This document shows, one piece after another, positions 1 through 64,000 of a stretch of DNA of 64,000 bases (within the stretch, counting starts at the first letter, position 1; every line of letters starts with the position of its first letter). The stretch comes from an uncultured Bacteroidales bacterium. GTDB lineage: Bacteria; Bacteroidota; Bacteroidia; Bacteroidales; UBA1402. The translations under genes were made by a program, and so were the position numbers. The notes below the pieces were generated by a model. The model was not told the origin of the DNA. It saw only the letters and a list, made by a program, of their open reading frames with translations, and did no database searches. The stretch covers positions 2,454,808 to 2,518,807 of the forward strand of contig OW818699.1 of assembly GCA_942493385.1 (NCBI GenBank), written 5' to 3'.

Positions 1-1
1 G

Positions 2-1942
2 CTTCGTCGCGCAATCAAGCCTTACGGTGGTATTCAGGTAGTTGCCAAAGCTTGCTCGGAAAATGGGGTGAAGCTGGATCCAAGAGTGTATGACATTTTC
101 ACAAAGTATGCCAAAACCCACAACGACGGCGTTTTTGACGTTTACACGGAAGAAATTCGCCTGTATCGTTCGCTTGGTTTTCTAACCGGATTGCCCGATA
201 ATTATGCTCGTGGACGCATTATTGGCGACTACCGCCGCCTTGCTTTGTACGGTCTGGATCGTCTGATCGAAGGAAAAAAAGAAGATTTGGCCGGCTTGGT
301 TGGTCCGATGACCGAAGACCGAATCCGTTTGCGCGAAGAAGTTTCCGAGCAGATCAAAGCGCTGAACGACATCAAGAAATTGGGCGAAATCTATGGTTTC
401 GACCTTTCCCGCCCGGCTGAAAACGCGCAGGAAGCGGTTCAGTGGGTGTATCTGGCCTACCTTTCGGCCGTTAAGGAACAGGACGGAGCCGCCATGTCGC
501 TTGGCAACGTTTCATCGTTCCTGGATTGCTACATCGAACACGATATGCAGCTGGGCCTTATAGATGAAACTTTTGCTCAGGAACTGATCGACCAGTTTGT
601 CATCAAACTCCGCATGGTTCGTCATTTGCGTATGGAATCGTACAATGAGATTTTTGCAGGCGACCCCACTTGGGTGACCGAATCCATCGGTGGAACGATG
701 TTCGACGGCCGCAGCAAGGTGACCAAGACCTCATTCCGCTTCTTGCAGACCCTATACAACCTCGGACCGTCGCCCGAACCCAACATGACCGTGCTTTGGT
801 CGCAGACCTTGCCACAGGGTTTCAAGGACTTCTGTGCGCAGGTTTCCATCGATACATCCTCCGTTCAGTACGAAAACGACGACTTGATGCGTTCGGTTCG
901 ATGCAGCGACGACTATGGAATCGCTTGCTGTGTTTCGTATCAGGAAATCGGCAAACAGATTCAGTTCTTCGGTGCCCGTACCAACATTGCCAAAGCGTTG
1001 TTGCTGGCCTTGAACGAAGGCCGTTGCGAATTCACTGGTAAACAAGTGGTGAAGGGCATTCCAGCCATCAAGAACTTGGTTTTGGATTTCGACGAAGTGA
1101 TGATCAATTTCAAATTGGTACTCAAAGAGATTACCCGTGTTTACAACGAAGCGATGAACATCATCCACTTCATGCACGACAAATACTACTACGAAAAGGC
1201 GCAGATGGCTTTGATCGATACGAATCCTGCCATCAATCTGGCATACGGCGCGGCTGGCCTGTCCATCGTTGCCGACTCATTATCAGCCATCAAGCATGCT
1301 CGAGTAACTCCCAAACGCAACGATATCGGGTTGACCGAAGGTTTCAACATCGACGGTGTTTTCCCTTGCTACGGCAATGACGACGACCGCGTGGACTTGT
1401 TGGCCAAGGAAGTGACCCGTTATTTCAGCGATTTGCTAGCTACGTATCCGGTTTACAAGAACGCGCAACCTACGCTTTCCATCCTCACCATCACGTCCAA
1501 TGTGATGTACGGTAAAAAGACGGGTGCCACGCCTGACGGACGTGAAAAGGGCATTGCCTTTGCACCTGGCGCCAATCCGATGCACGGTCGTGACGTTAAG
1601 GGAGCCATTGCTTCACTGACTTCAGTCGCCAAGATTCAATACGAAGATGCGCAGGACGGTGTGAGCAATACGTTTTCCATCATCCCCAAATCATTGGGTT
1701 CAGACATGCTGGAACAGGTTGAAAACTTGGTATGCATGATGGACGGCTATTTCTCCAAAGGTGCTCACCACTTGAATGTGAACGTGTTGAACCGCGAAAT
1801 GCTGGAAGACGCCATGGAGCATCCCGAAAACTATCCGCAGCTGACCATCCGAGTTTCGGGTTATGCGGTCAACTTTGTACAGTTGAGCCGCGAGCATCAG
1901 ATGGAAGTGATTTCGAGGAGTTTTCACGATAGAATGAATTAA
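2..1942 (+). CDS. pflB: Pyruvate formate-lyase (formate C-acetyltransferase), 5'-truncated by the window edge
   Basis: Frame is open from nt 2; the track ORF 68..1942 is only the GTG-to-stop part. Motifs: [13 protein letters not shown], adjacent active-site cysteines in GIACCVSY, C-terminal glycyl-radical motif [11 protein letters not shown]. Confidence 0.95.
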
Positions 1943-1943
1943 G

Positions 1944-2669
1944 ATGATACGGGTTCACTCGTACGAATCCTTGGGAATATTTGACGGACCGGGCATCCGG
2001 CTCGTCGTATTCCTACAGGGTTGCCGATTTCGATGTTTGTATTGTGCCAATCCGGATACCATTCCCAGTGTGGGCGGTACCTTAACGGATCCGGAGGAAA
2101 TAGTGCGTATGGCGGTAAGTCAGAAGACTTTTTTTGGTAAAAAAGGTGGTGTGACTTTAAGTGGTGGCGAACCGACCATCCAGGCTCAGGAGCTGATTCC
2201 GCTGTGTAAACGCCTGAAAGAGGAGGGGATACACATTTGCCTCGACACCAACGGCAACAATTTCAACGAACGAACCAGAGAATTGTACCAACACATTGAT
2301 TTGGCTTTGTTGGATGTAAAAGAAATCAATTCGGAACGCCATCAAATCCTGACCGGTCATCCCAATACACAAACCTTGCAAACTGCCGCTTGGCTTCGTG
2401 AAATTGGCAAACCGATGCGCCTGCGCTATGTGCTGGTGCCTGGTTATTCGGATTTCGAAGAGGATCTGCACGCTTTCGGACAGCATTTTAAGGACTACGA
2501 AAACATCGATCGGGTGGAAATTCTTCCGTATCATTCCTTTGGCGTTCACAAGTATGAAGCGATTGGACAAACCTACCTTTTGAAGGACGTTAAGGAAGAT
2601 TCACCTGAACGAATACTAGAGGTTAAAGCACTTTTCGAGCTGTATTTCAAGAACGTATGGAAACAGTAA
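1944..2669 (+). CDS. pflA: Pyruvate formate-lyase activating enzyme (radical SAM)
   Basis: ATG 1 nt after the pflB stop. CX3CX2C cluster motif in GCRFRCLYCANPDT. 241 aa, typical PflA size. Confidence 0.93.
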   Translation: MIRVHSYESLGIFDGPGIRLVVFLQGCRFRCLYCANPDTIPSVGGTLTDPEEIVRMAVSQKTFFGKKGGVTLSGGEPTIQAQELIPLCKRLKEEGIHICLDTNGNNFNERTRELYQHIDLALLDVKEINSERHQILTGHPNTQTLQTAAWLREIGKPMRLRYVLVPGYSDFEEDLHAFGQHFKDYENIDRVEILPYHSFGVHKYEAIGQTYLLKDVKEDSPERILEVKALFELYFKNVWKQ

Positions 2670-2714
2670 GATGATTCAATAAGCCGTTTACCACCGCATT
2701 TCAATTGTAAAATG

Positions 2715-2755
2715 CCTCCATCACTAGGATTATGTGATGGAGGTATTTTATTTTT
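2715..2755 (+). terminator. Rho-independent terminator after pflBA
   Basis: 10-bp perfect stem CCTCCATCAC (2715-2724) / GTGATGGAGG (2734-2743), 9-nt loop, followed by TATTTTATTTTT. Confidence 0.8.
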
Positions 2756-2788
2756 GGGTGTGAACTATTTCTTGAATTTAATGCTATT

Positions 2789-2819
2789 AATTGCACAATT
2801 TTGTTACTTTTGTGCAATT
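2789..2819. promoter_or_regulatory. Perfect 10-bp inverted repeat (candidate operator) overlapping the carboxylase-operon -7 box
   Basis: AATTGCACAA (2789-2798), 11-nt spacer, TTGTGCAATT (2810-2819). The arms are exact reverse complements. Confidence 0.4.
2805..2812 (+). promoter_or_regulatory. Bacteroidota-type -7 box TAnnTTTG (TACTTTTG) for the acyl-CoA carboxylase operon
   Basis: Exact TAnnTTTG, 41 nt before ATG 2853. Extended form TACTTTTGTGCAA is shared with the boxes at 26328 and 59204. Confidence 0.5.
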
Positions 2820-2852
2820 CTCAATCAAATCAGAAATACAAGTAATCAGCGA

Positions 2853-4388
2853 ATGAATAAAAACGAGGTGTTTGAAAAGCGCTTGAAAGCGTTGCAAGAA
2901 ATGGAGGACAATGCAGCCACCCGACAGCATATCAAAGGAAAACTGACCGCTCGTGAACGATTGAACGTTCTGTTCGACGAAGGAACCTTTTTTGAATTCG
3001 ATGCTTTTGTAATACCCGCACAAACACCTGTCAGCAGCAAACAGACGAATTTTGGTGATGGTGTGGTGGTAGGTCGTGGACTGGTTCAAGGCCGAAGCGT
3101 TTTTGCTTACGCACAGGACTTCACTGTTCTGGGTGGATCTCTGGGCTTCGCACACGGAATGAAGATTGCCAAGGTGCAAGAAATGGCACTTAAACTTGGT
3201 GCGCCCATCGTTGGATTGATGGATTCCGGTGGAGCCCGCATTCAGGAGGGCGTCAAGAGTCTGTCCGCCTATGCGACCATTTTTAAAAACAATGTTCGTT
3301 CGTCTGGCATTATTCCACAAATCTCGGCTATTCTTGGTCCTGCAGCCGGTGGAGCGGTGTATTCTCCAGCCCTTACCGACTTCATTTTCATGACCAGCCA
3401 GACGTCCTACATGTTCGTTACTGGGCCCGATGTGGTCAAAGAAGTATTGAACGAGGATGTGGATATGGAAGGCCTGGGTGGTGGTACCATTCATGCCAGC
3501 AAAAGCGGTGTGGCTCATTTTGTTTCGGACGACGAGGAACACACCATCATGTTGATTCGCAAATTGTTATCTTACATTCCTTCCAACAATTACGAACCCC
3601 ATCCGGTTTCGAATCTGGTTAGTTGTTACGAGTCCCGTCAGGAGTTCCTCGACCAAATCATTCCAGACGATCCAAACCGCCCTTACGATATGAAGGACAT
3701 CATCCACATTCTGGTGGATAAGGATTCGTTCTTCGAAGTTCATGAAAAATTCGCTCAAAACATGCTGGTCGGTTTTGCTCGGCTCAACGGTAAAACCATC
3801 GGTATCGTAGCCAACCAACCCAAAGTGATGGCTGGTACGCTAGATATTAATGGCAGCGTTAAAGGCGCTCGCTTTGTACGTTTCTGCGATGCGTTCAACA
3901 TTCCATTGCTCATTTTGGAAGATGTGCCTGGATTCCTTCCAGGTGTTGAACAGGAACACAACGGCATCATTCGCAACGGCGCCAAGCTGCTTTACGCATT
4001 CTGCGAGGCGACGGTTCCAAAAATAACCATCATTACCCGTAAAGCATATGGTGGTGCCTACATTGTGATGAGCAGTTTGAATACTGGTGGCGACTTCAAT
4101 TTTGCTTGGCCTACGGCCGAAATCGCTGTGATGGGGCCTGCCGGTGCCATCAAGATTGTAAACAAACACGAACTGTCGGTTTCCGAAAACAAGGCCGAAC
4201 TCGAGAAGGTTCTCACCGAAAAGTACAAGAACGAGGTTGCAAACCCCTATAAAGCAGAAGAATACGCACTAATCGACGAAGTGATCCAACCATCATCTAC
4301 GCGTCAACTGCTCATTACTACTTTCGACATCCTTTCCAACAAACAATATTCCAAACCGGCACGCAAACATGGAAACATCCCCTTATAA
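2853..4388 (+). CDS. Acyl-CoA carboxylase carboxyltransferase subunit (propionyl-CoA carboxylase beta / methylmalonyl-CoA carboxyltransferase family)
   Basis: MDSGGARIQEGV motif and a second crotonase-like half (VPGFLPGVEQEHNGIIRNGAKLLYA). Start moved to ATG 2853 because track start 2712 lies at the pflA terminator and upstream of the -7 box. Confidence 0.9.
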   Translation: MNKNEVFEKRLKALQEMEDNAATRQHIKGKLTARERLNVLFDEGTFFEFDAFVIPAQTPVSSKQTNFGDGVVVGRGLVQGRSVFAYAQDFTVLGGSLGFAHGMKIAKVQEMALKLGAPIVGLMDSGGARIQEGVKSLSAYATIFKNNVRSSGIIPQISAILGPAAGGAVYSPALTDFIFMTSQTSYMFVTGPDVVKEVLNEDVDMEGLGGGTIHASKSGVAHFVSDDEEHTIMLIRKLLSYIPSNNYEPHPVSNLVSCYESRQEFLDQIIPDDPNRPYDMKDIIHILVDKDSFFEVHEKFAQNMLVGFARLNGKTIGIVANQPKVMAGTLDINGSVKGARFVRFCDAFNIPLLILEDVPGFLPGVEQEHNGIIRNGAKLLYAFCEATVPKITIITRKAYGGAYIVMSSLNTGGDFNFAWPTAEIAVMGPAGAIKIVNKHELSVSENKAELEKVLTEKYKNEVANPYKAEEYALIDEVIQPSSTRQLLITTFDILSNKQYSKPARKHGNIPL

Positions 4389-4407
4389 GGTCGTAAAACC
4401 AATCATA

Positions 4408-5904
4408 ATGAAGAGACGAATTTTAATAGCGAACCGGAGCGAAATAGCCATCCGAATCATCCGTTCAGCGCATAAGCTGGGGATGTGGACCGTGGTTTTT
4501 CAAAGTGACCGGGAACCAGATGCGTTGTATCTGAAGTTTGCCGACGAAATCATTCCAGCTCGTGATTCCAAAAACGAGAAACCAATTTTTTTGGATCAGG
4601 AACGCATTGTTGCATTGGCGCTCGAAAACCACATCGATTTGATTCACCCCGGATATGGTTTTTTATCGGAGAACCCGGATTTTGCTCAATTGTGCATCGA
4701 CAACGAAATTAACTTCATTGGTCCATCGCCACAGCTCATCCGAGACATGGGTTTGAAGACCATCGCTAAAAGCATGGCCATCAAAGCGGGTTTACCGCTT
4801 GTTCCAGGTAGCGACGGTGCGGTTGACGATGCGGTTGTCGCTCGGGAATTTGCAGATCGCATTGGTTATCCGGTCATTCTGAAGGCTTCGGCCGGAGGAG
4901 GCGGACGTGGCATGCGCATCGTGTCTAAACCGGAGACAATGGAACGTAACTTCAAATCGGCTTCTCAAGAGGCATTGGCCGCTTTCGGGAATGGTGATAT
5001 GTTCATTGAGAAATACCTGCAGAACCCGAAGCATCTTGAGTTTCAGATCATGGGTGACAAGCACGGTAACGTGGTGCATTTGGGTGAGCGCGAATGCTCC
5101 TTGCAACGCAAACACCAGAAGATCGTGGAAGAAGCGCCTTCAGCCAGCATCAGCGCAAAAGATCGTGCCGACATGGGCGAGATGGCAGTACGTTTCGCTA
5201 AATCCATCGGATACTATTCGGCAGGAACCATCGAATTCATTTTGGACGAGGACGGTTCCTATTATTTCATGGAAATGAACACTCGAATTCAGGTGGAGCA
5301 CCCAGTGACTGAAATGGTGACCGGTGTGGACTTGGTTGACTGGCAGATTCGGGTGGCATTGGGAAAAAAGCTTACCATGAAACAGGAGGACATTCAAATC
5401 AATGGTTGGGCCATTGAATGCCGAGTGAACGCAGAAGATCCGCAAAATCGTTTCGCTCCGCAAACAGGTTTTATCGACCGCATAAATTTCCCGCACGATC
5501 CCTCCATTCGCATCGAAACCGGTGTTCAAGACGGTTCGATCGTGACACCCTATTTCGACTCGATGATTGCCAAAATCATCGTACATGCCGAAAGTCGAGA
5601 AGCCGTCGTTGCAAAAACGTTGAAAGCCTTGTACGAATTCAGCCTGATAGGTCTGAAAACGACCGTTCCGTTCTGCCGCATCGTTTTGGAACATCCGGAA
5701 TTTGTCAATGCAAGTTACACTACCCGCTGGGTCGATCAGGTGTTCAAACCGGAGATGTTGGAAAACAAGGATGATGAACTGATCGGGGCCTTGGCAGCTA
5801 CCATTTTATATGCCTCTGAATACCTGCAGTTGTCGTCGGATTTGCCTTCCTACAAAAACGATTCGCTGAATGTCTGGGTATTGAACAAACGATTGAATTA
5901 CTGA
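4408..5904 (+). CDS. accC: Biotin carboxylase subunit (ATP-grasp)
   Basis: KASAGGGGRGMRIV and MEMNTRIQVEHPVTE motifs. Start set at MKRRILIANRSEIA, the typical biotin carboxylase N-terminus. Confidence 0.92.
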   Translation: MKRRILIANRSEIAIRIIRSAHKLGMWTVVFQSDREPDALYLKFADEIIPARDSKNEKPIFLDQERIVALALENHIDLIHPGYGFLSENPDFAQLCIDNEINFIGPSPQLIRDMGLKTIAKSMAIKAGLPLVPGSDGAVDDAVVAREFADRIGYPVILKASAGGGGRGMRIVSKPETMERNFKSASQEALAAFGNGDMFIEKYLQNPKHLEFQIMGDKHGNVVHLGERECSLQRKHQKIVEEAPSASISAKDRADMGEMAVRFAKSIGYYSAGTIEFILDEDGSYYFMEMNTRIQVEHPVTEMVTGVDLVDWQIRVALGKKLTMKQEDIQINGWAIECRVNAEDPQNRFAPQTGFIDRINFPHDPSIRIETGVQDGSIVTPYFDSMIAKIIVHAESREAVVAKTLKALYEFSLIGLKTTVPFCRIVLEHPEFVNASYTTRWVDQVFKPEMLENKDDELIGALAATILYASEYLQLSSDLPSYKNDSLNVWVLNKRLNY

Positions 5905-5922
5905 CCTGATAATTAATCCATT

Positions 5923-6468
5923 ATGGGAACTACCTACAAATACAACCGCGACGCTTCTCGCTTGTTCATTGCATTACGCGATACCGGTAAACGCTATAAG
6001 ATCTACATCCCGAGGGAAACCAAACCTGTTATTGATAATCAGGAACAAGACATTGACTTTGTGGAACAGGAAGATTTCCACTACGCCTTCGACTGGAAAG
6101 GCAAACGTTTTCACTGTGAACTGGTGTCCCACGACCAAAACAAGGTGGTGGTAAAAGTAAACGGTGTGGAATACCGCTACAGCATCGACTCCTTGTTTTC
6201 GTACATTCGTCGTGGTATGATCAACACCGATACCAGCAAATTGAATGAGAACAACATCATTGCGCCGATTCCTGGCAAGATCACTGAAATTTTCCTAGCT
6301 GAGGGCGATCTTGTAAACAAAGGCGAATCGATTCTAAGCTTGGAGGCCATGAAGATGCAGAACGAAATTGCAGCTACCTGCAACGGTGTCATCCGCAAAA
6401 TCAAGGTTCAACAAGGCCAATCGGTGATGAAAGACGAGCTTTTGGTGGAAATCAGTTCGATTGATTAA
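5923..6468 (+). CDS. Biotin carboxyl carrier protein with about 100-aa N-terminal extension
   Basis: C-terminal biotinyl domain with LEAMKMQNEI (biotinyl-lysine motif). Third gene of the carboxylase operon. Confidence 0.88.
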   Translation: MGTTYKYNRDASRLFIALRDTGKRYKIYIPRETKPVIDNQEQDIDFVEQEDFHYAFDWKGKRFHCELVSHDQNKVVVKVNGVEYRYSIDSLFSYIRRGMINTDTSKLNENNIIAPIPGKITEIFLAEGDLVNKGESILSLEAMKMQNEIAATCNGVIRKIKVQQGQSVMKDELLVEISSID

Positions 6469-7637
6469 AAGCTATATCCCAACAATACTTGGAACCTGTT
6501 GGTTTCGGAACCGATGTTGACATAAGGCGACATACCGTCCCCAATGTCTTCCCGTACTTCCAGTGAATAATTCTTGTATTTGACACCGGCACCAAAGACT
6601 ACTCCAATTTCTAATTTTCGGGTATCTTCAAAAAGGGAGCTTTTGGCTTGAAGGGCGTATCCACTCGACATACCTACGTTTAAGAAAAACCAGGAAGGCC
6701 GAAGACGGATCATGTTGTTCATCCTAATGTACTTGAAATCGAAAGTTGCCCATTCGGCAGGAAAATAGAACCCGGCATAACCCTCAAAATTGTAGGATGA
6801 GTAAAGGAATTCATTGTAAAAGGACCAGTTTTTTAGCTTGCCAGCCATCATCAAGTCAACCGAAAAACCTCCGGTAAAATTAGTGGATGGTCCGAAACCG
6901 GCAGCGACATAATCGGTTTCAACATTCACCATGGTTACAGAAACCCCGGCCAAAGCGCCATATACGGTCGAAACTTTGGAATCTTGAATCGAATAGACAG
7001 GCTTGACGTTGGGCAGTTTCAGATAAAGGTTAAACAGATTCTCCAGACTGGATTTGGAATAGTAGGCATCAGCAATTTCTTTCTGCAAGGAGGGCTCATC
7101 CCAAAAATACTGTGCCAACTGCCTAAGAAATCGCATGTTGTGGTATTCTTTCCGAATGTTGTTCACATATTCAATATAGATTTTATGCAACAACAAGCTG
7201 TATACGTTATCCACTTTGATATAAAACTGTTCTCTTTCGTCCCAATCCTTTAAATAGTAAAGAGGTCTTTCTCCACCGTACAAGGTGAGGAGAAAGACGG
7301 TATCCGTGACCAGTTGTAATTCGGGATTCTTTTGTAACTCACTGTCTCTGAATGGACTCATTTCTTTTTGTACGACAGCGCTGACATATTGTTGGTTCAT
7401 GACGCCAAACCCGGCGATGTCACTAGGTGTATAATAGTGAGGGGTACGCATTTTGCTTTCTTTGAAACCAATGTCTTCCGGGTTGATTAATTCTGCATCG
7501 TATTCGATGAGCCCGCGAATAGTATCATGCTGTAAATTAATGATATACCCTGGATGGTAAGTCGTTTTTGAAAGGGAAATCTGTGGAAATAGAATACAGA
7601 GCAATAAAAGGACTAATTTGATTCCAACTTTACTCAT
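6465..7637 (-). CDS. Outer-membrane beta-barrel protein of unknown function (paralog of 13079..14314)
   Basis: Signal peptide. Alternating-hydrophobicity C-terminal half ending GMSPYVNIGSETNRFQVLLGYSF (terminal aromatic). Blockwise similarity to the 411-aa ORF, e.g. LYYLKDWDEREQFYIKVD vs LYYYKDSNTDDLFYLKID. Confidence 0.7.
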   Translation of the reverse strand: MSKVGIKLVLLLLCILFPQISLSKTTYHPGYIINLQHDTIRGLIEYDAELINPEDIGFKESKMRTPHYYTPSDIAGFGVMNQQYVSAVVQKEMSPFRDSELQKNPELQLVTDTVFLLTLYGGERPLYYLKDWDEREQFYIKVDNVYSLLLHKIYIEYVNNIRKEYHNMRFLRQLAQYFWDEPSLQKEIADAYYSKSSLENLFNLYLKLPNVKPVYSIQDSKVSTVYGALAGVSVTMVNVETDYVAAGFGPSTNFTGGFSVDLMMAGKLKNWSFYNEFLYSSYNFEGYAGFYFPAEWATFDFKYIRMNNMIRLRPSWFFLNVGMSSGYALQAKSSLFEDTRKLEIGVVFGAGVKYKNYSLEVREDIGDGMSPYVNIGSETNRFQVLLGYSF

Positions 7638-7662
7638 AGATCTTGGTATTGGTTTGGGCCAC

Positions 7663-7670
7663 CAAATTTA
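7663..7670 (-). promoter_or_regulatory. -7 box TAAATTTG for OM paralog A
   Basis: Plus strand reads CAAATTTA. 26 nt upstream of ATG 7637. Identical box and spacing to paralog B (14340-14347). Confidence 0.5.
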
Positions 7671-7739
7671 TCAATAATTCTGAAACAATCCCCTGCAACA
7701 ACTAATTTAGCTGGAGTTTCCGGTTTGTTCACCGATTAT

Positions 7740-8549
7740 TTATTCCTGAACTCCTTTTTGGTAAATATCCTGCATGATTAATCCCGCCAATGTGAAGCCA
7801 AAAATGGCGGTGATATGCGCCAACGTACCATTGATGGCGGCTTTTAGGCTGCACCATTCGTGATTGGCCAAATCGGGGTCGCCTTCCACGTCCTTATTTT
7901 TCGGGCATAAGCATTTCTCCGTGCCGCAGGACTGGTTGGCACCCAAATTGGGAAGCACTTCGTCGCTGTACACACACAGGAATTTTTTGGCAGGCATTTC
8001 ACCTTTTCGGATGTTGCGACGCATGGCGGCGGCGAGCGGGTCGCCCTTTATTTTCCAGAATTCGTCGACTCGAATGCGGGTGGGATCCACTTTTAATGCG
8101 GCACCCATGGAAGAATACAGTACAGCGCTTGTCTTGCAGGCCGTGCGAATGAGGTCAGCCTTGTTGCTTAAACTATCAATGGCATCAATAATATAATCGT
8201 AATCAGCTAATTGAAAAGAGTCTCGGCTTTCGGCGTTGTAAATCTTCTGCAAAGCGGTGATTTCTGCATTCGGATTTATTTCCAACAGCCTTTTTTTCAA
8301 TGCTTCGGTTTTAACTTCACCGATGGTTAGGGTAGTGGCATGCAACTGACGGTTGACATTGGTCACGCAGATTCGATCGGAATCCACGATGGTAAGCTGT
8401 TTGATGCCGCTGCGTATAAGGCTTTCGGCCGCCCAACTGCCAACACCACCGATGCCGAAAATGATGACTTTTGCCGCCGATATTTGTTTCATTTTTTCCG
8501 AACCGTACAACAATTCCGTCCGGTTAAAAATGCCTTGTTCCAATCCCAT
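7740..8549 (-). CDS. tcdA: tRNA threonylcarbamoyladenosine dehydratase (ThiF/E1-like, TcdA/CsdL)
   Basis: Rossmann motif GIGGVGSWAAESLIRSGI..LTIVDSDRICVTNVNRQ. 269 aa. Confidence 0.85.
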   Translation of the reverse strand: MGLEQGIFNRTELLYGSEKMKQISAAKVIIFGIGGVGSWAAESLIRSGIKQLTIVDSDRICVTNVNRQLHATTLTIGEVKTEALKKRLLEINPNAEITALQKIYNAESRDSFQLADYDYIIDAIDSLSNKADLIRTACKTSAVLYSSMGAALKVDPTRIRVDEFWKIKGDPLAAAMRRNIRKGEMPAKKFLCVYSDEVLPNLGANQSCGTEKCLCPKNKDVEGDPDLANHEWCSLKAAINGTLAHITAIFGFTLAGLIMQDIYQKGVQE

Positions 8550-8794
8550 GAGTCAATCTTTTTTAGAGCCTGCAAATATCGGTTTTTTTGGACTAACCTG
8601 CAAGTTTCACAGTATTTACGGGCTGATATGTGAATCATGTAACTTCTATTCAGAATTGTGTAATTAAAAAAAACTCAATAGTCCCAACTTTGCAATGCTG
8701 TTAAAAGCGACCTGACAACAGGGCGTACAACCGAAGAGATTGAAACAATTTTTGAGTTTGCAGCGAAACTGCATAATAATTAATACGTGCTAAA

Positions 8795-9109
8795 ATGAAA
8801 ACAAAAAATCTATTTGTCCTTTTAATGGTTTTAATGATGAGTGCACCTGTTGCATTCAGTTCAAATGCGAAAGCTGAAGCTACTGCGCCCAAAGTTGAAA
8901 ACGCAATGTCTGCGGAAGAATTAAGCAGCATGAAATCTCGTGTGGAAGAAATTCGTGACATGGATAAATCGAACATGACTGCAAAAGAAAAACGCGATCT
9001 TAAAAAAGAGTTGAAGGAAACCAAAGAAAACATCAGCAAAAGAGACGGTTACATTTATATTGGTACCGGTACCCTCATCCTGATCATTTTATTGATCATC
9101 CTGCTTTAA
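8795..9109 (+). CDS. Small secreted/anchored protein, unknown function
   Basis: Signal peptide (..APVAFSSNAKA), charged helical middle (KEKRDLKKELKETKENISK), C-terminal hydrophobic anchor GTGTLILIILLIILL. Ends only 27 nt before the chosen M1 peptidase start (3 nt before its track ORF). Confidence 0.6.
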   Translation: MKTKNLFVLLMVLMMSAPVAFSSNAKAEATAPKVENAMSAEELSSMKSRVEEIRDMDKSNMTAKEKRDLKKELKETKENISKRDGYIYIGTGTLILIILLIILL

Positions 9110-9136
9110 ACGTTGATTTTTAATCAGGCAAACGGA

Positions 9137-12136
9137 ATGAACAAATTAATCGTGTTTTTCCGAAACAATACGATGGGGCAGATGATCATTTTCTGCCCTA
9201 TCTTGTTATTGCCTTTTCAGAACATATTCGCTCAAAACTATTTTCAGCAAGAAGTCAATTTTGAAATTCAGGTATGCCTGAATGATAAACTCCATGAATT
9301 GAATGCGTTTGAGACGGTTGAATACATCAATCGTTCACCAGATACTCTTGACTACCTGATTTTTCATTTGTGGCCAAACGGATATTCGAGTAATAAAACC
9401 GCATTGGCCAAACAATTGATGGAACAGAAAGGCAAATCGAAGTTGTTTGATGACAACGACTTAATGGGCTTCATCGATTCCTTGGACTTTAAAATCGACC
9501 AGCAGACTGTTCAGTGGGATTATTTGGACGGGCAACCCGACATCTGCAAAATCATGTTGATTCAACCCTTACATCCCGGTGACACCGCCCATATTACCAC
9601 ACCGTTTCGTGTAAAAATCCCCAAAGCTGTGACCTCGAGACTGGGGCATCTCGAAACGTCCTACCAAATATCACAATGGTATCCCAAGCCTGCCGTCTAC
9701 GATCGAAACGGTTGGCATCCAATGCCTTACCTCGATCAGGGTGAATATTATTCTGAATTTGGAAACTATGATGTTAGCATTACTTTGCCTGATAATTATA
9801 CCGTTGGTTCGACAGGCAACCTTCAAAGTGAAAAGGAAATAGAACGGCTGAACACGCTAGCCATGGATTCTGCATGGAAAAGCACCTACGACACGGCAGG
9901 ATACGAATTCCCAGCTTCTTCCATACATCAAAAAACATTGAGGTACACCGAAAATCAAATCCATGATTTTGCGTGGTTTGCCGACAAACGTTTCCATGTG
10001 ATGAAAGGTTTGGTGAAGCTCCCGGATTCAGGCAAAGAAATTACGACTTGGGTGCTGTGTACCAACAAACAGGCAAAACTGTGGAAAGACGCCATCCCAT
10101 ACGTCAATAATGCGATCCTTCGTTTTTCCAACTGGGTCGGTAACTATCCTTACAACAATTATACAGCTGTCCAGAGTACCTTGAATGCGGGTATCGGAAT
10201 GGAATACCCAGGTATTACGGTGATTGGCTGGGTGGACGACAGCACTGCATTGGATAAAGTCATTGCCCACGAGGCTGGTCATTCGTGGTTTTTTGGGGCA
10301 CTCGGATCGGATGAGCGAAGGTATCCGTTTATGGATGAAGGCATTACCAGTGCCTACGAAACGCGTTACATGACTGAACGTTATCCCAACAAAAAACTTT
10401 GGGAGATTTTTTTCGCAAACCCAAAACTGGGGAAACTTTTCTCCAGAACCATGCCGGCGGAACGAATCCACGAACTTCAATGGCTGATAGCAGCCCGAAA
10501 CAACCTGGAGCAACCCTTGGATTTGGCAGCAACCGACTATGGTTTTGCGAATTATGGCCTGATGATATACGATAAGGCTGGAATGGGTTTCAATTACCTC
10601 AGAGCGTATCTGGGTGATCCGCTTTTTGACACAACCATGCATGAATATTTTCGTGTCTGGCGATTCAAACATCCGCAACCGGACGATCTTCATCAATTGT
10701 TTGAATCGGTCACCGGCAAAGACTTGGATTGGTTTTTCAAAGACTTTATCCAAACCACCAAGCGGTTGGATTATCGAATCGTGCGCAGAGAGGGTCAGCA
10801 GTTGTTGGTCAGGAATGGTGGAGAGCTTGTTTCACCCATGGTCATTTGTGGATTAAGGCGTGACTCAATCACTTTTACGCAATGGGAGGAAGGCTTTAAG
10901 GGTGAAAAATGGATTGAACTTCCATCCATGAATTTCTCTGAAATCAAGATTGATCCCTTGCATCGAATGCCTGAAATTGCCAGGTTAAACAATAACATTC
11001 GAAGATTGGGCATCTCTCCGAAAGCAGATCCATTGTATCCACAATTCCTATTTTCCATCGAAGATCCCGACAAACGTACATTGCAGTTTATTCCAGCATT
11101 CAATTGGAGCAAGGAAGACGGCATCATGGCCGGAGCGGTTTTGCACAACGGTTTCTTTTTGCCCAAAATATTGGACTATGTTTTTACACCCTTTTATTCG
11201 TTTGACAACGGCAGTTTAACCGGTTACGGAAAGGTTTCCTACAACATCACACCTTTTGAAACTGTCGTACGGAAAGCCACTTTCTCGGTGGAAGGCACAC
11301 AATTTGGTGCACCAGGCAATCAGAACTATCTACGGGCAAAGGTTGGATTAGACGTCTATTTCAGATCAGATCTAAAAAGAAATGTTCCTAAGCATAAGGC
11401 CTTTGTGGCATACATCACGGCATCCGACCTTGCCCAAATCAATCTATCGCAGCAGGCAAAATTAAATTCGTATCTGCAGTTCGGTTATCAACTCGAAAAA
11501 ACTACGGTTGTCAATCCATTCAAGTTGATTACAATGTTTGAGGCCCATTCTTCGTTTCAAAAACTTACCTCAGAAATCAATTACAGATACAGCTATTTCG
11601 GTCAAAATAACGGCTTGGACATCCGCTTGTTTGCAGGTGGAATGCTTAAAACCAATGCCTTGGCTCCATTTTATTCCCTAGCCGCAAGTGGAAGAAGCGG
11701 GCGTGAACTCTATTTATTTGAGGGTTCGTACCCAGACCGTTTTGCAAGTACTTCGGGTAGTTTTTTAACCAGACAAATGACCCTTTCAGAAGGAGGTTTG
11801 GTATCTCCCATCAATGAACGCCTCGGTTTCAGCCGTTGGCTCGTTTCCCTTTCCATGACCAGCGATCTACCCGGAAAAATCGGATTTGTAGAGATCAAGC
11901 CCTTTGTAAATGCAGTATTGACCGATCACGGCATGGAAACTGGAAATCGTTCACCCTTCTTTTTCGAAGCTGGCCTGAAAACCGGCATCTGGAACCTCTT
12001 CGAAATCAGCGTTCCACTACTTGTCTCCTCCAACATCCAATCCATGACCGGCACCTTCAAAGACCGTATCCGCTTCACCTTCAACCTCGATTCCTTCACC
12101 TCCATGAAAATCAACTTGGCAGGACTGGGAAAATAG
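9137..12136 (+). CDS. M1-family (gluzincin) metallopeptidase fused to about 440-aa beta-rich C-terminal region
   Basis: HEAGH followed by E 19 residues after the second His (FMDEGITSAYE), and a GIGMEYPG exopeptidase-like motif. Start uncertain (ATG 9137 or 9173). N-terminal hydrophobic signal IIFCPILLLPFQNIFAQ. Confidence 0.8.
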   Translation: MNKLIVFFRNNTMGQMIIFCPILLLPFQNIFAQNYFQQEVNFEIQVCLNDKLHELNAFETVEYINRSPDTLDYLIFHLWPNGYSSNKTALAKQLMEQKGKSKLFDDNDLMGFIDSLDFKIDQQTVQWDYLDGQPDICKIMLIQPLHPGDTAHITTPFRVKIPKAVTSRLGHLETSYQISQWYPKPAVYDRNGWHPMPYLDQGEYYSEFGNYDVSITLPDNYTVGSTGNLQSEKEIERLNTLAMDSAWKSTYDTAGYEFPASSIHQKTLRYTENQIHDFAWFADKRFHVMKGLVKLPDSGKEITTWVLCTNKQAKLWKDAIPYVNNAILRFSNWVGNYPYNNYTAVQSTLNAGIGMEYPGITVIGWVDDSTALDKVIAHEAGHSWFFGALGSDERRYPFMDEGITSAYETRYMTERYPNKKLWEIFFANPKLGKLFSRTMPAERIHELQWLIAARNNLEQPLDLAATDYGFANYGLMIYDKAGMGFNYLRAYLGDPLFDTTMHEYFRVWRFKHPQPDDLHQLFESVTGKDLDWFFKDFIQTTKRLDYRIVRREGQQLLVRNGGELVSPMVICGLRRDSITFTQWEEGFKGEKWIELPSMNFSEIKIDPLHRMPEIARLNNNIRRLGISPKADPLYPQFLFSIEDPDKRTLQFIPAFNWSKEDGIMAGAVLHNGFFLPKILDYVFTPFYSFDNGSLTGYGKVSYNITPFETVVRKATFSVEGTQFGAPGNQNYLRAKVGLDVYFRSDLKRNVPKHKAFVAYITASDLAQINLSQQAKLNSYLQFGYQLEKTTVVNPFKLITMFEAHSSFQKLTSEINYRYSYFGQNNGLDIRLFAGGMLKTNALAPFYSLAASGRSGRELYLFEGSYPDRFASTSGSFLTRQMTLSEGGLVSPINERLGFSRWLVSLSMTSDLPGKIGFVEIKPFVNAVLTDHGMETGNRSPFFFEAGLKTGIWNLFEISVPLLVSSNIQSMTGTFKDRIRFTFNLDSFTSMKINLAGLGK

Positions 12137-12154
12137 TTTCTTGAAATTTTAAAG

Positions 12155-12907
12155 TCATGGAAATTTTAATACATAACTTTTAGAAACGGGTTCATTCCAT
12201 GCTACCGAAAAAGTATCATGAACCAAATAGTGTAGATCTTTGGTTTCATATTGCATGATGAAGCAATCGGTAACCATTACTCCGGGTGTTATAATCCAAC
12301 TTTCGCTTCCAAATGTTCGTACATATGCATCGACGTAATATCGATTGGCATTATAATTATCGTTATAAACTCGAAACGGACATACATCTTTCAACAAACT
12401 AGTATCTGGGTAAATACGATAAAAATAACTGATAAGTTTTTTTATGGTGTCGGTGATCGTATTGGTATATCGAAGTGTAATTTTCGTCCTTTGATTCATG
12501 TACAGCTCAAGGTTATACAGCGTGTCGAGTTCGGAAAAATGATCGATGGTCATGTTTTTTCCGAAATACATGTCTTTTGTTATATCAATGTAGTAGGTAA
12601 AATTGGCATCCATGCTGTCGAGCGGAAGTTTAAAATCGAAGTACCCATCCTCATCTGTTAAGGTAGAACCGATGACTTCCGTGAAACAAACCCAACACAT
12701 GGGATCGGAAGGAGAGGAGCGATCAAGCGTTACTTCAAATTTTGCATTCGCCAATCCTTTCTTTGAATGGGCATCCATCAATCTGCCTTTTAATTGGGTA
12801 TATTTCCCGTGGCAAACGTTTAATCGAACCTTTGTGCCACTCTCATCAAAAAGTTGACAGGCGAATAAAAAACAAAACACTGGGAGGCACCAAAGAATCC
12901 GTTTCAT
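12155..12907 (-). CDS. Hypothetical lipoprotein
   Basis: MKRILWCLPVFCFLFAC lipobox-like signal. The N-terminal part resembles a carboxypeptidase-regulatory-like beta sandwich (KGRLMDAHSKKGLANAKFEVTL ... DEDGYFDFKLP). No catalytic motif seen. Confidence 0.55.
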   Translation of the reverse strand: MKRILWCLPVFCFLFACQLFDESGTKVRLNVCHGKYTQLKGRLMDAHSKKGLANAKFEVTLDRSSPSDPMCWVCFTEVIGSTLTDEDGYFDFKLPLDSMDANFTYYIDITKDMYFGKNMTIDHFSELDTLYNLELYMNQRTKITLRYTNTITDTIKKLISYFYRIYPDTSLLKDVCPFRVYNDNYNANRYYVDAYVRTFGSESWIITPGVMVTDCFIMQYETKDLHYLVHDTFSVAWNEPVSKSYVLKFP

Positions 12908-13078
12908 ACCCATTCATTTTCCCACAATAATATGATGTTTTTTTCATAAAACAATAAACCCCTGCAATTATTTCATTAAATGGATTGTTATCTAATGAGT
13001 TGGTTGATTTAAAAACATATATACATGAATTCGACTAACAAAAAGAGGGTGTCTCACAAGTAAACTAACCCCAAAGCA

Positions 13079-14314
13079 CTAAAAACTGTATGAAACCAGA
13101 ATGTTGCTGCTCCGAGTTTCAGACCCAAGGATAATATAAGGCGACATGCCTCCACCAAAAGCATATCGTGTTTCTAAAGTGAAGTGTTTGTAAATAATAC
13201 CAGCTCCGAATAAGAATCCCATTTCAAAGCGATAGATGTCATTCAAAGCCTTACCGTTTTCGTTCCAGTCTGAATTGTTTTTGGATATGCGTTCCTGATC
13301 ATTTATTTCATGTAGTATATTTCCCATCGAAAAACCTCCATTTACAAACAAAACCCCATTTTGTAGGAGTATTCGGTACCTTAAGAGGTTGTTCAGCTTT
13401 AGATAACCAAAATCGATGTTGGTATTGAATATACGACTGCCATCATCGTAACTACCACCGAACTTGTACGTCGCATACAAAAGTTCACTGCATATCGACC
13501 ACCGACCACGATTTCTCGGCTCCACAAATTCGACAAAAATCCCCGGTGTAAAGGATAATCCTGGTGAATACGTTGGTAAAACCAATTCTGGAAATTCAGT
13601 TCCGGTGAAATGAATGGAATTGATGCTTGCTCCTGCAATCAACCCATAGTTTACTTTGAACTTTATCTTTTTAATTTGGTTAAACTTGGTCGGCCTGACA
13701 AGCTTGTTGTAGGCATTGAAAAGTGCGGTCAGATTGTATCTGGTATACTGAACTCCTTCAATGGTTTTCTTCAATTCTGGTCGGTCGCTCATGTAGTAAA
13801 TTAACTGACCAACGTATTTTTTATACTCCCTAACGCTATTCACATCGTTAATATCATTATGATATAGCTTGTATCCCAATAGTTGGTAGGTAGTGTCAAT
13901 TTTTAAATAGAATAAATCGTCCGTATTGGAGTCCTTGTAATAGTAAAGACTTTTCTCTCCTATGACAAGAGCCCTCAGAAATACTGATTTTCTCTTTAAT
14001 TGCAATGCTGGATCATAGCTAATTGACTCATTCAACCGGGAACTATTTTCAATTTCAGCCTCTGTGCCTACATAGACATCACCATCGACCTGAAACATTT
14101 TGACATCTGTAGGTTGGTAAACGAGCACTTTGTCACCCTGCTTTTTGCAAAATCGGATGGACTCAGGGCTAAATTCCCAGTTTTGATAATCAACCATTCC
14201 AGTGAGGGTGTCACCGACTGAAGTCACAACCACGCCCGGTATGAAATTTTCTATAGCCTGAATTAAGTTGGAAACAGTCAGCAATAGTAATAAAGTAAAA
14301 ATTCGGTGTGTCAT
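13079..14314 (-). CDS. Outer-membrane beta-barrel protein of unknown function (paralog of 6465..7637)
   Basis: Signal peptide. C-terminus GGGMSPYIILGSETRSSNILVSYSF. Same three-part layout as paralog A. Confidence 0.7.
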   Translation of the reverse strand: MTHRIFTLLLLLTVSNLIQAIENFIPGVVVTSVGDTLTGMVDYQNWEFSPESIRFCKKQGDKVLVYQPTDVKMFQVDGDVYVGTEAEIENSSRLNESISYDPALQLKRKSVFLRALVIGEKSLYYYKDSNTDDLFYLKIDTTYQLLGYKLYHNDINDVNSVREYKKYVGQLIYYMSDRPELKKTIEGVQYTRYNLTALFNAYNKLVRPTKFNQIKKIKFKVNYGLIAGASINSIHFTGTEFPELVLPTYSPGLSFTPGIFVEFVEPRNRGRWSICSELLYATYKFGGSYDDGSRIFNTNIDFGYLKLNNLLRYRILLQNGVLFVNGGFSMGNILHEINDQERISKNNSDWNENGKALNDIYRFEMGFLFGAGIIYKHFTLETRYAFGGGMSPYIILGSETRSSNILVSYSF

Positions 14315-14339
14315 TTATTAACTATTAAATTCAATACGT

Positions 14340-14347
14340 CAAATTTA
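14340..14347 (-). promoter_or_regulatory. -7 box TAAATTTG for OM paralog B
   Basis: Plus strand reads CAAATTTA. 26 nt upstream of ATG 14314. Confidence 0.5.
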
Positions 14348-14370
14348 GCAATTAATAAAGAATAATTTCC

Positions 14371-14414
14371 AAAAAAAAGTGAACCCCAAAAGATTTCTTT
14401 CTTCAGGGGTTCAC
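14371..14414 (-). terminator. Rho-independent terminator of the NifU-like/GGGtGRT operon
   Basis: 9-bp stem GTGAACCCC (14379-14387) / GGGGTTCAC (14406-14414). The A8 run at 14371-14378 is a U8 tract on the minus-strand transcript. Confidence 0.75.
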
Positions 14415-14440
14415 TTCTAAATTGCACTGAATGAAGTTTC

Positions 14441-14545
14441 AATAGAGTGCCAAGGTCAAGGCACTTTTTGACAGACACCCCGGAGCGTACTTAAGGTACG
14501 TGAGGAGTGGCTGGCGAAAAGTAACGCAGAGATTGGTGCTCTATT
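14441..14545 (+). repeat. Structured palindromic intergenic repeat, copy A (about 105 nt)
   Basis: AATAGAGTG...GCTCTATT terminal inverted repeats, long imperfect hairpin, conserved core CCCGGAGCGTAC-loop-GTACGTGAGGAG. Second copy at 18135-18238 in reverse orientation. Overlaps the stop codon of the GGGtGRT gene. Confidence 0.85.
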
Positions 14546-15545
14546 GAGACTTCGATGATTCCTCGATTGCGACTGCTACTGCAACAGTAGCACCAACCAT
14601 CGGATTGTTACCCATTCCAAGGAATCCCATCATTTCCACGTGAGCGGGAACTGACGAAGAACCTGCGAATTGAGCATCGCTGTGCATGCGGCCCATGGTG
14701 TCGGTCATGCCGTAAGAGGCGGGACCTGCTGCCATGTTGTCGGGGTGAAGAGTACGACCCGTACCGCCACCGGAAGCAACAGAGAAATACTTCTTGCCTT
14801 GTTCGTAGCATTCCTTCTTGTAGGTGCCTGCAACAGGGTGCTGGAAGCGGGTGGGGTTGGTGGAGTTACCCGTGATGGATACGTCGACACCTTCCTTGTG
14901 CATTACTGCAACGCCTTCGCGAACATCGTCGCAACCGTAGCATTTCACTTTGGCGCGGAGACCTGTGGAGTAGGGGATTTCTTTCACTACAGCCAAGTCA
15001 CTGGTGTAGTAGTCGAACTGCGTTTGAACGTAGGTGAAGCCGTTGATGCGGGAAATGATCATAGCGGCGTCCTTGCCCAGACCATTCAGGATAACGCGCA
15101 AAGGTTCTTTGCGAACTTTATTGGCTTTTTCGGCGATCTTGATGGCGCCTTCAGCAGCGGCAAAAGACTCGTGACCAGCCAGGAAAGCGAAGCATTTGGT
15201 TTCTTCGCGGAGCAGCATGGCGGCGAGGTTACCGTGACCGATACCAACCTTGCGGTCGTCGGCTACCGAACCCTTGATGCAGAATGCCTGCAGACCGATA
15301 CCAATGGCTTCAGCAGCCAGTGCAGCATTGGTGATGCCTTTCTTGATGGCGATGGCAGCACCCATCACGTAAGCCCATTTCGCGTTTTCGAATGCGATGG
15401 CTTGGGTTTCTTCACAAATTTTGTAAGGGTCGATGCCCTTGGCGTCGCAAATGGATTTTGCTTCTTCCAGACTGGAAATTCCGTACTGGTTCAATACCGC
15501 GTTGATCGTTTCGATTCTGCGGTCGTAGCTTTCAAATAATGCCAT
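14541..15545 (-). CDS. GGGtGRT-family protein (conserved, function unknown)
   Basis: Name-giving motif SGGGTGRTLHPDN is encoded at 14751-14771. 334 aa, the usual size for the family. Paired with a NifU/IscU-like gene, as I recall for other anaerobes. Confidence 0.85.
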   Translation of the reverse strand: MALFESYDRRIETINAVLNQYGISSLEEAKSICDAKGIDPYKICEETQAIAFENAKWAYVMGAAIAIKKGITNAALAAEAIGIGLQAFCIKGSVADDRKVGIGHGNLAAMLLREETKCFAFLAGHESFAAAEGAIKIAEKANKVRKEPLRVILNGLGKDAAMIISRINGFTYVQTQFDYYTSDLAVVKEIPYSTGLRAKVKCYGCDDVREGVAVMHKEGVDVSITGNSTNPTRFQHPVAGTYKKECYEQGKKYFSVASGGGTGRTLHPDNMAAGPASYGMTDTMGRMHSDAQFAGSSSVPAHVEMMGFLGMGNNPMVGATVAVAVAIEESSKSQ

Positions 15546-15563
15546 TGTATGTTTCCTCCTATA

Positions 15564-16256
15564 TTATTCGTGACGCGGGTCGATGTATTTAACTCCTTCG
15601 GCAAAGCGACCATAACTGGAGGTTGCTTTCTTCAATGCTTCGTTTGCATCGACGCCTTTCTTGATAGAATCCATGAATTTGCCCAAGTGGACGAATTCAT
15701 AACCGATGACGAGGTCGTCAGCGTCCAGGGCCATGCGAGAGCAATAGCCTTCGGCCATTTCGAGGTAACGAACCCCTTTGGCCATTGTGCCGTACATGGT
15801 ACCAACCTGACTGCGAAGGCCTTTGCCAAGGTCTTCCAAGCCTGCGCCGATGGGCAAACCACCTTCGGAGAATGCGGATTGGGTACGTCCGTAGACGATT
15901 TGCAAGAACAATTCGCGCATGGCCGTATTGATGGCGTCGCAAACGAGGTCGGTGTTCAGTGCTTCCAAAATGGTTTTGCCGGGAAGGATTTCAGAAGCCA
16001 TCGCTGCTGAATGGGTCATTCCAGAGCAACCGATGGTTTCGACCAAAGCTTCTTGAATGATGCCGTCCTTCACGTTGAGGGTAAGCTTGCAGGCACCCTG
16101 TTGAGGGGCGCACCAGCCAACTCCGTGTGTGAGACCGGAGATGTCTGACACTTCTTTGGCTCTTACCCACTTTCCTTCTTCAGGAATCGGAGCACTCGCA
16201 TGATTGGCTCCTTTTTGTACGCAACACATCTGTTGCACTTCGTGTGAATAAATCAT
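15564..16256 (-). CDS. NifU/IscU N-terminal-like Fe-S scaffold-like protein
   Basis: Cys-containing motifs GVGWCAPQQGACKL and ETIGCSGMTHSAAMAS resemble the IscU GCGSAIASSS segment. 18 nt upstream of the GGGtGRT gene (operon). Confidence 0.7.
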   Translation of the reverse strand: MIYSHEVQQMCCVQKGANHASAPIPEEGKWVRAKEVSDISGLTHGVGWCAPQQGACKLTLNVKDGIIQEALVETIGCSGMTHSAAMASEILPGKTILEALNTDLVCDAINTAMRELFLQIVYGRTQSAFSEGGLPIGAGLEDLGKGLRSQVGTMYGTMAKGVRYLEMAEGYCSRMALDADDLVIGYEFVHLGKFMDSIKKGVDANEALKKATSSYGRFAEGVKYIDPRHE

Positions 16257-16353
16257 TTTTCTAGATTTTGTGTGAGAGATTGTATATTATCCTAAATAAC
16301 TCCTTGATTGATTGCAGATTAACACATGAATGAAGCCTTATTGAAAAGCATTG

Positions 16354-16361
16354 CAAAATTA
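16354..16361 (-). promoter_or_regulatory. -7 box TAATTTTG for the NifU-like/GGGtGRT operon
   Basis: Plus strand reads CAAAATTA; extended minus-strand form TAATTTTGCAA. 98 nt upstream of ATG 16256, implying a long 5' UTR. Confidence 0.4.
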
Positions 16362-16484
16362 CTAAAAAAAGGACAATTCTGCAAGCCATTTTGTTTGAGT
16401 ATTTGAAAAAAATTGACGAAATTTGCACCGTTTTTAAGGAAAACACCAAACAAACATTCAACCAATCAATTATACGATTACACT

Positions 16485-18128
16485 ATGACAAAAAGTGCCT
16501 TGCAGATAGCGCGCGCCGCCTATCAGCCGAAAATGCCCCAAGCTTTGACCGGCTTCGTAAAAATGAAAGAAGGAGCAGCCACCCAATCTGTTGCCGACCA
16601 AGATGCCATTAAAGAGTTGTTTCCAAACACCTACGGAATGCCTTTGGTTTCGTTTGAACCAAGTGATGCAGCCACCCACTTTGATCCCATCAATGTTGGT
16701 GTGATTCTTTCTGGCGGACAAGCCCCAGGCGGCCACAACGTCATTGCCGGAATTTTCGACGGCATCAAGCATTTGAACAAGGCTTCCAAGCTGTACGGTT
16801 TCATCTTGGGTCCTGGTGGCCTGGTGGATCACAACTATATGGAATTGACTGCTGACATCATCGATGAATACCGCAACACAGGTGGTTTCGACATCATCGG
16901 CTCAGGCCGCACCAAACTGGAAACTCACGAACAGTTCGACAAAGGACTGGTAATCTTGAAAGCGCTGGATATCAAGGCACTGGTTGTAATCGGTGGTGAT
17001 GATTCAAATACAAATGCTTGTGTATTAGCCGAATACTATGCCAATATTAAAGCAGGGGTTCAGGTTATTGGTTGCCCCAAAACCATCGACGGCGACCTCA
17101 AGAACAGCATGATTGAAGCTTCTTTCGGTTTCGACACCGCTTGTAAAGTCTATTCCGAAGTCATCGGCAATATTCAACGTGACTGCAATTCAGCCCGTAA
17201 ATACTGGCACTTCATCAAACTGATGGGCCGTTCCGCATCGCACATCGCATTGGAATGCGCCTTGCAGGTTCAACCCAACTATTGCATCATTTCCGAAGAA
17301 GTGGAAGCGCTCAACCTGACACTGGACGATGTCGTCACCAACATTGCAAAAGCCGTCGCTCAACGTGCCGAACAAGGCAACAACTTCGGCACCGTCTTGA
17401 TTCCCGAAGGTTTGGTCGAATTCATACCTTCCATCAAAAAGCTGATTTCCGAACTGAACGACTTCTTGGCAACACATCAGGAAGAATTCAACCTGATCCG
17501 TCACTCCGAAAAGCGCAACTACATCATCAAGTTGATCAGCAAGGAAAACTCCGATATTTATGCTTCACTGCCCGAAGGCGTTGCCCGTCAGCTGACGTTG
17601 GACCGTGACCCACACGGCAATGTTCAGGTGTCGCTCATCGAAACGGAAAAGATGTTGGCCGAAATGGTAGATACCAAACTGAAAGAATGGAAGAAGGAAG
17701 GCAAATTCATTGGCAAGTTTGCTTCTCAAGTACATTTCTTCGGCTACGAAGGACGCTGTGCCGCACCATCCAACTACGATGCAGACTATTGCTACTCACT
17801 GGGTTACACGGCTGCTCAACTCATCGCTTCCGGCAAGACTGGTTACATGTCATCTGTACGCAACACGACTGCCCCAGCTTCTGAATGGATTTCTGGCGGG
17901 GTACCCATCACCATGATGATGAATATGGAACGTCGCCACGGTGAAATGAAGCCTGTTATTCAAAAGGCTTTGGTTGAATTGGACGGCAAGCCGTTCAAGG
18001 CGTTCGCAGCCAAGCGTGCCGCATGGGCCATCCATACGGATTATGTGTATCCGGGACCGATTCAGTACTTTGGTCCGACGGAAGTTTGCGATCAGCCCTC
18101 GAAAACCCTAGTCCTCGAACAAAAGTGA
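16485..18128 (+). CDS. pfp: Pyrophosphate-dependent 6-phosphofructokinase
   Basis: Long-form PFK (547 aa). Motifs GVILSGGQAPGGHNVI, VVIGGDDSNTNA, GCPKTIDGDLKN. Start set at MTKSALQIARAAYQPK (ATG 16485). Confidence 0.9.
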   Translation: MTKSALQIARAAYQPKMPQALTGFVKMKEGAATQSVADQDAIKELFPNTYGMPLVSFEPSDAATHFDPINVGVILSGGQAPGGHNVIAGIFDGIKHLNKASKLYGFILGPGGLVDHNYMELTADIIDEYRNTGGFDIIGSGRTKLETHEQFDKGLVILKALDIKALVVIGGDDSNTNACVLAEYYANIKAGVQVIGCPKTIDGDLKNSMIEASFGFDTACKVYSEVIGNIQRDCNSARKYWHFIKLMGRSASHIALECALQVQPNYCIISEEVEALNLTLDDVVTNIAKAVAQRAEQGNNFGTVLIPEGLVEFIPSIKKLISELNDFLATHQEEFNLIRHSEKRNYIIKLISKENSDIYASLPEGVARQLTLDRDPHGNVQVSLIETEKMLAEMVDTKLKEWKKEGKFIGKFASQVHFFGYEGRCAAPSNYDADYCYSLGYTAAQLIASGKTGYMSSVRNTTAPASEWISGGVPITMMMNMERRHGEMKPVIQKALVELDGKPFKAFAAKRAAWAIHTDYVYPGPIQYFGPTEVCDQPSKTLVLEQK

Positions 18129-18134
18129 TTTCCA

Positions 18135-18238
18135 AATAGAGCGTCCATCTCGGCGTTACTCATAAAAAATGGCTCCTCACGTACCAAAGTACGCTCCGGG
18201 GCCATTTTTCATGAGTGCCTTGACCTGAACACTCTATT
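18135..18238 (-). repeat. Structured palindromic intergenic repeat, copy B (about 104 nt)
   Basis: Its reverse complement aligns block by block with copy A. Starts 6 nt after the pfp stop codon, between convergent pfp and prmA. Confidence 0.85.
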
Positions 18239-18276
18239 AGAAAATCACCCAGTGGGGTGTTTGCCAGAAGAAAGAA

Positions 18277-19116
18277 TTACATCTCAAAGCGGACGGCGAC
18301 CCAGTTATTTTTAGAGGTGTGGGTGATGAATTTCAAACCGAGGCTTTCAGCCTTTTCGCGGATGATGGGGAGGTCGGATTCGTAGAAGCCGCTCATGAAT
18401 AGGAGTGAGCCGCTGTGCATTTTGGCGGTGTAGGCAGCCATGTCGGCAAGCAGGATGTTGCGGTTGATGTTGGCGAAGATGATGTCAAAAGCAGGTGCGT
18501 TTTCAAGCAATTCAGCACCGCCAGTCAGGATTTCGATGTCTGGCGAATTGTTCAGCTGAATGTTCTCCAGCGCATTATTGATGGCCCATTGGTCGATGTC
18601 GATGCCAAGCACGTTAACCGCACCTTTCATGGATGCCAGGATGGCTAAAACAGCGGTACCGCAACCCATATCCAGGAACGATTTGCCCTTGACATCGAGT
18701 TTTAACAGCGCCTCCAACATCAGGCTGGTGGTTTCGTGATGACCAGTGCCGAAAGCCATTTTTGGATCGATCAGAATGTCGTACTGAGCTTGAGGAATGT
18801 TGGTGTGGAAAGAACTGTGAATCACGCAATCCGTACCAATCACGATGGGCTGGAAATAATTCTTTTCCCATTCCTCGTTCCAATTCTGCCCCGGAATGCA
18901 TTTGGCCGAAAAATCGAGTGCAGAACCGAACATTTCTAATGGAATATGCTTCCGTACGTTAACTTCATCGTATTTTGCTGACGAAACGTAAGCAAGCATT
19001 CCGTCTTCGCACTCGCTGAAACTTTCAAAACCGGTTTCGGCCAATTCAGCAGCGAGCAAATCGTTGATAACGGTGTTATTAGGGGTGATTTTGACGTGAA
19101 TTTCAATATAATCCAT
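18277..19116 (-). CDS. prmA: Ribosomal protein L11 methyltransferase
   Basis: SAM motif FLDMGCGTAVLAILA and the GFYESD region. Start set at MDYIEIHVKITP (ATG 19116); the track start 19194 adds an atypical 26 aa. Confidence 0.88.
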   Translation of the reverse strand: MDYIEIHVKITPNNTVINDLLAAELAETGFESFSECEDGMLAYVSSAKYDEVNVRKHIPLEMFGSALDFSAKCIPGQNWNEEWEKNYFQPIVIGTDCVIHSSFHTNIPQAQYDILIDPKMAFGTGHHETTSLMLEALLKLDVKGKSFLDMGCGTAVLAILASMKGAVNVLGIDIDQWAINNALENIQLNNSPDIEILTGGAELLENAPAFDIIFANINRNILLADMAAYTAKMHSGSLLFMSGFYESDLPIIREKAESLGLKFITHTSKNNWVAVRFEM

Positions 19117-19210
19117 GTTTGTGTTGTTAAATTCAGTTATTGCAGTAAACGTTTTGGCAAAAAAAGTATCTTTGTAATAAAGGATTTCGTGCACAAGCCC
19201 GATCCGAATG

Positions 19211-19218
19211 CAAAAATA
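19211..19218 (-). promoter_or_regulatory. -7 box TATTTTTG, candidate prmA promoter
   Basis: Plus strand reads CAAAAATA. 95 nt upstream of ATG 19116. Confidence 0.3.
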
Positions 19219-19256
19219 CGCCTTTTATACCGAATTTACTTTAAAATACCCGCCTT

Positions 19257-20825
19257 ATGAAAACGAAATGGATGATTTCGATGACCCTGGCATTGATGTT
19301 TACGGGACTCGCACAGGCTCAAACCTTCGAGGATGACCTGTATTACAATCCGAAAACGGCTAAAGCGGAAGCCAAACCTAAGCCCCAAAAGGCAAGCCAA
19401 GTTCAACAATCGAACAGTAACGTTCGGGTGTACGACCAAACCGGCACCCTTAAAACATACGATTTACGAAATGTGGACGAATACAACCGTCGCCCCAACC
19501 CAAATCAGGTAAACGAGGAGCTTACAGGTGATACGTTGGCTTATACCGACACCTTGGCTTTGGACGAAAACGGTCAACCTTTTGAATATTCAGAACGAAT
19601 CCGTCGTTTTCACAACCCCAAATTCACCAAGCAAATTACCGATGATGAGTACATCAGTATTTATGTGGAAGATGGAGCAGACGTGAACATTTATTATGTG
19701 GACGGAAATGCCAACCAATTCATGAGCCCGTATTATTACGACAACTATTGGTATCCTACCTACGGTTACGGATGGAACAACTGGTATCGACGCGGTTGGG
19801 GCATGTATTACGACCCATGGATGTATTCAGGCTGGGGATTTTCAGATCCTTGGTATTCAGGATATTACGGTTACGGTTTCGGCAGCTGGTACGATCCATG
19901 GTGGGGTTATAACGGCTACGGAAGCTGTTATGGCGGTTATTATGGTTATGGCTACGGGAACTATTACGGTTACGGCGGCGGTTGGGGCTACGGCTACGGT
20001 GGCAGCTATGGCACGCTCGGTCGTGACGCTTTCTCCAGAAACCGGCATACCCTTTCCAACAATCAGCGTGATTTCATTTCCAATGTCGGCAGCGGTCATT
20101 TAGGCAGCAGCCGAGCATCCAGTGGTAGTGGTGGCACTCGATCAGGATCAACGTTTTCTGCCATGAATCCCGGATCCAGAACCGGAAATGGTACTTATAC
20201 TAATTCACGTGTTAACGGTTCTGGCATGGGAACCCGTACAAACAGCAATTATGGTGACAACTTGAATGCTGGAAGCAGGAACACGTATAGTCCTACGACA
20301 CGAAGCTCCAACAGCAATTCATCAACCAGATCGGGCAGTTACAGCACCACCAGCAGACAACCTGCCACCGGATCGTACAGCACCAGTCGTGGCAATGCAA
20401 CAACCAATAGCAGTTACGGAACAAGTCGAAGCAATACCGGAAGTACGGGCAATTACAATACGTCACGCACAAGTACTGGCAGCAATTCGACATCTACACC
20501 TCAGACTCGCACTGCACCTACATCCACTGGAAACAATTCAGGCAGTTACGGAACAGCAAGGACCAGCACTTCTGGCTCTTCAAGTACAACAAGAACAACA
20601 TCATCGTCGTCTTCGTCCACATCAAGACAGACGTATAGCACACCTTCTTCAACTCCAACTTATACGCCGACCAGCACGCCATCCTATACTCCATCCTCCA
20701 GTTCCAGTTCCAGTTCCAGCTCCAGTTCTAGCTCCAGCTCCAGCTCTAGTTCTGGGGGCGGCTCGCGCAGCAGTGGTGGCGGTAGCAGCAGCAGCGGCGG
20801 TACTTTCGGTGGAGGACGCAGGTAA
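19257..20825 (+). CDS. Secreted low-complexity protein: Tyr/Gly/Trp-rich segment, Ser/Thr/Asn/Arg-rich segment, poly-Ser tail
   Basis: Signal peptide ..FTGLAQA-QT, then an ordinary-composition region to about aa 155. Aromatic/Gly block at aa 158-252 (nt 19728-20012), e.g. GYYGYGYGNYYGYGGGWGYGYGGSYG. About 200 aa of S/T/N/R/G, then S20 and GGGSRSSGGGSSSSGGTFGGGRR. Confidence 0.7.
   Translation: MKTKWMISMTLALMFTGLAQAQTFEDDLYYNPKTAKAEAKPKPQKASQVQQSNSNVRVYDQTGTLKTYDLRNVDEYNRRPNPNQVNEELTGDTLAYTDTLALDENGQPFEYSERIRRFHNPKFTKQITDDEYISIYVEDGADVNIYYVDGNANQFMSPYYYDNYWYPTYGYGWNNWYRRGWGMYYDPWMYSGWGFSDPWYSGYYGYGFGSWYDPWWGYNGYGSCYGGYYGYGYGNYYGYGGGWGYGYGGSYGTLGRDAFSRNRHTLSNNQRDFISNVGSGHLGSSRASSGSGGTRSGSTFSAMNPGSRTGNGTYTNSRVNGSGMGTRTNSNYGDNLNAGSRNTYSPTTRSSNSNSSTRSGSYSTTSRQPATGSYSTSRGNATTNSSYGTSRSNTGSTGNYNTSRTSTGSNSTSTPQTRTAPTSTGNNSGSYGTARTSTSGSSSTTRTTSSSSSSTSRQTYSTPSSTPTYTPTSTPSYTPSSSSSSSSSSSSSSSSSSSSGGGSRSSGGGSSSSGGTFGGGRR
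20695..20754 (+). repeat. Imperfect (TCC-AGY) hexanucleotide repeat encoding poly-Ser
   Basis: Reads tcc tcc agt tcc agt tcc agt tcc agc tcc agt tct agc tcc agc tcc agc tct agt tct. Confidence 0.8.
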
Positions 20826-20843
20826 TACATAATACAGATTCAA

Positions 20844-22370
20844 ATGAAAAAATACATTTTATTGGCGTTTCTGTCAGTGTATGGCCTTACAGCTTTTGCA
20901 CAGGCTGAATTTGACGCACTTAGGTTGTCACAAACAGACATTATCGGCACAGCACGCTTTGTTTCGATGTCTGGTGCTTTCGGAGCATTGGGAGGCGATA
21001 TGAGTGCCATCAACCTGAATCCTGCTGGAATCGGAGTTTATAGAAGTTCGGAATTAACATTGTCTCCTTCGTATCAAATGGATAATTCCAACTCGAATTT
21101 TAATGGTACGAAAGGAGTGGCATCGAAAGTGAACGTTCTGATGAATGGTTTTGGATATGTGGGTTCATTTCGTACGTATGATGAATCGGCCATTTCCAAT
21201 TTCAATTTTGGAATAACGTACAACAAACTTGCCGATTTTAACCGTAACACCAGTGTGTTAGGTGATAATCGTGCCGTCTCGTTGTTGGATAGAATTTGCT
21301 TCGTCGAGAACGGTATGTGGTACGACGATGGTTCACATCCCGACCACACCAACTTTTACGACTATGTGAACGGAGTCCATGTCATCGGGCTAAATTCATT
21401 AGGTGATCGATATGTACCATTGTTGGATGGTGGTGAAAAAACCAACACGGATTTGCAGATACAAGAAATCGGCGGAATAAACTCATTAAACTTTACCTTG
21501 GGAGCAAATTACAACCATTCCTTGTATGTGGGTATCGGCTTAGGCGTTCAAAGCATTAATTATGAAAGGTACAGTGAATATTCCGAAAATTATGAGAAGG
21601 GGGGAGGCACTGACATGCACAATACTCTTTATACTTCTGGTACAGGCTATGACTTCAAGGCTGGTGTCATTTACAGACCAGTCCCTGAACTCAGACTGGG
21701 CATTTCAGCACGCTCCGGAACGTATTATGCTCTGACGGACGTATTCAATGCCTCCATGGCTTCCTGGGGCTTCATCAATCCGAATACCAATGCGGTATAC
21801 AATCCAGACCCGATCGTAGAGGGAACTGAACAATATGTGGACTACATGCTGACAACTCCTTGGCAATTGACACTGAGCGCTGCCTACCAATTTGAAAACA
21901 AAGGGTTGTTGAGCGTTGACTTCGATTATGTAGACAACAGAAACACGTCCTTAAAAAACGGCAGCGGATTTGAAATGACTGAAATCAATGACTACATCGA
22001 TTATGATTTTCAGAAAAGCTATAATGTTCGAGTTGGGGGTGAAATGCGCCTTTCCGACAACTTCAGCGCGCGGATGGGGGCAGCCTATTACATGTCACCA
22101 CTCATTTCCAATGTGGAAACGTATGATATTGCAACTGCCTATACAAGACCTGAATACACGGTATTAAAAAGTACCATGTATGCTTCCTTGGGAGCCGGAT
22201 ACCGTTCGGGTGCCTTCTTCCTGGATGCAGCATTGCAGGAACGAATTAGCAACGAACACTTCTTTAGCTTTAACGAAATCATTGTTGCTAAAGATTCTCC
22301 GCCTCCAACGTATGCAACTTTGACACGTGACAAAGTAAGTCTGGTCGTGACCGCAGGTTTCAAATTCTAA
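20844..22370 (+). CDS. FadL/PorV-like outer-membrane beta-barrel protein
   Basis: Signal peptide. N-terminal segment ARFVSMSGAFGALGGDMSAINLNPAGIG is typical of FadL/PorV-type barrels. C-terminal LVVTAGFKF. Starts 18 nt after the low-complexity gene. Confidence 0.7.
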   Translation: MKKYILLAFLSVYGLTAFAQAEFDALRLSQTDIIGTARFVSMSGAFGALGGDMSAINLNPAGIGVYRSSELTLSPSYQMDNSNSNFNGTKGVASKVNVLMNGFGYVGSFRTYDESAISNFNFGITYNKLADFNRNTSVLGDNRAVSLLDRICFVENGMWYDDGSHPDHTNFYDYVNGVHVIGLNSLGDRYVPLLDGGEKTNTDLQIQEIGGINSLNFTLGANYNHSLYVGIGLGVQSINYERYSEYSENYEKGGGTDMHNTLYTSGTGYDFKAGVIYRPVPELRLGISARSGTYYALTDVFNASMASWGFINPNTNAVYNPDPIVEGTEQYVDYMLTTPWQLTLSAAYQFENKGLLSVDFDYVDNRNTSLKNGSGFEMTEINDYIDYDFQKSYNVRVGGEMRLSDNFSARMGAAYYMSPLISNVETYDIATAYTRPEYTVLKSTMYASLGAGYRSGAFFLDAALQERISNEHFFSFNEIIVAKDSPPPTYATLTRDKVSLVVTAGFKF

Positions 22371-24378
22371 TCTCCGTATTTTTTTGTAGTTCTTCCAGTT
22401 TGAGAACTTCGTCCCGGTACTGAGCGGCTTCGAGAAAATCGAGCCGCTTTGCTGCTTCTTGCATGGCCTTACGGGCTTTATCAATGGTTTTCTGCAGCTG
22501 TGTAGGATTCATGTGTGATAAGATGGGGTCGGCAACCAAACTGGTCCGTTCAGGTTCAATATACGCTTTTGGCTCGGCCGAACGCGCGAATTGGCCTAGT
22601 CCAGAAACCTTGTCTTTGATAATGGCAGTAGGAGTGATGCCGTGCGCTTCGTTGTATGCCTTTTGCTTGACGCGCCTACGGTTGGTCTCCTCGATGGTGA
22701 TGCGCATGCTTTCTGTCATCTTATCGGCATACATGATGACTTTCCCCTCCAAATGTCGTGCGGCACGTCCGGCAGTTTGCGTCAGTGAACGGTGATTTCT
22801 GAGGAATCCTTCTTTATCGGCATCCAAAATGGCCACCAGCGAAACTTCAGGCAAATCGAGGCCTTCGCGAAGCAGATTCACACCAACCAGAACGTCGTAA
22901 ACACCAAGGCGAAGGTCTTCCATGATTTTCACACGATCCAAGGTATCCACATCCGAATGAATGTAGCTGCATTTAATGTTTAAACCAATCATGTAGGTAG
23001 TCAGTTCTTCCGCCATGCGTTTGGTCAGTGTGGTAACCAACACACGCTCATCCTTGGAAGCCCTAACGTGGATTTCTTCCATCAGATCGTCCACTTGATT
23101 CTTGCTGGGACGAACGGAGATCTCCGGATCCAATAAACCAGTTGGACGTATAACTTGCTCAACTACTACACCTTCCGATTTTTCAAGTTCGTAATCACCC
23201 GGTGTGGCACTCACATAAACCACTTGTTTCTTAATGCCTTCGAACTCTGCAAAGCTGAGCGGACGGTTGTCGATGGCTGCAGGAAGGCGGAAACCGTATT
23301 CCACTAGATTTGTCTTTCGTGCACGGTCGCCTCCCCACATGGCGCGAACCTGTGGAAGTGAAACATGGCTTTCGTCGATGACCATCAGAAAGTTCTCCGG
23401 AAAAAAGTCCAGCAAGCAATACGGTTGGTCACCTGGTTGACGGCCGTCAAAATACCTTGAATAGTTTTCGATGCCGGAACAATGGCCGAGTTCACGGATC
23501 ATTTCCACATCGTAGCTCACGCGTTCCTGCAAACGCTTAGCCTCGAAGGGTTTTCCTACGGAGTTGAAAAAGGCAACTTGCTTATCGAGGTCGGCCAAAA
23601 TCATTTCGATGGCGATGGCTATGCTTTCTTTGCTGGTTACGAACAAGTTGGCAGGAAAAATCCGGAATTCGTCGGTGGTTGTCAGGGTGCGTCCGTTAAT
23701 TGGATCGATGGTGGAAATGCTGTCAATTTCATTTCCCCAGAAAACGACTCTCAAGATGGAATCGGCATACGCCAAAAAGATATCAACTGTATCGCCCTTG
23801 ACCCGAAAATTCCCACGCTGAAGATCCACTTCGTTTCTGGAATAAAGGATATCCACCAGTTTTCGAAGGAAAACGTTCCGATCCAGCTTTTGACCCCGAT
23901 GGACGTCCACGACCGTTTTCTTGAAATCCTCTGGATTACCGATACCGTAAATGCAGGAAACGGACGAGACGACCAACACGTCCTGTCTGCCAGAAAGCAA
24001 AGCTGATGAAGCGGAAAGCCGGAGTTTTTCGATTTCTGCATTGATGGCAAGGTCTTTCTCAATATAGGTGTCGGAGGAGGGTAGGTACGCTTCCGGTTGG
24101 TAATAATCGTAATAAGAAACATAATACTCCACGGCATTGTCCGGGAAAAAGCTCTTGAATTCGCCATAAAGCTGAGCAGCCAGCGTTTTGTTGTGGCTGA
24201 GCACCAGGGTTGGCCGTTGAATTTCTTTCACCACATTCGCCATGGTGAACGTTTTACCCGAACCTGTCACGCCCAAAAGCGTCTGATAAGGCATGCCTTG
24301 ATTGATGCCTTCAACGAGCTGCCGGATGGCTTCAGGCTGGTCGCCAGTGGGAACGTAAGGGGAAACAAGATTGAACAT
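22360..24378 (-). CDS. uvrB: Excinuclease ABC subunit B
   Basis: GVTGSGKTFTMA Walker A, DESH box (VIDESHVSLPQ), C-terminal UVR domain (AAQYRDEVLKLEEL). 672 aa. Confidence 0.96.
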   Translation of the reverse strand: MFNLVSPYVPTGDQPEAIRQLVEGINQGMPYQTLLGVTGSGKTFTMANVVKEIQRPTLVLSHNKTLAAQLYGEFKSFFPDNAVEYYVSYYDYYQPEAYLPSSDTYIEKDLAINAEIEKLRLSASSALLSGRQDVLVVSSVSCIYGIGNPEDFKKTVVDVHRGQKLDRNVFLRKLVDILYSRNEVDLQRGNFRVKGDTVDIFLAYADSILRVVFWGNEIDSISTIDPINGRTLTTTDEFRIFPANLFVTSKESIAIAIEMILADLDKQVAFFNSVGKPFEAKRLQERVSYDVEMIRELGHCSGIENYSRYFDGRQPGDQPYCLLDFFPENFLMVIDESHVSLPQVRAMWGGDRARKTNLVEYGFRLPAAIDNRPLSFAEFEGIKKQVVYVSATPGDYELEKSEGVVVEQVIRPTGLLDPEISVRPSKNQVDDLMEEIHVRASKDERVLVTTLTKRMAEELTTYMIGLNIKCSYIHSDVDTLDRVKIMEDLRLGVYDVLVGVNLLREGLDLPEVSLVAILDADKEGFLRNHRSLTQTAGRAARHLEGKVIMYADKMTESMRITIEETNRRRVKQKAYNEAHGITPTAIIKDKVSGLGQFARSAEPKAYIEPERTSLVADPILSHMNPTQLQKTIDKARKAMQEAAKRLDFLEAAQYRDEVLKLEELQKNTEIRI

Positions 24379-24402
24379 GAAATTCAGCTTTTTTTAGAGT
24401 TA

Positions 24403-24410
24403 CAAATATA
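24403..24410 (-). promoter_or_regulatory. -7 box TATATTTG for uvrB
   Basis: Plus strand reads CAAATATA. 25 nt upstream of ATG 24378. Confidence 0.45.
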
Positions 24411-24493
24411 GCGGATTTGGACGGAAAATAGGGAAATATTGTTTTACTTTGCAGCAACGAAAAACCATCGGAAAGCCAACCAATTTAATAACT

Positions 24494-25792
24494 ATGATCT
24501 GGAACGAAAGCTACGAGTGCATGGGGCACGAGGAACTACGCGAGGTACAAAACAAACGACTTCGCACAACCGTCGAATGCGTCTATCACAATTCTCCCTT
24601 TTACAGGGCAAAAATGCAGGAATTAGGCATCACTCCCAACGATATTGAAACCATCGACGACCTTGTGAAACTGCCTTTCACCACGAAAACCGACCTTCGC
24701 GACCAATATCCCTTCGGATTGTTTTCGGCACCGATGTCTGAAATCGTTCGCTTGCATGCTTCGTCCGGAACGACAGGAAAACCCATTGTAGCCGGCTATA
24801 CCCGCAAAGACCTCAACATCTGGTCTGAAGTCATGGCCAGAACGTTTGCGGCAGGCGGATGCAACCGAAACGACATTTTTCAGATTGCCTATGGTTACGG
24901 CCTATTCACCGGTGGACTAGGAGCACATTATGGGGCGGAAACACTAGGCGCATCGGTCATTCCGATATCATCAGGAAACACGGAGAAGCAAATACAGCTG
25001 ATGACGGACTTCGGCTCCACCGCCCTTTGCTGCACCCCTTCCTACGCCTTATATCTGGCTGAAGCCGTGCACGATATGGGCGTACAGGATAAACTGAAAC
25101 TTAAAGTCGGATTTTTTGGGGCCGAACCCTGGACGGAGGAAATGCGCAAGGAAATCGAAGAAAAGCTGAAACTAAAGGCCTTCGATATCTTTGGCTTGAC
25201 TGAAATCATCGGACCGGGAGTTGCATACGATTGCAGCGCACAACACGGCATGCACATCAACGAGGACCATTTCTTTCCTGAAATTATTAATCCCAAAACC
25301 CTGAAACCAGTTAAAAAGGGCGAAGTAGGGGAGTTGGTATTCACGACCATCACCAAAGAAGGTATGCCGGTGTTGCGTTACAGGACCAAAGATTTGACAT
25401 CGCTTTTTTACGAACCCTGTTCCTGCGGTCGAACTTCGGTGCGCATGCACAAGATCATGGGCCGAAGCGACGACATGCTCATCATCAGAGGTGTCAACGT
25501 ATTCCCATCACAAATTGAAAGTGTCTTGCTAGAATTCGGTGAAGCTGCTCCGCATTACCATTTGTATGTGGACCGCGAAAACAACACCGACACCTTCGAC
25601 GTCCATGTGGAATTGAGGCCTGAAAACTTTACCGACGACATGAGCGCCATGCTTGGACTCGCCAAAAGAATCGAACATCGCATTATGAGCGTAGTCGGCA
25701 TCCATGCCCACGTCAAACTGGTAGAACCCAGATCCATAGAGCGTTCCATCGGAAAAGCCAAACGAGTGACTGACAAACGTAATTTGTATTAA
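24494..25792 (+). CDS. Phenylacetate-CoA ligase family adenylate-forming enzyme (PaaK-like)
   Basis: LHASSGTTGKP AMP-binding motif. 432 aa from MIWNESYECMGHEELREVQNKRL, a typical PaaK N-terminus. Confidence 0.88.
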   Translation: MIWNESYECMGHEELREVQNKRLRTTVECVYHNSPFYRAKMQELGITPNDIETIDDLVKLPFTTKTDLRDQYPFGLFSAPMSEIVRLHASSGTTGKPIVAGYTRKDLNIWSEVMARTFAAGGCNRNDIFQIAYGYGLFTGGLGAHYGAETLGASVIPISSGNTEKQIQLMTDFGSTALCCTPSYALYLAEAVHDMGVQDKLKLKVGFFGAEPWTEEMRKEIEEKLKLKAFDIFGLTEIIGPGVAYDCSAQHGMHINEDHFFPEIINPKTLKPVKKGEVGELVFTTITKEGMPVLRYRTKDLTSLFYEPCSCGRTSVRMHKIMGRSDDMLIIRGVNVFPSQIESVLLEFGEAAPHYHLYVDRENNTDTFDVHVELRPENFTDDMSAMLGLAKRIEHRIMSVVGIHAHVKLVEPRSIERSIGKAKRVTDKRNLY

Positions 25793-25794
25793 TT

Positions 25795-26232
25795 ATGAAC
25801 GAACCACTGATTATCAAGCAATTGTCCATCTTTCTTGAAAACAAGACCGGACGTTTGACGGATGTAACCCGCTTATTGGGTAAAGCCGGTATCAATTTGT
25901 CAGCCTTCAGCATGGCTGAATCCTCCGATTTTGGCATCATGAGGGTCGTATTGTCCGATCCGCAGGCAGCCAAGAAACTGCTGACTCAAAACGGTTTTAC
26001 AGTGACCCTTAGCGATGTGGTCTGCCTGTTCGTTCCCAATACGCCGGGTACCTTATCGGAAGCATTGCTCATCCTTTCCGAACACAACGTTTCGGTGGAT
26101 TACATGTATGCCTTTGCCATGGATGAAGTGGCCAGGGTGGTGATCCGACCAAGTGACATTGCCAAATGTGTGGAAGTTCTGCAAAATTCCAACCTAAAAC
26201 TGATCAAGGCCAGCGACATGTATTATTTTTGA
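25795..26232 (+). CDS. ACT-domain protein
   Basis: Two ACT-like halves (IKQLSIFLENKTGRL.. and VVCLFVPNTPGTLSE..). From recollection of Bacteroidota synteny, this is the usual partner immediately downstream of PaaK-like ligases. Confidence 0.7.
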   Translation: MNEPLIIKQLSIFLENKTGRLTDVTRLLGKAGINLSAFSMAESSDFGIMRVVLSDPQAAKKLLTQNGFTVTLSDVVCLFVPNTPGTLSEALLILSEHNVSVDYMYAFAMDEVARVVIRPSDIAKCVEVLQNSNLKLIKASDMYYF

Positions 26233-26327
26233 AGGTCCCAGATCCTTAAAAAACGTTGGAAAACCATGCTGCACGGGCATTTCCGTTAATTTTTGCTGTT
26301 TCTTTTCGCTTATTGGAAGGGAAGTGT

Positions 26328-26335
26328 TACCTTTG
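26328..26335 (+). promoter_or_regulatory. -7 box TACCTTTG for bamD-rpoZ-DUF4293
   Basis: Exact TAnnTTTG; extended form TACCTTTGTGCAA. 45 nt before ATG 26380. Confidence 0.5.
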
Positions 26336-26379
26336 TGCAACTTTTCATACAACATGGAAAGGGTATGGACTGTAACGGT

Positions 26380-27183
26380 ATGAAGTGGAGATTTCTAATA
26401 ATTATATTGCTGGGTATTAACCTGGTTTCCTGTTCTGACTATCAGAAATTACTGAAAAGTACCGATTATGAATTGAAGTGGAAAAAAGCCAACGAATTCT
26501 ACGAACAGAAAAAATATACCCGTGCCATTGAGTTGCTGGAGGAGCTCCAACCCATTCACAAAGGAACGGACAGAGCTGAACAAACCCTTTTCATGCTGGC
26601 AAACTCGTATTACAACCGAAAGGATTATTATTCTGCTTCAGGCTATTTTGAGACCTATACCAAAACCTATCCGAAGGGTATCTTCGCAGAAGATTGCCGG
26701 TTCTTGGCCGGAAAAGCGGCTTATCTGAATTCTCCGGATCCAAGGTTGACTCAGGAAGAAACCATCAAGGCGATGGACCAGCTGAATGTCTTTCTGGATT
26801 ATTATCCCGAAAGTGACCGACAGCAGGAAGTGATGAAAATGTTGAGCGATTTGCAAGACAAACTGGTTTACAAACAATTGCTGGCGAGCAAGTTGTATTA
26901 TGACTTGGGTGATTATATGGGAAACAATTACCAATCATGCATTATTACCGCCAACAATGCGTTGATGGATTTTCCAGTTTCAAAATACCGGGAGGAATTG
27001 TCCTTCCTAATTCTTAAATCACGATATATGATGGCACTGCAAAGTGTGGATAACCTCAAAATGGAACGTTTCAGGGCTACTCAGGATGAGTATTACAGTT
27101 TTCTGAATGAATTTCCTGAAAGCAAGCACTTAAAAGATGCAGAAGACATCCTCAAAGAATGTAAGAAAATAATCAAAGAATAA
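26380..27183 (+). CDS. bamD: Outer membrane protein assembly factor BamD (TPR lipoprotein)
   Basis: Lipoprotein signal LGINLVSC. TPR-like repeats (YEQKKYTRAIELLE, YYNRKDYYSASGYFE). Synteny with rpoZ. Start moved to ATG 26380, downstream of the -7 box. Confidence 0.85.
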   Translation: MKWRFLIIILLGINLVSCSDYQKLLKSTDYELKWKKANEFYEQKKYTRAIELLEELQPIHKGTDRAEQTLFMLANSYYNRKDYYSASGYFETYTKTYPKGIFAEDCRFLAGKAAYLNSPDPRLTQEETIKAMDQLNVFLDYYPESDRQQEVMKMLSDLQDKLVYKQLLASKLYYDLGDYMGNNYQSCIITANNALMDFPVSKYREELSFLILKSRYMMALQSVDNLKMERFRATQDEYYSFLNEFPESKHLKDAEDILKECKKIIKE

Positions 27184-27195
27184 ATAATCTGAACA

Positions 27196-27525
27196 ATGGA
27201 GTACAAAAAATCAATTCCGAATTCGACTGTAACACGTGACATGAATGCTTTGTGTGAAGACACCGGCAACATCTACGAAACCGTAAAAATCATTTCCAAG
27301 CGTTCCAACCAGATCAGCGTCGAAATGAAATCGGAACTGGAAAAGAAATTGCTGGAATTTGCTTCCTACACCGACAACTTGGAAGAAGTGTTCGAAAACC
27401 GCGAACAAATTGAGATTTCCCGTTTCTATGAAAAGTTGCCTAAAGCTACCTTGATTGCTGCGCAAGAATACATAGACGGAAAAGTCTATCATAAGAATCC
27501 CGCTCGCGAGAAGCTGAAAAAATAA
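27196..27525 (+). CDS. rpoZ: RNA polymerase omega subunit (Bacteroidota long form)
   Basis: NIYETVKIISKRSNQIS core and FENREQIEISRFYEKLPK tail. Conserved position after bamD. Confidence 0.75.
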   Translation: MEYKKSIPNSTVTRDMNALCEDTGNIYETVKIISKRSNQISVEMKSELEKKLLEFASYTDNLEEVFENREQIEISRFYEKLPKATLIAAQEYIDGKVYHKNPAREKLKK

Positions 27526-27526
27526 G

Positions 27527-27985
27527 ATGATACAGCGTATTCAAAGTCTTTGGCTATTTTTGGCCGCCGTCGCTTTGATTGCTGTTCTGTTCCTTCCGGT
27601 CGGTATGTTCAAGATGCCGCACGGATTGTATGAATGCACGGCTTTCAATATGACTCAGGAGGGAGATGTGCTGCCGTTGAATCTGCCCATTTGGCTGATT
27701 GGTACGATTTCTGCTTTGGCTGGATTCCTTTCTTTCTTGTCCATATTCCTGTTTAAGAAACGCAGTAAGCAAATTCGTTTGACTTGGATTGCATTTACTT
27801 TTAAAGCGATCCTTGTCTTTGGATTGGTTGGCCTGTTCGTCTATTTCAAATACGTACTGGATTCTTGGGTCGGCTACGGACCAGCTGTTCTGATGCCGTT
27901 TTTAGGGCTCATTCTAGATTACATGGCCATCAAAGGAATTAAAAAAGACGACGCCCTAGTCAAATCACTGGATCGAATCCGGTAA
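27527..27985 (+). CDS. DUF4293-like integral membrane protein
   Basis: Four predicted TM helices. Conserved position after rpoZ. Confidence 0.6.
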   Translation: MIQRIQSLWLFLAAVALIAVLFLPVGMFKMPHGLYECTAFNMTQEGDVLPLNLPIWLIGTISALAGFLSFLSIFLFKKRSKQIRLTWIAFTFKAILVFGLVGLFVYFKYVLDSWVGYGPAVLMPFLGLILDYMAIKGIKKDDALVKSLDRIR

Positions 27986-28003
27986 AAGTTAAAATACTAG
28001 CTG

Positions 28004-28042
28004 ACAGGCTGTTTCTGAAAAAGAGGCAGCCTGTTTTGTTTT
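28004..28042 (+). terminator. Rho-independent terminator after the bamD operon
   Basis: Stem ACAGGCTG (28004-28011) / CAGCCTGT (28027-28034), then TTTGTTTT. Confidence 0.75.
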
Positions 28043-28061
28043 GATGCTCTGCGAGATTGCT

Positions 28062-28727
28062 TTATTTGTTGCCGGTAAGTTGGAAAAGAAGGTACAAATT
28101 TAGAGTAATAACCTGCAGATCCGAAGTCACGAAATCTTCACCAATGGCGTCATTGAAAATATTGGACAAATTGTAGCAATACCGGCCTTCCAAACCCAAT
28201 ACGGTCGGTCCAAGGTGCACTTCAAAACCTCCTCCGCCCAGAACACCATACTGAAAAGGCCTTTCGACAAGCTTGCCAATTTGCGGAAAAACGACAGGGC
28301 TTCTGTCCACTTCGGATTCAGACAGCAAATAACTGAACTTTGGCCCGATGTTCAAAAAGAAACGAGCAGCTCCAATAGATGTATAGGTATGCATCAAAAA
28401 AGGCACCTCGACGAAATTCATTCGCCTCCGATAGGAATAATTAGCAGCATTCTTTTGACCGAAATAATCTTCCAACCAACCTGATTCCATATAATTGCAT
28501 TCCAACTGAAATCCAAAATGATTTTCGCTGATGTATCGGAGGGTCAAACCTCCGTTTTTACCCAGTGAATACATCTTGTCAACGTATTTGGGAACCAAGG
28601 TCATGGTTGATGCAGAAGCTCCTGCAGTAGGCCCTACATACCATTCGCTCAACGTGTTGTATTGCGCGGAAAGCGACAGGCTAAAAAGTGGGAAAAGACA
28701 GGTGAACAGTATTTTTGAGAACTTCAT
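28062..28727 (-). CDS. Small outer-membrane beta-barrel protein (porin-family / PorT-like)
   Basis: Signal peptide, about 200-aa alternating beta pattern, 221 aa. Assignment to PorT specifically is not verifiable by eye. Confidence 0.55.
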   Translation of the reverse strand: MKFSKILFTCLFPLFSLSLSAQYNTLSEWYVGPTAGASASTMTLVPKYVDKMYSLGKNGGLTLRYISENHFGFQLECNYMESGWLEDYFGQKNAANYSYRRRMNFVEVPFLMHTYTSIGAARFFLNIGPKFSYLLSESEVDRSPVVFPQIGKLVERPFQYGVLGGGGFEVHLGPTVLGLEGRYCYNLSNIFNDAIGEDFVTSDLQVITLNLYLLFQLTGNK

Positions 28728-28738
28728 GTAGCTGGTTT

Positions 28739-30172
28739 CTATTCGTTCATGACCTTCACTTTCACCTCATTGTCGGGGGTGTAATTAATGATGTAGAAGC
28801 ATTGGTTGCTGGCACCGCTTAAAGGGCTGCTGGTGCCAAATTTGAATACATTTTGCAATGGGGAGAGGTAAGGTGCTGTGTCAAGTACTTCCGATTTCTC
28901 AAATACCATTCGAGGGATGAAATATCCAGCGATGTCATAGCCCATCATTCCGTATTTTGGATAGGTGTTCAACAGGTTTTGATCGTAAGTTTGATTGAAC
29001 AAGATCTGAAAATCGCGAACATTTTTTTGCTGTACATCAGCATAAAAATTTGAATAAATGATGGTATTCAATTCGAAGAGGTATTTCTGGTAGCTCTTGT
29101 TGGTAGCCATCCAATCGGGATAACCAACCAAAGTCATTTGAATACTGGGATTGGCTTTGTGAAATGCACCCAACCTAGTCAATAAGTTGTTGGTTTCCTG
29201 CATGTTCATTGGCGTTGGCATGATTTGGTTCAGCTTTGTGTCCGAAAGCGCTTTCGTCAGCAATTCCAGATTTTCATCATCGGGCACATCTAAAAATGGG
29301 ATGCCCAACCGTTGGAACTTTGCCTTGACTTTGGGTATGAGCTGTGCCCTCACATCGGAGTCGTCCACATTGGATTTCAGAAAGATGATGTTGCTGCCTC
29401 TAGTTCGTTGAGATGCATAATCAGCCAGACGATCGAACATATAGGTATGCGGTGTGATGGTTTGAAACAAGTACGGATTGTTATCCATTTCTGAAACTCT
29501 GGAACTGAAAGGAAGAATCAGGTAGTGCCTGTTCTTTTTGGCCCAATCGGATAACAATGAAATTTGTTCCGGACTTACGCCACCGATGCAATAATCGGTT
29601 TCATCCAACTTGCCACTCTCCAAGAGTTTGGTGACAGTTTCTGCATCGTGTCCGCTTTCAAGGGCTTGCACTTCGAAGGATAATCCCATGCTTTTAAGAC
29701 TGTCCACGGCTAGAAGCAAACCTTCGTAAAATTCTACATACCGTTCGTTGGAGCCAGGAGCGCTGTTAGGAGCAAAGGGTAAGAGAACAGTAATGCGGGG
29801 TTTGTCGGTGGAAAAATACAGCGTATTCTTGCGTTTTTCATTTCCAGATGCAGAACGGACAGCAGTATCCTTCGTTTTTACCGGTTGAACCTGATCAATC
29901 TCATCGACCGCAGTTTTGTTATCCTGAATTGGTATCAACAAAGTTTGTCCACTTTTAAGCCCATTGACAATGGTCGGATTCATGGATAGCAGCATGGCTT
30001 CGGTCACACCAAATCGTCTGCAAAGGGAATAGATGGTCTCTTTGGACTTGACTTCGTACTTATAATAGGTTTTTTCAAAAAGTTTGACCGTGGGTACATC
30101 CTTGACCTGACAGAAACTGTTCACATTGCAAGCGAACACGATCATAAACAGAAAAAGCAAACGTTTTGACAT
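28739..30172 (-). CDS. LysM-domain protein with periplasmic-binding-protein-like C-terminal domain
   Basis: LysM segment YKYEVKSKETIYSLCRRFGVTEAMLLSMNPTIVNGLKSGQTLLIP. Signal peptide. The PBP-like assignment of the C-terminal 340 aa is tentative. Confidence 0.7.
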   Translation of the reverse strand: MSKRLLFLFMIVFACNVNSFCQVKDVPTVKLFEKTYYKYEVKSKETIYSLCRRFGVTEAMLLSMNPTIVNGLKSGQTLLIPIQDNKTAVDEIDQVQPVKTKDTAVRSASGNEKRKNTLYFSTDKPRITVLLPFAPNSAPGSNERYVEFYEGLLLAVDSLKSMGLSFEVQALESGHDAETVTKLLESGKLDETDYCIGGVSPEQISLLSDWAKKNRHYLILPFSSRVSEMDNNPYLFQTITPHTYMFDRLADYASQRTRGSNIIFLKSNVDDSDVRAQLIPKVKAKFQRLGIPFLDVPDDENLELLTKALSDTKLNQIMPTPMNMQETNNLLTRLGAFHKANPSIQMTLVGYPDWMATNKSYQKYLFELNTIIYSNFYADVQQKNVRDFQILFNQTYDQNLLNTYPKYGMMGYDIAGYFIPRMVFEKSEVLDTAPYLSPLQNVFKFGTSSPLSGASNQCFYIINYTPDNEVKVKVMNE

Positions 30173-30194
30173 AGTCAGAAGGTTTTTGGAGTAA

Positions 30195-30202
30195 CAAAAA
30201 TA
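30195..30202 (-). promoter_or_regulatory. -7 box TATTTTTG for the LysM/porin operon
   Basis: Plus strand reads CAAAAATA. 23 nt upstream of ATG 30172. Confidence 0.45.
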
Positions 30203-30225
30203 CGGGAATTTTCGGTAGGAAATCG

Positions 30226-30233
30226 TATCTTTG
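30226..30233 (+). promoter_or_regulatory. -7 box TATCTTTG for the 30260 operon
   Basis: Exact TAnnTTTG. 27 nt before ATG 30260. Confidence 0.45.
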
Positions 30234-30259
30234 ATGGATTTTTCGACGAATCGGGAACA

Positions 30260-31573
30260 ATGAAAAAAAATAGTGTCTTTCTTTTGGCTGTATGCTTGAC
30301 TGCGACGATTTGTCAGGCACAGTTTTCTGCTTCAGGAGACTCAAACGGAGCTCCTTTTGCAGTGACTCCATTAACCAATACCGGGCTGGACAGAGTGTTC
30401 GTTTACAAGGACGCTACCAATGCCGTTTTGAACTATTCCACATCGACCCCCTCGGACTGGACCTGGTTTCGGTATGAACAGGATCCTGCAACGGCAACGG
30501 CCGTCGCAGCTTCAGATGTTCTAATTTCAGCAACGGAAACGGTGTTGAGTTCTGTTCAAAGTGGTTACGGTTACTTTGTACAATCAGGCTCAGGGATTAA
30601 GCATTATTGTTTCATAGTCGGCTATTTGCCTGCAACCGTCAATGACATCACGTTTACGACAGAAGGGGATGTCTGCACCAATCTGAGCTTGAAAGTCACT
30701 GCTACAGTTGACAACTTATATTATTATTCCACTTCTGCACTGCGAAAAACGTTGAGCCGTGAGTTCAGCCTCACCTGGAACAGTTTGGAATGGGATGCTG
30801 CCAGCAAAACCTACAAGACAAAGGAGATGAATTCGACCTCTACGAACCTGAGTTACAACTGGTCCGTGACAGCGCCGCTTTGCAACACCAATTTTACACT
30901 GAAGGGCGACCAGTATGCCAACTATTTCGGCAGTTCGCTCAACGTTTCCAGTGCGCTTTACAATGCTGTTGCCGTACAAACAAACGCCTTGGCTGTACCG
31001 CAGATTCACGATGGGACCAATGAGCTGGACAAAGCAACCGTAGTGGATTATCCGAGTGGATCCTCACCTTCAGGGCCTGCGCCGTTGGTCATGGATTTCT
31101 ACAGTTATCCCAGTGAGGCAGCGACTTTTTACGAATGGTTCCTTTTTGACACGGAGGACGGAACAGGTACTTATAAAAGGTATAGTGATGAGAATCTGAA
31201 CCATACCTTCATGCAGAGCGGCAAGTTTCTGGTGAAACTTTACGTCAGCAACAGCACCTGTAAGGATTCCGCATCGTATACCATGGTTGTTTCAGAATCA
31301 AAACTGGATTGCCCGAACTTTTTCACGCCTCGCTCCACTCCGGGTGAGAACGACGAATTCAGAGTGGCTTACCGTTCCATCGTCAAATTCAAGGGCACCA
31401 TCATCAACCGTTGGGGAAACGTGCTTTTTGAATGGACAGATCCTTCACAAGGTTGGAACGGAACGTTCAAAGGCAAGGCGGTTACACCCGGTGTTTACTT
31501 TTACCTGATTGAGGCAAAGGGTTCTGACGGGATTGTCTATAAGAAAAAAGGAGATATTAACTTACTAGAATAG
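30260..31573 (+). CDS. Secreted protein with PKD-like domain and T9SS type B (gliding-motility-associated) C-terminal sorting domain
   Basis: C-terminus CPNFFTPRSTPGENDEFRV..IINRWGNVLFEW..GWNGTFKGKAVTPGVYFYLIEAKG..KKKGDINLLE matches the type B CTD pattern. Signal peptide present. Confidence 0.8.
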   Translation: MKKNSVFLLAVCLTATICQAQFSASGDSNGAPFAVTPLTNTGLDRVFVYKDATNAVLNYSTSTPSDWTWFRYEQDPATATAVAASDVLISATETVLSSVQSGYGYFVQSGSGIKHYCFIVGYLPATVNDITFTTEGDVCTNLSLKVTATVDNLYYYSTSALRKTLSREFSLTWNSLEWDAASKTYKTKEMNSTSTNLSYNWSVTAPLCNTNFTLKGDQYANYFGSSLNVSSALYNAVAVQTNALAVPQIHDGTNELDKATVVDYPSGSSPSGPAPLVMDFYSYPSEAATFYEWFLFDTEDGTGTYKRYSDENLNHTFMQSGKFLVKLYVSNSTCKDSASYTMVVSESKLDCPNFFTPRSTPGENDEFRVAYRSIVKFKGTIINRWGNVLFEWTDPSQGWNGTFKGKAVTPGVYFYLIEAKGSDGIVYKKKGDINLLE

Positions 31574-31581
31574 AAGTGTTT

Positions 31582-32616
31582 ATGATGTATCTGAAAGGAT
31601 TTCTGACGATTTCAACCCTACTTTTTTTGATGACGGGTTACCTATCTGCAGAAACAGAAGCCAATCCCAAAAAGGCAAAGAAAGTGGTGGAACAGGTGGT
31701 TGTGCAACCGGAAGTTCCAATTGCAGCGCCGGTGGTTGTGGTGGAAGAAAAGTCCCCCTTCACGGCCGTTGCTCCCGAGGTTCCTGACGAAATTGAATTC
31801 TGCGGAAATAGGATCGATTTGACACGCAACGATTTGAGAGAACGTTTTGACAGGGAGCTTATGGCCATGATCTACATGCATACCTCGTCTTTGACTTTGC
31901 TCAAACGTGCCAACCGATTTTTTCCCATAATAGAGCGGATTCTCAAGGATAGCGGCGTTCCTGACGACATCAAATACCTGGCTTGCATAGAAAGTACCTT
32001 GAGCCCCATCGCCATTTCTTCTGCCAAGGCGGTAGGAATGTGGCAGTTCATGCCAGAAACCGCCAAGCAGTTTGGTTTGGAAGTTTCGGGCGATGTCGAT
32101 GAACGCTACCATGTGGAAAAGGAAACCGGAGCAGCCTGCAAATACTTGAAGGATGCCTATGCAAAATACGGAGACTGGCCATCGGCCTGTGCCTCCTACA
32201 ACATTGGAACAAATCGCATTACGACAGAACTGCAGCGTCAGGGTGTCAGTACCGGATTGGATTTGTGGTTGGTGGAAGAAACCTCCCGCTATGTATTCCG
32301 CATTCTGGCCTGCAAGGAATTTCTGTCCCATCCACAAAAATATGGATATTTAATCCGAAAGGACCAACTGTATCAACCCATCGAATGCAGGGATACGCTT
32401 ATTACTGGCCGGGTTCCGAATTGGATTGACTTTGCCAAACAGCAGGGCATCAACTTCTACGACTTGAAATTGGTGAATTCGTGGATTCGCAACGACAGTC
32501 TTCCCAACCTGGAGATGAAAACTTATAAAGTGGCTATTCCCTTGAAGGAGAGCCTGAATTTTGATAAAAAGAAGCTCCTAGTTCATAAAAAGGAATGGGT
32601 GATCGATCCGAATTGA
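31582..32616 (+). CDS. Lytic transglycosylase (SLT domain, MltD-like)
   Basis: [33 protein letters not shown] contains the catalytic Glu-Ser motif of the SLT family, followed by AYNIG. ATG 31582 preferred to the track GTG 31576. Confidence 0.85.
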
Positions 32617-32618
32617 TT

Positions 32619-35441
32619 ATGGAAGAACAAGAATTGGTCTGTGTGTACGGTGCCCGTGTACACAACCTTAAAAATATTGACGTACAGATACCGAGGGATT
32701 CGCTGGTGGTCATCACCGGTTTGAGCGGCAGCGGTAAATCTTCGTTGGCCTTCGACACCATCTTTGCCGAAGGGCAGCGGCGGTACATCGAGACGTTTTC
32801 GTCTTACGCTCGAAACTTTCTGGGAGGTCTGGAGCGTCCGGATGTGGATAAGATCACCGGTCTGAGTCCAGTCATTTCCATCGAACAGAAAACGACGAAC
32901 AAGAACCCGCGTTCCACCGTTGGTACCAGTACCGAAATCTACGATTACCTGCGTTTGCTCTACGCCAGGGCAGGGGAAGCGTATTCGTATGTGACCGGTG
33001 AGAGAATGGTCAAGTATACGGAAGATAAGATTTTGGAATTGATACTGAACGACTACGAAGACCAGCGCATTTACTTGCTTGCACCCGTCGTTCGCACCCG
33101 TAAGGGTCACTATAAAGAACTCTTTGAGAACTTACGCAGAAAGGGTTACCTGAATGTCCGAGTTGATGGGGAACTCCGCGAGATCACCCACGGAATGAAG
33201 CTGGACCGCTACAAAAACCACGATGTGGAAGTGGTCATCGACAAGCTGCACATTACCGAAAAAGAGTTGAAACGCATCAAGCAAAGCCTGCAGATTGCAA
33301 TGCGTCAGGGCGATGGCATCGTTATGGTGCTGAATAAGGACGGCAACGACTTGAGGCATTTCAGCCGACGGCTGATGTGTCCCACCAGTGGCATTTCTTA
33401 CAACGAACCAGCTCCGAACAACTTTTCATTCAACTCCCCGCAGGGCATGTGTCCGCGTTGCAAAGGCATAGGCACCGTCAATCTAGTGGATATTGATCTC
33501 ATCATTCCGGATCGGGAGCAAAACATACACAGCGGGGGCATCATTCCACTCGGCAAATACAGGGATTCCCTGCTTTTCTGGCAGATTGAAGCACTCGGCA
33601 CCAAATGGGGATTCACTTTAAAAACACCCATCAAAGACATTCCGGACGAAGCCATCGATGAAATCCTGAACGGTACGGAAGAAAGCCTTCACATACACAA
33701 CCGCTCGCTTGGCAATTCCAATTACTACGTTGATTTCGACGGGGTCATCAAGTTCATTACCATGCAGCAAGACGAAGAATCGTCCTCCGAAGCTCAGAAG
33801 TGGGCTCAACAGTTCATTCGGACTGGCAATTGTCCCGAATGTGGAGGTCAACGGCTCAACAAAGAAGCCTTGCATTTCAGGATGCACGATAAGAACATTG
33901 CTGAACTTTCCAAGATGGACATCTCCGAACTGGCTGATTTCCTGGATTCTATAGACGAGCATTTGTCGGAGAAACAGCGGCTCATCGCCGTTGAGATTCT
34001 CAAGGAAATCCGTTCCCGACTCAGTTTTCTGCTGAACGTCGGCTTGGATTACCTTTCGTTGAATCGGGCTTCCGCATCGCTTTCTGGTGGAGAAAACCAA
34101 CGCATTCGGCTTGCCACGCAAATCGGATCGCAATTGGTGAACGTCCTATATATTTTGGATGAACCCAGCATCGGACTCCATCAACGCGACAACAACCGCT
34201 TGATCAGTTCATTGAAAACCCTTCGCGACAGCGGAAATTCCGTCATAGTAGTGGAACACGACAAGGACATGATGATGGCCTCCGATTACATTGTGGATTT
34301 GGGTCCAAGAGCTGGAAGACACGGTGGCGAGGTTGTTTTTTCAGGAACTCCGGCAGAAATGATGCAGGCAGACACCCTGACCTCCAGATACTTGAACGGC
34401 CATCAGAAAATTGAAGTACCGTTACAAAGACGCAAGGGCAATGGTAAAAAGATCGTTCTTAAAGGTTGTACCGGCAACAACCTCAAAAAAGTGGATGTGG
34501 AATTTCCGTTGGGCAAACTGATCCTGGTGACAGGCGTTTCTGGCAGCGGTAAATCAACCCTCATCAACGATACACTGCAACCCATTCTGAGTCAGTACTA
34601 TTACCGTTCTCTCCAAGAAGCATTGCCCTATGAATCCATTGAAGGCATTGACCTGATCGACAAGATTGTCAGTGTGGACCAATCGCCGCTGGGACGCAGT
34701 CCGCGTTCGAATCCGGCCACCTATACCAGCGTTTACTCCGATATCCGCAACTTGTTTGTCAACATGCCAGAGGCGAAAATTCGCGGTTACAAGCCGGGGC
34801 GCTTTTCGTTCAATGTGGTGGGCGGTCGATGCGAAACCTGTCGTGGAAACGGTTACAAGACCATCGAGATGAAATTCCTGCCCGACGTGCTGGTGCCTTG
34901 CGAGGACTGTCAGGGCAAACGGTTCAACCGAGAAACGCTGGAAGTTCGATTTAAGGGCAAATCGATTGCCGATGTGCTGGACATGACCATCAACGTAGCG
35001 GTTGAATTCTTTGAGAACCAGCCACAGATACTGCACAAGATCAAGACGATGCAGGATGTAGGCCTTGGTTATATCCGCTTGGGACAGCCTTCGACCACGC
35101 TTTCGGGCGGTGAGAACCAACGTGTGAAATTGGCTAAGGAACTGGCAAAGCGGGACACGGGCAAGACGCTTTACGTATTGGACGAACCCACCACCGGCTT
35201 GCATTTCGACGATATTCGGGTGTTGATGGGCGTTTTGAACCGTCTGTGCGACAAAGGCAACACCATCATCGTGATCGAACACAACCTGGATGTGATCAAG
35301 ATGGCCGACCACGTTATCGACATCGGTCCAGAAGGCGGTCGAGGCGGCGGCAAGATTCTTTTCACGGGTACGCCCGAAGACTTGGTGAAATGCAAGGAAA
35401 GTTTCACCGGATTGTATTTAAAACACGAACTGAACGCATAA
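32619..35441 (+). CDS. uvrA: Excinuclease ABC subunit A
   Basis: Two ABC modules ([14 protein letters not shown]; [14 protein letters not shown]), zinc-finger cysteines (CPRCKGIG; CPECGGQR; [16 protein letters not shown]). 940 aa from [20 protein letters not shown]. Confidence 0.96.
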
Positions 35442-37339
35442 TGGCGAATCCCATAGCATATCTGCAGGTCGAGGGACTGACCAAATCGTTTGGCGACCTG
35501 CTGCTTTACAAAAATCTGTCGTTCGGCATTGCGGAAGGACAACGTGTGGCATTGATCGCCAAAAACGGTACTGGAAAAACCACTTTGCTGAACATATTGG
35601 CCGGATTGGAAGACTACGAAGCCGGTGCAGTGGTATTCAGACGCGACCTCAGGGTGAGCTATCTGCAACAGGAGCCGGGCTTTTCAGGCGATTTGACGGT
35701 ACTGGAAGCCTGTTTTCAATCGGACAACATCATTATCCGTACCATAGCTGGTTACGAAGCGTTTATGATCCGTGAAGATCAGCACCATCCACATCCGGAA
35801 GGGGAAAAATTGGAAGATCACTTGCACATGATGGATTACCACAAAGCGTGGGATTATGAAGTGCGGGTGAAACAAATTCTTTCACAACTGAAAATCAAGG
35901 ACTTTGAGCAACCCATCGCACATCTGTCCGGTGGACAGGTCAAAAGGGTAGCCTTGGCAAATGCGTTGATCACGGAGCCGGATTTGCTCATTTTGGATGA
36001 ACCAACCAACCATTTGGACTTGGAAATGATCGAATGGCTGGAATCTTACCTGATCAAATCTGGCATCAGCTTGCTGATGGTGACCCACGACCGGTATTTT
36101 CTGGACAGGGTTTGCAACATGATCCTTGAAATCGATCATGGGCAAATATTCAGCTATTCAGGCAATTATACCTATTATTTGGAAAAGCATCAGGAACGCA
36201 TCGAAGTGTTCAATGCCGAATTGGATCGAGCCAACAACCTGTTTCGCAAGGAGTTGGATTGGATGCGACGCATGCCACAAGCGCGTGCTACCAAAGCCAA
36301 GGCTCGTCAGGATGCTTTTTACGATTTGGAAGATAAGGTCAGCGTGAGGCGGGTGGATGATGCCGTAAGTTTGAACGTCAAGGCTTCCTACCTGGGTTCC
36401 AAGATTTTTGAGGCCAAATACATCTCCAAAGCATTCGGTGATACGGTTTTGCTGAAAGATTTCTACTACAATTTCGCTCGATTCGAAAAAGTGGGCATTG
36501 TGGGTAAGAATGGTACGGGTAAAACCACCTTTTTACGCATGCTGATGGGTCAGGAACAACCGGACAGCGGTTCGTTCGACATCGGTGAAACCGTCCAGTT
36601 CGCCTACTACAGCCAGGATGGGTTGAAGTTCAACGAACAAATGAAAGTTATTGACGTGGTTCGGGAAATTGCGGATGAAATTAGTCTGGGAGACGGTAAA
36701 AAGCTTTCGGCCTCCCAATTCTTGCAGCATTTCTTGTTTACGCCCGAATCACAACATAATTTTGTTTTCAAGCTATCCGGCGGTGAGAAACGCAGGTTGC
36801 ATTTGTGTACCGTTCTGATGCGGAATCCAAATTTCTTGGTGCTTGATGAGCCAACCAACGACCTGGATATCATGACAATGAACATTTTGGAGGATTACCT
36901 TCAAAATTTCAAGGGCTGTGTGTTGGTGGTTTCGCACGACCGGTATTTCATGGACAAGATCGTGGACCACTTATTGGTTTTCGAAGGTCAGGGCAAAGTC
37001 AAGGATTTTCCGGGCAACTACACGCAATACCGTGACTGGCGGGAACAATTGGATGATGCGGAAAAACAGAAAAAAAAGACGCTCAAACCCATTGCAGAAA
37101 CCGTTGTTGTGAAAGAACGTCCCCGCAAGCTTTCGTACAAGGAACAAAAGGAATACGAAGCTCTGGAACAGGAGATTGAAGCCCTTGAAACGGAGAAAGC
37201 TCAAGTTGAGGCATCCCTTAGTTCTGGCAACCATTCCGGGCCTGAAATCGAAAAACTTTCCGTCCGTTTTTCCGAATTGGATCGAATAATTGACGAAAAG
37301 ACTCAACGATGGATGGAATTGAGCGAGTTGGCCGATTGA
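35441..37339 (+). CDS. ABC-F family ATPase (Uup-like, C-terminal coiled coil)
   Basis: Two NBDs without TM domains (AKNGTGKTTLLN; GKNGTGKTTFLR; LSGGQVKRVALA; LSGGEKRRLHL). ATG overlaps the uvrA stop (TAATG). Confidence 0.9.
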   Translation: MANPIAYLQVEGLTKSFGDLLLYKNLSFGIAEGQRVALIAKNGTGKTTLLNILAGLEDYEAGAVVFRRDLRVSYLQQEPGFSGDLTVLEACFQSDNIIIRTIAGYEAFMIREDQHHPHPEGEKLEDHLHMMDYHKAWDYEVRVKQILSQLKIKDFEQPIAHLSGGQVKRVALANALITEPDLLILDEPTNHLDLEMIEWLESYLIKSGISLLMVTHDRYFLDRVCNMILEIDHGQIFSYSGNYTYYLEKHQERIEVFNAELDRANNLFRKELDWMRRMPQARATKAKARQDAFYDLEDKVSVRRVDDAVSLNVKASYLGSKIFEAKYISKAFGDTVLLKDFYYNFARFEKVGIVGKNGTGKTTFLRMLMGQEQPDSGSFDIGETVQFAYYSQDGLKFNEQMKVIDVVREIADEISLGDGKKLSASQFLQHFLFTPESQHNFVFKLSGGEKRRLHLCTVLMRNPNFLVLDEPTNDLDIMTMNILEDYLQNFKGCVLVVSHDRYFMDKIVDHLLVFEGQGKVKDFPGNYTQYRDWREQLDDAEKQKKKTLKPIAETVVVKERPRKLSYKEQKEYEALEQEIEALETEKAQVEASLSSGNHSGPEIEKLSVRFSELDRIIDEKTQRWMELSELAD

Positions 37340-37384
37340 ATTTGAAGAAATTTTATTTATTTTGCTCACCTTAACTACGCAATC

Positions 37385-38419
37385 ATGAGAAGTTTTGCCT
37401 CCGATAATAATTCCGGTGTCCATCCCAAGGTTTTGGAAGCCCTTCAACAAGCCAACAACGGCCATGCCATCGGGTATGGGGACGATCCATGGACGGAAGA
37501 AGCACTTCTACTTTTTAAACAAACATTTGGACCAGAAACCGAATCGTTCGTGGTATTAAACGGAACCGGAGCCAATATTGCCGCTTTGCAACTAACGACC
37601 AGGTCTTTCAACTCAATTATTTCCTCCGATACCGCCCATATTTTAGTGGATGAATGCGGTGCGCCCGTAAAAAGTACCGGTTGCCCCATCTTTTCCATTC
37701 CGACACCAGACGGCAAACTGACTCCGGCAATGATCCGTCAAAAACTCCATGGATTCGGTGATCAGCACCATTCCCAGCCTGGCGTGGTCTATATTTCCCA
37801 GTGTACGGAACTGGGTACTGTTTATACCCCCGAAGAAATTCGTGAAATAACCGCTTTAGCCCATCAATACGGACTTTACGTGCACATGGACGGTGCCAGG
37901 ATTGCCAATGCAGCCGCTGCTTTGAAGGTTTCCCTTAGGGCTCTGACTACCGATTGTGGTGTGGACATTCTAAGCTTCGGTGGTACTAAAAACGGGCTGA
38001 TGATGGGGGAGAGCCTTGTCATTTTAAACAAGGAGCTTTGCAAAAATGCCCATTTCATTCGAAAACAATCGGCTCAGCTGGCATCCAAGATGCGCTACCT
38101 GTCCGTTCAATTCAGCACATACCTGCAAAACGATTTCTGGTTGACAAATGCCGCTCATGCCAATGAAATGGCCAAATTGTTGTATCATGAACTCAGCAAA
38201 TACCCGGAAGTCAGGTTCACTCAGAAACCTGAAACAAATGCCCTCTTCCTGACCTTGCCAAGACCCGTCATTGACGAACTTCTCAAGCAATGGTTCTTCT
38301 ATTTTTGGAACGAAGCCAACAACGAGATTCGTCTGGTTTGTTCCTTTGATACCACGAAAGAAGATGTTTCAGCATTTTTAACCGATTTAGATAATGCTTT
38401 TATAAACTATTCATTATGA
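37385..38419 (+). CDS. ltaE: Low-specificity L-threonine aldolase (PLP, beta-eliminating lyase fold)
   Basis: MRSFASDNNSGVHPKVLEAL N-terminus and the FGGTKNG PLP-lysine region. Confidence 0.85.
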   Translation: MRSFASDNNSGVHPKVLEALQQANNGHAIGYGDDPWTEEALLLFKQTFGPETESFVVLNGTGANIAALQLTTRSFNSIISSDTAHILVDECGAPVKSTGCPIFSIPTPDGKLTPAMIRQKLHGFGDQHHSQPGVVYISQCTELGTVYTPEEIREITALAHQYGLYVHMDGARIANAAAALKVSLRALTTDCGVDILSFGGTKNGLMMGESLVILNKELCKNAHFIRKQSAQLASKMRYLSVQFSTYLQNDFWLTNAAHANEMAKLLYHELSKYPEVRFTQKPETNALFLTLPRPVIDELLKQWFFYFWNEANNEIRLVCSFDTTKEDVSAFLTDLDNAFINYSL

Positions 38420-39576
38420 AAAAATTACTGCTATTTATCTATTGTTTAGGTTTAAGCTTGGTTGTCTCAGCAAAGGGTGAAACACCCCTTATTTCAGGGA
38501 CCATCAAAGGCTTTGGAAACGACACTGTTTTTATACGGTACATCGAACTGACCAACCCCACGTTGAAAAGGGTTGATACCGTTTTTGCAGTCAAGGATCG
38601 ATTCAGCTATTCCAAAAAGTTGGCTGCAGCTACGGAATTCACCCTCTATACGAACCACAGTTTTTTGAAGCGATTCAACGGCCGGATGTACCTGCCTGAA
38701 ACACGCATGATCAAACTTATTCTGAAACCAGGTGGTTCAGTGACATTAAACGGTGTGCTGGACAAAACCGTACTCACCTATACTGCAAAGGGCGACGTTT
38801 TTAATGAAACCTTTGCCAGTCGCAGAACCAATAGTCTGAAAATCAAGGCCGATCTCGTACGAAAGGAATTGCAAATCGACTCCATGGCCTACAGCGGTGT
38901 CGATGAGAAAATCGTGGACAAGCTTGATGCCGAACTCCAAATTGAACGGATAAAATCGCAACAAACTGATTTGGAATACATTAGAACGAATCCAACACAA
39001 GATTTATCAGCCTATTATCTGAACGCCATGCCCATGGATACCTTCCTCGTTTATGTAAAAACGCTGGATCCTAAAGTTCGTACAGGCATTTTGGCCAAAG
39101 GTCTGGACATTCAGCAAGAGCAGATGCAAAAGTTCAAAGCGATTGAGGAAGCTCAGAAAAGAGTCAGTGTTGGCAGCATCGCACCCGATTTCGAATTGAA
39201 TTCCATCAACGGAAACAAAGTGAAACTCTCTGATTTAAAGGGTAAATTCATTGTGATCGACTTCTGGGGTGCCTGGTGCTTCTGGTGCATGAAAGGTGTG
39301 CCACAAATGAAAGAATATTACGCCAAATACAAGGATAAAGTGGAATTCATCGGCGTGGATGTGCGTGATACAGAAGCGGTTTGGAAATCAACGGTTGCTA
39401 AGAACGAGATGAACTGGGTGCATGTGATGAACCTTACAACTGTTGACGTTCCTGTTCTGTATGGTGTTTCAGGCTATCCTACCAAGTTTATTTTGGATCC
39501 CGAAATGCACATCGTTGCCCGCATTATTGGAGAAAGCCCTGAATTTTACAAAAAACTGGACGAATTGTTCAAATAA
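38416..39576 (+). CDS. TlpA-like thiol:disulfide oxidoreductase with N-terminal DUF4369-like domain
   Basis: Thioredoxin-fold CxxC in DFWGAWCFWCMKGVP. Signal peptide. ATGA overlap with the ltaE stop. Confidence 0.82.
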   Translation: MKKLLLFIYCLGLSLVVSAKGETPLISGTIKGFGNDTVFIRYIELTNPTLKRVDTVFAVKDRFSYSKKLAAATEFTLYTNHSFLKRFNGRMYLPETRMIKLILKPGGSVTLNGVLDKTVLTYTAKGDVFNETFASRRTNSLKIKADLVRKELQIDSMAYSGVDEKIVDKLDAELQIERIKSQQTDLEYIRTNPTQDLSAYYLNAMPMDTFLVYVKTLDPKVRTGILAKGLDIQQEQMQKFKAIEEAQKRVSVGSIAPDFELNSINGNKVKLSDLKGKFIVIDFWGAWCFWCMKGVPQMKEYYAKYKDKVEFIGVDVRDTEAVWKSTVAKNEMNWVHVMNLTTVDVPVLYGVSGYPTKFILDPEMHIVARIIGESPEFYKKLDELFK

Positions 39577-39584
39577 GAATTCGT

Positions 39585-42356
39585 ATGAAGAACTGCCATG
39601 CTTTCCTATTGATTTCATTTATCTTAGCATGGTATGCACCTGATACCAAAGCTGATACCGTACTATTCAACGAGATGTTCGAAACTGGCTTGCCAATTTC
39701 GGCACCTGTAACTGAAACCAATGCCACCCTGAATTCCGGTATCTGGAAAATCAAAGGTGTCTATGTCAAAGCCGATAATGGAAGCAACAGAGCGTGTATG
39801 AATGCAGCTGGTGCTTACTTGATTTCGCCGCTTGTCAACAAACCAACCTTGCTTACTTTCAATCACAGGGCCAGTGGCAATTACAAAGAGCTGTCGGTTG
39901 AAAAGTCACTGAACAACGGCACATCGTGGACCTTGGTAGGCAAGGTGAGTGCCGGTTCATCATCCTCTTATGGAACGGCTTCCATGTCGGTCAACGAGCC
40001 TGGTTCAAAAAATGTGCTGATTCGTTTTACTTGCGCCTCAGCCACCATTTATGTGGACAATGTCAACCTTTCCGTTTCGGAAATGGGGGATGAACCGACC
40101 ACGCCTTCTGGCCTAACAGCCAGCAATATAACCGGAACATCGCTGAAGATAGGCTTTCAAAAAGGAAACGGAACGGGTCGATTGCTGGTCTGTTCAAAAG
40201 GCAGCGCAGTAACTTGGATGCCTTCTGACGGAACTGCCTACCTTGGTTTCCCTAAAGTATTGGAACCGAACGTGACAGCATATTGTTCGGACAATTCAGA
40301 CAGCATAATCGTTTCCGGCTTGCAACCTGGTGCAACCTATCATTTTGCCGCTTACGAATACAATGGAACGGATACTGGCCGAAATTACTTGACCTCCAAT
40401 CCGGGCAGGCTGGAGCAAAAGATGCTGGAAGTCCCTGGCATCAGTACGAGCGTCGCCTCCATAGGGTTCGGTCCCATTTTGATCAATACCACTACAACTA
40501 GAAGCTTCTACCTGACAGCCAGTTATTTGCAACCTTTATCGGATTCAATTACGGTGACATGTTCCAATCCCTTCCGCATATCCAAAAACCTGATGGAAGG
40601 CTATTCACAAGCCTTGAAACTGGGTTACTCGGGTTCCAAACTCGATTCAACAACACTTTATGTGCAGTTTCTGCCCACAACGATTTCGTCCAATTTGGCA
40701 AGCTTGATTTTAAGTGGTGGAGGCGCAAATGCACAGATTTCTTTGACCGGTACAGGATCCTTATCTACCGCAAAAACGTATTTTATTGCACCAACAGGAA
40801 ATGATGCTGGGGATGGCAGCTTTGAATCCCCTTGGTTCAATCTGCAAAAAGCGGTGGATGCAGCGGTAGCAGGCGATTCCATTGTTTGTCGCGGTGGCAT
40901 TTATTATCCGACCATGATGAAATCTGGCGGTGAAACGACCGTTCGACTTGCCACATCCGGTATGGCAGCCAAACGCATTTCCATCGTTGCTTACTCGGGT
41001 GAATTTCCGATATTCAACTTCAAACACCAACCCAAAAAGCTTGGTATCAGAGGAATGACCATTACTGGTAGCTATTGGTACATTCGCGGATTGCACATAA
41101 CGGAAGCTGGGGACAATGCCATCAAAGTGGAAGGAAATCACAACCTGATCGAAAAATGTACGTTCAGTTACAACGACGACACCGGCGTTCAATTGGGTTT
41201 CGGACATGACTTTTCGGTAGCCGGATTTGGATCGAACAACGATGGCAGCCATTGTGCTTACAACGACATTGTGGATTGTGACTCCTATTTGAACTGCGAT
41301 GCCGACAATTTTGGTAGTGACGCGGATGGTTTTGCCTGTAAGATGCACAATGGTTTGATGAACCGTTTCATTCGTTGTCGCGCTTGGGACAATGCGGACG
41401 ATGCCTGGGACTTGTATGAAACTGATTATCCGGTGTACATCATCGAATGCTGGGCTTGGGGTTCAGGACGTGCCGAAAACTTCACTTGGGTAGACAATGC
41501 TGGCTCCTTCCAAGGCAACGGCAATGGAGTCAAACTGGGTGGAAACGGCACTGGTGGCTCTTCCAGGGGCAAACATGAAGTGTACAATTCCGTGGCTTTC
41601 AATTGCAATAAATCTGGCTCGGTGAAAGGTTTTGACCAGAATTCACATACGGACGGCGTGAAATTGGTGAACTGCCTGGCTTTTGGCTGCGGCTATGATT
41701 TCATGTTTGAGAAGAACAGCAACGATTGCGAATACTACAACAACGTTTGCTTCGGTAACATTGAAATTGCTGCCGGTAGTTTAAACAGCAACAACGCCAT
41801 GCTTTCCACCACGACGGAAGCTTGGAGCAATACGGTCGGCGGTTTTACTTTCAACGATTACATCAGTTTGACGGAGGCCGATGCCAAGGCTCCCAGAGGT
41901 GCCGACGGCAGCATGCCTACACGTTTTGCTCGGCTTAAAAGCGGTAGCGTATTGATTGACAAGGGATTGTACAAGGCGACTCCATTTACGACGGAGTTTC
42001 CGTTTGTAAAGCAAACCACCTATGGTGCTGCCCCCGATTTGGGACCGTATGAATTGCAGGAAGGTTCGGTAACCGGTGTTCAATTGTTGATGAACAAAAA
42101 TGCAGGTTTCGACCTAAAGGTTTTAAATCGAGATGGCCTGAATGCGAAATTCAGTACCGGCTTTGCAGGGGTGGCAAAAGTGACCATTTTTTCGTTGGGT
42201 GGAAACCCAATTACAGTCGCCTGGAGCGGAAAAGTAGAGGCAGGAGCCGAATACGAACTGCCCCTGCCTGTCAACCAGCTCCAAGCTGGCATGTACCTTT
42301 GCCAATTGAAATGCGGTTCTCTGTCGAAAACCTGCAAATTACTGGTTGTTAGATGA
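39585..42356 (+). CDS. T9SS-secreted multidomain protein with right-handed beta-helix (polysaccharide-lyase-like) domain
   Basis: Beta-helix entry motif YFIAPTGNDAGDGSFESPWFNLQKAVDA, then DADGFACKMH..RAWDNADDAWDLYE. C-terminal type A sorting domain ..GMYLCQLKCGSLSKTCKLLVVR. Signal peptide. Confidence 0.78.
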   Translation: MKNCHAFLLISFILAWYAPDTKADTVLFNEMFETGLPISAPVTETNATLNSGIWKIKGVYVKADNGSNRACMNAAGAYLISPLVNKPTLLTFNHRASGNYKELSVEKSLNNGTSWTLVGKVSAGSSSSYGTASMSVNEPGSKNVLIRFTCASATIYVDNVNLSVSEMGDEPTTPSGLTASNITGTSLKIGFQKGNGTGRLLVCSKGSAVTWMPSDGTAYLGFPKVLEPNVTAYCSDNSDSIIVSGLQPGATYHFAAYEYNGTDTGRNYLTSNPGRLEQKMLEVPGISTSVASIGFGPILINTTTTRSFYLTASYLQPLSDSITVTCSNPFRISKNLMEGYSQALKLGYSGSKLDSTTLYVQFLPTTISSNLASLILSGGGANAQISLTGTGSLSTAKTYFIAPTGNDAGDGSFESPWFNLQKAVDAAVAGDSIVCRGGIYYPTMMKSGGETTVRLATSGMAAKRISIVAYSGEFPIFNFKHQPKKLGIRGMTITGSYWYIRGLHITEAGDNAIKVEGNHNLIEKCTFSYNDDTGVQLGFGHDFSVAGFGSNNDGSHCAYNDIVDCDSYLNCDADNFGSDADGFACKMHNGLMNRFIRCRAWDNADDAWDLYETDYPVYIIECWAWGSGRAENFTWVDNAGSFQGNGNGVKLGGNGTGGSSRGKHEVYNSVAFNCNKSGSVKGFDQNSHTDGVKLVNCLAFGCGYDFMFEKNSNDCEYYNNVCFGNIEIAAGSLNSNNAMLSTTTEAWSNTVGGFTFNDYISLTEADAKAPRGADGSMPTRFARLKSGSVLIDKGLYKATPFTTEFPFVKQTTYGAAPDLGPYELQEGSVTGVQLLMNKNAGFDLKVLNRDGLNAKFSTGFAGVAKVTIFSLGGNPITVAWSGKVEAGAEYELPLPVNQLQAGMYLCQLKCGSLSKTCKLLVVR

Positions 42357-43343
42357 TTTGCTGAAACTAAGGCGAATGTTACCTCCCGGACAGGATATCC
42401 TGACCGGAATTCCACCACCATTGATCTGACCAGAAACATGATCGGGCGTGGAAGTACCTTGAAAATTGTTCAAGTTAGTATCAATGTTGCTACCAGAAAG
42501 TTCCAGGTTCATGCCAACTTCAGGAAGTTCGCAATTGATCGATCCGCCATTGGTTTCCAGAAACAGCTTTTGAGAAAGGTTTTTCAACTGTGCATGAACA
42601 TTTCCACCACTGGTACGGGCTGAAACGGAGCCATCCATGTTTTCCAAACGGATGTTGCCGCCTGAAGTTGAAACTTCGGCTAGTCCTTTGTGATTTTCCA
42701 AACTGATGTTGCCGCCACTGGTTTCAGCTTTCAAGTCTCCGTCGATATTTTCACCGACGATGTTCCCCCCCGACGTAGATACATTCGTTTTACCTGTGAG
42801 TTTCTCCATACTAATGTTGCCACCGGAAGTATGGGCAATCGAATTTCCTTTGATTTTCTCCATGCTGATGTTTCCACCGCTAGTGTTCATCTCCTGAAGA
42901 CCTTCAAGATTCGCAAGTTCTAGATTGCCGCCACTGGTTGATATGCTGCATGCCGTTTTTTCGGGGGTTTCCACGATAAAGCCTACACTCATGTTTTTTC
43001 GGAATATTTCCTTGATCTGAATGGAAAGTTCTGGTCCTTCTTTGGTGATGACGAAAGAGGCATATTTCTTGAGTTCGTCCAACGTCATTTCAACAACATC
43101 ACCATTGCTTTTAGTAACGACAAAGGCAACTTTCACCCGATTTCCACCATAACCCTTCACCTCGATGTTGCCACCAACAGTGCCCAGACTCAGATGAATG
43201 CCTACAGGTGACTCATATTCCTGAATAAAGGAGAATTTTTCTTTGGTGATCTTGAATTCACCCGGTTTTTCGACAACAACCCGACCTATGCAGGAATAAA
43301 TCGAAAGAGATAGGAGCAGGAGCAATACAATTGGTGTTTTCAT
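42339..43343 (-). CDS. DUF4097-like beta-strand repeat protein (putative adhesin fold)
   Basis: Lipoprotein-like signal (LSIYSC). About eight consecutive 18-aa units with the motif TSGGNI (e.g. NTSGGNISMEKIKG, HTSGGNISMEKLTG). Confidence 0.75.
   Translation of the reverse strand: MKTPIVLLLLLSLSIYSCIGRVVVEKPGEFKITKEKFSFIQEYESPVGIHLSLGTVGGNIEVKGYGGNRVKVAFVVTKSNGDVVEMTLDELKKYASFVITKEGPELSIQIKEIFRKNMSVGFIVETPEKTACSISTSGGNLELANLEGLQEMNTSGGNISMEKIKGNSIAHTSGGNISMEKLTGKTNVSTSGGNIVGENIDGDLKAETSGGNISLENHKGLAEVSTSGGNIRLENMDGSVSARTSGGNVHAQLKNLSQKLFLETNGGSINCELPEVGMNLELSGSNIDTNLNNFQGTSTPDHVSGQINGGGIPVRISCPGGNIRLSFSKSSNNQ
42597..42974 (-). repeat. Seven in-phase 54-bp coding repeats (TSGGNI units)
   Basis: Plus-strand motif (G/A)ATGTT(G/T)CC(G/A)CC or a close variant recurs at 42597, 42651, 42705, 42759, 42813, 42867 and 42921, exactly 54 nt apart. 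Confidence 0.85.
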
Positions 43344-43360
43344 AGCTGCTGAATTTTTGA

Positions 43361-43789
43361 TTAATAATATGTTAGACGAATCGGAATGCGAAGTGTTACA
43401 TTTTTTTTCAATAAAAATGAGAAGTCACTCAAAACAGGCCTTTTGATGCCATGGTGTACATAATTGGAGAAACCGACACCTTCTTTTGGTAGAATGAATT
43501 TGTAATCCAGTTTACCATTTTTGTTTTCGTCGTCCAATAAGGCTATGCCATACGAGCCAGGCGGAATGCTGTCCAGTCGGACCACCAAATTGCCGTTTAG
43601 AACGTTTGTCTTGCTGAGAAGTCGTTCAAAGGCAGGCTTTTCTGATTTGAAGTTTGTTTCACTTACAAAGAATGCCAATCGAATCAAACCGTCCTTGTTT
43701 CGGATGCCTGACAATTCGACGATCAGCGTTTGCGAAAATGAGCTGAGCGACAGCAAAAAGAAAATTGCAAAAAGGAAGCGGTGTTTCAT
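43361..43789 (-). CDS. DUF2141-like secreted protein
   Basis: Signal peptide MKHRFLFAIFFLLSLSSFSQ. Motifs IRNKDGLIRLAFF and NGKLDYKFILPKEGVGFSN. Start set at ATG 43789 because the -7 box overlaps the longer track ORF. Confidence 0.65.
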   Translation of the reverse strand: MKHRFLFAIFFLLSLSSFSQTLIVELSGIRNKDGLIRLAFFVSETNFKSEKPAFERLLSKTNVLNGNLVVRLDSIPPGSYGIALLDDENKNGKLDYKFILPKEGVGFSNYVHHGIKRPVLSDFSFLLKKNVTLRIPIRLTYY

Positions 43790-43822
43790 GGTATCCGTTT
43801 TAATGAAACCAATCGATAAACA

Positions 43823-43830
43823 CAAAGATA
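43823..43830 (-). promoter_or_regulatory. -7 box TATCTTTG for DUF2141-DUF4097
   Basis: Plus strand reads CAAAGATA. 34 nt upstream of ATG 43789. Confidence 0.45.
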
Positions 43831-43866
43831 GGATGGTTTAACTCAAATTGTACTCGAATATTGAAT

Positions 43867-46038
43867 TCAATAAAGTGTCTTCCTCAAACCATTCGCTTCG
43901 CAATAATCCGCTATGATGGTGAGAATCTGCACCCCGAATTGTTGTACTTTCTTATCGCCAAGACCTTTGATTTGCTTGAGCTCACTAAGGCTTTGGGGCA
44001 TGGTACGCACAAGTTCCAGCATTGACTTCTGAGGTAGAACCAAATAAACCGGATGTTTCATTTCGGCCGCTTTCTGATTGCGCCATTGCTTCAATAGGAT
44101 GAAAAGATCCGGATGCAGTATTTCGGTGGAGCATGCTTCCTCGATGGTTTGGATGGACTTGGGTGCTTTTTTGCTGGCTTTGGGTGCCAAGGCCTTGTCA
44201 ATGCCGGCTCTGGCCTTGACATCCAGAAAAGCGGATACCCCAAATCCCTCTTTGACCGCATTCAGGCAGGTCAGTTTGAACCGAAGTTCATCGTCCAGCT
44301 TTTCGGCCGCATCGAGGATGCTTTTTCGAACCGCTTTGTTGTCGCATTCAAGTACGAAACGATCAAAGAATTCCTTTGAAATGGACTGAACTTTTTCTGA
44401 AAAGTAAACGCAGCCTTTCATCAAGCGATCTTGCAACTCCAAATTGGAAAGCGTGTCTGAATTCAAAACCAACAGCCTGTCAATCTGATTGATGAAACTC
44501 CGAGCTACATCCATGACTTCCTCACGAAGCCTATCGGTAACCTCCCTGCATACCCGATGCGGGTTGCCCTGAAGAATCGACTCGTTTTCACGGACCAGCT
44601 TGGTACAATAATCCAGCCGCTGCCGTATGGGTACGAAATCGATCAGTTCGTGCAACAATTCACGTTCAAAGGCATATCTGGCTTTCTGCAAATCGTTTTC
44701 GTTGGGCTGGTTCGATTCGACAACTTCCAGAAAATGCTGGATGTTGTTGTCTGTCTTTAAACGACGGGCATCAATGGGCGTTCTCAGAACCATGCCTTCC
44801 AGATTCCGGCAGCGGCTGAGCGCCACATAAACCTGCCCGTGGGCAAAGGCTGAATTGGCATCGATGATGGCTTTTTCGAACGTCAGGCCCTGACTTTTGT
44901 GGATGGTGATGGCCCAAGCAAGCTTCAAAGGCATCTGTTTGAATGTTCCAATCAGGTTTTCCCGAATTTCTTCCGTTTCAGGGTCGATGGTGTAGGTGTA
45001 ATTATGCCATTCCACGGCTTCGGTGATAATTTCCTCTCCACCTGGACAAGTCACCGTGATCAAATCGCCCTCGATGTTGGTGATGGTTCCGATTTTTCCG
45101 TTGTAAAAACGTTTTTCACGGCTTACGTCGTTGCGCGCAAACATGACTTGAGCACCTGTTTTGAGCATCAATCTGGCGTCGGTGGGGAAGGAGTACTCCG
45201 GAAAAACGCCGGTCACTTCTGCCCTGAATTCGGACATTGGAGCATTAAGCGCTTGAAGCTTCACGTCATTGATTCGGTTTGACTGCACGTTATGAGTTGT
45301 CAATGTAATGTAGCCTTCGTCCGGGTCCGGTTCAAAATCGGGCATACATCGACTGTTGAGCAATTCGATTCCTGCCTTGTCCAGTTTGTTTTCACGTATT
45401 TGATTGAGCAAATGAATGAATCGTGCATCACTTTGTCGGAAAATATGTTGCAGTTCGATGGTGACAAAATTGGTTTTGGCCAATGCCTGACTACTAAAAA
45501 AGAAGGGTGTTTCGTAGTGCTCTTTCAGCAGAACCCATTCCTCATCCTTGACCACGGGTGCCAGTTGCTGCAAATCACCGATCATCAGCAATTGAACGCC
45601 TCCAAAAGGCTTGTAACGGTGCTTGTACCGCCTCAGCACCCTGTCAATGGCATCCAGCAAATCCGCCCTGACCATGCTTATTTCATCTATGACAAGCAAA
45701 TCCAGACTGCGAATGATGTTGATTTTGTCTCGGCTGAACTTGTTCATGTCAATGGTCCGTGCACTCCCGGATTCCACCGATTGCTGCGACAAGATTTGCG
45801 GTCCGAAAGGCAGTTGAAAGAACGAATGGATGGTCACTCCACCGGCATTGATGGCAGCCACCCCTGTAGGCGCAGTCACCACCATCCGCTTGGGTGACAA
45901 CTCCCGCAAACGCTTCAGAAAAGTCGTCTTTCCAGTGCCTGCTTTCCCGGTCAGGAACAAGTTTGCGCCCGTATATTGGATGAAATCGTGCGCCAACCGG
46001 AGTTGCCCAACTTCTGAGAAGTCGCTGGTGTTTACCAT
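43867..46038 (-). CDS. Pif1/RecD-family (SF1B) helicase with long C-terminal extension ending in an HRDC-like domain
   Basis: Walker A LTGKAGTGKTTFL, Pif1-type TAPTGVAAINAGGVTIHSFFQLPF, ITIHKSQGLTF. C-terminal ..LKQWRNQKAAEMKHPVYLVLPQKSMLELV..LKQIKGLGDKKVQQFG. Confidence 0.82.
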   Translation of the reverse strand: MVNTSDFSEVGQLRLAHDFIQYTGANLFLTGKAGTGKTTFLKRLRELSPKRMVVTAPTGVAAINAGGVTIHSFFQLPFGPQILSQQSVESGSARTIDMNKFSRDKINIIRSLDLLVIDEISMVRADLLDAIDRVLRRYKHRYKPFGGVQLLMIGDLQQLAPVVKDEEWVLLKEHYETPFFFSSQALAKTNFVTIELQHIFRQSDARFIHLLNQIRENKLDKAGIELLNSRCMPDFEPDPDEGYITLTTHNVQSNRINDVKLQALNAPMSEFRAEVTGVFPEYSFPTDARLMLKTGAQVMFARNDVSREKRFYNGKIGTITNIEGDLITVTCPGGEEIITEAVEWHNYTYTIDPETEEIRENLIGTFKQMPLKLAWAITIHKSQGLTFEKAIIDANSAFAHGQVYVALSRCRNLEGMVLRTPIDARRLKTDNNIQHFLEVVESNQPNENDLQKARYAFERELLHELIDFVPIRQRLDYCTKLVRENESILQGNPHRVCREVTDRLREEVMDVARSFINQIDRLLVLNSDTLSNLELQDRLMKGCVYFSEKVQSISKEFFDRFVLECDNKAVRKSILDAAEKLDDELRFKLTCLNAVKEGFGVSAFLDVKARAGIDKALAPKASKKAPKSIQTIEEACSTEILHPDLFILLKQWRNQKAAEMKHPVYLVLPQKSMLELVRTMPQSLSELKQIKGLGDKKVQQFGVQILTIIADYCEANGLRKTLY

Positions 46039-46071
46039 TGATCTGTATTTAATATTACTTTAATATGAACA

Positions 46072-46079
46072 CAAAGTTA
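46072..46079 (-). promoter_or_regulatory. -7 box TAACTTTG for the helicase gene
   Basis: Plus strand reads CAAAGTTA. 34 nt upstream of ATG 46038. Confidence 0.45.
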
Positions 46080-46186
46080 ATCATTAAATTGGATTCCACA
46101 ATACAAAACTACGGAATGCTCAAGAATTATTTTCATCAATGGCCAATAAAAATGCATTTTTCCTTTTCGCATAGCCGATTTTTTGG

Positions 46187-46194
46187 TAGTTTTG
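46187..46194 (+). promoter_or_regulatory. -7 box TAGTTTTG for the kdsB-led glycan operon
   Basis: Exact TAnnTTTG. 24 nt before ATG 46218. Confidence 0.45.
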
Positions 46195-46217
46195 AATGCA
46201 TTTTTAAATCCGGAACC

Positions 46218-46976
46218 ATGAAATTTTTAGGAATCATCCCAGCCCGATACGCTTCCACACGTTTTCCAGGAAAACCACTGGCAGATATTGGCGGGAAAAT
46301 GATGATACAGCGTGTATACGAACAGGTGAAATCCTGCCTGGACGATGTCTGGGTGGCTACGGACGATGAGCGGATAGCAGAAGCCGTGAGAGGCTTCGGT
46401 GGACAGGTCGTCATGACATCCGATCAGCACCGAAGCGGCACGGACCGATGCCTGGAAGCAGTGCAACGAATAAACGGTGACTATGAGGTCATCATCAACA
46501 TTCAAGGGGATGAACCCTTTATCCAACCTGCTCAGATTGAGGCGCTCAAGAATTGTTTCTTACAAGATGAATCAACCGAGTTGGCCACTTTAATAAAGCC
46601 TTTTACGGTGAAAGACGGCCTCGAAGCCTTACAAAATCCGAATTCGCCCAAAGTCGTTTTGAATCTCAAAGGGGAGGCCCTGTATTTCAGCCGTTCCGTC
46701 ATCCCGTACCTTCGAGGGGTGGAACCAGAACGTTGGCTTCAGCAAGGATCCTTTTACAAACACATCGGCATTTATGCCTACAAGGTCAAAACACTGGCTG
46801 AAATCGCCGCGCTGCCTCAATCACCGATGGAACTGGCTGAATCGTTGGAACAGCTTCGTTGGCTCGAAAACGGCTATAAAATCAAGACAGCCGTCACGGA
46901 TATTGAGAACCTGGCCGTTGACACACCGGAGGATCTCGAACGAATCAGGCAATATCTGAATGAAAAAACCGTTTGA
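46218..46976 (+). CDS. kdsB: 3-deoxy-manno-octulosonate cytidylyltransferase (CMP-Kdo synthetase)
   Basis: MKFLGIIPARYASTRFPGKPLADIGGKMMIQRVYEQ and NIQGDEPF motifs. 252 aa from ATG 46218; the track start 46065 lies upstream of the promoter box. Confidence 0.92.
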   Translation: MKFLGIIPARYASTRFPGKPLADIGGKMMIQRVYEQVKSCLDDVWVATDDERIAEAVRGFGGQVVMTSDQHRSGTDRCLEAVQRINGDYEVIINIQGDEPFIQPAQIEALKNCFLQDESTELATLIKPFTVKDGLEALQNPNSPKVVLNLKGEALYFSRSVIPYLRGVEPERWLQQGSFYKHIGIYAYKVKTLAEIAALPQSPMELAESLEQLRWLENGYKIKTAVTDIENLAVDTPEDLERIRQYLNEKTV

Positions 46977-46994
46977 TTTCTTAAGATAGCTACC

Positions 46995-56332: not shown

Positions 56333-57229
56333 CTATAAATCCTGAATTTTGACATAGTTGCACAAATAACCCAACCTATAAAAATCAAACAAGAAAAGGC
56401 TGGGATGACTGCCCGTTAAATTTTTGTACAGTATTTTTTTTAGAATCCTGAATTTCCAGGCAACCAATCCATCCAAACGCATCCTTTTCAACATGCGATA
56501 TACTCTGAATATCCGAACTTCCTGTACCAGTTCATCCGATTTGAAAGCAGGTGCATCCAGATATTTTTCCACAGCCAGAAGACTTTTGGCAAGGTATCGG
56601 TCGCTCAGATCGATTCCAAGGTGCAAAAGTGGATTGTCGATGTACAAAACCTTGATTCCGTGCGTTTTCATTCGATACCCCATAATGGTATCCTCATGTC
56701 CGTAATCTTTAAACTGTTCATCATATGGAATTAGCTCATTGACAGACTTTTCCATCAGAATGTTGGAGGAGAAAAACGATCTCCATGGATTTCGGTTATG
56801 AACTTCGGCCGACAGACCTTCCCGTTTTCGGCTGTATTTCCAGCGAAGCATCCGGGCAGCTTCGGGCTTTTCCTTGCTGCAAACCACGCCACCTGATATC
56901 ACAGTTGCTTTACCCAGTACGTCTAGATATCGCTTGATGAATAGGTTGTCAAAAACTTGCAAATCACTGTCCAAAATGAGCAACAAATCATACTTGGCCA
57001 TTTGGGCCAAACGGTTTCTACAGCGGGCCAAGCCGATGTTTACGTCGTTTATGGTTAAAACACAACCAGGAATTAAAGATAGTTGATGGTTTTCCGTTGG
57101 AAAATCCGGTGAAGCGTCATCCAAGACAAGAATTTCGTAATCAATCTTTTCTTGCAGGCATTGGTCGGCCAAATCGCGGACCAAACGAGTGCAATCACAG
57201 TTGTATTCAGGAATCAGTATGGAGAGCAT
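56333..57229 (-). CDS. Glycosyltransferase family 2
   Basis: LSILIPEYNCDCTRLV, LDDASPD, ILDSD. Start set at ATG 57229, downstream of the -7 box. Confidence 0.8.
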   Translation of the reverse strand: MLSILIPEYNCDCTRLVRDLADQCLQEKIDYEILVLDDASPDFPTENHQLSLIPGCVLTINDVNIGLARCRNRLAQMAKYDLLLILDSDLQVFDNLFIKRYLDVLGKATVISGGVVCSKEKPEAARMLRWKYSRKREGLSAEVHNRNPWRSFFSSNILMEKSVNELIPYDEQFKDYGHEDTIMGYRMKTHGIKVLYIDNPLLHLGIDLSDRYLAKSLLAVEKYLDAPAFKSDELVQEVRIFRVYRMLKRMRLDGLVAWKFRILKKILYKNLTGSHPSLFLFDFYRLGYLCNYVKIQDL

Positions 57230-57251
57230 GTTTTCACTGGGTTTATGAAAG

Positions 57252-57259
57252 CAAAGATA
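57252..57259 (-). promoter_or_regulatory. -7 box TATCTTTG for the minus-strand GT operon
   Basis: Plus strand reads CAAAGATA. 23 nt upstream of ATG 57229. Confidence 0.45.
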
Positions 57260-57280
57260 GCATTTACTCAAAAAAAAAGG

Positions 57281-57288
57281 TAATTTTG
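57281..57288 (+). promoter_or_regulatory. -7 box TAATTTTG for murB
   Basis: Exact TAnnTTTG. 32 nt before ATG 57320. Confidence 0.45.
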
Positions 57289-57319
57289 TTTCTTATACAA
57301 CATTTTGTTTTTATGCATC

Positions 57320-58336
57320 ATGCCTATGCCTCTTCTTGAAAATATGCAGCTTCGGGACAAACATACGTTCCATATGGAAGCTACAGCACGCTTCTGGGCC
57401 GATTTCGAATCGGTGGAAGAACTCTCTAATTTGCTAAAGGACAAACGCTTCGTTGATTTGCCGAAATTTTCGATCGGAGGGGGGAGCAACCTTTTGTTTA
57501 CTAGAAATTACCCAGGATTACTTTTACATTCCATGCTTCATTCTATTGAAACAACGGAAGCTGCGAACGGAATGGTTCTTGTTCGTGCCGGTTCCGGAGT
57601 AGTTTGGGATGATTTGGTGGAATACGCGGTGGAACACGGGTTTTGCGGATTGGAAAACCTATCCGGCATACCTGGTGAAGTCGGGGCAAGTCCTATACAG
57701 AATATTGGTGCCTACGGTTCGGAAGCCAAGAACAGCATCGTTCTCGTGGAAGCGTTGAACATGGAAACGCTCGAGTTGGAAACCTTTACAAATGCAGACT
57801 GCCGTTTTGGTTACAGAGACAGCATTTTTAAGGGAGAATTAAAGAATAAGTTCATAGTTTGCTATGTAACATACAGTCTTTCAAAGGATTTTATACCAAA
57901 TCTGAAGTATGGTGATTTGAATGCGCACCTAGAAAAGGCAGGTGGCATCAGTCTGAAAAACGTCCGAAATGCTATACTGGAAATCAGAGGTTCAAAATTG
58001 CCAGATACAAAAGCCATCGGCAATGCAGGCAGCTTTTTCATGAATCCTGAAATCCCAAAAATTCAGTTCGATGCACTCAAAACTAAGTTTCCCGACATGC
58101 CCTTTTGGCCTTTGAGCGAAGATCGAGTCAAGGTTTCAGCAGCCTGGTGCATTGAACAAGCAGGCTGGAAAGGCAAAAAGCTTGGAAACGCAGCGGTGCA
58201 CGACAAACAAGCGCTGGTTTTGGTCAATCCGGGCAATGCCGTCGCCGCAGACATCATCCAACTCAGTGACCGAATCATCGAAGATGTGAAAGCTCGGTTT
58301 GGAATTCAACTGCAACCCGAGGTTATTTTCATTTAA
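57320..58336 (+). CDS. murB: UDP-N-acetylenolpyruvoylglucosamine reductase
   Basis: FAD-binding GGGSNLLF, GLENLSGIPGEVGASPIQNIGAYG, and a C-terminal MurB domain. Start among clustered Met codons (57320 chosen). Confidence 0.9.
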   Translation: MPMPLLENMQLRDKHTFHMEATARFWADFESVEELSNLLKDKRFVDLPKFSIGGGSNLLFTRNYPGLLLHSMLHSIETTEAANGMVLVRAGSGVVWDDLVEYAVEHGFCGLENLSGIPGEVGASPIQNIGAYGSEAKNSIVLVEALNMETLELETFTNADCRFGYRDSIFKGELKNKFIVCYVTYSLSKDFIPNLKYGDLNAHLEKAGGISLKNVRNAILEIRGSKLPDTKAIGNAGSFFMNPEIPKIQFDALKTKFPDMPFWPLSEDRVKVSAAWCIEQAGWKGKKLGNAAVHDKQALVLVNPGNAVAADIIQLSDRIIEDVKARFGIQLQPEVIFI

Positions 58337-58349
58337 AGCGCTGACAATC

Positions 58350-59105
58350 ATGAAACTGACTTTTCTCGGAACAGGCACATCTACCGGCAACCCTGCGTTG
58401 CTTTGCAGTTGTGCGGCCTGTATGTCAAACGACCCTAGAGACCGACGGTTGCGTTCGTCCGTTTTGGTGGAAGACCAAGGCACCAGCTTGCTCATCGACT
58501 GCGGACCAGACTTCAGGGAACAGGCTCTCAGAGCCAACTTCCGTCACATCGACGCCGTACTTGTCACCCACGAACATTACGACCACATGGGCGGACTGGA
58601 CGACCTAAGACCCTTTTGTTCCATTCATGAAATGCCCCTTTATGCCGTTCCGCGCATTCTGAACCATCTCAAAGTGGCGATGCCGTATAGTTTCCGCGAA
58701 AACCCCTATCCAGGAGTTCCTTTGTTCGACCTACGCCCCGTCACACTGGAAACTTTCAGAATCAACCACCTGGATATCATACCCATAGAGGTTTTTCACC
58801 ACAAACTGCCCGTCATTGGTTACCGAATAGGCGATCTCACGTATCTGACCGATTTCAACAGCATTTCGATGAAAGAACTGGACAAAGCAAGGGGCAGCAA
58901 AGTCTTGGTAATCGATGCGCTGAGGGCGCAGGAACACATATCGCACAATACCTTGCAGCAGGCGCTTGACATCATCGCTGAACTTCGCCCGGAGCGTTCG
59001 TACCTCATCCACATGAGCCACGATATGGGGCTTCAGGCAGAAGTTGAACCAACACTGCCTGAAGGTGTGTTTTTTTCCTACGACGGACTGGTTCTCAACC
59101 TCTAA
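58350..59105 (+). CDS. MBL-fold metallo-hydrolase
   Basis: THEHYDHMGG (HxHxDH) motif. N-terminal MKLTFLGTGTS. Confidence 0.8.
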   Translation: MKLTFLGTGTSTGNPALLCSCAACMSNDPRDRRLRSSVLVEDQGTSLLIDCGPDFREQALRANFRHIDAVLVTHEHYDHMGGLDDLRPFCSIHEMPLYAVPRILNHLKVAMPYSFRENPYPGVPLFDLRPVTLETFRINHLDIIPIEVFHHKLPVIGYRIGDLTYLTDFNSISMKELDKARGSKVLVIDALRAQEHISHNTLQQALDIIAELRPERSYLIHMSHDMGLQAEVEPTLPEGVFFSYDGLVLNL

Positions 59106-59203
59106 TTTTCTTAGTCAACGCTCTGTTTCAAAAGGGTTTGCTAAACATTGCCAAAAGTGCTTAAAAAAATGGTCAGAGTGGTCATTCTGAACTATTTTTT
59201 TCG

Positions 59204-59211
59204 TATTTTTG
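59204..59211 (+). promoter_or_regulatory. -7 box TATTTTTG for dnaN
   Basis: Exact TAnnTTTG; extended form TATTTTTGTGCAA. 36 nt before ATG 59247. Confidence 0.5.
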
Positions 59212-59246
59212 TGCAACACTATGTAAAAATCCATAAATACTATCGT

Positions 59247-60371
59247 ATGAAATTCATCGCATCAAGTTCAGCTCTCCTGAGCCACCTCCAGGCCATCAGC
59301 CGCGTCATCAATTCCAAGAACACGCTGCCCATACTCGAATGCTTCCTGTTGAAAATCGAAGGACTGAAGATGACCGCCACGGCATCGGATACGGAAACAA
59401 CGTTGGTGACCACCCTAGACCTGATCGAATCAGACAGCGACGGTTGCTACGCCATTCCTTCCAAAACCATGTTGGACTCATTGCGTGAACTTTCCGAACA
59501 ACCCCTCACCATCGAAATCAACGAAAACAGTCTGGAAGTAACCATTTGGTACCAAAACGGCAAATACAAGTTCGTAGCCCAAAGCGGCGACGAATTTCCC
59601 AAACTGAAAGAGCTTAAGGAAAGCAACAGCAACCTCGAAATTCCAGCCAACATATTGCTAAACGGCATCAACTCGACGCTTTTCGCTTCTGCCGACGATG
59701 AACTCCGACCCGTCATGAACGGCGTGGTCATGGACATCACTACCGAAAACGTAACCTTCGTGGCATCCGACGCCCACAAATTGGTTCGTCTGCGCAACTC
59801 AGCCATCAAAGGAGATCAGAACGCTATGTTGATCATCCCCAAGAAACCCGCCGTCCTCCTGCGTGCCATTCTGCCTAAGGAAACAGGTACGGTGCTCATC
59901 GCTTTCGATGACAGCAACGTCGTTTTCCGCCTTTCCAGCTACACCATCTATTGCCGCCTGGTGGAAGGCCGTTTTCCCAACTACAACGCCGTCATTCCAC
60001 AGAACAATCCTTATAAAGTGCTGGTTGACAGAGTATCCTTTCTCAATACGCTGAAACGTGTCTCCATTTTTGCCAATCAGGCCAGCAGCCTGGTCAAACT
60101 GGTCATCACGAACAACAACATCGAACTGACTACGCAGGACATCGACTTCTCGACTTCAGCCGAGGAAACCATCCCTTGCCAGTACGAAGGCGATCGCATC
60201 AACATCGGCTTCAAGGCTCAATACATCATCGACATCGTATCCAACTTGGAAACACAGGAGATCGTGCTCGAACTTGCCGATCCATCCAGAGCCGGGCTTT
60301 TCCTTCCGCTCGAAAACGACGCCGACGAGGATTTGCTGATGTTGCTCATGCCCATGCTTCTGAACGACTAA
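59247..60371 (+). CDS. dnaN: DNA polymerase III beta sliding clamp
   Basis: 374 aa from MKFIASSSALLSHLQAISRVINSKNTLPILECFLL. Three-domain length. C-terminal MLLMPMLLND. Confidence 0.92.
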   Translation: MKFIASSSALLSHLQAISRVINSKNTLPILECFLLKIEGLKMTATASDTETTLVTTLDLIESDSDGCYAIPSKTMLDSLRELSEQPLTIEINENSLEVTIWYQNGKYKFVAQSGDEFPKLKELKESNSNLEIPANILLNGINSTLFASADDELRPVMNGVVMDITTENVTFVASDAHKLVRLRNSAIKGDQNAMLIIPKKPAVLLRAILPKETGTVLIAFDDSNVVFRLSSYTIYCRLVEGRFPNYNAVIPQNNPYKVLVDRVSFLNTLKRVSIFANQASSLVKLVITNNNIELTTQDIDFSTSAEETIPCQYEGDRINIGFKAQYIIDIVSNLETQEIVLELADPSRAGLFLPLENDADEDLLMLLMPMLLND

Positions 60372-60380
60372 ACAAAACCC

Positions 60381-61148
60381 ATGCAACTGAATCTCAAAAA
60401 TCCGTTGGTGTTCTTTGACCTCGAAACAACCGGAGTCAATGCCAACACGGACCGGATTGTCGAAATAGCCTACCTCAAGGTGTATCCCAACGGGAATGAG
60501 GAAACAAAAACGTTCCGGGTCAATCCTGGAATGCCCATTCCCAAAGAAGCATCGGACATTCATCACATCACGGATGAAGACGTTGCCAACTCGCCCTCGT
60601 TCAAGGAAATTGGCAAGAACATCGCCAAAGATATAGAAGGTTGCGACTTGGCCGGCTTCAATTCCAACCGTTTTGACGTACCCATGCTCGCCGAGGAATT
60701 CTTAAGGAACGACATCGACATCGATTTGAGCAAACGCAAACTCATTGATGTTCAGGTGATTTTCCACAAAATGGAACAACGAACCCTGAGTGCCGCCTAC
60801 AAATTCTATTGCAACGCCGATTTGGAAGGTGCCCACGGTGCCGAAGCGGATACCAGGGCAACCTACGAAGTACTGAAATCCCAATTGGACCGCTATCCGG
60901 ACCTGACGAATGATGTTCAGTATCTTTCTGAGTTCTCCTCGTTCAACCGCAATGTGGACTTTGCCGGAAAAATCGTGTTGAACGACAAGGACGTGGAAGT
61001 CTTCAATTTCGGGAAATACAAGGATCAACCCGTGGAAGACATTTTGAAAAAGGATTCCGGCTACTACGGTTGGATGATGCAGGGTGATTTTGCCCTGAAC
61101 ACCAAAAATGTACTGACCCGCATTCGTTTGCGGTCCTTGACCAAATAA
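60381..61148 (+). CDS. DEDDh 3'-5' exonuclease (DnaQ/epsilon-like)
   Basis: Exo I VFFDLETTG, Exo II GFNSNRFDVPML, Exo III AHGAEADT. Confidence 0.85.
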   Translation: MQLNLKNPLVFFDLETTGVNANTDRIVEIAYLKVYPNGNEETKTFRVNPGMPIPKEASDIHHITDEDVANSPSFKEIGKNIAKDIEGCDLAGFNSNRFDVPMLAEEFLRNDIDIDLSKRKLIDVQVIFHKMEQRTLSAAYKFYCNADLEGAHGAEADTRATYEVLKSQLDRYPDLTNDVQYLSEFSSFNRNVDFAGKIVLNDKDVEVFNFGKYKDQPVEDILKKDSGYYGWMMQGDFALNTKNVLTRIRLRSLTK

Positions 61149-61149
61149 A

Positions 61150-62355
61150 ATGTTGAAAGGTAAACTCATATTACTGGGCATTTCAGGTGGCATCGCCGCC
61201 TACAAGACCCCGGAACTGATTCGTTTGTTCGTAAAGGCAGGTGCCGAACTCAAAGTCATTGCCACACAGCATGCACTAGAATTCGTCACACGTCTGACCT
61301 TGCAAACCGTTTCAAAAAATGCCGTTTATTCCAACACGTTCGAAGAATCAAACGAGTACTCCACCGAACACATCGCGCTGAACGATTGGGCAGACATCCT
61401 GCTGGTCGCACCGGCAACTGCCAACATCCTCGGCAAATTTGCAGGCGGAATTGCGGACGATGCGCTTTCCACCACCTATCTGGCGTTTGAGAAACCAATA
61501 TTTGTGGCACCGGCCATGAATTGTAAGATGTGGGCGCACCCCACCGTTCAAGCCAATATGGAAAAGCTGCGAAGCTTAGGCGTTCAGTTCATTGAATCCA
61601 CCGAAGGCGAACTGGCTTGCGGCGACGTAGGCAAGGGTAGGATGGAGGAACCCCTCGCCATTTTCAAATTGATTTCCGAATTTTTCGATCAAAAATTACC
61701 CTGGACGGGAAAAACCATCCTGATCACTGCAGGACCTACGTACGAAAAGATTGATCCAGTGCGCTTTATCGGCAACTACTCTTCAGGCAAGATGGGTTTC
61801 GCCCTTGCCGAAGCCTGTGCCAACCGCGGTGCTCAGGTTAAACTCATTGCCGGCCCTGTTAGTCTAAAAACCGTGCATCCGAACATTGATCGCATCGACG
61901 TGGAGTCGGCAGCGGACATGTTTGAAAAGGCGACCACTTTTTTCCAGGCAGCCGACGCAGCCATCCTTTGTGCTGCAGTTGCCGATTTTACGCCTTCGAA
62001 ACCCTACGATTCAAAGAAAAAGCGCGGAGATGAAGACCTGATCGTAGAGCTCAAACCGACCCGTGACATTGCAGCCACGCTGGGTCAACTCAAAAAGAAA
62101 CCGCAGATTCTGGTCGGATTTGCCTTGGAAACCGATGCTGAGATCCAAAATGCCCAATCCAAACTGGAACGCAAGAACCTGGATTTCATCGTTCTGAACT
62201 CGCTTCGAAACCCAGGCGCAGGTTTCCAACACGACACCAATCAAATCACCATCCTAAAACGCGATGGTGGCGAATGTACTTTTCCACTGAAATCAAAAAA
62301 AGAAGTGGCAGAGGACATTCTAAACGAATTGAATACTTATTTTATTAATATATAA
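61150..62355 (+). CDS. coaBC: Bifunctional phosphopantothenoylcysteine decarboxylase / phosphopantothenate-cysteine ligase
   Basis: Flavoprotein N-domain (LLGISGGIAAYK, PATANILGKFAGGIADD) and CoaB C-domain (ITAGPTYEKIDPVRFIGNYSSGKMG). Confidence 0.93.
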   Translation: MLKGKLILLGISGGIAAYKTPELIRLFVKAGAELKVIATQHALEFVTRLTLQTVSKNAVYSNTFEESNEYSTEHIALNDWADILLVAPATANILGKFAGGIADDALSTTYLAFEKPIFVAPAMNCKMWAHPTVQANMEKLRSLGVQFIESTEGELACGDVGKGRMEEPLAIFKLISEFFDQKLPWTGKTILITAGPTYEKIDPVRFIGNYSSGKMGFALAEACANRGAQVKLIAGPVSLKTVHPNIDRIDVESAADMFEKATTFFQAADAAILCAAVADFTPSKPYDSKKKRGDEDLIVELKPTRDIAATLGQLKKKPQILVGFALETDAEIQNAQSKLERKNLDFIVLNSLRNPGAGFQHDTNQITILKRDGGECTFPLKSKKEVAEDILNELNTYFINI

Positions 62356-62374
62356 TTAATATAATATTTATTTG

Positions 62375-62382
62375 TAACTTTG
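62375..62382 (+). promoter_or_regulatory. -7 box TAACTTTG for DUF4835-recN
   Basis: Exact TAnnTTTG. 17 nt before ATG 62399. Confidence 0.4.
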
Positions 62383-62398
62383 TCTCAAAACGCGACTT

Positions 62399-63304
62399 AT
62401 GCAACCCCGAATTTTTAAATGCTTTCTGTTGTCGACTGTCCTTCTTTTCGGAGGATTGTCTGTCTATGCCCAGGAGCTGAACTGCAAGGTACAGATCAAT
62501 ACGGAACAGATCTCGGGTACGGACAAAGCCGTCTATGAAAACTTGAAATCGTCGGTACAGGAGTACATGAACACCACCCGCTTCTCCAATGTACAACTGA
62601 GCAACACGGAAAAGATCGACTGCTCCATGCTGTTCATCTTCAAATCGCGGGAAGCAAATACGCATACCTGCGATTTTCAGATTCAGAGTTCCAGACCAGT
62701 TTACGGAAGCAATTACACAACCAGCCTGTTGAATTTCAGGGAAACATTGGTATTTGAGTTTCAGGAGAACCAGACGTTGACGTTCAACGAAACCACCATC
62801 TCCGACAATCTCACGGCAACCCTGGATTTTTGGGCCTACATCATTCTGGGCCTCGACTTCGACAGTTTTTCAAAATTAGGTGGCAGCCCCTTTTTCCAAC
62901 GCGCGCAAGAGATCACCTCCATGGCCCAAGGCACCATGGGAGAAAGCTGGAAGGCTCAGGTTGATAAGAACCATTGGGGTTGGGCCAATGTGCTGAGCAA
63001 CGAAAATCAACCCGAAATGCGCCTGCTTTCGTATCAATATCACCGACAGGGTTTGGATGTGATGTATGAAAAACCGGAAGAGGGTAGGGCAAAAATCTAT
63101 GCGGCCATGGAAAATCTCAAGCCGGCCAAGCAATTCAAACCTGGTTCTCCCTTGATTTCTAGTTTTATAGAAACCAAAGCCGATGAGCTCATCAACATTT
63201 ACAGCAAAGCCAGCGCTCAAGAAAAACAAGGCGTTTACGACCTGCTGAGCAGTATTTATCCGGCTTCCACCAACCGGTTGCAAGGCATCAAAACCAAAAA
63301 GTGA
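62399..63304 (+). CDS. DUF4835-family protein (labelled T9SS PorD in some annotations, from memory)
   Basis: Signal peptide. From recollection of Bacteroidota synteny, it occupies the conserved position between coaBC and recN. No enzymatic motif seen. Confidence 0.55.
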   Translation: MQPRIFKCFLLSTVLLFGGLSVYAQELNCKVQINTEQISGTDKAVYENLKSSVQEYMNTTRFSNVQLSNTEKIDCSMLFIFKSREANTHTCDFQIQSSRPVYGSNYTTSLLNFRETLVFEFQENQTLTFNETTISDNLTATLDFWAYIILGLDFDSFSKLGGSPFFQRAQEITSMAQGTMGESWKAQVDKNHWGWANVLSNENQPEMRLLSYQYHRQGLDVMYEKPEEGRAKIYAAMENLKPAKQFKPGSPLISSFIETKADELINIYSKASAQEKQGVYDLLSSIYPASTNRLQGIKTKK

Positions 63305-63305
63305 C

Positions 63306-64000
63306 ATGCTCCGGAACCTCCACATTGAGAATTACGCCCTGATCGACAAGCTCGACTTGTCTTTCGATGAAGGATTTTCCGTTCTAACCGGCGAAACCGG
63401 AGCTGGTAAATCCATTTTACTGGGAGCACTTTCGCTGATTCTCGGGCAGCGTGCAGACAACCGTGTCATTCAGGAAGGTGCCGAAAAATGTGTTACTGAA
63501 GCCACTTTTCAGATTGAATCCTACAATTTGCAGTCTTTTTTTGAAGAAAACGACTTGGAATTCGATCCCGAAACATGCCTGATTCGTCGGGAACTTTTCA
63601 GCAATGGCAAAAGCCGGGCATTTGTGAACGATTCTCCGGTATCGCTCAACATACTTAAAGAATTGAGCAGTAAGCTCATTGACATTCATTCCCAACATCA
63701 GAACCTTTTGCTTGGCAATGATGCCTTTCAACGCAACATCATCGACGCCGTCGCTTGCAACACCCAATTGCTCAATGACTACAAGGATGCATTCGGGCGA
63801 TACAAAGAATTGCAGTCCAGTTTGAAGAAGCTGGAGGACAAGGCTTTGAAGGCTAGGGAAGAAGAAGACTACCTTCGTTTTCAATTGGATCAATTGGAAG
63901 GGGCCAACCTATTGGAAGGCGAACAAGAAACCTTGGAAACCGAATGGGAAATTCTGACCCATTCCGAAGAAATAAAAATGGGTCTGGGCAAAATCTTTAC
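63306..64000 (+). CDS. recN: DNA repair protein RecN, 3'-truncated by the window edge
   Basis: Not in the ORF track because it runs off the window. ATG 63306 gives MLRNLHIENYALIDKLDLSFDEGFSVLTGETGAGKSILLGALSLILGQRAD (SMC-type Walker A). Confidence 0.9.
   Translation, partial: MLRNLHIENYALIDKLDLSFDEGFSVLTGETGAGKSILLGALSLILGQRADNRVIQEGAEKCVTEATFQIESYNLQSFFEENDLEFDPETCLIRRELFSNGKSRAFVNDSPVSLNILKELSSKLIDIHSQHQNLLLGNDAFQRNIIDAVACNTQLLNDYKDAFGRYKELQSSLKKLEDKALKAREEEDYLRFQLDQLEGANLLEGEQETLETEWEILTHSEEIKMGLGKIF

Follow-up and report, generated by a model that had tools for sequence, protein, structure and literature searches.

ERIC-like hairpin elements at the stop codons of Bacteroidales genes

ERIC sequences, also known as IRU and as the RU-1 of Delihas, are imperfect palindromes of 124-127 nt that occur as dispersed, multi-copy elements between genes in transcribed regions, where they may overlap gene ends. 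Reviews class them as MITEs with TA duplications, place them in Enterobacteriaceae and Vibrionaceae, and report effects on mRNA (PMC3184786, PMC10969869). In the window, by which we mean the whole 64-kb stretch of an uncultured Bacteroidales genome that was analysed, two imperfect palindromes of this size, copies A and B, resemble ERIC in being dispersed, multi-copy and overlapping with gene ends, and their location in a transcribed intergenic region is given by position only, between a stop codon and a terminator (Table 1). A covariance-model search with filters off revealed no copies in the window besides these two (E about 1e-22, with the next best match at E 0.075). Rfam 15 gave no match at gathering score across the window, and around copy A it returned only noise at E up to 10.

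Table 1. Positions of the two hairpin copies, their conserved blocks and the adjoining gene features in the window
Feature	Positions	Strand	Description
Copy A	14431..14555	+	full 125-nt imperfect palindrome, G-rich strand on +; 88 bits, E 3e-22
Left junction block, copy A	14453..14464	+	AGGTCAAGGCAC
Apical module, copy A	14479..14507	+	CCCGGAGCGTAC-TTAAG-GTACGTGAGGAG
Right junction block, copy A	14522..14533	+	TAACGCAGAGAT
Copy B	18125..18248	-	full 124-nt imperfect palindrome, G-rich strand on -; 89 bits, E 1e-22
Left junction block, copy B	18215..18226	-	AGGTCAAGGCAC
Apical module, copy B	18173..18201	-	same as copy A except for the loop
Right junction block, copy B	18147..18158	-	TAACGCCGAGAT
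GGGtGRT-family gene	14541..15545	-	3' end runs into copy A
TAG stop of GGGtGRT gene	14541..14543	-	inside copy A, supplied by the element's CAATAG
Spacer	14415..14430	.	contains AATTGCACTGA motif; between copy A and terminator
Intrinsic terminator of GGGtGRT transcript	14371..14414	-	separate from copy A; GTGAACCCC/GGGGTTCAC stem, T8 tail
pfp, PPi-dependent phosphofructokinase gene	16413..18128	+	3' end runs into copy B
TGA stop of pfp	18126..18128	+	inside outer arm of copy B
Terminator stem of convergent prmA	18246..18259	-	T-tail ATTTTCT is the outer arm of copy B

An earlier note had described the pair as a repeat of about 105 nt. The positions it gave and its alignment of copy A (+ strand) with the reverse complement of copy B were confirmed, with 84% identity including the flanks, and all the shared blocks it named were found in both copies. 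Its length was an underestimate: the palindromes reach 8-10 bp further on each side, to 124-125 nt, ending in ATGAAGTTTC...GAGACTTCGA in copy A and, as read on the + strand, in GTGATTTCC...GAAAATCAC in copy B. These outer 8-10 bp consist of pairs that differ between the copies and are complementary within each. The same holds for the arm segments, which the note had correctly described as unlike between copies yet pairing within each, and the compensatory C-G to T-A change it saw in the outer stem was present, together with an exchange of A-T for C-G. The block patterns of the two copies had no match in 100 shuffled sequences, and both copies fold far above shuffled sequence on either strand (z -4.6 to -9.6), with energies of -46 and -56 kcal/mol on the A+/B- strand versus -34 and -43 kcal/mol on the opposite one.

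The apical module folds into a 6-bp stem with an invariant G.T pair, a GGA/GA internal loop and a CC/GG clamp, and in most of 41 diverse copies tabulated CAAGG lies 22-23 nt 5' of this apex and AACGC 15-16 nt 3' of it. In the alignment of the element 78% of cells hold a pair, compared with 61-65% in shuffles, and the covariation score of 0.33-0.39 (0.10-0.12 when shuffled, and at most 0.18 in slid controls) was reached by 0 of 500 shuffles, bearing out the earlier proposal of a conserved long hairpin with covariation support. The element is one long imperfect hairpin, made of an invariant apex CCGGAGCGTAC-loop-GTACGTGAGGAG, a conserved CAAGGC/AACGC junction with set spacing from the apex, and stems that are free in sequence and constrained in pairing.

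This architecture is that of ERIC, whose E. coli consensus was taken from PMC2759123. Both have the block order CAAGGC, GGAGC(G/T)TAC-loop-GTA(C/A)G(T/C)GA and CAACGCAG, at spacings of 23 and 17 nt in ERIC versus 22-23 and 15-17 nt here. The apex is identical to the E. coli ERIC centre GGAGCTTAC-ATAA-GTAAGTGA at 21 of 26 positions, the single difference in the apical stem being one compensated pair, and Citrobacter ERIC copies carry GGAGCGTAC, the same as the window. A plain local alignment to E. coli ERIC recovers only the centre, and the arms outside the apex and junction blocks do not align; homology beyond the centre is seen at the profile level only. CAAGGC and CAACGCAG stand at matching distances, and a covariance model (R1) whose seeds held no enterobacterial sequence detected canonical ERIC in Citrobacter with 34-35 bits (E 2-3e-6); its top match in 40 kb of E. 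coli was ERIC (17.5 bits, E 0.017). On the strength of the common length, block order and spacing and of these R1 matches, we assign copies A and B to the ERIC (IRU) superfamily.

The apex itself is much more widespread. An exact pattern of 23 specified bases occurs in species-representative genomes at 115 or more loci in at least nine phyla, with hosts in Pseudomonadota, Bacillota, Bacteroidota, Nitrospirota, Desulfobacterota, Myxococcota, Planctomycetota, Methylomirabilota and Patescibacteria, while about 0.07 matches would be expected by chance in 596 Gb according to our calculation. Judged from these matches, its range far exceeds that given for ERIC in reviews.

Further copies, whose absence everywhere the earlier note would have counted against the element, form a subfamily in Bacteroidales with a consensus of about 127 nt, at no fewer than 120 metagenomic loci and with up to 4 copies on one 311-kb contig. 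Many copies occur in related genomes, and the earlier view of a dispersed, MITE-like repeat that is not a terminator is supported. Copies A and B are oriented alike relative to the upstream gene, as had been noted, and so are 71 of 84 non-redundant related copies, in which a gene 3' end lies at one and the same element end. The stop lies within 15 nt of that end in 58 of those 71 copies. Of 40 cleanly anchored copies, 32 have a stop that begins 1-9 nt upstream of GATG, and 6 use the TAG of the element itself. The right end of the element frequently adjoins the TAA stop of the neighbouring gene. The genes preceding the copies are unrelated to one another.

The window gives examples of this placement. 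The stop of the GGGtGRT gene lies within copy A, as previously described, and GGGtGRT genes of element-free relatives end two codons earlier. The pfp stop had been placed 6 nt ahead of copy B; this was wrong since the palindrome of copy B is longer than first described, and the stop is inside it. Beyond copy A, a separate terminator with T8 on the minus strand was confirmed, so that the element itself is not the terminator. Its stem is seen in the sequence, with 14379-14387 pairing with 14406-14414 around a loop of 18 nt, and it was missed by the terminator scan because the scan was limited to loops of up to 8 nt. The terminator that the scan did find at copy B belongs to prmA. The AATTGCACTGA motif in the spacer recurs beside the same element end in independent copies. 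In the Bacteroidales subfamily, the element thus sits directionally at stop codons, upstream of an intrinsic terminator, and often provides the stop codon itself.

Orthologous sites in close relatives, which form a cluster with 89-92% identity in the GGGtGRT gene, are filled in some and empty in others, showing that the element was mobile. At site A, the window and L119 carry the element, and L116, L117, L118 and L120 lack it; at site B, the window and L118 carry it, and it is absent from L116, L117 and L120. The element was therefore inserted into, or lost from, gene 3' ends within this lineage. Copy B of the window and that of L118 are 83% identical, with flanking genes at only 79-81%. Their apex and junction blocks are unchanged, and a stem segment of 7-8 nt has been swapped on both sides for another complementary sequence. 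Once inserted, the element persists with an unchanged apex and junction and compensated stems. Degraded copies were also seen, with an apex mutation in L119, an internal deletion in L135 and nested insertions in several others.

We consider it probable that these are ERIC-like mobile hairpins at Bacteroidales stop codons, which are co-transcribed as the ends of mRNAs and modulate their 3' processing or decay. Judging from position, the C-rich strand would be co-transcribed with GGGtGRT at copy A and with pfp at copy B, forming the closing stretch of each mRNA, and the long hairpin in the mRNA would most likely modulate 3'-end processing or decay, by analogy with what is reported for Yersinia ERIC. 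A trans-acting factor that copies the element or processes it would probably recognise it by the invariant apex and the junction loops.

The strand that such a factor would read is a point on which the pairing statistics bear. The earlier note had taken a few G:T mismatches as a hint about the folding strand, and the hint holds statistically: on the antisense strand relative to the neighbouring gene, non-Watson-Crick pairs comprise 142 G.T versus 41 A.C, although copies within a lineage are related by descent, so that the events counted are not independent. Lineages independent of one another show the bias as well (49:2 in Eubacteriales, 8:0 in Desulfobacterium, 4:1 and 6:0 in the window, and also in Pseudomonas and Listeria). 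The better-folding strand is the G-rich one in 81 of 84 Bacteroidales copies, with a median difference of 13 kcal/mol, and in 80 of 99 diverse copies. The excess of G.T and the greater stability on the antisense strand do not match a purely sense-mRNA role as a 3'-UTR hairpin, and the wobble statistics suggest that what the trans-acting factor reads is the G-rich strand, in the form of RNA or of single-stranded DNA. It is possible, if somewhat unlikely, that this strand is the functional one altogether, as an antisense or independent small RNA or as a single-stranded DNA that arises during replication or transposition, folded into the hairpin, with the apex bound by a widely conserved protein and the position at gene ends reflecting targeting or tolerance and not a 3'-UTR function. 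The invariant G.T and purine-rich internal loops of the apex lie on the G-rich strand, Bacillaceae copies have this strand as the transcribed one in the 16S-23S spacer, and the usual deamination bias of the non-transcribed strand would give the opposite asymmetry. However, the adjacent gene reads the C-rich strand in the 71 of 84 Bacteroidales copies, a scan for sigma-70-type promoters identified none for the G-rich strand, and the asymmetry is reversed in a second enterobacterial family.

The precise position between stop codon and terminator, and the persistence at an orthologous locus over about 20% DNA divergence with compensated stems, would also be expected of a mainly host-selected, cis-acting 3'-UTR RNA, either a stabiliser or an RNase processing site, that spread by duplication or recombination and not by selfish mobility; the effects of ERIC and other MITEs on mRNA levels agree with this as well. 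We regard it as unlikely, since the element is patchy among close relatives at sites A and B, its upstream genes are unrelated, the apex recurs unchanged in rRNA spacers and in different phyla, the sense strand pairs less well, and the copies of L119 and L135 and those with nested insertions are decaying or truncated.

The element is small, non-coding and palindromic, with terminal inverted repeats, multiple copies and presence/absence polymorphism at orthologous sites, which together with the classing of ERIC in reviews would suit an ordinary IS-derived MITE, mobilised by a transposase that binds its terminal repeats and duplicates the target site, the hairpin being a by-product without an RNA role. 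The earlier note had named this outcome, copies with target-site duplications beside a cognate transposase, as one that would count against its own reading, and it found no support here: neither a duplication nor an autonomous partner was seen. The termini are (A/G)AGATG...CATCTT with a left flank of mostly GA or AA, not TA, and no TA or other target-site duplication was evident; the empty sites do not align at the level of single bases. No transposase, mobilising gene or recurrent neighbouring protein was found among the ORFs around copies, and the 1.1 Mb of sequence surrounding them held no larger or autonomous element that shares these termini. In addition, conservation runs opposite to what binding at terminal repeats predicts, with termini that vary freely and covary and a centre that stays the same from phylum to phylum, and the orientation bias of 71 versus 8 is unexpected for a symmetric TA target, so this origin is quite improbable. 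It is highly improbable that the element is simply a long Rho-independent terminator or that the two palindromes are a pair by chance, for although the hairpin lies at gene ends and its right flank is T-rich on the G-rich strand in many copies, CAUUCAGUGCAAUU and no U-run follows copy A on the transcribed strand, which has its separate terminator, copy B adjoins the terminator of prmA, the convergent gene, and chance is excluded by the block-pattern shuffles and the exact apex matches across phyla.

A wider view, which we put forward tentatively and hold to be on the doubtful side, is that ERIC is the enterobacterial tip of a pan-bacterial hairpin family. The 28-nt apex, with its G.A/A.G-type internal loop and invariant G.U, and the CAAGGC/AACGC junction would then dock a widespread factor reading the G-rich strand, and the Bacteroidales elements would be a directional 3'-end cassette that lands on and replaces stop codons. 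If this were true, the invariant apex would point to a new mechanism of mobilisation or RNA processing in at least nine phyla, distinct from a classical terminal-repeat transposase.

Among known systems, ERIC is the closest. The element here differs from it in its termini (AAGATG...CATCTT versus TATAC...GTATA), in that neither the TA ends nor the TA duplication described for ERIC can be seen, in its Bacteroidales host, to which the source names of the closest proteins (Bacteroidales or Rikenellaceae) point and which lies outside the range of Enterobacteriaceae and Vibrionaceae given in reviews, and in its strong directional placement at stop codons, which is not reported in the reviews PMC3184786 and PMC10969869. 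A second family in E. coli and Citrobacter, present in 5,426 of 5,426 E. coli genomes at a median of 4 places per genome, carries the exact window apex CCGGAGCGTAC...GTACGTGAGGAG in a hairpin of about 120 nt, but has the junction blocks CAGCGCGCAG / GAGCACTG and the reversed wobble asymmetry. REP/BIME/REPIN elements, which are associated with RAYT transposases, are likewise extragenic palindromes at gene 3' ends, are considered to work as folded single-stranded molecules, and can stabilise upstream mRNA. Their units, GC-rich hairpins of 20-40 nt, bear a GTAG or CGTC tag and come in doublets or arrays, whereas the element here is a single, untagged hairpin of 125 nt, and the earlier REP/BIME-like reading was dropped in favour of ERIC/IRU as the closest known family. 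Generic MITEs (Correia/NEMIS, RUP, RPE, YPAL) are similarly small, non-coding and numerous with inverted-repeat ends, often co-transcribed at gene ends and sometimes fused with reading frames. For the element here no cognate IS is known, and none was seen in the 1.1 Mb that surround copies or in ORFs that recur beside them; the element differs from these MITEs in having a conserved centre, variable ends and a core common to several phyla.

Copy A, at the 3′ end of the GGGtGRT gene, had been aligned block by block in the earlier note (14441-14545, plus strand) with the reverse complement of copy B at the 3′ end of pfp (18135-18238), and our analysis confirmed this alignment. The shared blocks occurred by chance in the window in 0 of 100 shuffles, and both strands of both copies folded with z of -4.6 to -9.6 against shuffled sequence. 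The strand read as plus in A and minus in B (the G-rich strand, the C-rich strand being sense to the adjacent gene) was about 12-13 kcal/mol more stable than the opposite one. When folded with additional flank and compared with related copies, the repeats proved longer than the original about 105 nt, with 8-10 further outer pairs which differ between A and B and are complementary within each copy. Because the palindromes reach further out, both upstream genes terminate within the element: the GGGtGRT stop lies inside copy A, as the note had it, and the pfp stop, wrongly placed there 6 nt before copy B, lies in its outer arm. The separate terminator reported after copy A was also borne out, and copy B adjoins the terminator of the convergent prmA gene. 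Searching the entire window with a covariance model, filters off, returned no copies besides A and B, and an Rfam search at gathering and permissive thresholds gave no family match. Two window ORFs beside the elements had no Pfam match at E 0.001 (coordinates of all features are tabulated below).

Coordinates of the repeat copies and of associated features in the window and at loci (L numbers) from other genomes or contigs
Feature	Sequence	Position	Strand	Remark
Copy A	window	14431-14555	+	G-rich strand
Copy B	window	18125-18248	-	G-rich strand
GGGtGRT stop TAG	window	14541-14543	-	element's own CAATAG
pfp stop TGA	window	18126-18128		in outer arm of copy B
Terminator after copy A	window	14371-14414		beyond 16-nt spacer on transcribed strand
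ORF	window	13079-14314	-	411 aa
ORF	window	19257-20825	+	522 aa
Head-to-head pair	L187	4706-4826 and 4877-4999
Head-to-head pairs	L125, L137, L194, L204, L131, L176, L195
Nested repeat	L230	~3059-3133
Nested repeat	L235, L128, L132, L149, L175, L177, L206, L207, L134
Nested repeat	L228, L124, L141, L214			opposite orientation
Recurrent terminator-like hairpin	L139, L189, L157, L160, L215, L164, L193, L224, L195			left flanks
Insertion sequence	L116	1473-2981		DDE_Tnp_1/DUF772 domains
Bacillaceae rRNA-spacer copy	L012	4266-4623		core 4545-4571
Bacillaceae rRNA-spacer copy	L007	1865-2170		core 1916-1942
Second E. coli family	L114	~521-607

From the outside in, the G-rich strand has an outer stem, then a conserved junction (5′ CAAGGC, 3′ AACGC) and a variable stem of roughly 15 pairs in which a few mismatches are fixed. 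Next come a mismatch of one base, a CC/GG clamp and a GGA/GA internal loop, and the tip is an apical stem of six pairs (GCGTAC/GTACGT, starting with an invariant G.T) closed by a loop of 3-6 nt. CAAGG and AACGC stood 22-23 nt and 15-16 nt from the apex, the conserved 28-nt hairpin tip, in most of 41 copies from many lineages. For pair counts, an explicit structure was applied to two alignments, of 26 and 35 diverse copies. These replaced gapless counts over all 99 diverse copies, which failed, the subfamilies differing in register; RNAalifold on a MAFFT alignment recovered the stems only in part. In the two alignments, 78-79% of cells were paired, compared to 61-65% after shuffling, and the covariation score was 0.33-0.39 against 0.10-0.12, with 0 of 500 shuffles as high and at most 0.18 when partners were slid one to three columns. 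Of the 27 pairs in the first alignment, 14 had changed at both positions, as had 21 of the 33 in the second. Apex invariance in these alignments is by construction. The apex was also unchanged in 13 of 14 Bacteroidales copies that had not been selected by the junction block of our metagenome scan pattern (AGGTCAAGGC-N15-19-CCGGAGCGTAC), a test only partly independent, as half of the apex was part of the pattern and an intact one is favoured by the model. The loops of this conserved hairpin are thus invariant, and its stems covary.

Its two strands are not equivalent. The G-rich strand folded better in 80 of 99 diverse copies, with 247 G.U pairs outside the apex versus 176 on the other strand, and several independent lineages had extreme strand ratios, the second enterobacterial family showing the reverse. 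Among Bacteroidales copies it was the more stable strand in 81 of 84. Departures from the Watson-Crick majority in 103 unique model-aligned copies comprised 142 G.T and 41 A.C cells, which points the same way as the earlier hint from G:T mismatches on the A-plus/B-minus strand, although shared ancestry of the copies and the fitting of the alignment to a G-rich model mean that these are not independent events. We infer that this direction is opposite to that of cytosine deamination of the non-transcribed strand. Adjacent genes read the C-rich strand, whereas copies in Bacillaceae rRNA spacers have the G-rich strand in rRNA sense. To reconcile these facts, the obvious candidate would be the G-rich strand in a single-stranded DNA or antisense RNA form.

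Among the source names of the closest homologues of the GGGtGRT protein were Rikenellaceae and Bacteroidales bacterium. The metagenome scan gave at least 120 loci, with up to 4 copies per contig among the matches listed, the 4 being on a 311-kb contig. From 84 non-redundant full copies we derived a consensus of about 127 nt, AAGATGTTTCAATAGAG(C/T)GCCAAGGTCAAGGC...GCAGAGATTGG(C/T)GCTCTATTGAGACATCTT, whose terminal pairs covary (AAGATG/CATCTT, AGGATG/CATCCT, CGATG/CATCG, GTGATG/CATCAC). These copies are placed with a strong directional bias at stop codons, upstream of terminators. Beside the CATCTT end, 71 of 84 had a gene on the opposite strand ending there, with its stop within 15 nt of the element end in 58 of the 71, and only 8 of 84 had a gene start at that end. 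Where the stop could be cleanly anchored (40 copies), it began 1-9 nt upstream of GATG in 32, and the element's own TAG was the stop in 6; TAA was used in 30 of the 34 non-internal stops. One copy closely followed a 5S rRNA gene, both in the same sense. Each gene of a convergent pair can have its own copy in the same relative orientation. At such genes we also observed head-to-head pairs about 50-120 nt apart, a distinct subtype (AGTACAAGGC...GCCGTAATCCGC) following one stop and the window subtype the other. Separately, the right arm of many Bacteroidales copies contains a second, nested small palindromic repeat, about 75 nt long (GTTTTCGATGAGCAAGAGCAGAGGCAAACTTGTTTGACTATGCCGAGCGGAGAAAACGACTG...), at the junction AACG or just after GAGATT, in either orientation.

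Beyond the other (left) end we repeatedly observed a semi-conserved spacer, about 18 nt long (GGCAATACGGTAGA, GGAATTGCACTGAA and variants; AATTGCACTGAA in copy A). A T-run stood 20-23 nt from that end, a fixed distance, in only about a third of the copies (31 of 84), and strong hairpins were found in 28 of 84 compared to 14 of 84 controls. A stop-hairpin-terminator cassette, in which the element would carry its terminator, is therefore a partial observation. At independent loci, terminator-like hairpins 20-23 nt from the element also belonged to one recurrent type (GAGGCTGTATCAAA...TGATACAGCCTCTTTTT and compensated variants), pointing to either a composite unit or a second repeat family. Bacteroidetes-type promoters carry the motif TTTG / TAnnTTTG; judged by eye, neither spacing nor sequence in the left flank fits one.

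Syntenic loci from five related genomes (L116-L120), whose GGGtGRT genes share 89-92% DNA identity with that of the window (81% in one outgroup), showed that occupancy varies. At site A, the window and L119 have the element (filled) and L116, L117, L118 and L120 lack it (empty); at site B, the window and L118 are filled, and L116, L117 and L120 are empty. In genomes where site A is empty, the corresponding protein was two residues shorter, which would be expected had the element taken the place of the original stop. The intergenic DNA around sites A and B was too diverged for junctions to be placed to the base, and so no target duplication was established there. An insertion sequence lies between prmA and pfp in L116, beside the empty site B. 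Copy B was 83% identical between the window and L118, compared to 79-81% for the flanking pfp and prmA sequences. Its apex and both junction blocks were unchanged, and the distal half of its variable stem differs on both sides yet pairs (ACTCATGAAAAATGG/CCATTTTTTATGAGT in the window, GTAATGCAGAAATGG/CCATTTTTGCGTTAC in L118). Copy A likewise shows compensated terminal changes relative to L119 (AATAGAG/CTCTATT to AATACAG/CTGTATT), with one apex mutation in L119. The family combines many dispersed copies, presence/absence polymorphism and long retention with compensation.

We scanned one genome per species for exact CCGGAGCGTAC-N3-6-GTACGTGAGGAG and obtained at least 115 loci, where about 0.07 chance matches were computed for 596 Gb. 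Hosts among the matches listed included Pseudomonas, many Enterobacterales, Wenzhouxiangella and alphaproteobacterial MAGs; Bacillaceae, Listeria goaensis, Emergencia and other Clostridia; Nitrospirota, Desulfobacterium, Myxococcota, Ca. Scalindua and Methylomirabilota; and one Bacteroidales and one Minisyncoccia MAG. Since isolate genomes are among the hosts, MAG contamination cannot account for the spread. Almost all exact matches listed were at the tip of a long hairpin, and the exact apex was not found in viral contigs. In a Nitrospirae MAG (MHEO01; L025, L072, L089, L099, L106, L115), copies had an extra terminal repeat, CTAGGAGCCTGTCCGAG, about 28 nt left of the left end; copies of this subfamily end ...GGCTCCTA(G/A), from which they may be TA-flanked.

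In Niallia, Sporosarcina and Cytobacillus, the apex was observed with CAAGGAAGC/GCTGACGCAG junctions in the 16S-23S rRNA spacer. It lies about 50 nt upstream of 23S, and this position explains the short high-coverage contigs among the apex matches. Resemblance of the 3′ half of the apex, GTACGTGAGGA (window 14500-14510), to 23S GTACGAGAGGA (L012 7316), one base apart, raised mimicry of the sarcin-ricin loop; the adjoining second half, CCGGAG, lacks conservation in Bacillaceae 23S, and we therefore took the likeness to be coincidental. A likeness of AGC...GU to group II domain V was dropped, the hairpin being too short and without a bulge. The sole match of a full-text search with the apex sequence was primer Bh5'NGS1, in the 5′ exon common to four Bacillus halodurans group IIC intron B.h.I1 copies, which has AGCGACGACAGACCGGAGCGTACAC (PMC1702495). 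This is the Bacillaceae form of the element, and these intron copies thus lie a short way downstream of one. The primer places the Bacillaceae version upstream of intron copies and gives no evidence that the element is part of an intron.

No transposase was found among the genes neighbouring copies, nor any recurrent neighbouring gene or longer element bounded by the same termini around them; apparent clusters of neighbour proteins (72% GC MAG) proved to be the repeat translated within spurious ORFs and a common ABC ATPase. Conservation is opposite to that of a terminal-repeat-binding transposase, the centre being invariant and the ends free, and this is our main reason to think that the mobilising or processing machinery is unusual. 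From its position, the element would be co-transcribed with the upstream gene, and it would probably affect 3′-end processing or stability, by analogy with the effect of ERIC on mRNA in Yersinia, as summarised in reviews (PMC3184786, PMC10969869). A trans-acting factor probably recognises the apex and junction.

The finding is real, and identical apex and architecture in Bacteroidota, Bacillota, Nitrospirota, Planctomycetota and other phyla make the question of how ERIC-type elements move testable, as do freely covarying stems around invariant loops and the preferential keeping of one strand foldable. Together, these three results provide a short invariant bait for pull-downs and a broad phylogenetic distribution for co-occurrence analysis of partners. 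To our knowledge, few post-transcriptional signals have been described in Bacteroidota. Stop-codon placement in Bacteroidales suggests that the elements shape many mRNA 3′ ends, sometimes giving the stop codon and altering the C-terminus. Use of ERIC sequences as typing targets goes back three decades.

The E. coli ERIC consensus printed in Delihas 2007 reads, in G-rich orientation, ...GCAG-CAAGGC-GGCAAGTGAGTGAATCC-CCAGGAGCTTAC-ATAA-GTAAGTGACTGG-GGTGAGCGAACGCAGC-CAACGCAG-CTGCAGC... (PMC2759123). It matches the window element in length, block order and spacing, and its apical stem differs by one compensated pair. Plain local alignment between the two covered the centre only (21 of 26 positions, z 4.6). 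The covariance model R1, seeded with 35 non-enterobacterial copies, matched two Citrobacter sequences (34-35 bits, E 2-3e-6) that are evident ERIC copies, ATTCGAGTTGCATCAAGGCGGCG...AATCCCCGGGAGCGTAC...GGGGTGAGCGAGGAAAGCCAACACAGATGCAGCTTGAA, and its best match in 40 kb of E. coli was an ERIC copy already located by BLAST, with strand and register both correct (17.5 bits, E 0.017). This detection is stronger than the local alignment, and we therefore file the window element in an ERIC superfamily. A second E. coli family of about 120 nt was observed with exactly the window's apex and different junction blocks (CAGCGCGCAG / GAGCACTG); it occurs in all 5,426 complete genomes at a median of 4 places per genome, the median for canonical ERIC being 13. 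ERIC is listed under Enterobacteriaceae in a 2011 review and under Enterobacteriaceae and Vibrionaceae in a 2024 review (PMC3184786, PMC10969869), and we found no description of ERIC-type relatives in other phyla in the literature, our coverage of which is incomplete. The 2007 paper states the transfer mechanism to be unknown, and the ERIC literature consulted for this comparison identified no mechanism of movement. The closest known family is thus ERIC, and the element is not a new kind. Its Bacteroidales host, apex identity across phyla, stop-codon targeting and strand asymmetry are absent from the literature surveyed, and together they make the old question of ERIC-type function experimentally approachable.

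What the first reader, a model, noticed from the sequence alone, without database searches (positions are those of the whole stretch)
14541..16256. GGGtGRT-family protein plus IscU/NifU-like partner: a conserved two-gene operon of unknown function in a central-metabolism setting
The 334-aa product carries the family-defining SGGGTGRT motif (14751-14771). To my knowledge no biochemical function is assigned to this family. It is translationally close (18-nt gap) to a 230-aa protein with IscU-like cysteine motifs (GCSGMTHSAAMAS), suggesting a Fe-S- or metal-dependent complex. The operon has its own -7 box with a long (about 98-nt) 5' UTR and a strong terminator. It is divergent from PPi-phosphofructokinase, and both units are followed by the same structured repeat. 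Strong in-frame codon periodicity produces long antisense shadow ORFs (14670-15539 and 15549-16010). This may reflect a highly expressed gene, though I could not measure codon bias here.
Basis: partly seen in the sequence, partly recalled or inferred. Interest (0 to 1): 0.6.

Follow-up and report, generated by a model that had tools for sequence, protein, structure and literature searches.

The report
Candidate iron-sulfur enolase gene pair
This is a real, probably very highly expressed two-gene operon (an IscU-like cysteine protein plus a 'GGGtGRT' protein) with no published function. My genome comparisons make it a testable candidate for the unknown enzyme that lets many gut and rumen bacteria live without the glycolytic enzyme enolase.

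Summary
On the minus strand, a 230-aa IscU-like protein (15564-16256) and a 334-aa GGGtGRT protein (14541-15545, PF14057, 644 bits) lie 18 nt apart. The unit has a plausible Bacteroidota -7 box, a 121-nt repeat in the 3' UTR and a strong terminator. The pair is collinear in 77 of 77 testable loci from six phyla at about 80-88% identity. Codon adaptation ranks it 28th and 93rd of 2846 ORFs. Neither protein has a solved relative, and I found no paper that assigns a function.

I tested a lead from earlier notes of this scan, which found the pair before on other DNA. In 399 Clostridia genomes, enolase is missing from 72 of 217 pair carriers but from only 8 of 182 non-carriers, and all 72 keep PGK. 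In this genome's own order, 5 of 6 enolase-less genomes carry the pair. Six genomes have pgk-tpi-gpmI-pair operons. Enolase-less Prevotella brevis GA33 expresses both proteins abundantly.

This genome keeps enolase, but that gene has weaker codon adaptation than the pair.

Best reading (about 0.45): an oxygen-labile Fe-S 2-phosphoglycerate dehydratase. The reported fluoride-riboswitch link was not reproduced. No biochemistry exists.

The parts
15564..16256 (-). First gene: 230-aa IscU-like protein. The IscU-fold core is about residues 35-125, with invariant C49, C56, C77, C106 and H19, H44, H82. The roughly 105-residue C-terminal domain has no known relative.
   Evidence: ORF. NifU_N 21.6 bits, just under the cut-off of 22. 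NCBIfam IscU/NifU/SufU far below cut-offs. Invariant columns. Foldseek top hits are all IscU/SufU, prob up to 1.0, E 0.025, on a low-confidence model of pLDDT 59.5.
15546..15563 (-). 18-nt intergenic spacer between the two genes. It reads AGGAGGAAACA on the coding strand, a ribosome-binding site for the second gene, and implies co-transcription.
   Evidence: Sequence. The gap is 8-50 nt in most of the 77 related loci.
14541..15545 (-). Second gene: 334-aa GGGtGRT protein (PF14057). It has no invariant cysteine. Invariant His, Asp and Glu residues and glycine-rich motifs are concentrated in residues 220-315.
   Evidence: Pfam 644 bits. Alignment. Single copy in the genome. No PDB relative by sequence or by fold.
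16354..16361 (-). Putative Bacteroidota -7 promoter box, TAATTTTG (consensus TAnnTTTG).
   Evidence: Read from the sequence.
16257..16353 (-). Putative 5' UTR of about 90-97 nt. No Rfam family matches it, and no fluoride riboswitch is present.
   Evidence: Rfam E-value scan of 14200-18400 found nothing relevant.
14433..14553 (-). 121-nt palindromic repeat element in the 3' UTR. It overlaps the last four codons and the stop codon of the GGGtGRT gene.
   Evidence: Inverted-repeat arms. Aligns with the copy after pfp. About 28 genomic copies, 26 of them abutting gene 3' ends in the orientation of transcription. Folds at -46.1 kcal/mol, z -7.4.
14377..14416 (-). Intrinsic terminator: an 18-pair hairpin followed by U8.
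   Evidence: Inverted repeat I3. Fold -26 kcal/mol, z -5.5.
16485..18128 (+). Context, not part of the operon: a divergently transcribed PPi-dependent phosphofructokinase, followed by a second copy of the repeat at 18127-18246.
   Evidence: TIGR02477 850 bits against a cut-off of 588. PF00365. CAI rank 48.

Best explanation
The two proteins form an abundant, iron-dependent heteromeric enzyme of lower glycolysis. The most likely activity is an oxygen-labile Fe-S hydro-lyase that dehydrates 2-phosphoglycerate to phosphoenolpyruvate, making it a non-homologous analogue of enolase.

**Proposed mechanism (inferred)**
- The IscU-fold subunit holds an Fe-S cluster through three of its four invariant cysteines.
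- An iron not bound by cysteine binds the C3 hydroxyl as a Lewis acid, as in Fe-S L-serine dehydratase and class I fumarase.
- The glycine-rich GGGTGRT and neighbouring motifs of the large subunit bind the C2 phosphate and the carboxylate, and supply the base.

In this genome the pair would work beside the canonical Mg-dependent enolase, probably as the main isozyme when iron is plentiful.

**Shown:** operon structure, obligate pairing, extreme conservation, high codon adaptation, concentration of enolase loss in pair carriers, and the operon slot after gpmI.

**Inferred:** the complex, the cluster, the substrate and the chemistry.
For: 1. **Obligate pair.** The partner lies directly upstream on the same strand in 77 of 77 testable loci from Bacteroidota, Bacillota, Spirochaetota, Actinomycetota, Desulfobacterota and an alphaproteobacterial MAG, at 74-90% identity. 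No other neighbour is conserved.
2. **Enolase loss in Clostridia.** In 399 Clostridia genomes, enolase (PF00113) is missing from 72 of 217 pair carriers (33%) and from 8 of 182 non-carriers (4%). Fisher OR is 10.8, p 4e-14. PGK is present in 396 of 399, including all 72, so the gap is specific to enolase. Two of the 8 genomes lacking both also lack PGK.
3. **Enolase loss in this genome's own order.** The sample is 201 genomes from 137 families. Six genomes that are 99-100% complete lack enolase, and 5 of them carry the pair, against 30 of 195 genomes with enolase (p 7e-4). At least 4 of 5 family-level loss events lie in pair-carrying lineages (p about 0.004).
4. **Operon slot.** Six genomes from two divergent groups have pgk-tpi-gpmI-partner-GGGtGRT on one strand. 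This is the slot where eno lies, about 3 kb downstream of pgk, in at least 12 other genomes of the same sample (positions).
5. **Enolase-less organism.** Prevotella brevis GA33 lacks enolase in genome and proteome, but expresses gpmI, apgM, pyk and pckA. Its cell-extract proteome holds both proteins at levels like DnaK, RplC and Gdh (PMC10542786 text and supplement).
6. **Iron regulation like an Fe-S isozyme.** BT0173-74 fall 11-13-fold under low iron, together with Fe-S fumarase (PMC10434189). The C. pasteurianum homologue also responds to iron.
7. **Genetic link to glycolysis.** Transposon insertions in BT0173-4, like those in pfkA, derepress the glucose-silenced regulator Cur. They cause no growth defect on glucose, as expected for a redundant isozyme (bioRxiv 10.64898/2026.04.10.717545).
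8. **Codon adaptation in this genome.** GGGtGRT ranks 28th, among GAPDH (1), TPI (9), pfp (48), FBA (52) and PGK (56). Canonical enolase ranks 267th.
9. **Chemistry.** Beta-hydroxyl elimination next to a carboxylate is the standard reaction of Fe-S hydro-lyases (established knowledge).
Against: - No biochemical assay exists.
- Kelly et al. 2010 found only very low enolase activity in extracts of enolase-less B. proteoclasticus B316 (PMC2914790). The paper describes a coupled spectrophotometric assay and does not mention anaerobic handling. I did not verify that B316 carries the pair.
- Most carriers also keep enolase: 145 of 217 Clostridia, 30 of 35 in the own order, and this genome. Redundancy therefore has to be assumed.
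- Seven PGK-positive genomes lack both enolase and the pair (G084, G135, G153, G301, G336, G392, G533). Another solution must exist, or genes were missed.
- Related genomes are not independent, and kinship was not available for the Clostridia sample.
- Both features could simply track a gut or rumen lifestyle.
- The fluoride-riboswitch link reported in earlier notes was not reproduced: 0 of 71 upstream regions and 0 of 30 RF01734 loci.
- The structure models are weak exactly where conservation is highest (GGGtGRT residues 226-307 have pLDDT below 50; partner mean 59.5), so no active site could be inspected.
- The third IscU cysteine position (C172 here) is not conserved. The cluster type is unknown.
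Confidence: 0.45

Rival explanations
1. The pair catalyses a different reaction of central carbon metabolism that makes enolase dispensable without being an enolase. Examples are a step of a bypass from triose phosphate or phosphoglycerate to pyruvate or PEP, such as a glycerate or phosphoglycerate lyase or a methylglyoxal-route enzyme.
For: The same comparative data fit any activity that bridges or bypasses the enolase step: concentration of enolase loss in carriers, glycolytic operon context, high expression and the transposon phenotype alongside pfkA. Low classical enolase activity in B316 extracts fits a bypass better than an isozyme. Coexistence with enolase in most carriers is natural if the reactions differ.
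Against: The pair sits immediately after gpmI, whose only product is 2-phosphoglycerate. P. brevis GA33 expresses gpmI, apgM, pyruvate kinase and PEP carboxykinase, that is, both sides of exactly the enolase gap. The 2024 review notes that the methylglyoxal route is incomplete in such genomes (PMC11187502). No additional conserved neighbour that could supply further bypass steps was found.
Confidence: 0.25
2. The pair is what the annotation suggests: an Fe-S cluster assembly, repair, iron-buffering or sulfur-transfer module. It would be an IscU-like scaffold with an accessory protein, abundant because anaerobes carry many Fe-S enzymes.
For: IscU fold and cysteines. Iron-responsive expression. 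Databases name the partner NifU.
Against: Model scores fall below every IscU/NifU/SufU cut-off. No cysteine desulfurase or chaperone gene travels with the pair in 80 loci. A scaffold would be expected to be kept or induced, not repressed 12-fold, when iron is scarce. It would not explain why enolase loss is concentrated in carriers, nor the pgk-tpi-gpmI operon context. 80-88% identity across phyla is unusual for an accessory factor.
Confidence: 0.12
3. The pair is a non-catalytic sensor or regulator (of iron, redox state or a metabolite), or a moonlighting structural protein, that modulates glycolytic flux.
For: The only genetic phenotype in print is regulatory: a 2-fold derepression of Cur-controlled Roc. 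No growth defect was seen on glucose.
Against: Abundance and codon adaptation at the level of glycolytic enzymes are atypical for regulators. There is no DNA-binding or signalling domain. It would not explain viable enolase loss.
Confidence: 0.08

Closest known systems
Bacteroides thetaiotaomicron BT0173 (GGGtGRT protein) and BT0174 ('NifU'), and the same pair in Prevotella brevis GA33 (T433DRAFT_01350/01351) and Clostridium pasteurianum (F502_05012)
   Same: Same two families, same gene order and very high identity. PF14057 rings in B. thetaiotaomicron among the control genomes. Both are iron-regulated, abundant and uncharacterised.
   Different: Here the operon is divergent from PPi-phosphofructokinase and carries a lineage-specific 121-nt repeat in its 3' UTR. 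No experimental data exist for this organism.
IscU / NifU N-terminal domain Fe-S scaffolds (PF01592; TIGR01999, TIGR03419; PDB 4eb5, 7c8o)
   Same: The core of the 230-aa partner has the IscU beta-sheet-plus-helices topology. It also has the GC(S/G)xxxxS motif around C77 and cysteines at positions equivalent to the first two IscU ligands.
   Different: It scores below all family cut-offs. It has an N-terminal extension and a C-terminal domain of about 105 residues not found in IscU. It has four invariant Cys in a different spacing. It has no desulfurase partner and is always paired with GGGtGRT.
Fe-S hydro-lyases (Fe-S L-serine dehydratase SdaAA/SdaAB, class I fumarase FumA/FumB, aconitase). 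This is a functional analogy only.
   Same: Proposed chemistry: Fe-assisted elimination of a beta-hydroxyl next to a carboxylate. Two-subunit organisation. Repression under low iron beside a metal-independent or Mg-dependent isozyme, as with FumA versus FumC. The FumA/FumC comparison is from established knowledge and was not tested here.
   Different: No detectable sequence or fold similarity. The cluster is not demonstrated.
Canonical enolase (PF00113/PF03952, EC 4.2.1.11)
   Same: It would catalyse the same step. The pair occupies the same operon slot after gpmI in six genomes. Enolase loss is concentrated in pair carriers.
   Different: The sequence and predicted fold are unrelated. The pair would be iron- rather than Mg-dependent. 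This genome has both.

Membership tests
Pfam PF14057 GGGtGRT | Full-length match to the family HMM above the gathering score (27 bits) | tested here: met
   644.2 bits, residues 4-329 on profile positions 1-326 of 327.
Pfam PF14057 GGGtGRT | Conserved GGGTGRT motif | tested here: met
   S258-GGGTGRT-265 is invariant in the alignment, including the 52%-identical member P0151.
NifU-like/GGGtGRT gene pair (BT0174-BT0173 type) | IscU-like gene directly upstream on the same strand, with a short gap | tested here: met
   18-nt gap here. 77 of 77 testable related loci.
IscU / NifU_N scaffold (PF01592; TIGR01999/TIGR03419/TIGR01994) | HMM score above the curated cut-off | tested here: not met
   PF01592 scores 21.6 against 22. 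TIGR03419 scores 27 against 187.9, TIGR01999 22.1 against 192.4, and TIGR01994 18.1 against 92.5.
IscU / NifU_N scaffold | Three conserved cluster-ligand cysteines in IscU spacing | tested here: inconclusive
   C49/C56 and C77 align with the first two ligands. The residue aligned by HMMER near the third (C172) is not conserved. Invariant C106 may replace it.
IscU / NifU_N scaffold | Genomic association with a cysteine desulfurase (IscS/NifS/SufS) | tested here: not met
   No conserved neighbour other than GGGtGRT in 80 loci.
IscU / NifU_N scaffold | IscU fold | tested here: inconclusive
   The top 22 Foldseek PDB hits are IscU/SufU (prob up to 1.0, TM to target about 0.5, rmsd about 3 A over about 97 columns). 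The best E is 0.025 and model pLDDT is 59.5.
Enolase superfamily (PF00113/PF03952) | Sequence or fold similarity to enolase | tested here: not met
   No Pfam hit at E up to 10. No PDB sequence or fold match. A true enolase lies elsewhere in the genome.
Fe-S hydro-lyases (functional class) | Oxygen-labile [4Fe-4S] cluster with one non-cysteinyl iron, and dehydratase activity | not testable with these tools
   Needs anaerobic purification, UV-vis/EPR spectroscopy and an activity assay.

The most novel reading that the evidence does not exclude
The IscU-like/GGGtGRT pair is a previously unrecognised, non-homologous, iron-sulfur-dependent enolase (2-phosphoglycerate dehydratase) with a new fold. 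It is the main enolase of many anaerobes. It would explain how Butyrivibrio, Prevotella, Oscillospiraceae, Treponema and others survive without the 'universal' enolase gene.
Probability: 0.45. Interest if true: 0.9.

Novelty: new member of a known kind. Interest (0 to 1): 0.72.

Why it matters
Enolase is regarded as a universal glycolytic enzyme. Its absence from B. proteoclasticus was reported in 2010. A 2018 survey found it absent from less than 0.5% of more than 30,000 isolates. A 2024 review still lists it as an open gap.

If the pair fills that gap, several things follow:
- Glycolysis would gain a new, analogous enzyme with a new fold and an Fe-S mechanism.
- Pathway reconstructions of thousands of gut and rumen genomes would need changing.
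- The existence of one of the most abundant function-unknown proteins in gut and rumen metaproteomes would be explained.
- A link between iron supply and glycolytic flux in Bacteroides would emerge.

Even if the exact reaction differs, the pair is a first-rank target for functional characterisation. It is 80-88% identical across phyla, expressed at the level of glycolytic enzymes, and has no solved structural relative.

Tried and rejected
- **Solved structures.** Sequence and profile searches of the PDB with GGGtGRT gave nothing. AlphaFold2 on a 9-sequence alignment gave pLDDT 72, with the most conserved third below 50. Foldseek against the PDB gave no hit with E below 0.05 and TM at most 0.25. 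No fold assignment was possible.
- **Family diversity.** A search of 1.84 billion representatives showed that the family is essentially one cluster at 50% identity, plus fragments and chimeras. A deeper alignment could not be built.
- **Fluoride-riboswitch link (from earlier notes).** There is no Rfam hit in the window leader. A regex found no match in 71 upstream regions. None of 30 RF01734 loci in 151 Clostridia genomes has the pair within 1.5 kb. The link was not reproduced in my samples.
- **Self-consistent CAI.** Run without a reference set, it converged on an unrelated compositional axis. I replaced it with a ribosomal-protein reference.
- **PPi-PFK adjacency as a conserved feature.** It was seen only once more, in L075.
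- **Real antisense genes.** Rejected. The shadow ORFs follow from the lack of TTA/CTA/TCA codons.
- **Complex prediction.** The tools do not offer it.
Full report
**Observation**

The window carries two minus-strand ORFs at exactly the stated coordinates. The first is a 230-aa protein (15564-16256). After an 18-nt spacer that contains AGGAGG, a 334-aa protein follows (14541-15545).

The second protein is a full-length member of Pfam PF14057 'GGGtGRT' (644 bits against a cut-off of 27). It is single-copy in the 4.12-Mb genome.

The first protein has only a marginal IscU/NifU_N match: 21.6 bits against a cut-off of 22, with NCBIfam IscU, NifU and SufU models far below their cut-offs.

The divergent neighbour is a genuine PPi-dependent phosphofructokinase (TIGR02477, 850 bits against 588).

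A TAATTTTG box lies 97 nt upstream of the first ATG. This is read from the sequence.

Downstream, a 121-nt palindromic repeat overlaps the stop codon. It is followed by a strong hairpin plus U8 terminator (-26 kcal/mol, z -5.5).

The long antisense ORFs are real, but they are explained by codon choice. The GGGtGRT gene has only 3 TTA/CTA/TCA codons where 8.4 are expected.

**Expression proxy**

I measured codon adaptation against 19 ribosomal-protein and EF-G genes of the same genome. GGGtGRT ranks 28th, the partner 93rd and pfp 48th of 2846 ORFs. They sit among GAPDH, EF-Tu, PEP carboxykinase, GroEL, TPI and PFOR.

The genome's canonical enolase ranks only 267th. That is below every other glycolytic enzyme I could recognise.

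**Conservation and pairing**

The closest 120 database relatives of each protein are 85-100% identical.

A full scan of 1.84 billion representatives at 50% identity found almost only fragments and chimeras of one cluster, plus a few members at 52-56% identity. The family is therefore unusually uniform.

A scan of one genome per species returned at least 597 loci. The best 80 come from six groups, all at 79-88% identity:
- Bacteroidota
- Bacillota (Clostridia and Erysipelotrichaceae)
- Treponema
- Eggerthellaceae
- Syntrophorhabdus
- an 'Azospirillum CAG:239' MAG

In 77 of these 80 loci the IscU-like gene lies directly upstream on the same strand. The other three are cut by a contig end. No other neighbour is conserved, and in particular no cysteine desulfurase.

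**The proteins**

GGGtGRT has no invariant cysteine. It has many invariant Gly, His, Asp and Glu residues, concentrated in residues 220-315.

The partner has four invariant cysteines (C49, C56, C77, C106) and three invariant histidines. The cysteine that HMMER aligns near the third IscU ligand (C172) is not conserved.

AlphaFold2 gave a moderate model of GGGtGRT: pLDDT 72, pTM 0.79, but below 50 for residues 226-307. Foldseek found no match for it in the PDB (best E 0.05, TM at most 0.25). PDB sequence and profile searches were also empty.

The partner model is weak (pLDDT 59.5). Even so, its top 22 PDB matches are all IscU or SufU, aligned over about 97 columns. The C-terminal domain of about 105 residues has no match.

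**Literature**

Full-text searches found no functional assignment. The mentions I found are these:
- BT0173-74 is repressed 11-13-fold under low iron, together with Fe-S fumarase (PMC10434189).
- The C. pasteurianum homologue is iron-responsive (PMC5395762).
- Both proteins are detected in rumen metaproteomes (PMC7035244).
- In a 2026 preprint, transposon insertions in BT0173-4, like those in pfkA, derepress the glucose-silenced regulator Cur about 2-fold. They cause no growth defect on glucose.

**Testing the 'missing enolase' lead**

Earlier notes of this scan, which has found the pair many times on other DNA, propose that it stands in for enolase. I treated that as a lead and tested it independently.

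*Is the problem real?* The literature says yes.
- B. proteoclasticus B316 lacks enolase (PMC2914790).
- Less than 0.5% of more than 30,000 isolates lack it, and most of those are rumen Butyrivibrio, Prevotella or Lachnospiraceae (PMC6118326).
- P. brevis GA33 lacks it in both genome and proteome (PMC10542786).

*Clostridia sample.* I cross-tabulated 399 scored Clostridia genomes by handle.

| | enolase absent | enolase present |
|---|---|---|
| pair present | 72 | 145 |
| pair absent | 8 | 174 |

The odds ratio is 10.8 and Fisher p is 4e-14. As a control, PGK is present in 396 of 399 genomes, including all 72 carriers that lack enolase. Two of the eight genomes lacking both also lack PGK.

*Own order.* I sampled 201 genomes from 137 families of this genome's own order. 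The pair occurs in 35. Enolase is absent from six genomes that are 99-100% complete, and five of those six carry the pair (p 7e-4). All five enolase-less genomes that I tested have PGK. The losses fall in five families, and four of these are pair-carrying lineages.

*Spot checks.* Of ten pair-carrying genomes reached from my loci, six lack enolase. One of them is the isolate Oscillibacter sp. 1-3.

*Operon context.* Six genomes from two divergent groups have pgk-tpi-gpmI-partner-GGGtGRT on one strand. In at least twelve other genomes of the same sample, eno lies about 3 kb downstream of pgk on the same strand (positions). The pair therefore occupies the slot where eno usually sits.

*Expression in an enolase-less organism.* In P. 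brevis GA33, the published tables show gpmI, apgM, pyruvate kinase and PEP carboxykinase present and expressed. ENO is 'NA'. The GGGtGRT protein and its adjacent 'NifU homolog' give values of 104-152 in both cell-extract replicates at 79-100% coverage. I did not see the column headings for these values. They are comparable with DnaK, RplC and glutamate dehydrogenase.

**What argues against**

- No enzyme assay exists.
- The one published assay of an enolase-less rumen strain found only very low activity. The paper does not mention anaerobic handling, and I did not verify that the strain carries the pair.
- Most carriers keep enolase, as this genome does.
- Seven PGK-positive genomes lack both enolase and the pair.
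- Related genomes are not independent, and both traits may track a gut or rumen lifestyle.
- I could not reproduce the fluoride-riboswitch link reported in earlier notes.
- The models are too weak in the conserved regions to inspect an active site.

**Interpretation**

The conservative conclusion is that this is an obligate, iron-dependent, very abundant two-subunit enzyme tied to lower glycolysis. I hold this with about 0.75-0.8 confidence.

The specific mechanism I commit to, at about 0.45, is an oxygen-labile Fe-S 2-phosphoglycerate dehydratase. It would be chemically analogous to Fe-S serine dehydratase and class I fumarase. The IscU-fold subunit would carry the cluster, and the glycine-rich GGGtGRT subunit would bind the phosphate and carboxylate.

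In this genome it would coexist with Mg-enolase as the iron-replete isozyme. That fits three observations: the higher codon adaptation of the pair, the iron repression in B. thetaiotaomicron, and the mild, non-lethal transposon phenotype there.

The rivals are:
- a different bypass reaction (0.25);
- an Fe-S or iron-handling role (0.12);
- a regulatory role (0.08).

**Novelty**

As a sequence feature this is an orthologue of an already annotated but uncharacterised family, so I class it as a new member of a known kind. The functional hypothesis, if confirmed, would be a categorically new glycolytic enzyme.

Noticed in passing
window 14433-14553 (-) and 18127-18246 (+); about 28 copies genome-wide: This is a 121-nt palindromic repeat family. 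26 of about 28 copies abut (within 16 nt) or overlap the stop codon of an ORF, and the better-scoring orientation matches that gene's strand in 26 of 26. The element folds into a long hairpin (-46 kcal/mol, z -7.4). 10 of 26 host genes are in the top 10% by CAI. No Rfam family matches. It looks like a REP- or MITE-like 3'-UTR element placed upstream of the terminator.
   Followed up: partly
genome C1:4084774-4086048 (outside the window; L082): The canonical enolase of this genome has clearly weaker codon adaptation (rank 267 of 2846) than all other recognised glycolytic genes: GAPDH 1, TPI 9, pfp 48, FBA 52, PGK 56. The GGGtGRT gene ranks 28.
   Followed up: partly
L003:5275-6897 (-) and 14 other related loci: Antisense 'shadow' ORFs opposite the pair recur in other phyla. 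They can span both genes (540 aa in a Treponema MAG) and are longer than the real genes. Naive longest-ORF calling picks the wrong strand there.
   Followed up: no
database proteins P0121, P0272, P0275, P0278, P0282: Several metagenome-derived 'homologues' contain internal tandem duplications of 40-170 residues of the same protein. These are most likely assembly artefacts of very high-coverage genes. They had to be removed from the alignments.
   Followed up: no
genomes G084, G135, G153, G301, G336, G392 (Clostridia) and G533 (own order): Seven PGK-positive genomes show neither Enolase_C nor GGGtGRT. Either genes were missed, or a third solution to the enolase step exists.
   Followed up: partly
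G548 (only other sampled genome of the window's own family): The sister genome of the same family lacks the pair but has enolase. The pair's distribution is patchy even among close relatives, and it is 80-88% identical across phyla. This suggests frequent horizontal transfer or loss.
   Followed up: no
L075:7328-8986 (+): In a Paludibacteraceae MAG, a PPi-type phosphofructokinase lies 356 nt downstream of the pair on the same strand. That genome lacks Enolase_C. It is a second, differently arranged PFK adjacency.
   Followed up: partly

What the first reader, a model, noticed from the sequence alone, without database searches (positions are those of the whole stretch)
19257..22370. Secreted Tyr/Gly/Trp-rich plus Ser/Thr-rich low-complexity protein coupled to a FadL/PorV-like barrel: candidate surface-fibre or matrix export module
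The 522-aa product has four parts. First a signal peptide, then an ordinary about 135-aa domain. Next comes a 95-aa block (nt 19728-20012) made almost only of Y, G and W with D, P, N and S. It contains three DPW repeats and runs such as GYYGYGYGNYYGYGGGWGYGYGGSYG. After that come about 200 aa of S/T/N/R/G (repeated YSTSR, YGTSRSN and YNTSRTS-like units), then S20 and a Gly/Ser/Arg tail. It lacks a T9SS C-terminal domain. Eighteen nt downstream, with no promoter or terminator between, is a 508-aa FadL/PorV-type barrel. Aromatic/Gly-rich and polar low-complexity sequences are typical of amyloid-like, phase-separating or heavily glycosylated matrix proteins. A dedicated barrel partner recalls curli (CsgA/CsgG) and Fap (FapC/FapF) logic. 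I know of no described equivalent in Bacteroidota.
Basis: partly seen in the sequence, partly recalled or inferred. Interest (0 to 1): 0.7.

Follow-up and report, generated by a model that had tools for sequence, protein, structure and literature searches.

The report
Disordered envelope protein with FadL-like barrel
A secreted, almost wholly disordered protein (a Tyr/Gly/Trp block followed by an Arg/Ser/Thr tail) sits directly upstream of its own FadL-fold outer-membrane barrel; this unannotated two-gene unit is kept together across the phylum Bacteroidota, and I found no publication describing it.

Summary
The 522-aa ORF (19257-20825) has a signal peptide, a 95-aa Y/G/W block, an S/T/N/R/G tail, an S20 run and a GGGRR end. 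The 508-aa barrel ORF starts 18 nt downstream.

The pair is not a local oddity. 78 of 79 testable loci found through the barrel carry the low-complexity (LC) gene directly upstream. All 4 testable loci found through LC carry the barrel directly downstream. No other neighbour is conserved.

The LC family is large (919 clusters at 50% identity, E<=1e-10), has no Pfam or NCBIfam model and is always named 'hypothetical protein'. AlphaFold2 predicts LC to be disordered. What is conserved is a set of motifs: DD[ILV]Y[YF] at the mature N-terminus, DEYNRR, YxxRIRRFHNP, and a basic C-terminus (RR in 58 of 75).

Among the best-scoring family members, most are lipoproteins with Cys about 12 residues before DDxYY and no surface-export signal.

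The barrel is a confident FadL fold with a conserved hatch and NPA motif. It is not BamG and not specifically PorV-like.

Best reading, inferred: LC docks by its N-terminus onto the barrel, as BamH does on BamG, giving an outer-membrane-tethered sticky disordered layer. Curli-like amyloid export is not supported. Function is untested.

The parts
19257..20825 (+). LC gene: 522-aa secreted low-complexity protein (stop codon included)
   Evidence: ORF list. Homologous gene directly upstream of the barrel in 78/79 testable loci. Family of 919 clusters at E<=1e-10. No Pfam or NCBIfam hit.
19257..19319 (+). Signal peptide, aa 1-21, predicted SPase I site AQA|Q
   Evidence: Read from the sequence. 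The only confidently predicted helix in the AF2 model.
19332..19346 (+). N-terminal motif DDLYY (family consensus DD[ILV]Y[YF]), 4 residues after the predicted cleavage site
   Evidence: D and Y are invariant in alignment A3. Motif found in 74 of the 77 sequences tabulated. In lipoprotein-type relatives it lies a median 12 residues after the lipobox Cys.
19473..19493 (+). Motif VDEYNRR
   Evidence: Conserved in most Bacteroidales members.
19587..19619 (+). Motif YSERIRRFHNP, the most invariant element of the family
   Evidence: R114, R117 and F118 are invariant in A4. It is the centre of the conserved core over 201 members. AF2 gives a weak helix at aa 113-119.
19728..20012 (+). Tyr/Gly/Trp block, aa 158-252 (Y29, G27, W11 of 95), with three DPW
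   Evidence: Composition. An equivalent block of median 92 aa and 38% aromatic residues occurs in 75 relatives.
20013..20822 (+). Basic Ser/Thr/Asn/Arg/Gly tail, aa 253-522 (net +20, Arg but no Lys). Includes S20 (nt 20694-20753) and the terminal GGGRR (nt 20808-20822)
   Evidence: Tail charge has median +20 and the protein ends in RR in 58/75 relatives. The last residue is basic in 94/115 distant full-length members. Poly-Ser is encoded by a TCC/AGY hexanucleotide array.
20826..20843 (+). 18-nt intergenic spacer with no promoter-like or terminator-like site
   Evidence: The spacer is 11-214 nt in relatives.
20844..22370 (+). FadL-fold outer-membrane barrel gene, 508 aa (stop codon included)
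   Evidence: AF2 pLDDT 90.3. Foldseek best matches are FadL, TodX and BamG with probability 1.0. Family profile hits 3dwo at E=7e-8. Homologues carry PF03349.
20901..21050 (+). N-terminal hatch region, aa 20-69, the most conserved part of the barrel. Includes GTAR (aa 35-38) and NPAG (aa 59-62, nt 21018-21029)
   Evidence: Conservation profile of A2: 0.65-0.77 for aa 21-80 against 0.33-0.67 elsewhere. Invariant columns.

Best explanation
LC and the barrel are the two subunits of one outer-membrane complex. Shown: the barrel is a FadL-fold protein with a conserved internal hatch, and LC is exported across the inner membrane by a signal peptide. In Bacteroidales that signal is SPase I type. In most of the best-scoring family members it is a lipoprotein signal. 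Inferred: the conserved acidic-aromatic motif DD[ILV]Y[YF] near LC's mature N-terminus, possibly helped by the DEYNRR and RIRRFHNP elements, docks onto the barrel. This would parallel the way the conserved N-terminus of the lipoprotein BamH is wedged into the FadL-fold barrel BamG. The barrel would then serve as membrane anchor or receptor, and conceivably as a conduit. The rest of LC would hang off it as a long disordered chain: an acidic linker, an aromatic Tyr/Trp/Gly 'sticker' block and an Arg-rich Ser/Thr tail. Such a chain can self-associate through Tyr/Trp-Arg contacts and bind anionic polymers or glycans. The result would be a sticky, gel-like tether or layer at the outer membrane, contributing to envelope cohesion or matrix. 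Which face of the membrane it occupies is unresolved. Absence of a lipoprotein export signal favours the periplasmic face. The BamH and PorV precedents favour the surface.
For: The pair is kept together across the phylum. 78/79 testable barrel-seeded loci (Bacteroidales, Marinilabiliales and other Bacteroidia) have LC directly upstream. 4/4 testable LC-seeded loci from distant lineages have a barrel homologue (28-32% identity, E 5e-48 to 4e-57) directly downstream. No third gene is conserved. The spacer is 18 nt here and 11-214 nt in relatives, with no terminator-like site in the window. The conserved parts of each protein match the BamG-BamH pattern. In LC it is a motif placed close to the mature N-terminus. 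In the barrel it is the N-terminal hatch. In BamG-BamH the conserved N-terminus of BamH contacts the conserved N-terminus of BamG, and the paralogous pair BamH2-BamG2 is in a putative operon (PMC12578637). In 123 lipoprotein-type LC members the Cys-to-motif distance has a median of 12 residues (range 1-19). Its narrowness is my reading of the listed examples, which fall mostly at 10-13. This suggests docking at a fixed distance from the membrane. LC is predicted to be disordered, yet its architecture and charge pattern are conserved: N-region median -9, tail median +20, RR end. FadL-fold barrels have already been re-used as protein binders in this phylum, as PorV and BamG (PMC12578637, PMC12611786).
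Against: No physical interaction was tested. I could not run a complex prediction (structure jobs exhausted). The barrel keeps the canonical FadL hatch with the NPA motif, so it may still be a small-molecule channel. The N-terminal extension that marks BamG appears only about 3 residues long here, by my own reading against the E. coli FadL sequence recalled from memory. The disorder prediction rests on a 22-row alignment. About 55 residues after RIRRFH are sequence-conserved in most of the family and may fold when bound. Conserved gene order alone does not prove a complex.
Confidence: 0.45

Rival explanations
1. Dedicated secretion module. The barrel would be the outer-membrane translocon for LC. 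LC would be threaded out as an unfolded chain and assemble outside into an amyloid-like, gel-like or glycosylated matrix or fibre, by analogy with CsgA/CsgG or FapC/FapF.
For: Strict pairing of a signal-peptide-bearing disordered protein with a barrel. LC needs no folding, so a narrow pore could pass it. Conserved terminal motifs (DDxYY, terminal RR) could be export signals. A 14-stranded barrel acting as a protein exporter has a precedent in Slam/T11SS (my own knowledge, not checked here).
Against: The barrel lumen is filled by a strongly conserved hatch, and I know of no FadL-fold protein that conducts polypeptide. LC has no CsgA/FapC-type repeats or predicted beta-solenoid. The barrel shows no relation to CsgG or FapF: the top structural matches are all FadL family. 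Most of the best-scoring family members are lipoproteins without the acidic surface-export signal (118/123).
Confidence: 0.15
2. The barrel is a genuine FadL-type channel for a hydrophobic small molecule such as fatty acids, quinones or bile-related lipids. LC would be its accessory, for example an aromatic 'sponge' that captures or hands over the substrate, or a regulator of the hatch.
For: FadL fold with a conserved hatch and invariant N59-P60 (A61 in >=90%), matching the NPA motif. Its functional importance in E. coli FadL is established knowledge; the ΔNPA mutant structure 2r4o is among the structural hits. Homologues carry PF03349. The profile hits FadL, TbuX and TodX rather than BamG or PorV. 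Aromatic-rich sequence could bind hydrophobic or aromatic ligands (inference).
Against: None of the FadL-family transporters I checked here, or know of, is reported to need a large disordered partner. The long Arg/Ser/Thr tail and basic C-terminus have no obvious role in lipid uptake. The pair is embedded among housekeeping genes (prmA, uvrB, proS), not lipid-catabolic genes.
Confidence: 0.2
3. The two genes are co-transcribed for historical or regulatory reasons only, with no physical or functional coupling.
For: Function is untested. Adjacency to proS in distant lineages shows that ancestral gene order can persist without an obvious functional link.
Against: Flanking genes turn over freely between lineages while this pair stays adjacent, in the same order and on the same strand, in 78/79 and 4/4 loci at 28-35% barrel identity. 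That pattern is typical of interacting products.
Confidence: 0.1

Closest known systems
BamG-BamH and BamG2-BamH2 (Bt4367/Bt4306 and Bt1785/Bt1786) of the Bacteroidota BAM complex (PMC12578637, PMC12611786)
   Same: A FadL-fold 14-stranded barrel paired with a partner protein. In BamG2-BamH2 the partner is encoded in a putative operon with the barrel. The partner's conserved N-terminus binds the barrel next to the barrel's conserved N-terminus. Both are specific to Bacteroidota. BamG chains are among the best structural matches (9hiv_F, 9hjm_F, 9n2d_B).
   Different: Only 12-14% identity and TM 0.50-0.63, no closer than E. coli FadL. The family profile does not detect the BamG sequences in the PDB. 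The barrel is about 100 residues longer, and the long N-terminal extension of BamG appears absent (my reading). The partner is a disordered low-complexity protein, not a folded crescent-shaped surface lipoprotein with an export signal.
PorV (T9SS cargo shuttle, FadL fold) and PorP/SprF-like barrels that anchor type B CTD proteins (PMC9143113)
   Same: Outer-membrane barrels of Bacteroidota that bind a signal on a secreted protein.
   Different: LC has no T9SS C-terminal domain. No PorV chain is among the 50 best structural matches. The pair also occurs in loci labelled uncultured Bacteroides sp., a genus that lacks a T9SS to my knowledge.
Canonical FadL/TodX/TbuX hydrophobic-substrate channels (PF03349)
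   Same: Fold, hatch domain and NPA motif. Best sequence-profile and structural matches.
   Different: About 12% identity and larger loops. Obligate pairing with a large disordered protein. No lipid or aromatic-compound catabolic genes nearby.
Curli (CsgA/CsgG) and Fap (FapC/FapF) functional-amyloid export systems
   Same: Same logic only: a secreted, aggregation-prone protein encoded next to an outer-membrane barrel.
   Different: No homology of either component. LC lacks imperfect amyloid repeats and a predicted beta-solenoid. The barrel is a plugged monomeric FadL fold. This rests partly on my own knowledge that CsgG is a nonameric pore and FapF a trimeric 12-stranded pore.
Eukaryotic prion-like or low-complexity proteins (FUS-type Tyr/Gly/Ser domain plus Arg/Gly domain) and plant glycine-rich cell-wall proteins
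   Same: Compositional grammar: aromatic 'stickers' in a Gly/Ser context (13 [GS]Y[GS] motifs) followed by an Arg-rich region.
   Different: No homology. The location is extracytoplasmic and bacterial. The tail is Arg/Ser/Thr-rich rather than RGG-rich. The resemblance is compositional and recalled from general knowledge; no predictor was run.

Membership tests
FadL/Toluene_X outer-membrane protein family (PF03349) | Significant match to the family model | tested here: inconclusive
   The window protein has no Pfam hit at E<=1. Most homologues down to 32% identity carry precomputed PF03349. A profile of 12 family members hits the P. aeruginosa FadL homologue 3dwo at E=7.4e-8 and TbuX at 0.0027.
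FadL/Toluene_X outer-membrane protein family (PF03349) | Beta-barrel fold with an N-terminal hatch inside the lumen | tested here: met
   AF2 model has pLDDT 90.3 and pTM 0.85. Foldseek ranks 1-27 are all FadL, TodX, TbuX, CymD or BamG, with probability 1.0 and E down to 4e-18. I could not count strands reliably without coordinates.
FadL/Toluene_X outer-membrane protein family (PF03349) | Conserved NPA motif in the hatch | tested here: met
   N59 and P60 are invariant and A61 is present in >=90% of 52 sequences. Position confirmed.
FadL/Toluene_X outer-membrane protein family (PF03349) | Transport of hydrophobic substrates by lateral diffusion | not testable with these tools
   Needs uptake assays or an experimental structure.
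BamG (BAM subunit of Bacteroidota) | Orthology to Bt4367, PgBamG or FjBamG | tested here: not met
   BamG chains are in the PDB copies used (9hiv_F, 9hjm_F, 9n2d_B). Neither phmmer nor the family profile finds them at E<=10. Structural similarity is no better than to E. coli FadL.
BamG (BAM subunit of Bacteroidota) | N-terminal extension of about 10-12 residues that threads the lateral opening, and association with BamA | not tested
   By eye, the mature N-terminus is only about 3 residues longer than that of E. coli FadL, whose sequence I recalled from memory. Association with BamA cannot be tested here.
PorV (T9SS shuttle) | Close structural or sequence similarity to PorV and dependence on a T9SS | tested here: not met
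   No PorV chain is in the top 50 structural matches. LC lacks a T9SS CTD. Loci labelled Bacteroides sp. carry the pair.
T9SS cargo | C-terminal sorting domain (Por_Secre_tail or type B CTD) | tested here: not met
   No Pfam hit in LC or in 10 relatives. The C-terminus is Gly/Ser/Arg low complexity ending in RR.
Curli/Fap functional amyloid systems | CsgA/FapC-type imperfect repeats forming a beta-solenoid, and a CsgG or FapF pore | tested here: not met
   No Pfam hit. AF2 shows no beta-solenoid, mean pLDDT 42.6. The barrel has a FadL fold.
Bacteroidota surface-exposed lipoproteins | Lipobox Cys followed by at least 2 acidic residues within 6 residues (criterion quoted in PMC12578637) | tested here: not met
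   The window LC has an SPase I-type signal and no lipobox. Of 123 lipoprotein-type family members, 118 have no D/E at +1 to +6 and only 2 have two.

The most novel reading that the evidence does not exclude
Bacteroidota carry a previously unrecognised envelope component. It would be a FUS-like, self-associating disordered protein (aromatic sticker block plus Arg-rich tail) clamped by its N-terminus to a dedicated FadL-fold barrel. It would form a condensate-like or gel-like layer that tethers or organises the outer membrane, either as a periplasmic outer-membrane-to-cell-wall tether replacing the missing Lpp or as a surface matrix. Alternatively, it could define a new protein-export route that uses a FadL-fold barrel.
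Probability: 0.2. Interest if true: 0.85.

Novelty: new variant of a known kind. Interest (0 to 1): 0.66.

Why it matters
FadL-fold barrels were long regarded as lipid channels. In Bacteroidota two of them, PorV and BamG, turned out to be protein-binding parts of major machines. The 2025 BAM paper notes that B. thetaiotaomicron has four FadL paralogues and assigns BamG and BamG2; the window's barrel family matches neither and is probably one of the other two, though I did not identify the B. thetaiotaomicron orthologue. This finding gives that barrel family a fixed partner: a large, unannotated family of exported disordered proteins, found here in gut, oral and environmental Bacteroidia and other Bacteroidota. 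If the two form a complex, it is a new conserved element of the Bacteroidota cell envelope. It would also be an unusual bacterial case of an extracytoplasmic Tyr/Arg 'sticker' protein. It is directly testable in genetically tractable Bacteroides and Parabacteroides. A practical point: the LC gene is often frameshifted in assemblies and truncated by gene callers, so it is under-represented in protein databases.

Tried and rejected
- Complex prediction. Both ORFs are in the same reading frame, so I tried to pass window:19257-22367 as one chain. 
- Exact look-up of the window barrel's contig found nothing. The exact LC sequences of the window and four named genomes (three RefSeq) are absent from the protein collection.
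- phmmer of the hatch region alone against PDB sequences gave no hits.
- The supplementary files of the BAM paper contain no FadL, long-chain fatty acid, Toluene or aromatic-hydrocarbon terms, so I could not get locus tags for the other two B. thetaiotaomicron FadL paralogues.
- False literature leads: the 'FadL' hits in an IgA paper were the author name Fadlallah. The TamL preprint concerns Fjoh_4941/4940, which have no visible link to LC. The R. anatipestifer adhesin paper mentions a 47-kDa FadL with no partner.
- Considered and rejected: PEP-CTERM or GlyGly-CTERM sorting (there is no hydrophobic segment before the terminal RR; read from the sequence). Heavy general O-glycosylation (only two D[ST][AILVMT] sites). 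The ORF being an artefact (conserved motifs across hundreds of clusters). The alternative-frame ORFs 20266-20832 (+) and 19857-20099 (-) look like by-products of the repetitive codons.
- Co-variation between the LC motif and the barrel N-terminus was not attempted. About 75 pairs are too few and are confounded by phylogeny.
Full report
**1. The observation**

The window holds two same-strand ORFs, 19257-20825 (522 aa, here 'LC') and 20844-22370 (508 aa), separated by 18 nt.
- Signal peptide at aa 1-21.
- A 95-residue block (aa 158-252, nt 19728-20012) with 29 Tyr, 27 Gly and 11 Trp, and three DPW.
- YSTSR, YGTSR and YNTSR units.
- An S20 run (aa 480-499) encoded by a TCC/AGY hexanucleotide array.
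- A terminal GGGRR.

The charge is polarised: the N-region is -8 and the tail +20. After residue 160 the protein has 25 Arg and no Lys. Sequence entropy falls from about 3.7 bits to 1.3-2.4 bits in the low-complexity parts, while the barrel stays at 3.5-3.9 throughout. Neither protein hits Pfam at E<=1. NCBIfam gives only a meaningless 13-bit hit for the barrel. A sigma-70-type scan finds no promoter-like or terminator-like site in the spacer. The flanking genes are housekeeping: prmA (divergent) and uvrB (convergent, overlapping the barrel's 3' end by 11 nt).

**2. The barrel**

It has more than 1,300 relatives in the 5.8-billion-protein collection. Most carry precomputed PF03349 (FadL/Toluene_X), and the few names are 'outer membrane protein transport protein', 'OmpP1/FadL family transporter' or 'hemin receptor'. 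A 12-sequence profile hits the P. aeruginosa FadL homologue 3dwo (E=7.4e-8), TbuX and TodX in the PDB.

The AlphaFold2 model is confident (pLDDT 90.3, pTM 0.85). Foldseek ranks 1-27 are all FadL-family chains: E. coli FadL, 3dwo, TodX, TbuX, CymD, and the BamG subunits of the B. thetaiotaomicron, P. gingivalis and F. johnsoniae BAM complexes. All have TM about 0.5-0.65 and 10-14% identity. No PorV chain is in the top 50.

The most conserved part of the family is the N-terminal hatch, with commonest-residue frequency 0.65-0.77 for aa 21-80. It includes invariant N59-P60 of an NPA(G) motif.

The protein is therefore a remote, enlarged member of the FadL fold. It is not the BamG orthologue: no sequence-level match to the BamG chains present in the PDB, and about 100 residues longer. 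It is not specifically PorV-like.

**3. LC is a real, widespread gene family**

Using the barrel as bait, 80 genomic loci from different species were fetched, from more than 595 matches. They include Parabacteroides, Muribaculaceae, Odoribacter, Paludibacter, Dysgonomonas, Proteiniphilum, Tannerellaceae, Rikenellaceae, Labilibaculum and Perlabentimonas, plus MAGs labelled Bacteroides or Prevotella.

- In 76 loci an LC-type ORF ends 11-214 nt before the barrel.
- Re-inspection of the six loci that lacked a recognisable LC ORF or its N-terminal motif showed that two are cut by a contig end but still show LC sequence. One is frameshifted, one has a divergent motif, one is untestable, and only L069 lacks LC.
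- The final count is 78 of 79 testable loci.

An all-against-all comparison of every ORF in these loci shows that no other gene family recurs in more than 14 loci.

Searching in the opposite direction, an LC N-terminal profile found 919 clusters (50% identity) at E<=1e-10 and 1,980 at E<=1e-3 among 1.84 billion representatives. Typical length is 400-660 aa. Four LC-seeded loci from distant lineages that could be tested all have a barrel homologue directly downstream (28-32% identity; E 5e-48 to 4e-57). All five LC-seeded loci have proS divergently upstream. Ten members have no Pfam hit, and every source name is 'hypothetical protein'.

**4. What is conserved in LC**

AlphaFold2 with 22 rows predicts essentially no structure. 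Mean pLDDT is 42.6, and only the signal-peptide helix is confident, apart from a weak hairpin at aa 56-68 and a weak helix at aa 113-119.
- DD[ILV]Y[YF], a few residues after the signal-peptidase site.
- D(V/I)DEYNRR.
- YxxRIRRFHNP, with R114, R117 and F118 invariant.

Over 201 members the conserved core reads DDYYDYaYssRIRRFHnP..g.gYYDpyYTN.YWYdYnP.sWGvSIYlGYnWW.P. In most of the family, therefore, the start of the aromatic block is conserved in sequence, not just in composition. It could fold on binding, so the disorder call should be held loosely.

The overall architecture is conserved in 75 relatives:
- Acidic N-region, median charge -9.
- Aromatic block, median 92 aa and 38% aromatic residues.
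- Arg/Ser/Thr tail, median charge +20 and median zero Lys.
- C-terminus RR in 58 of 75.

Among the 153 family members examined (the best-scoring hits of a profile that itself contained many lipoprotein-type sequences), 123 are lipoprotein-type. Their lipobox Cys lies a median 12 residues before the DDxYY motif (range 1-19). 118 of 123 have no acidic residue at +1 to +6. By the criterion quoted in PMC12578637 (at least 2 acidic residues within six positions), they lack the surface-lipoprotein export signal. The window's SPase I form, with motif 4 residues after the cleavage site, is the Bacteroidales variant.

**5. Literature**

Five full-text searches were run; none returned a description of this pair or of the LC family. 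They did return the closest precedent. In B. thetaiotaomicron, P. gingivalis (PMC12578637) and F. johnsoniae (PMC12611786), the BAM complex contains BamG, a FadL-fold barrel. [quoted passage not shown] A paralogous pair, BamH2-BamG2, lies in a putative operon. B. thetaiotaomicron is said to have four FadL paralogues, of which these papers assign BamG and BamG2. PorV is the other FadL-fold protein binder. PorP-like barrels associate with type B CTD proteins for cell-surface anchorage (abstract of PMC9143113).

**6. Mechanism**

Shown:
- Both products have signal peptides.
- The barrel has a FadL fold with a conserved hatch.
- LC is low-complexity with conserved terminal motifs.
- The genes are an obligate pair.

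Inferred: the two proteins form a complex in which LC's N-terminal motif docks on the barrel. The argument rests on three points. First, the strict pairing while flanks turn over. Second, the conserved elements sit exactly where they do in BamH and BamG, at the partner's N-terminus and the barrel's N-terminal region. Third, the tight Cys-to-motif spacing in lipidated members fits docking at a fixed distance from a membrane leaflet. My confidence in this docking model is 0.45.

The remainder of LC has the composition of a multivalent 'sticker' polymer: Tyr/Trp in a Gly context followed by Arg in a Ser/Thr context. I infer self-association and binding to anionic or glycan polymers, giving a tether or gel at the outer membrane. 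No predictor or experiment backs this step.

The side of the membrane is open. Absence of an export signal points to the periplasm. The BamH and PorV precedents point to the surface.

Rivals:
- Dedicated secretion of LC through or alongside the barrel (confidence 0.15). It is weakened by the conserved hatch, by the lack of amyloid-type repeats and by the missing surface signal.
- A true hydrophobic-substrate channel with LC as accessory (0.2). It is supported by the retained NPA hatch and weakened by gene context and by the tail.
- Mere co-transcription (0.1).

**7. Verdict**

I file this as a new variant of a known kind, namely Bacteroidota FadL-fold barrel plus partner-protein modules, with a partner family that is itself new and unannotated. 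Interest is fairly high. A specialist in Bacteroidota envelope biology would find a third conserved FadL-fold barrel-partner pair, with a phylum-wide disordered Tyr/Arg protein, surprising and immediately testable.

Noticed in passing
L002, L085 (5001-6520), L087 (5001-6723); proteins P0140, P0149, P0153, P0170: LC genes are often broken by frameshifts inside the YG-repeat region in assemblies, or are called truncated, with out-of-frame tails such as ...LRLRLRFWLRLW. P0190 is an intact version of the L087 gene. Exact LC sequences from the window and four named genomes (three RefSeq) are absent from the protein collection. The family is probably under-annotated. Real slippage or phase variation was not excluded.
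   Followed up: partly
L085-L089 (LC-seeded loci): In Bacteroidota lineages distant from the window's, prolyl-tRNA synthetase (proS) lies divergently and directly upstream of LC in 5 of 5 loci. In the window and its close relative L083 the upstream gene is prmA instead.
   Followed up: partly
L069:4800-7000: This is the only testable barrel-seeded locus with no LC-like sequence in any frame within 2.2 kb upstream. Its barrel is longer (562 aa) and may be a paralogue that has lost or never had the partner.
   Followed up: no
window 22360-22370: The 3' end of the barrel gene and the 3' end of uvrB (minus strand, 22360-24378) overlap convergently by 11 nt, leaving no room for a terminator between them.
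   Followed up: no
window 26293-27183: A BamD/YfiO lipoprotein gene lies four genes downstream of the barrel, and also in the close relative L083. This is notable because another FadL-fold barrel (BamG) is a BAM subunit. The linkage is not conserved across the 80 loci, so it is probably coincidental.
   Followed up: partly
window 13079-14314 (-): A 411-aa ORF has a signal peptide, no Pfam hit at E<=1e-5 and a C-terminus ending ...LVSYSF, typical of an outer-membrane beta-barrel. It is another unannotated envelope protein.
   Followed up: no
window 20694-20753: The S20 run is encoded by an imperfect (TCC AGY)n hexanucleotide array (TRF period 6, 9.3 copies). Tail length varies from 101 to 350 aa among relatives, which suggests repeat-driven length variation.
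   Followed up: partly
window 19257-22370: LC and the barrel are in the same reading frame, separated only by TAA plus five sense codons. Alternative-frame ORFs inside LC (20266-20832 +, 19857-20099 -, 20293-20493 -) appear to be by-products of the repetitive codon usage.
   Followed up: no
P0181, P0183, P0205 (distant LC members): The tails of lipoprotein-type members share a further conserved element near the C-terminus, TP(V/T)FxPRxxP(K/R)Q(F/Y)(K/R). It is absent from the window's LC.
   Followed up: no
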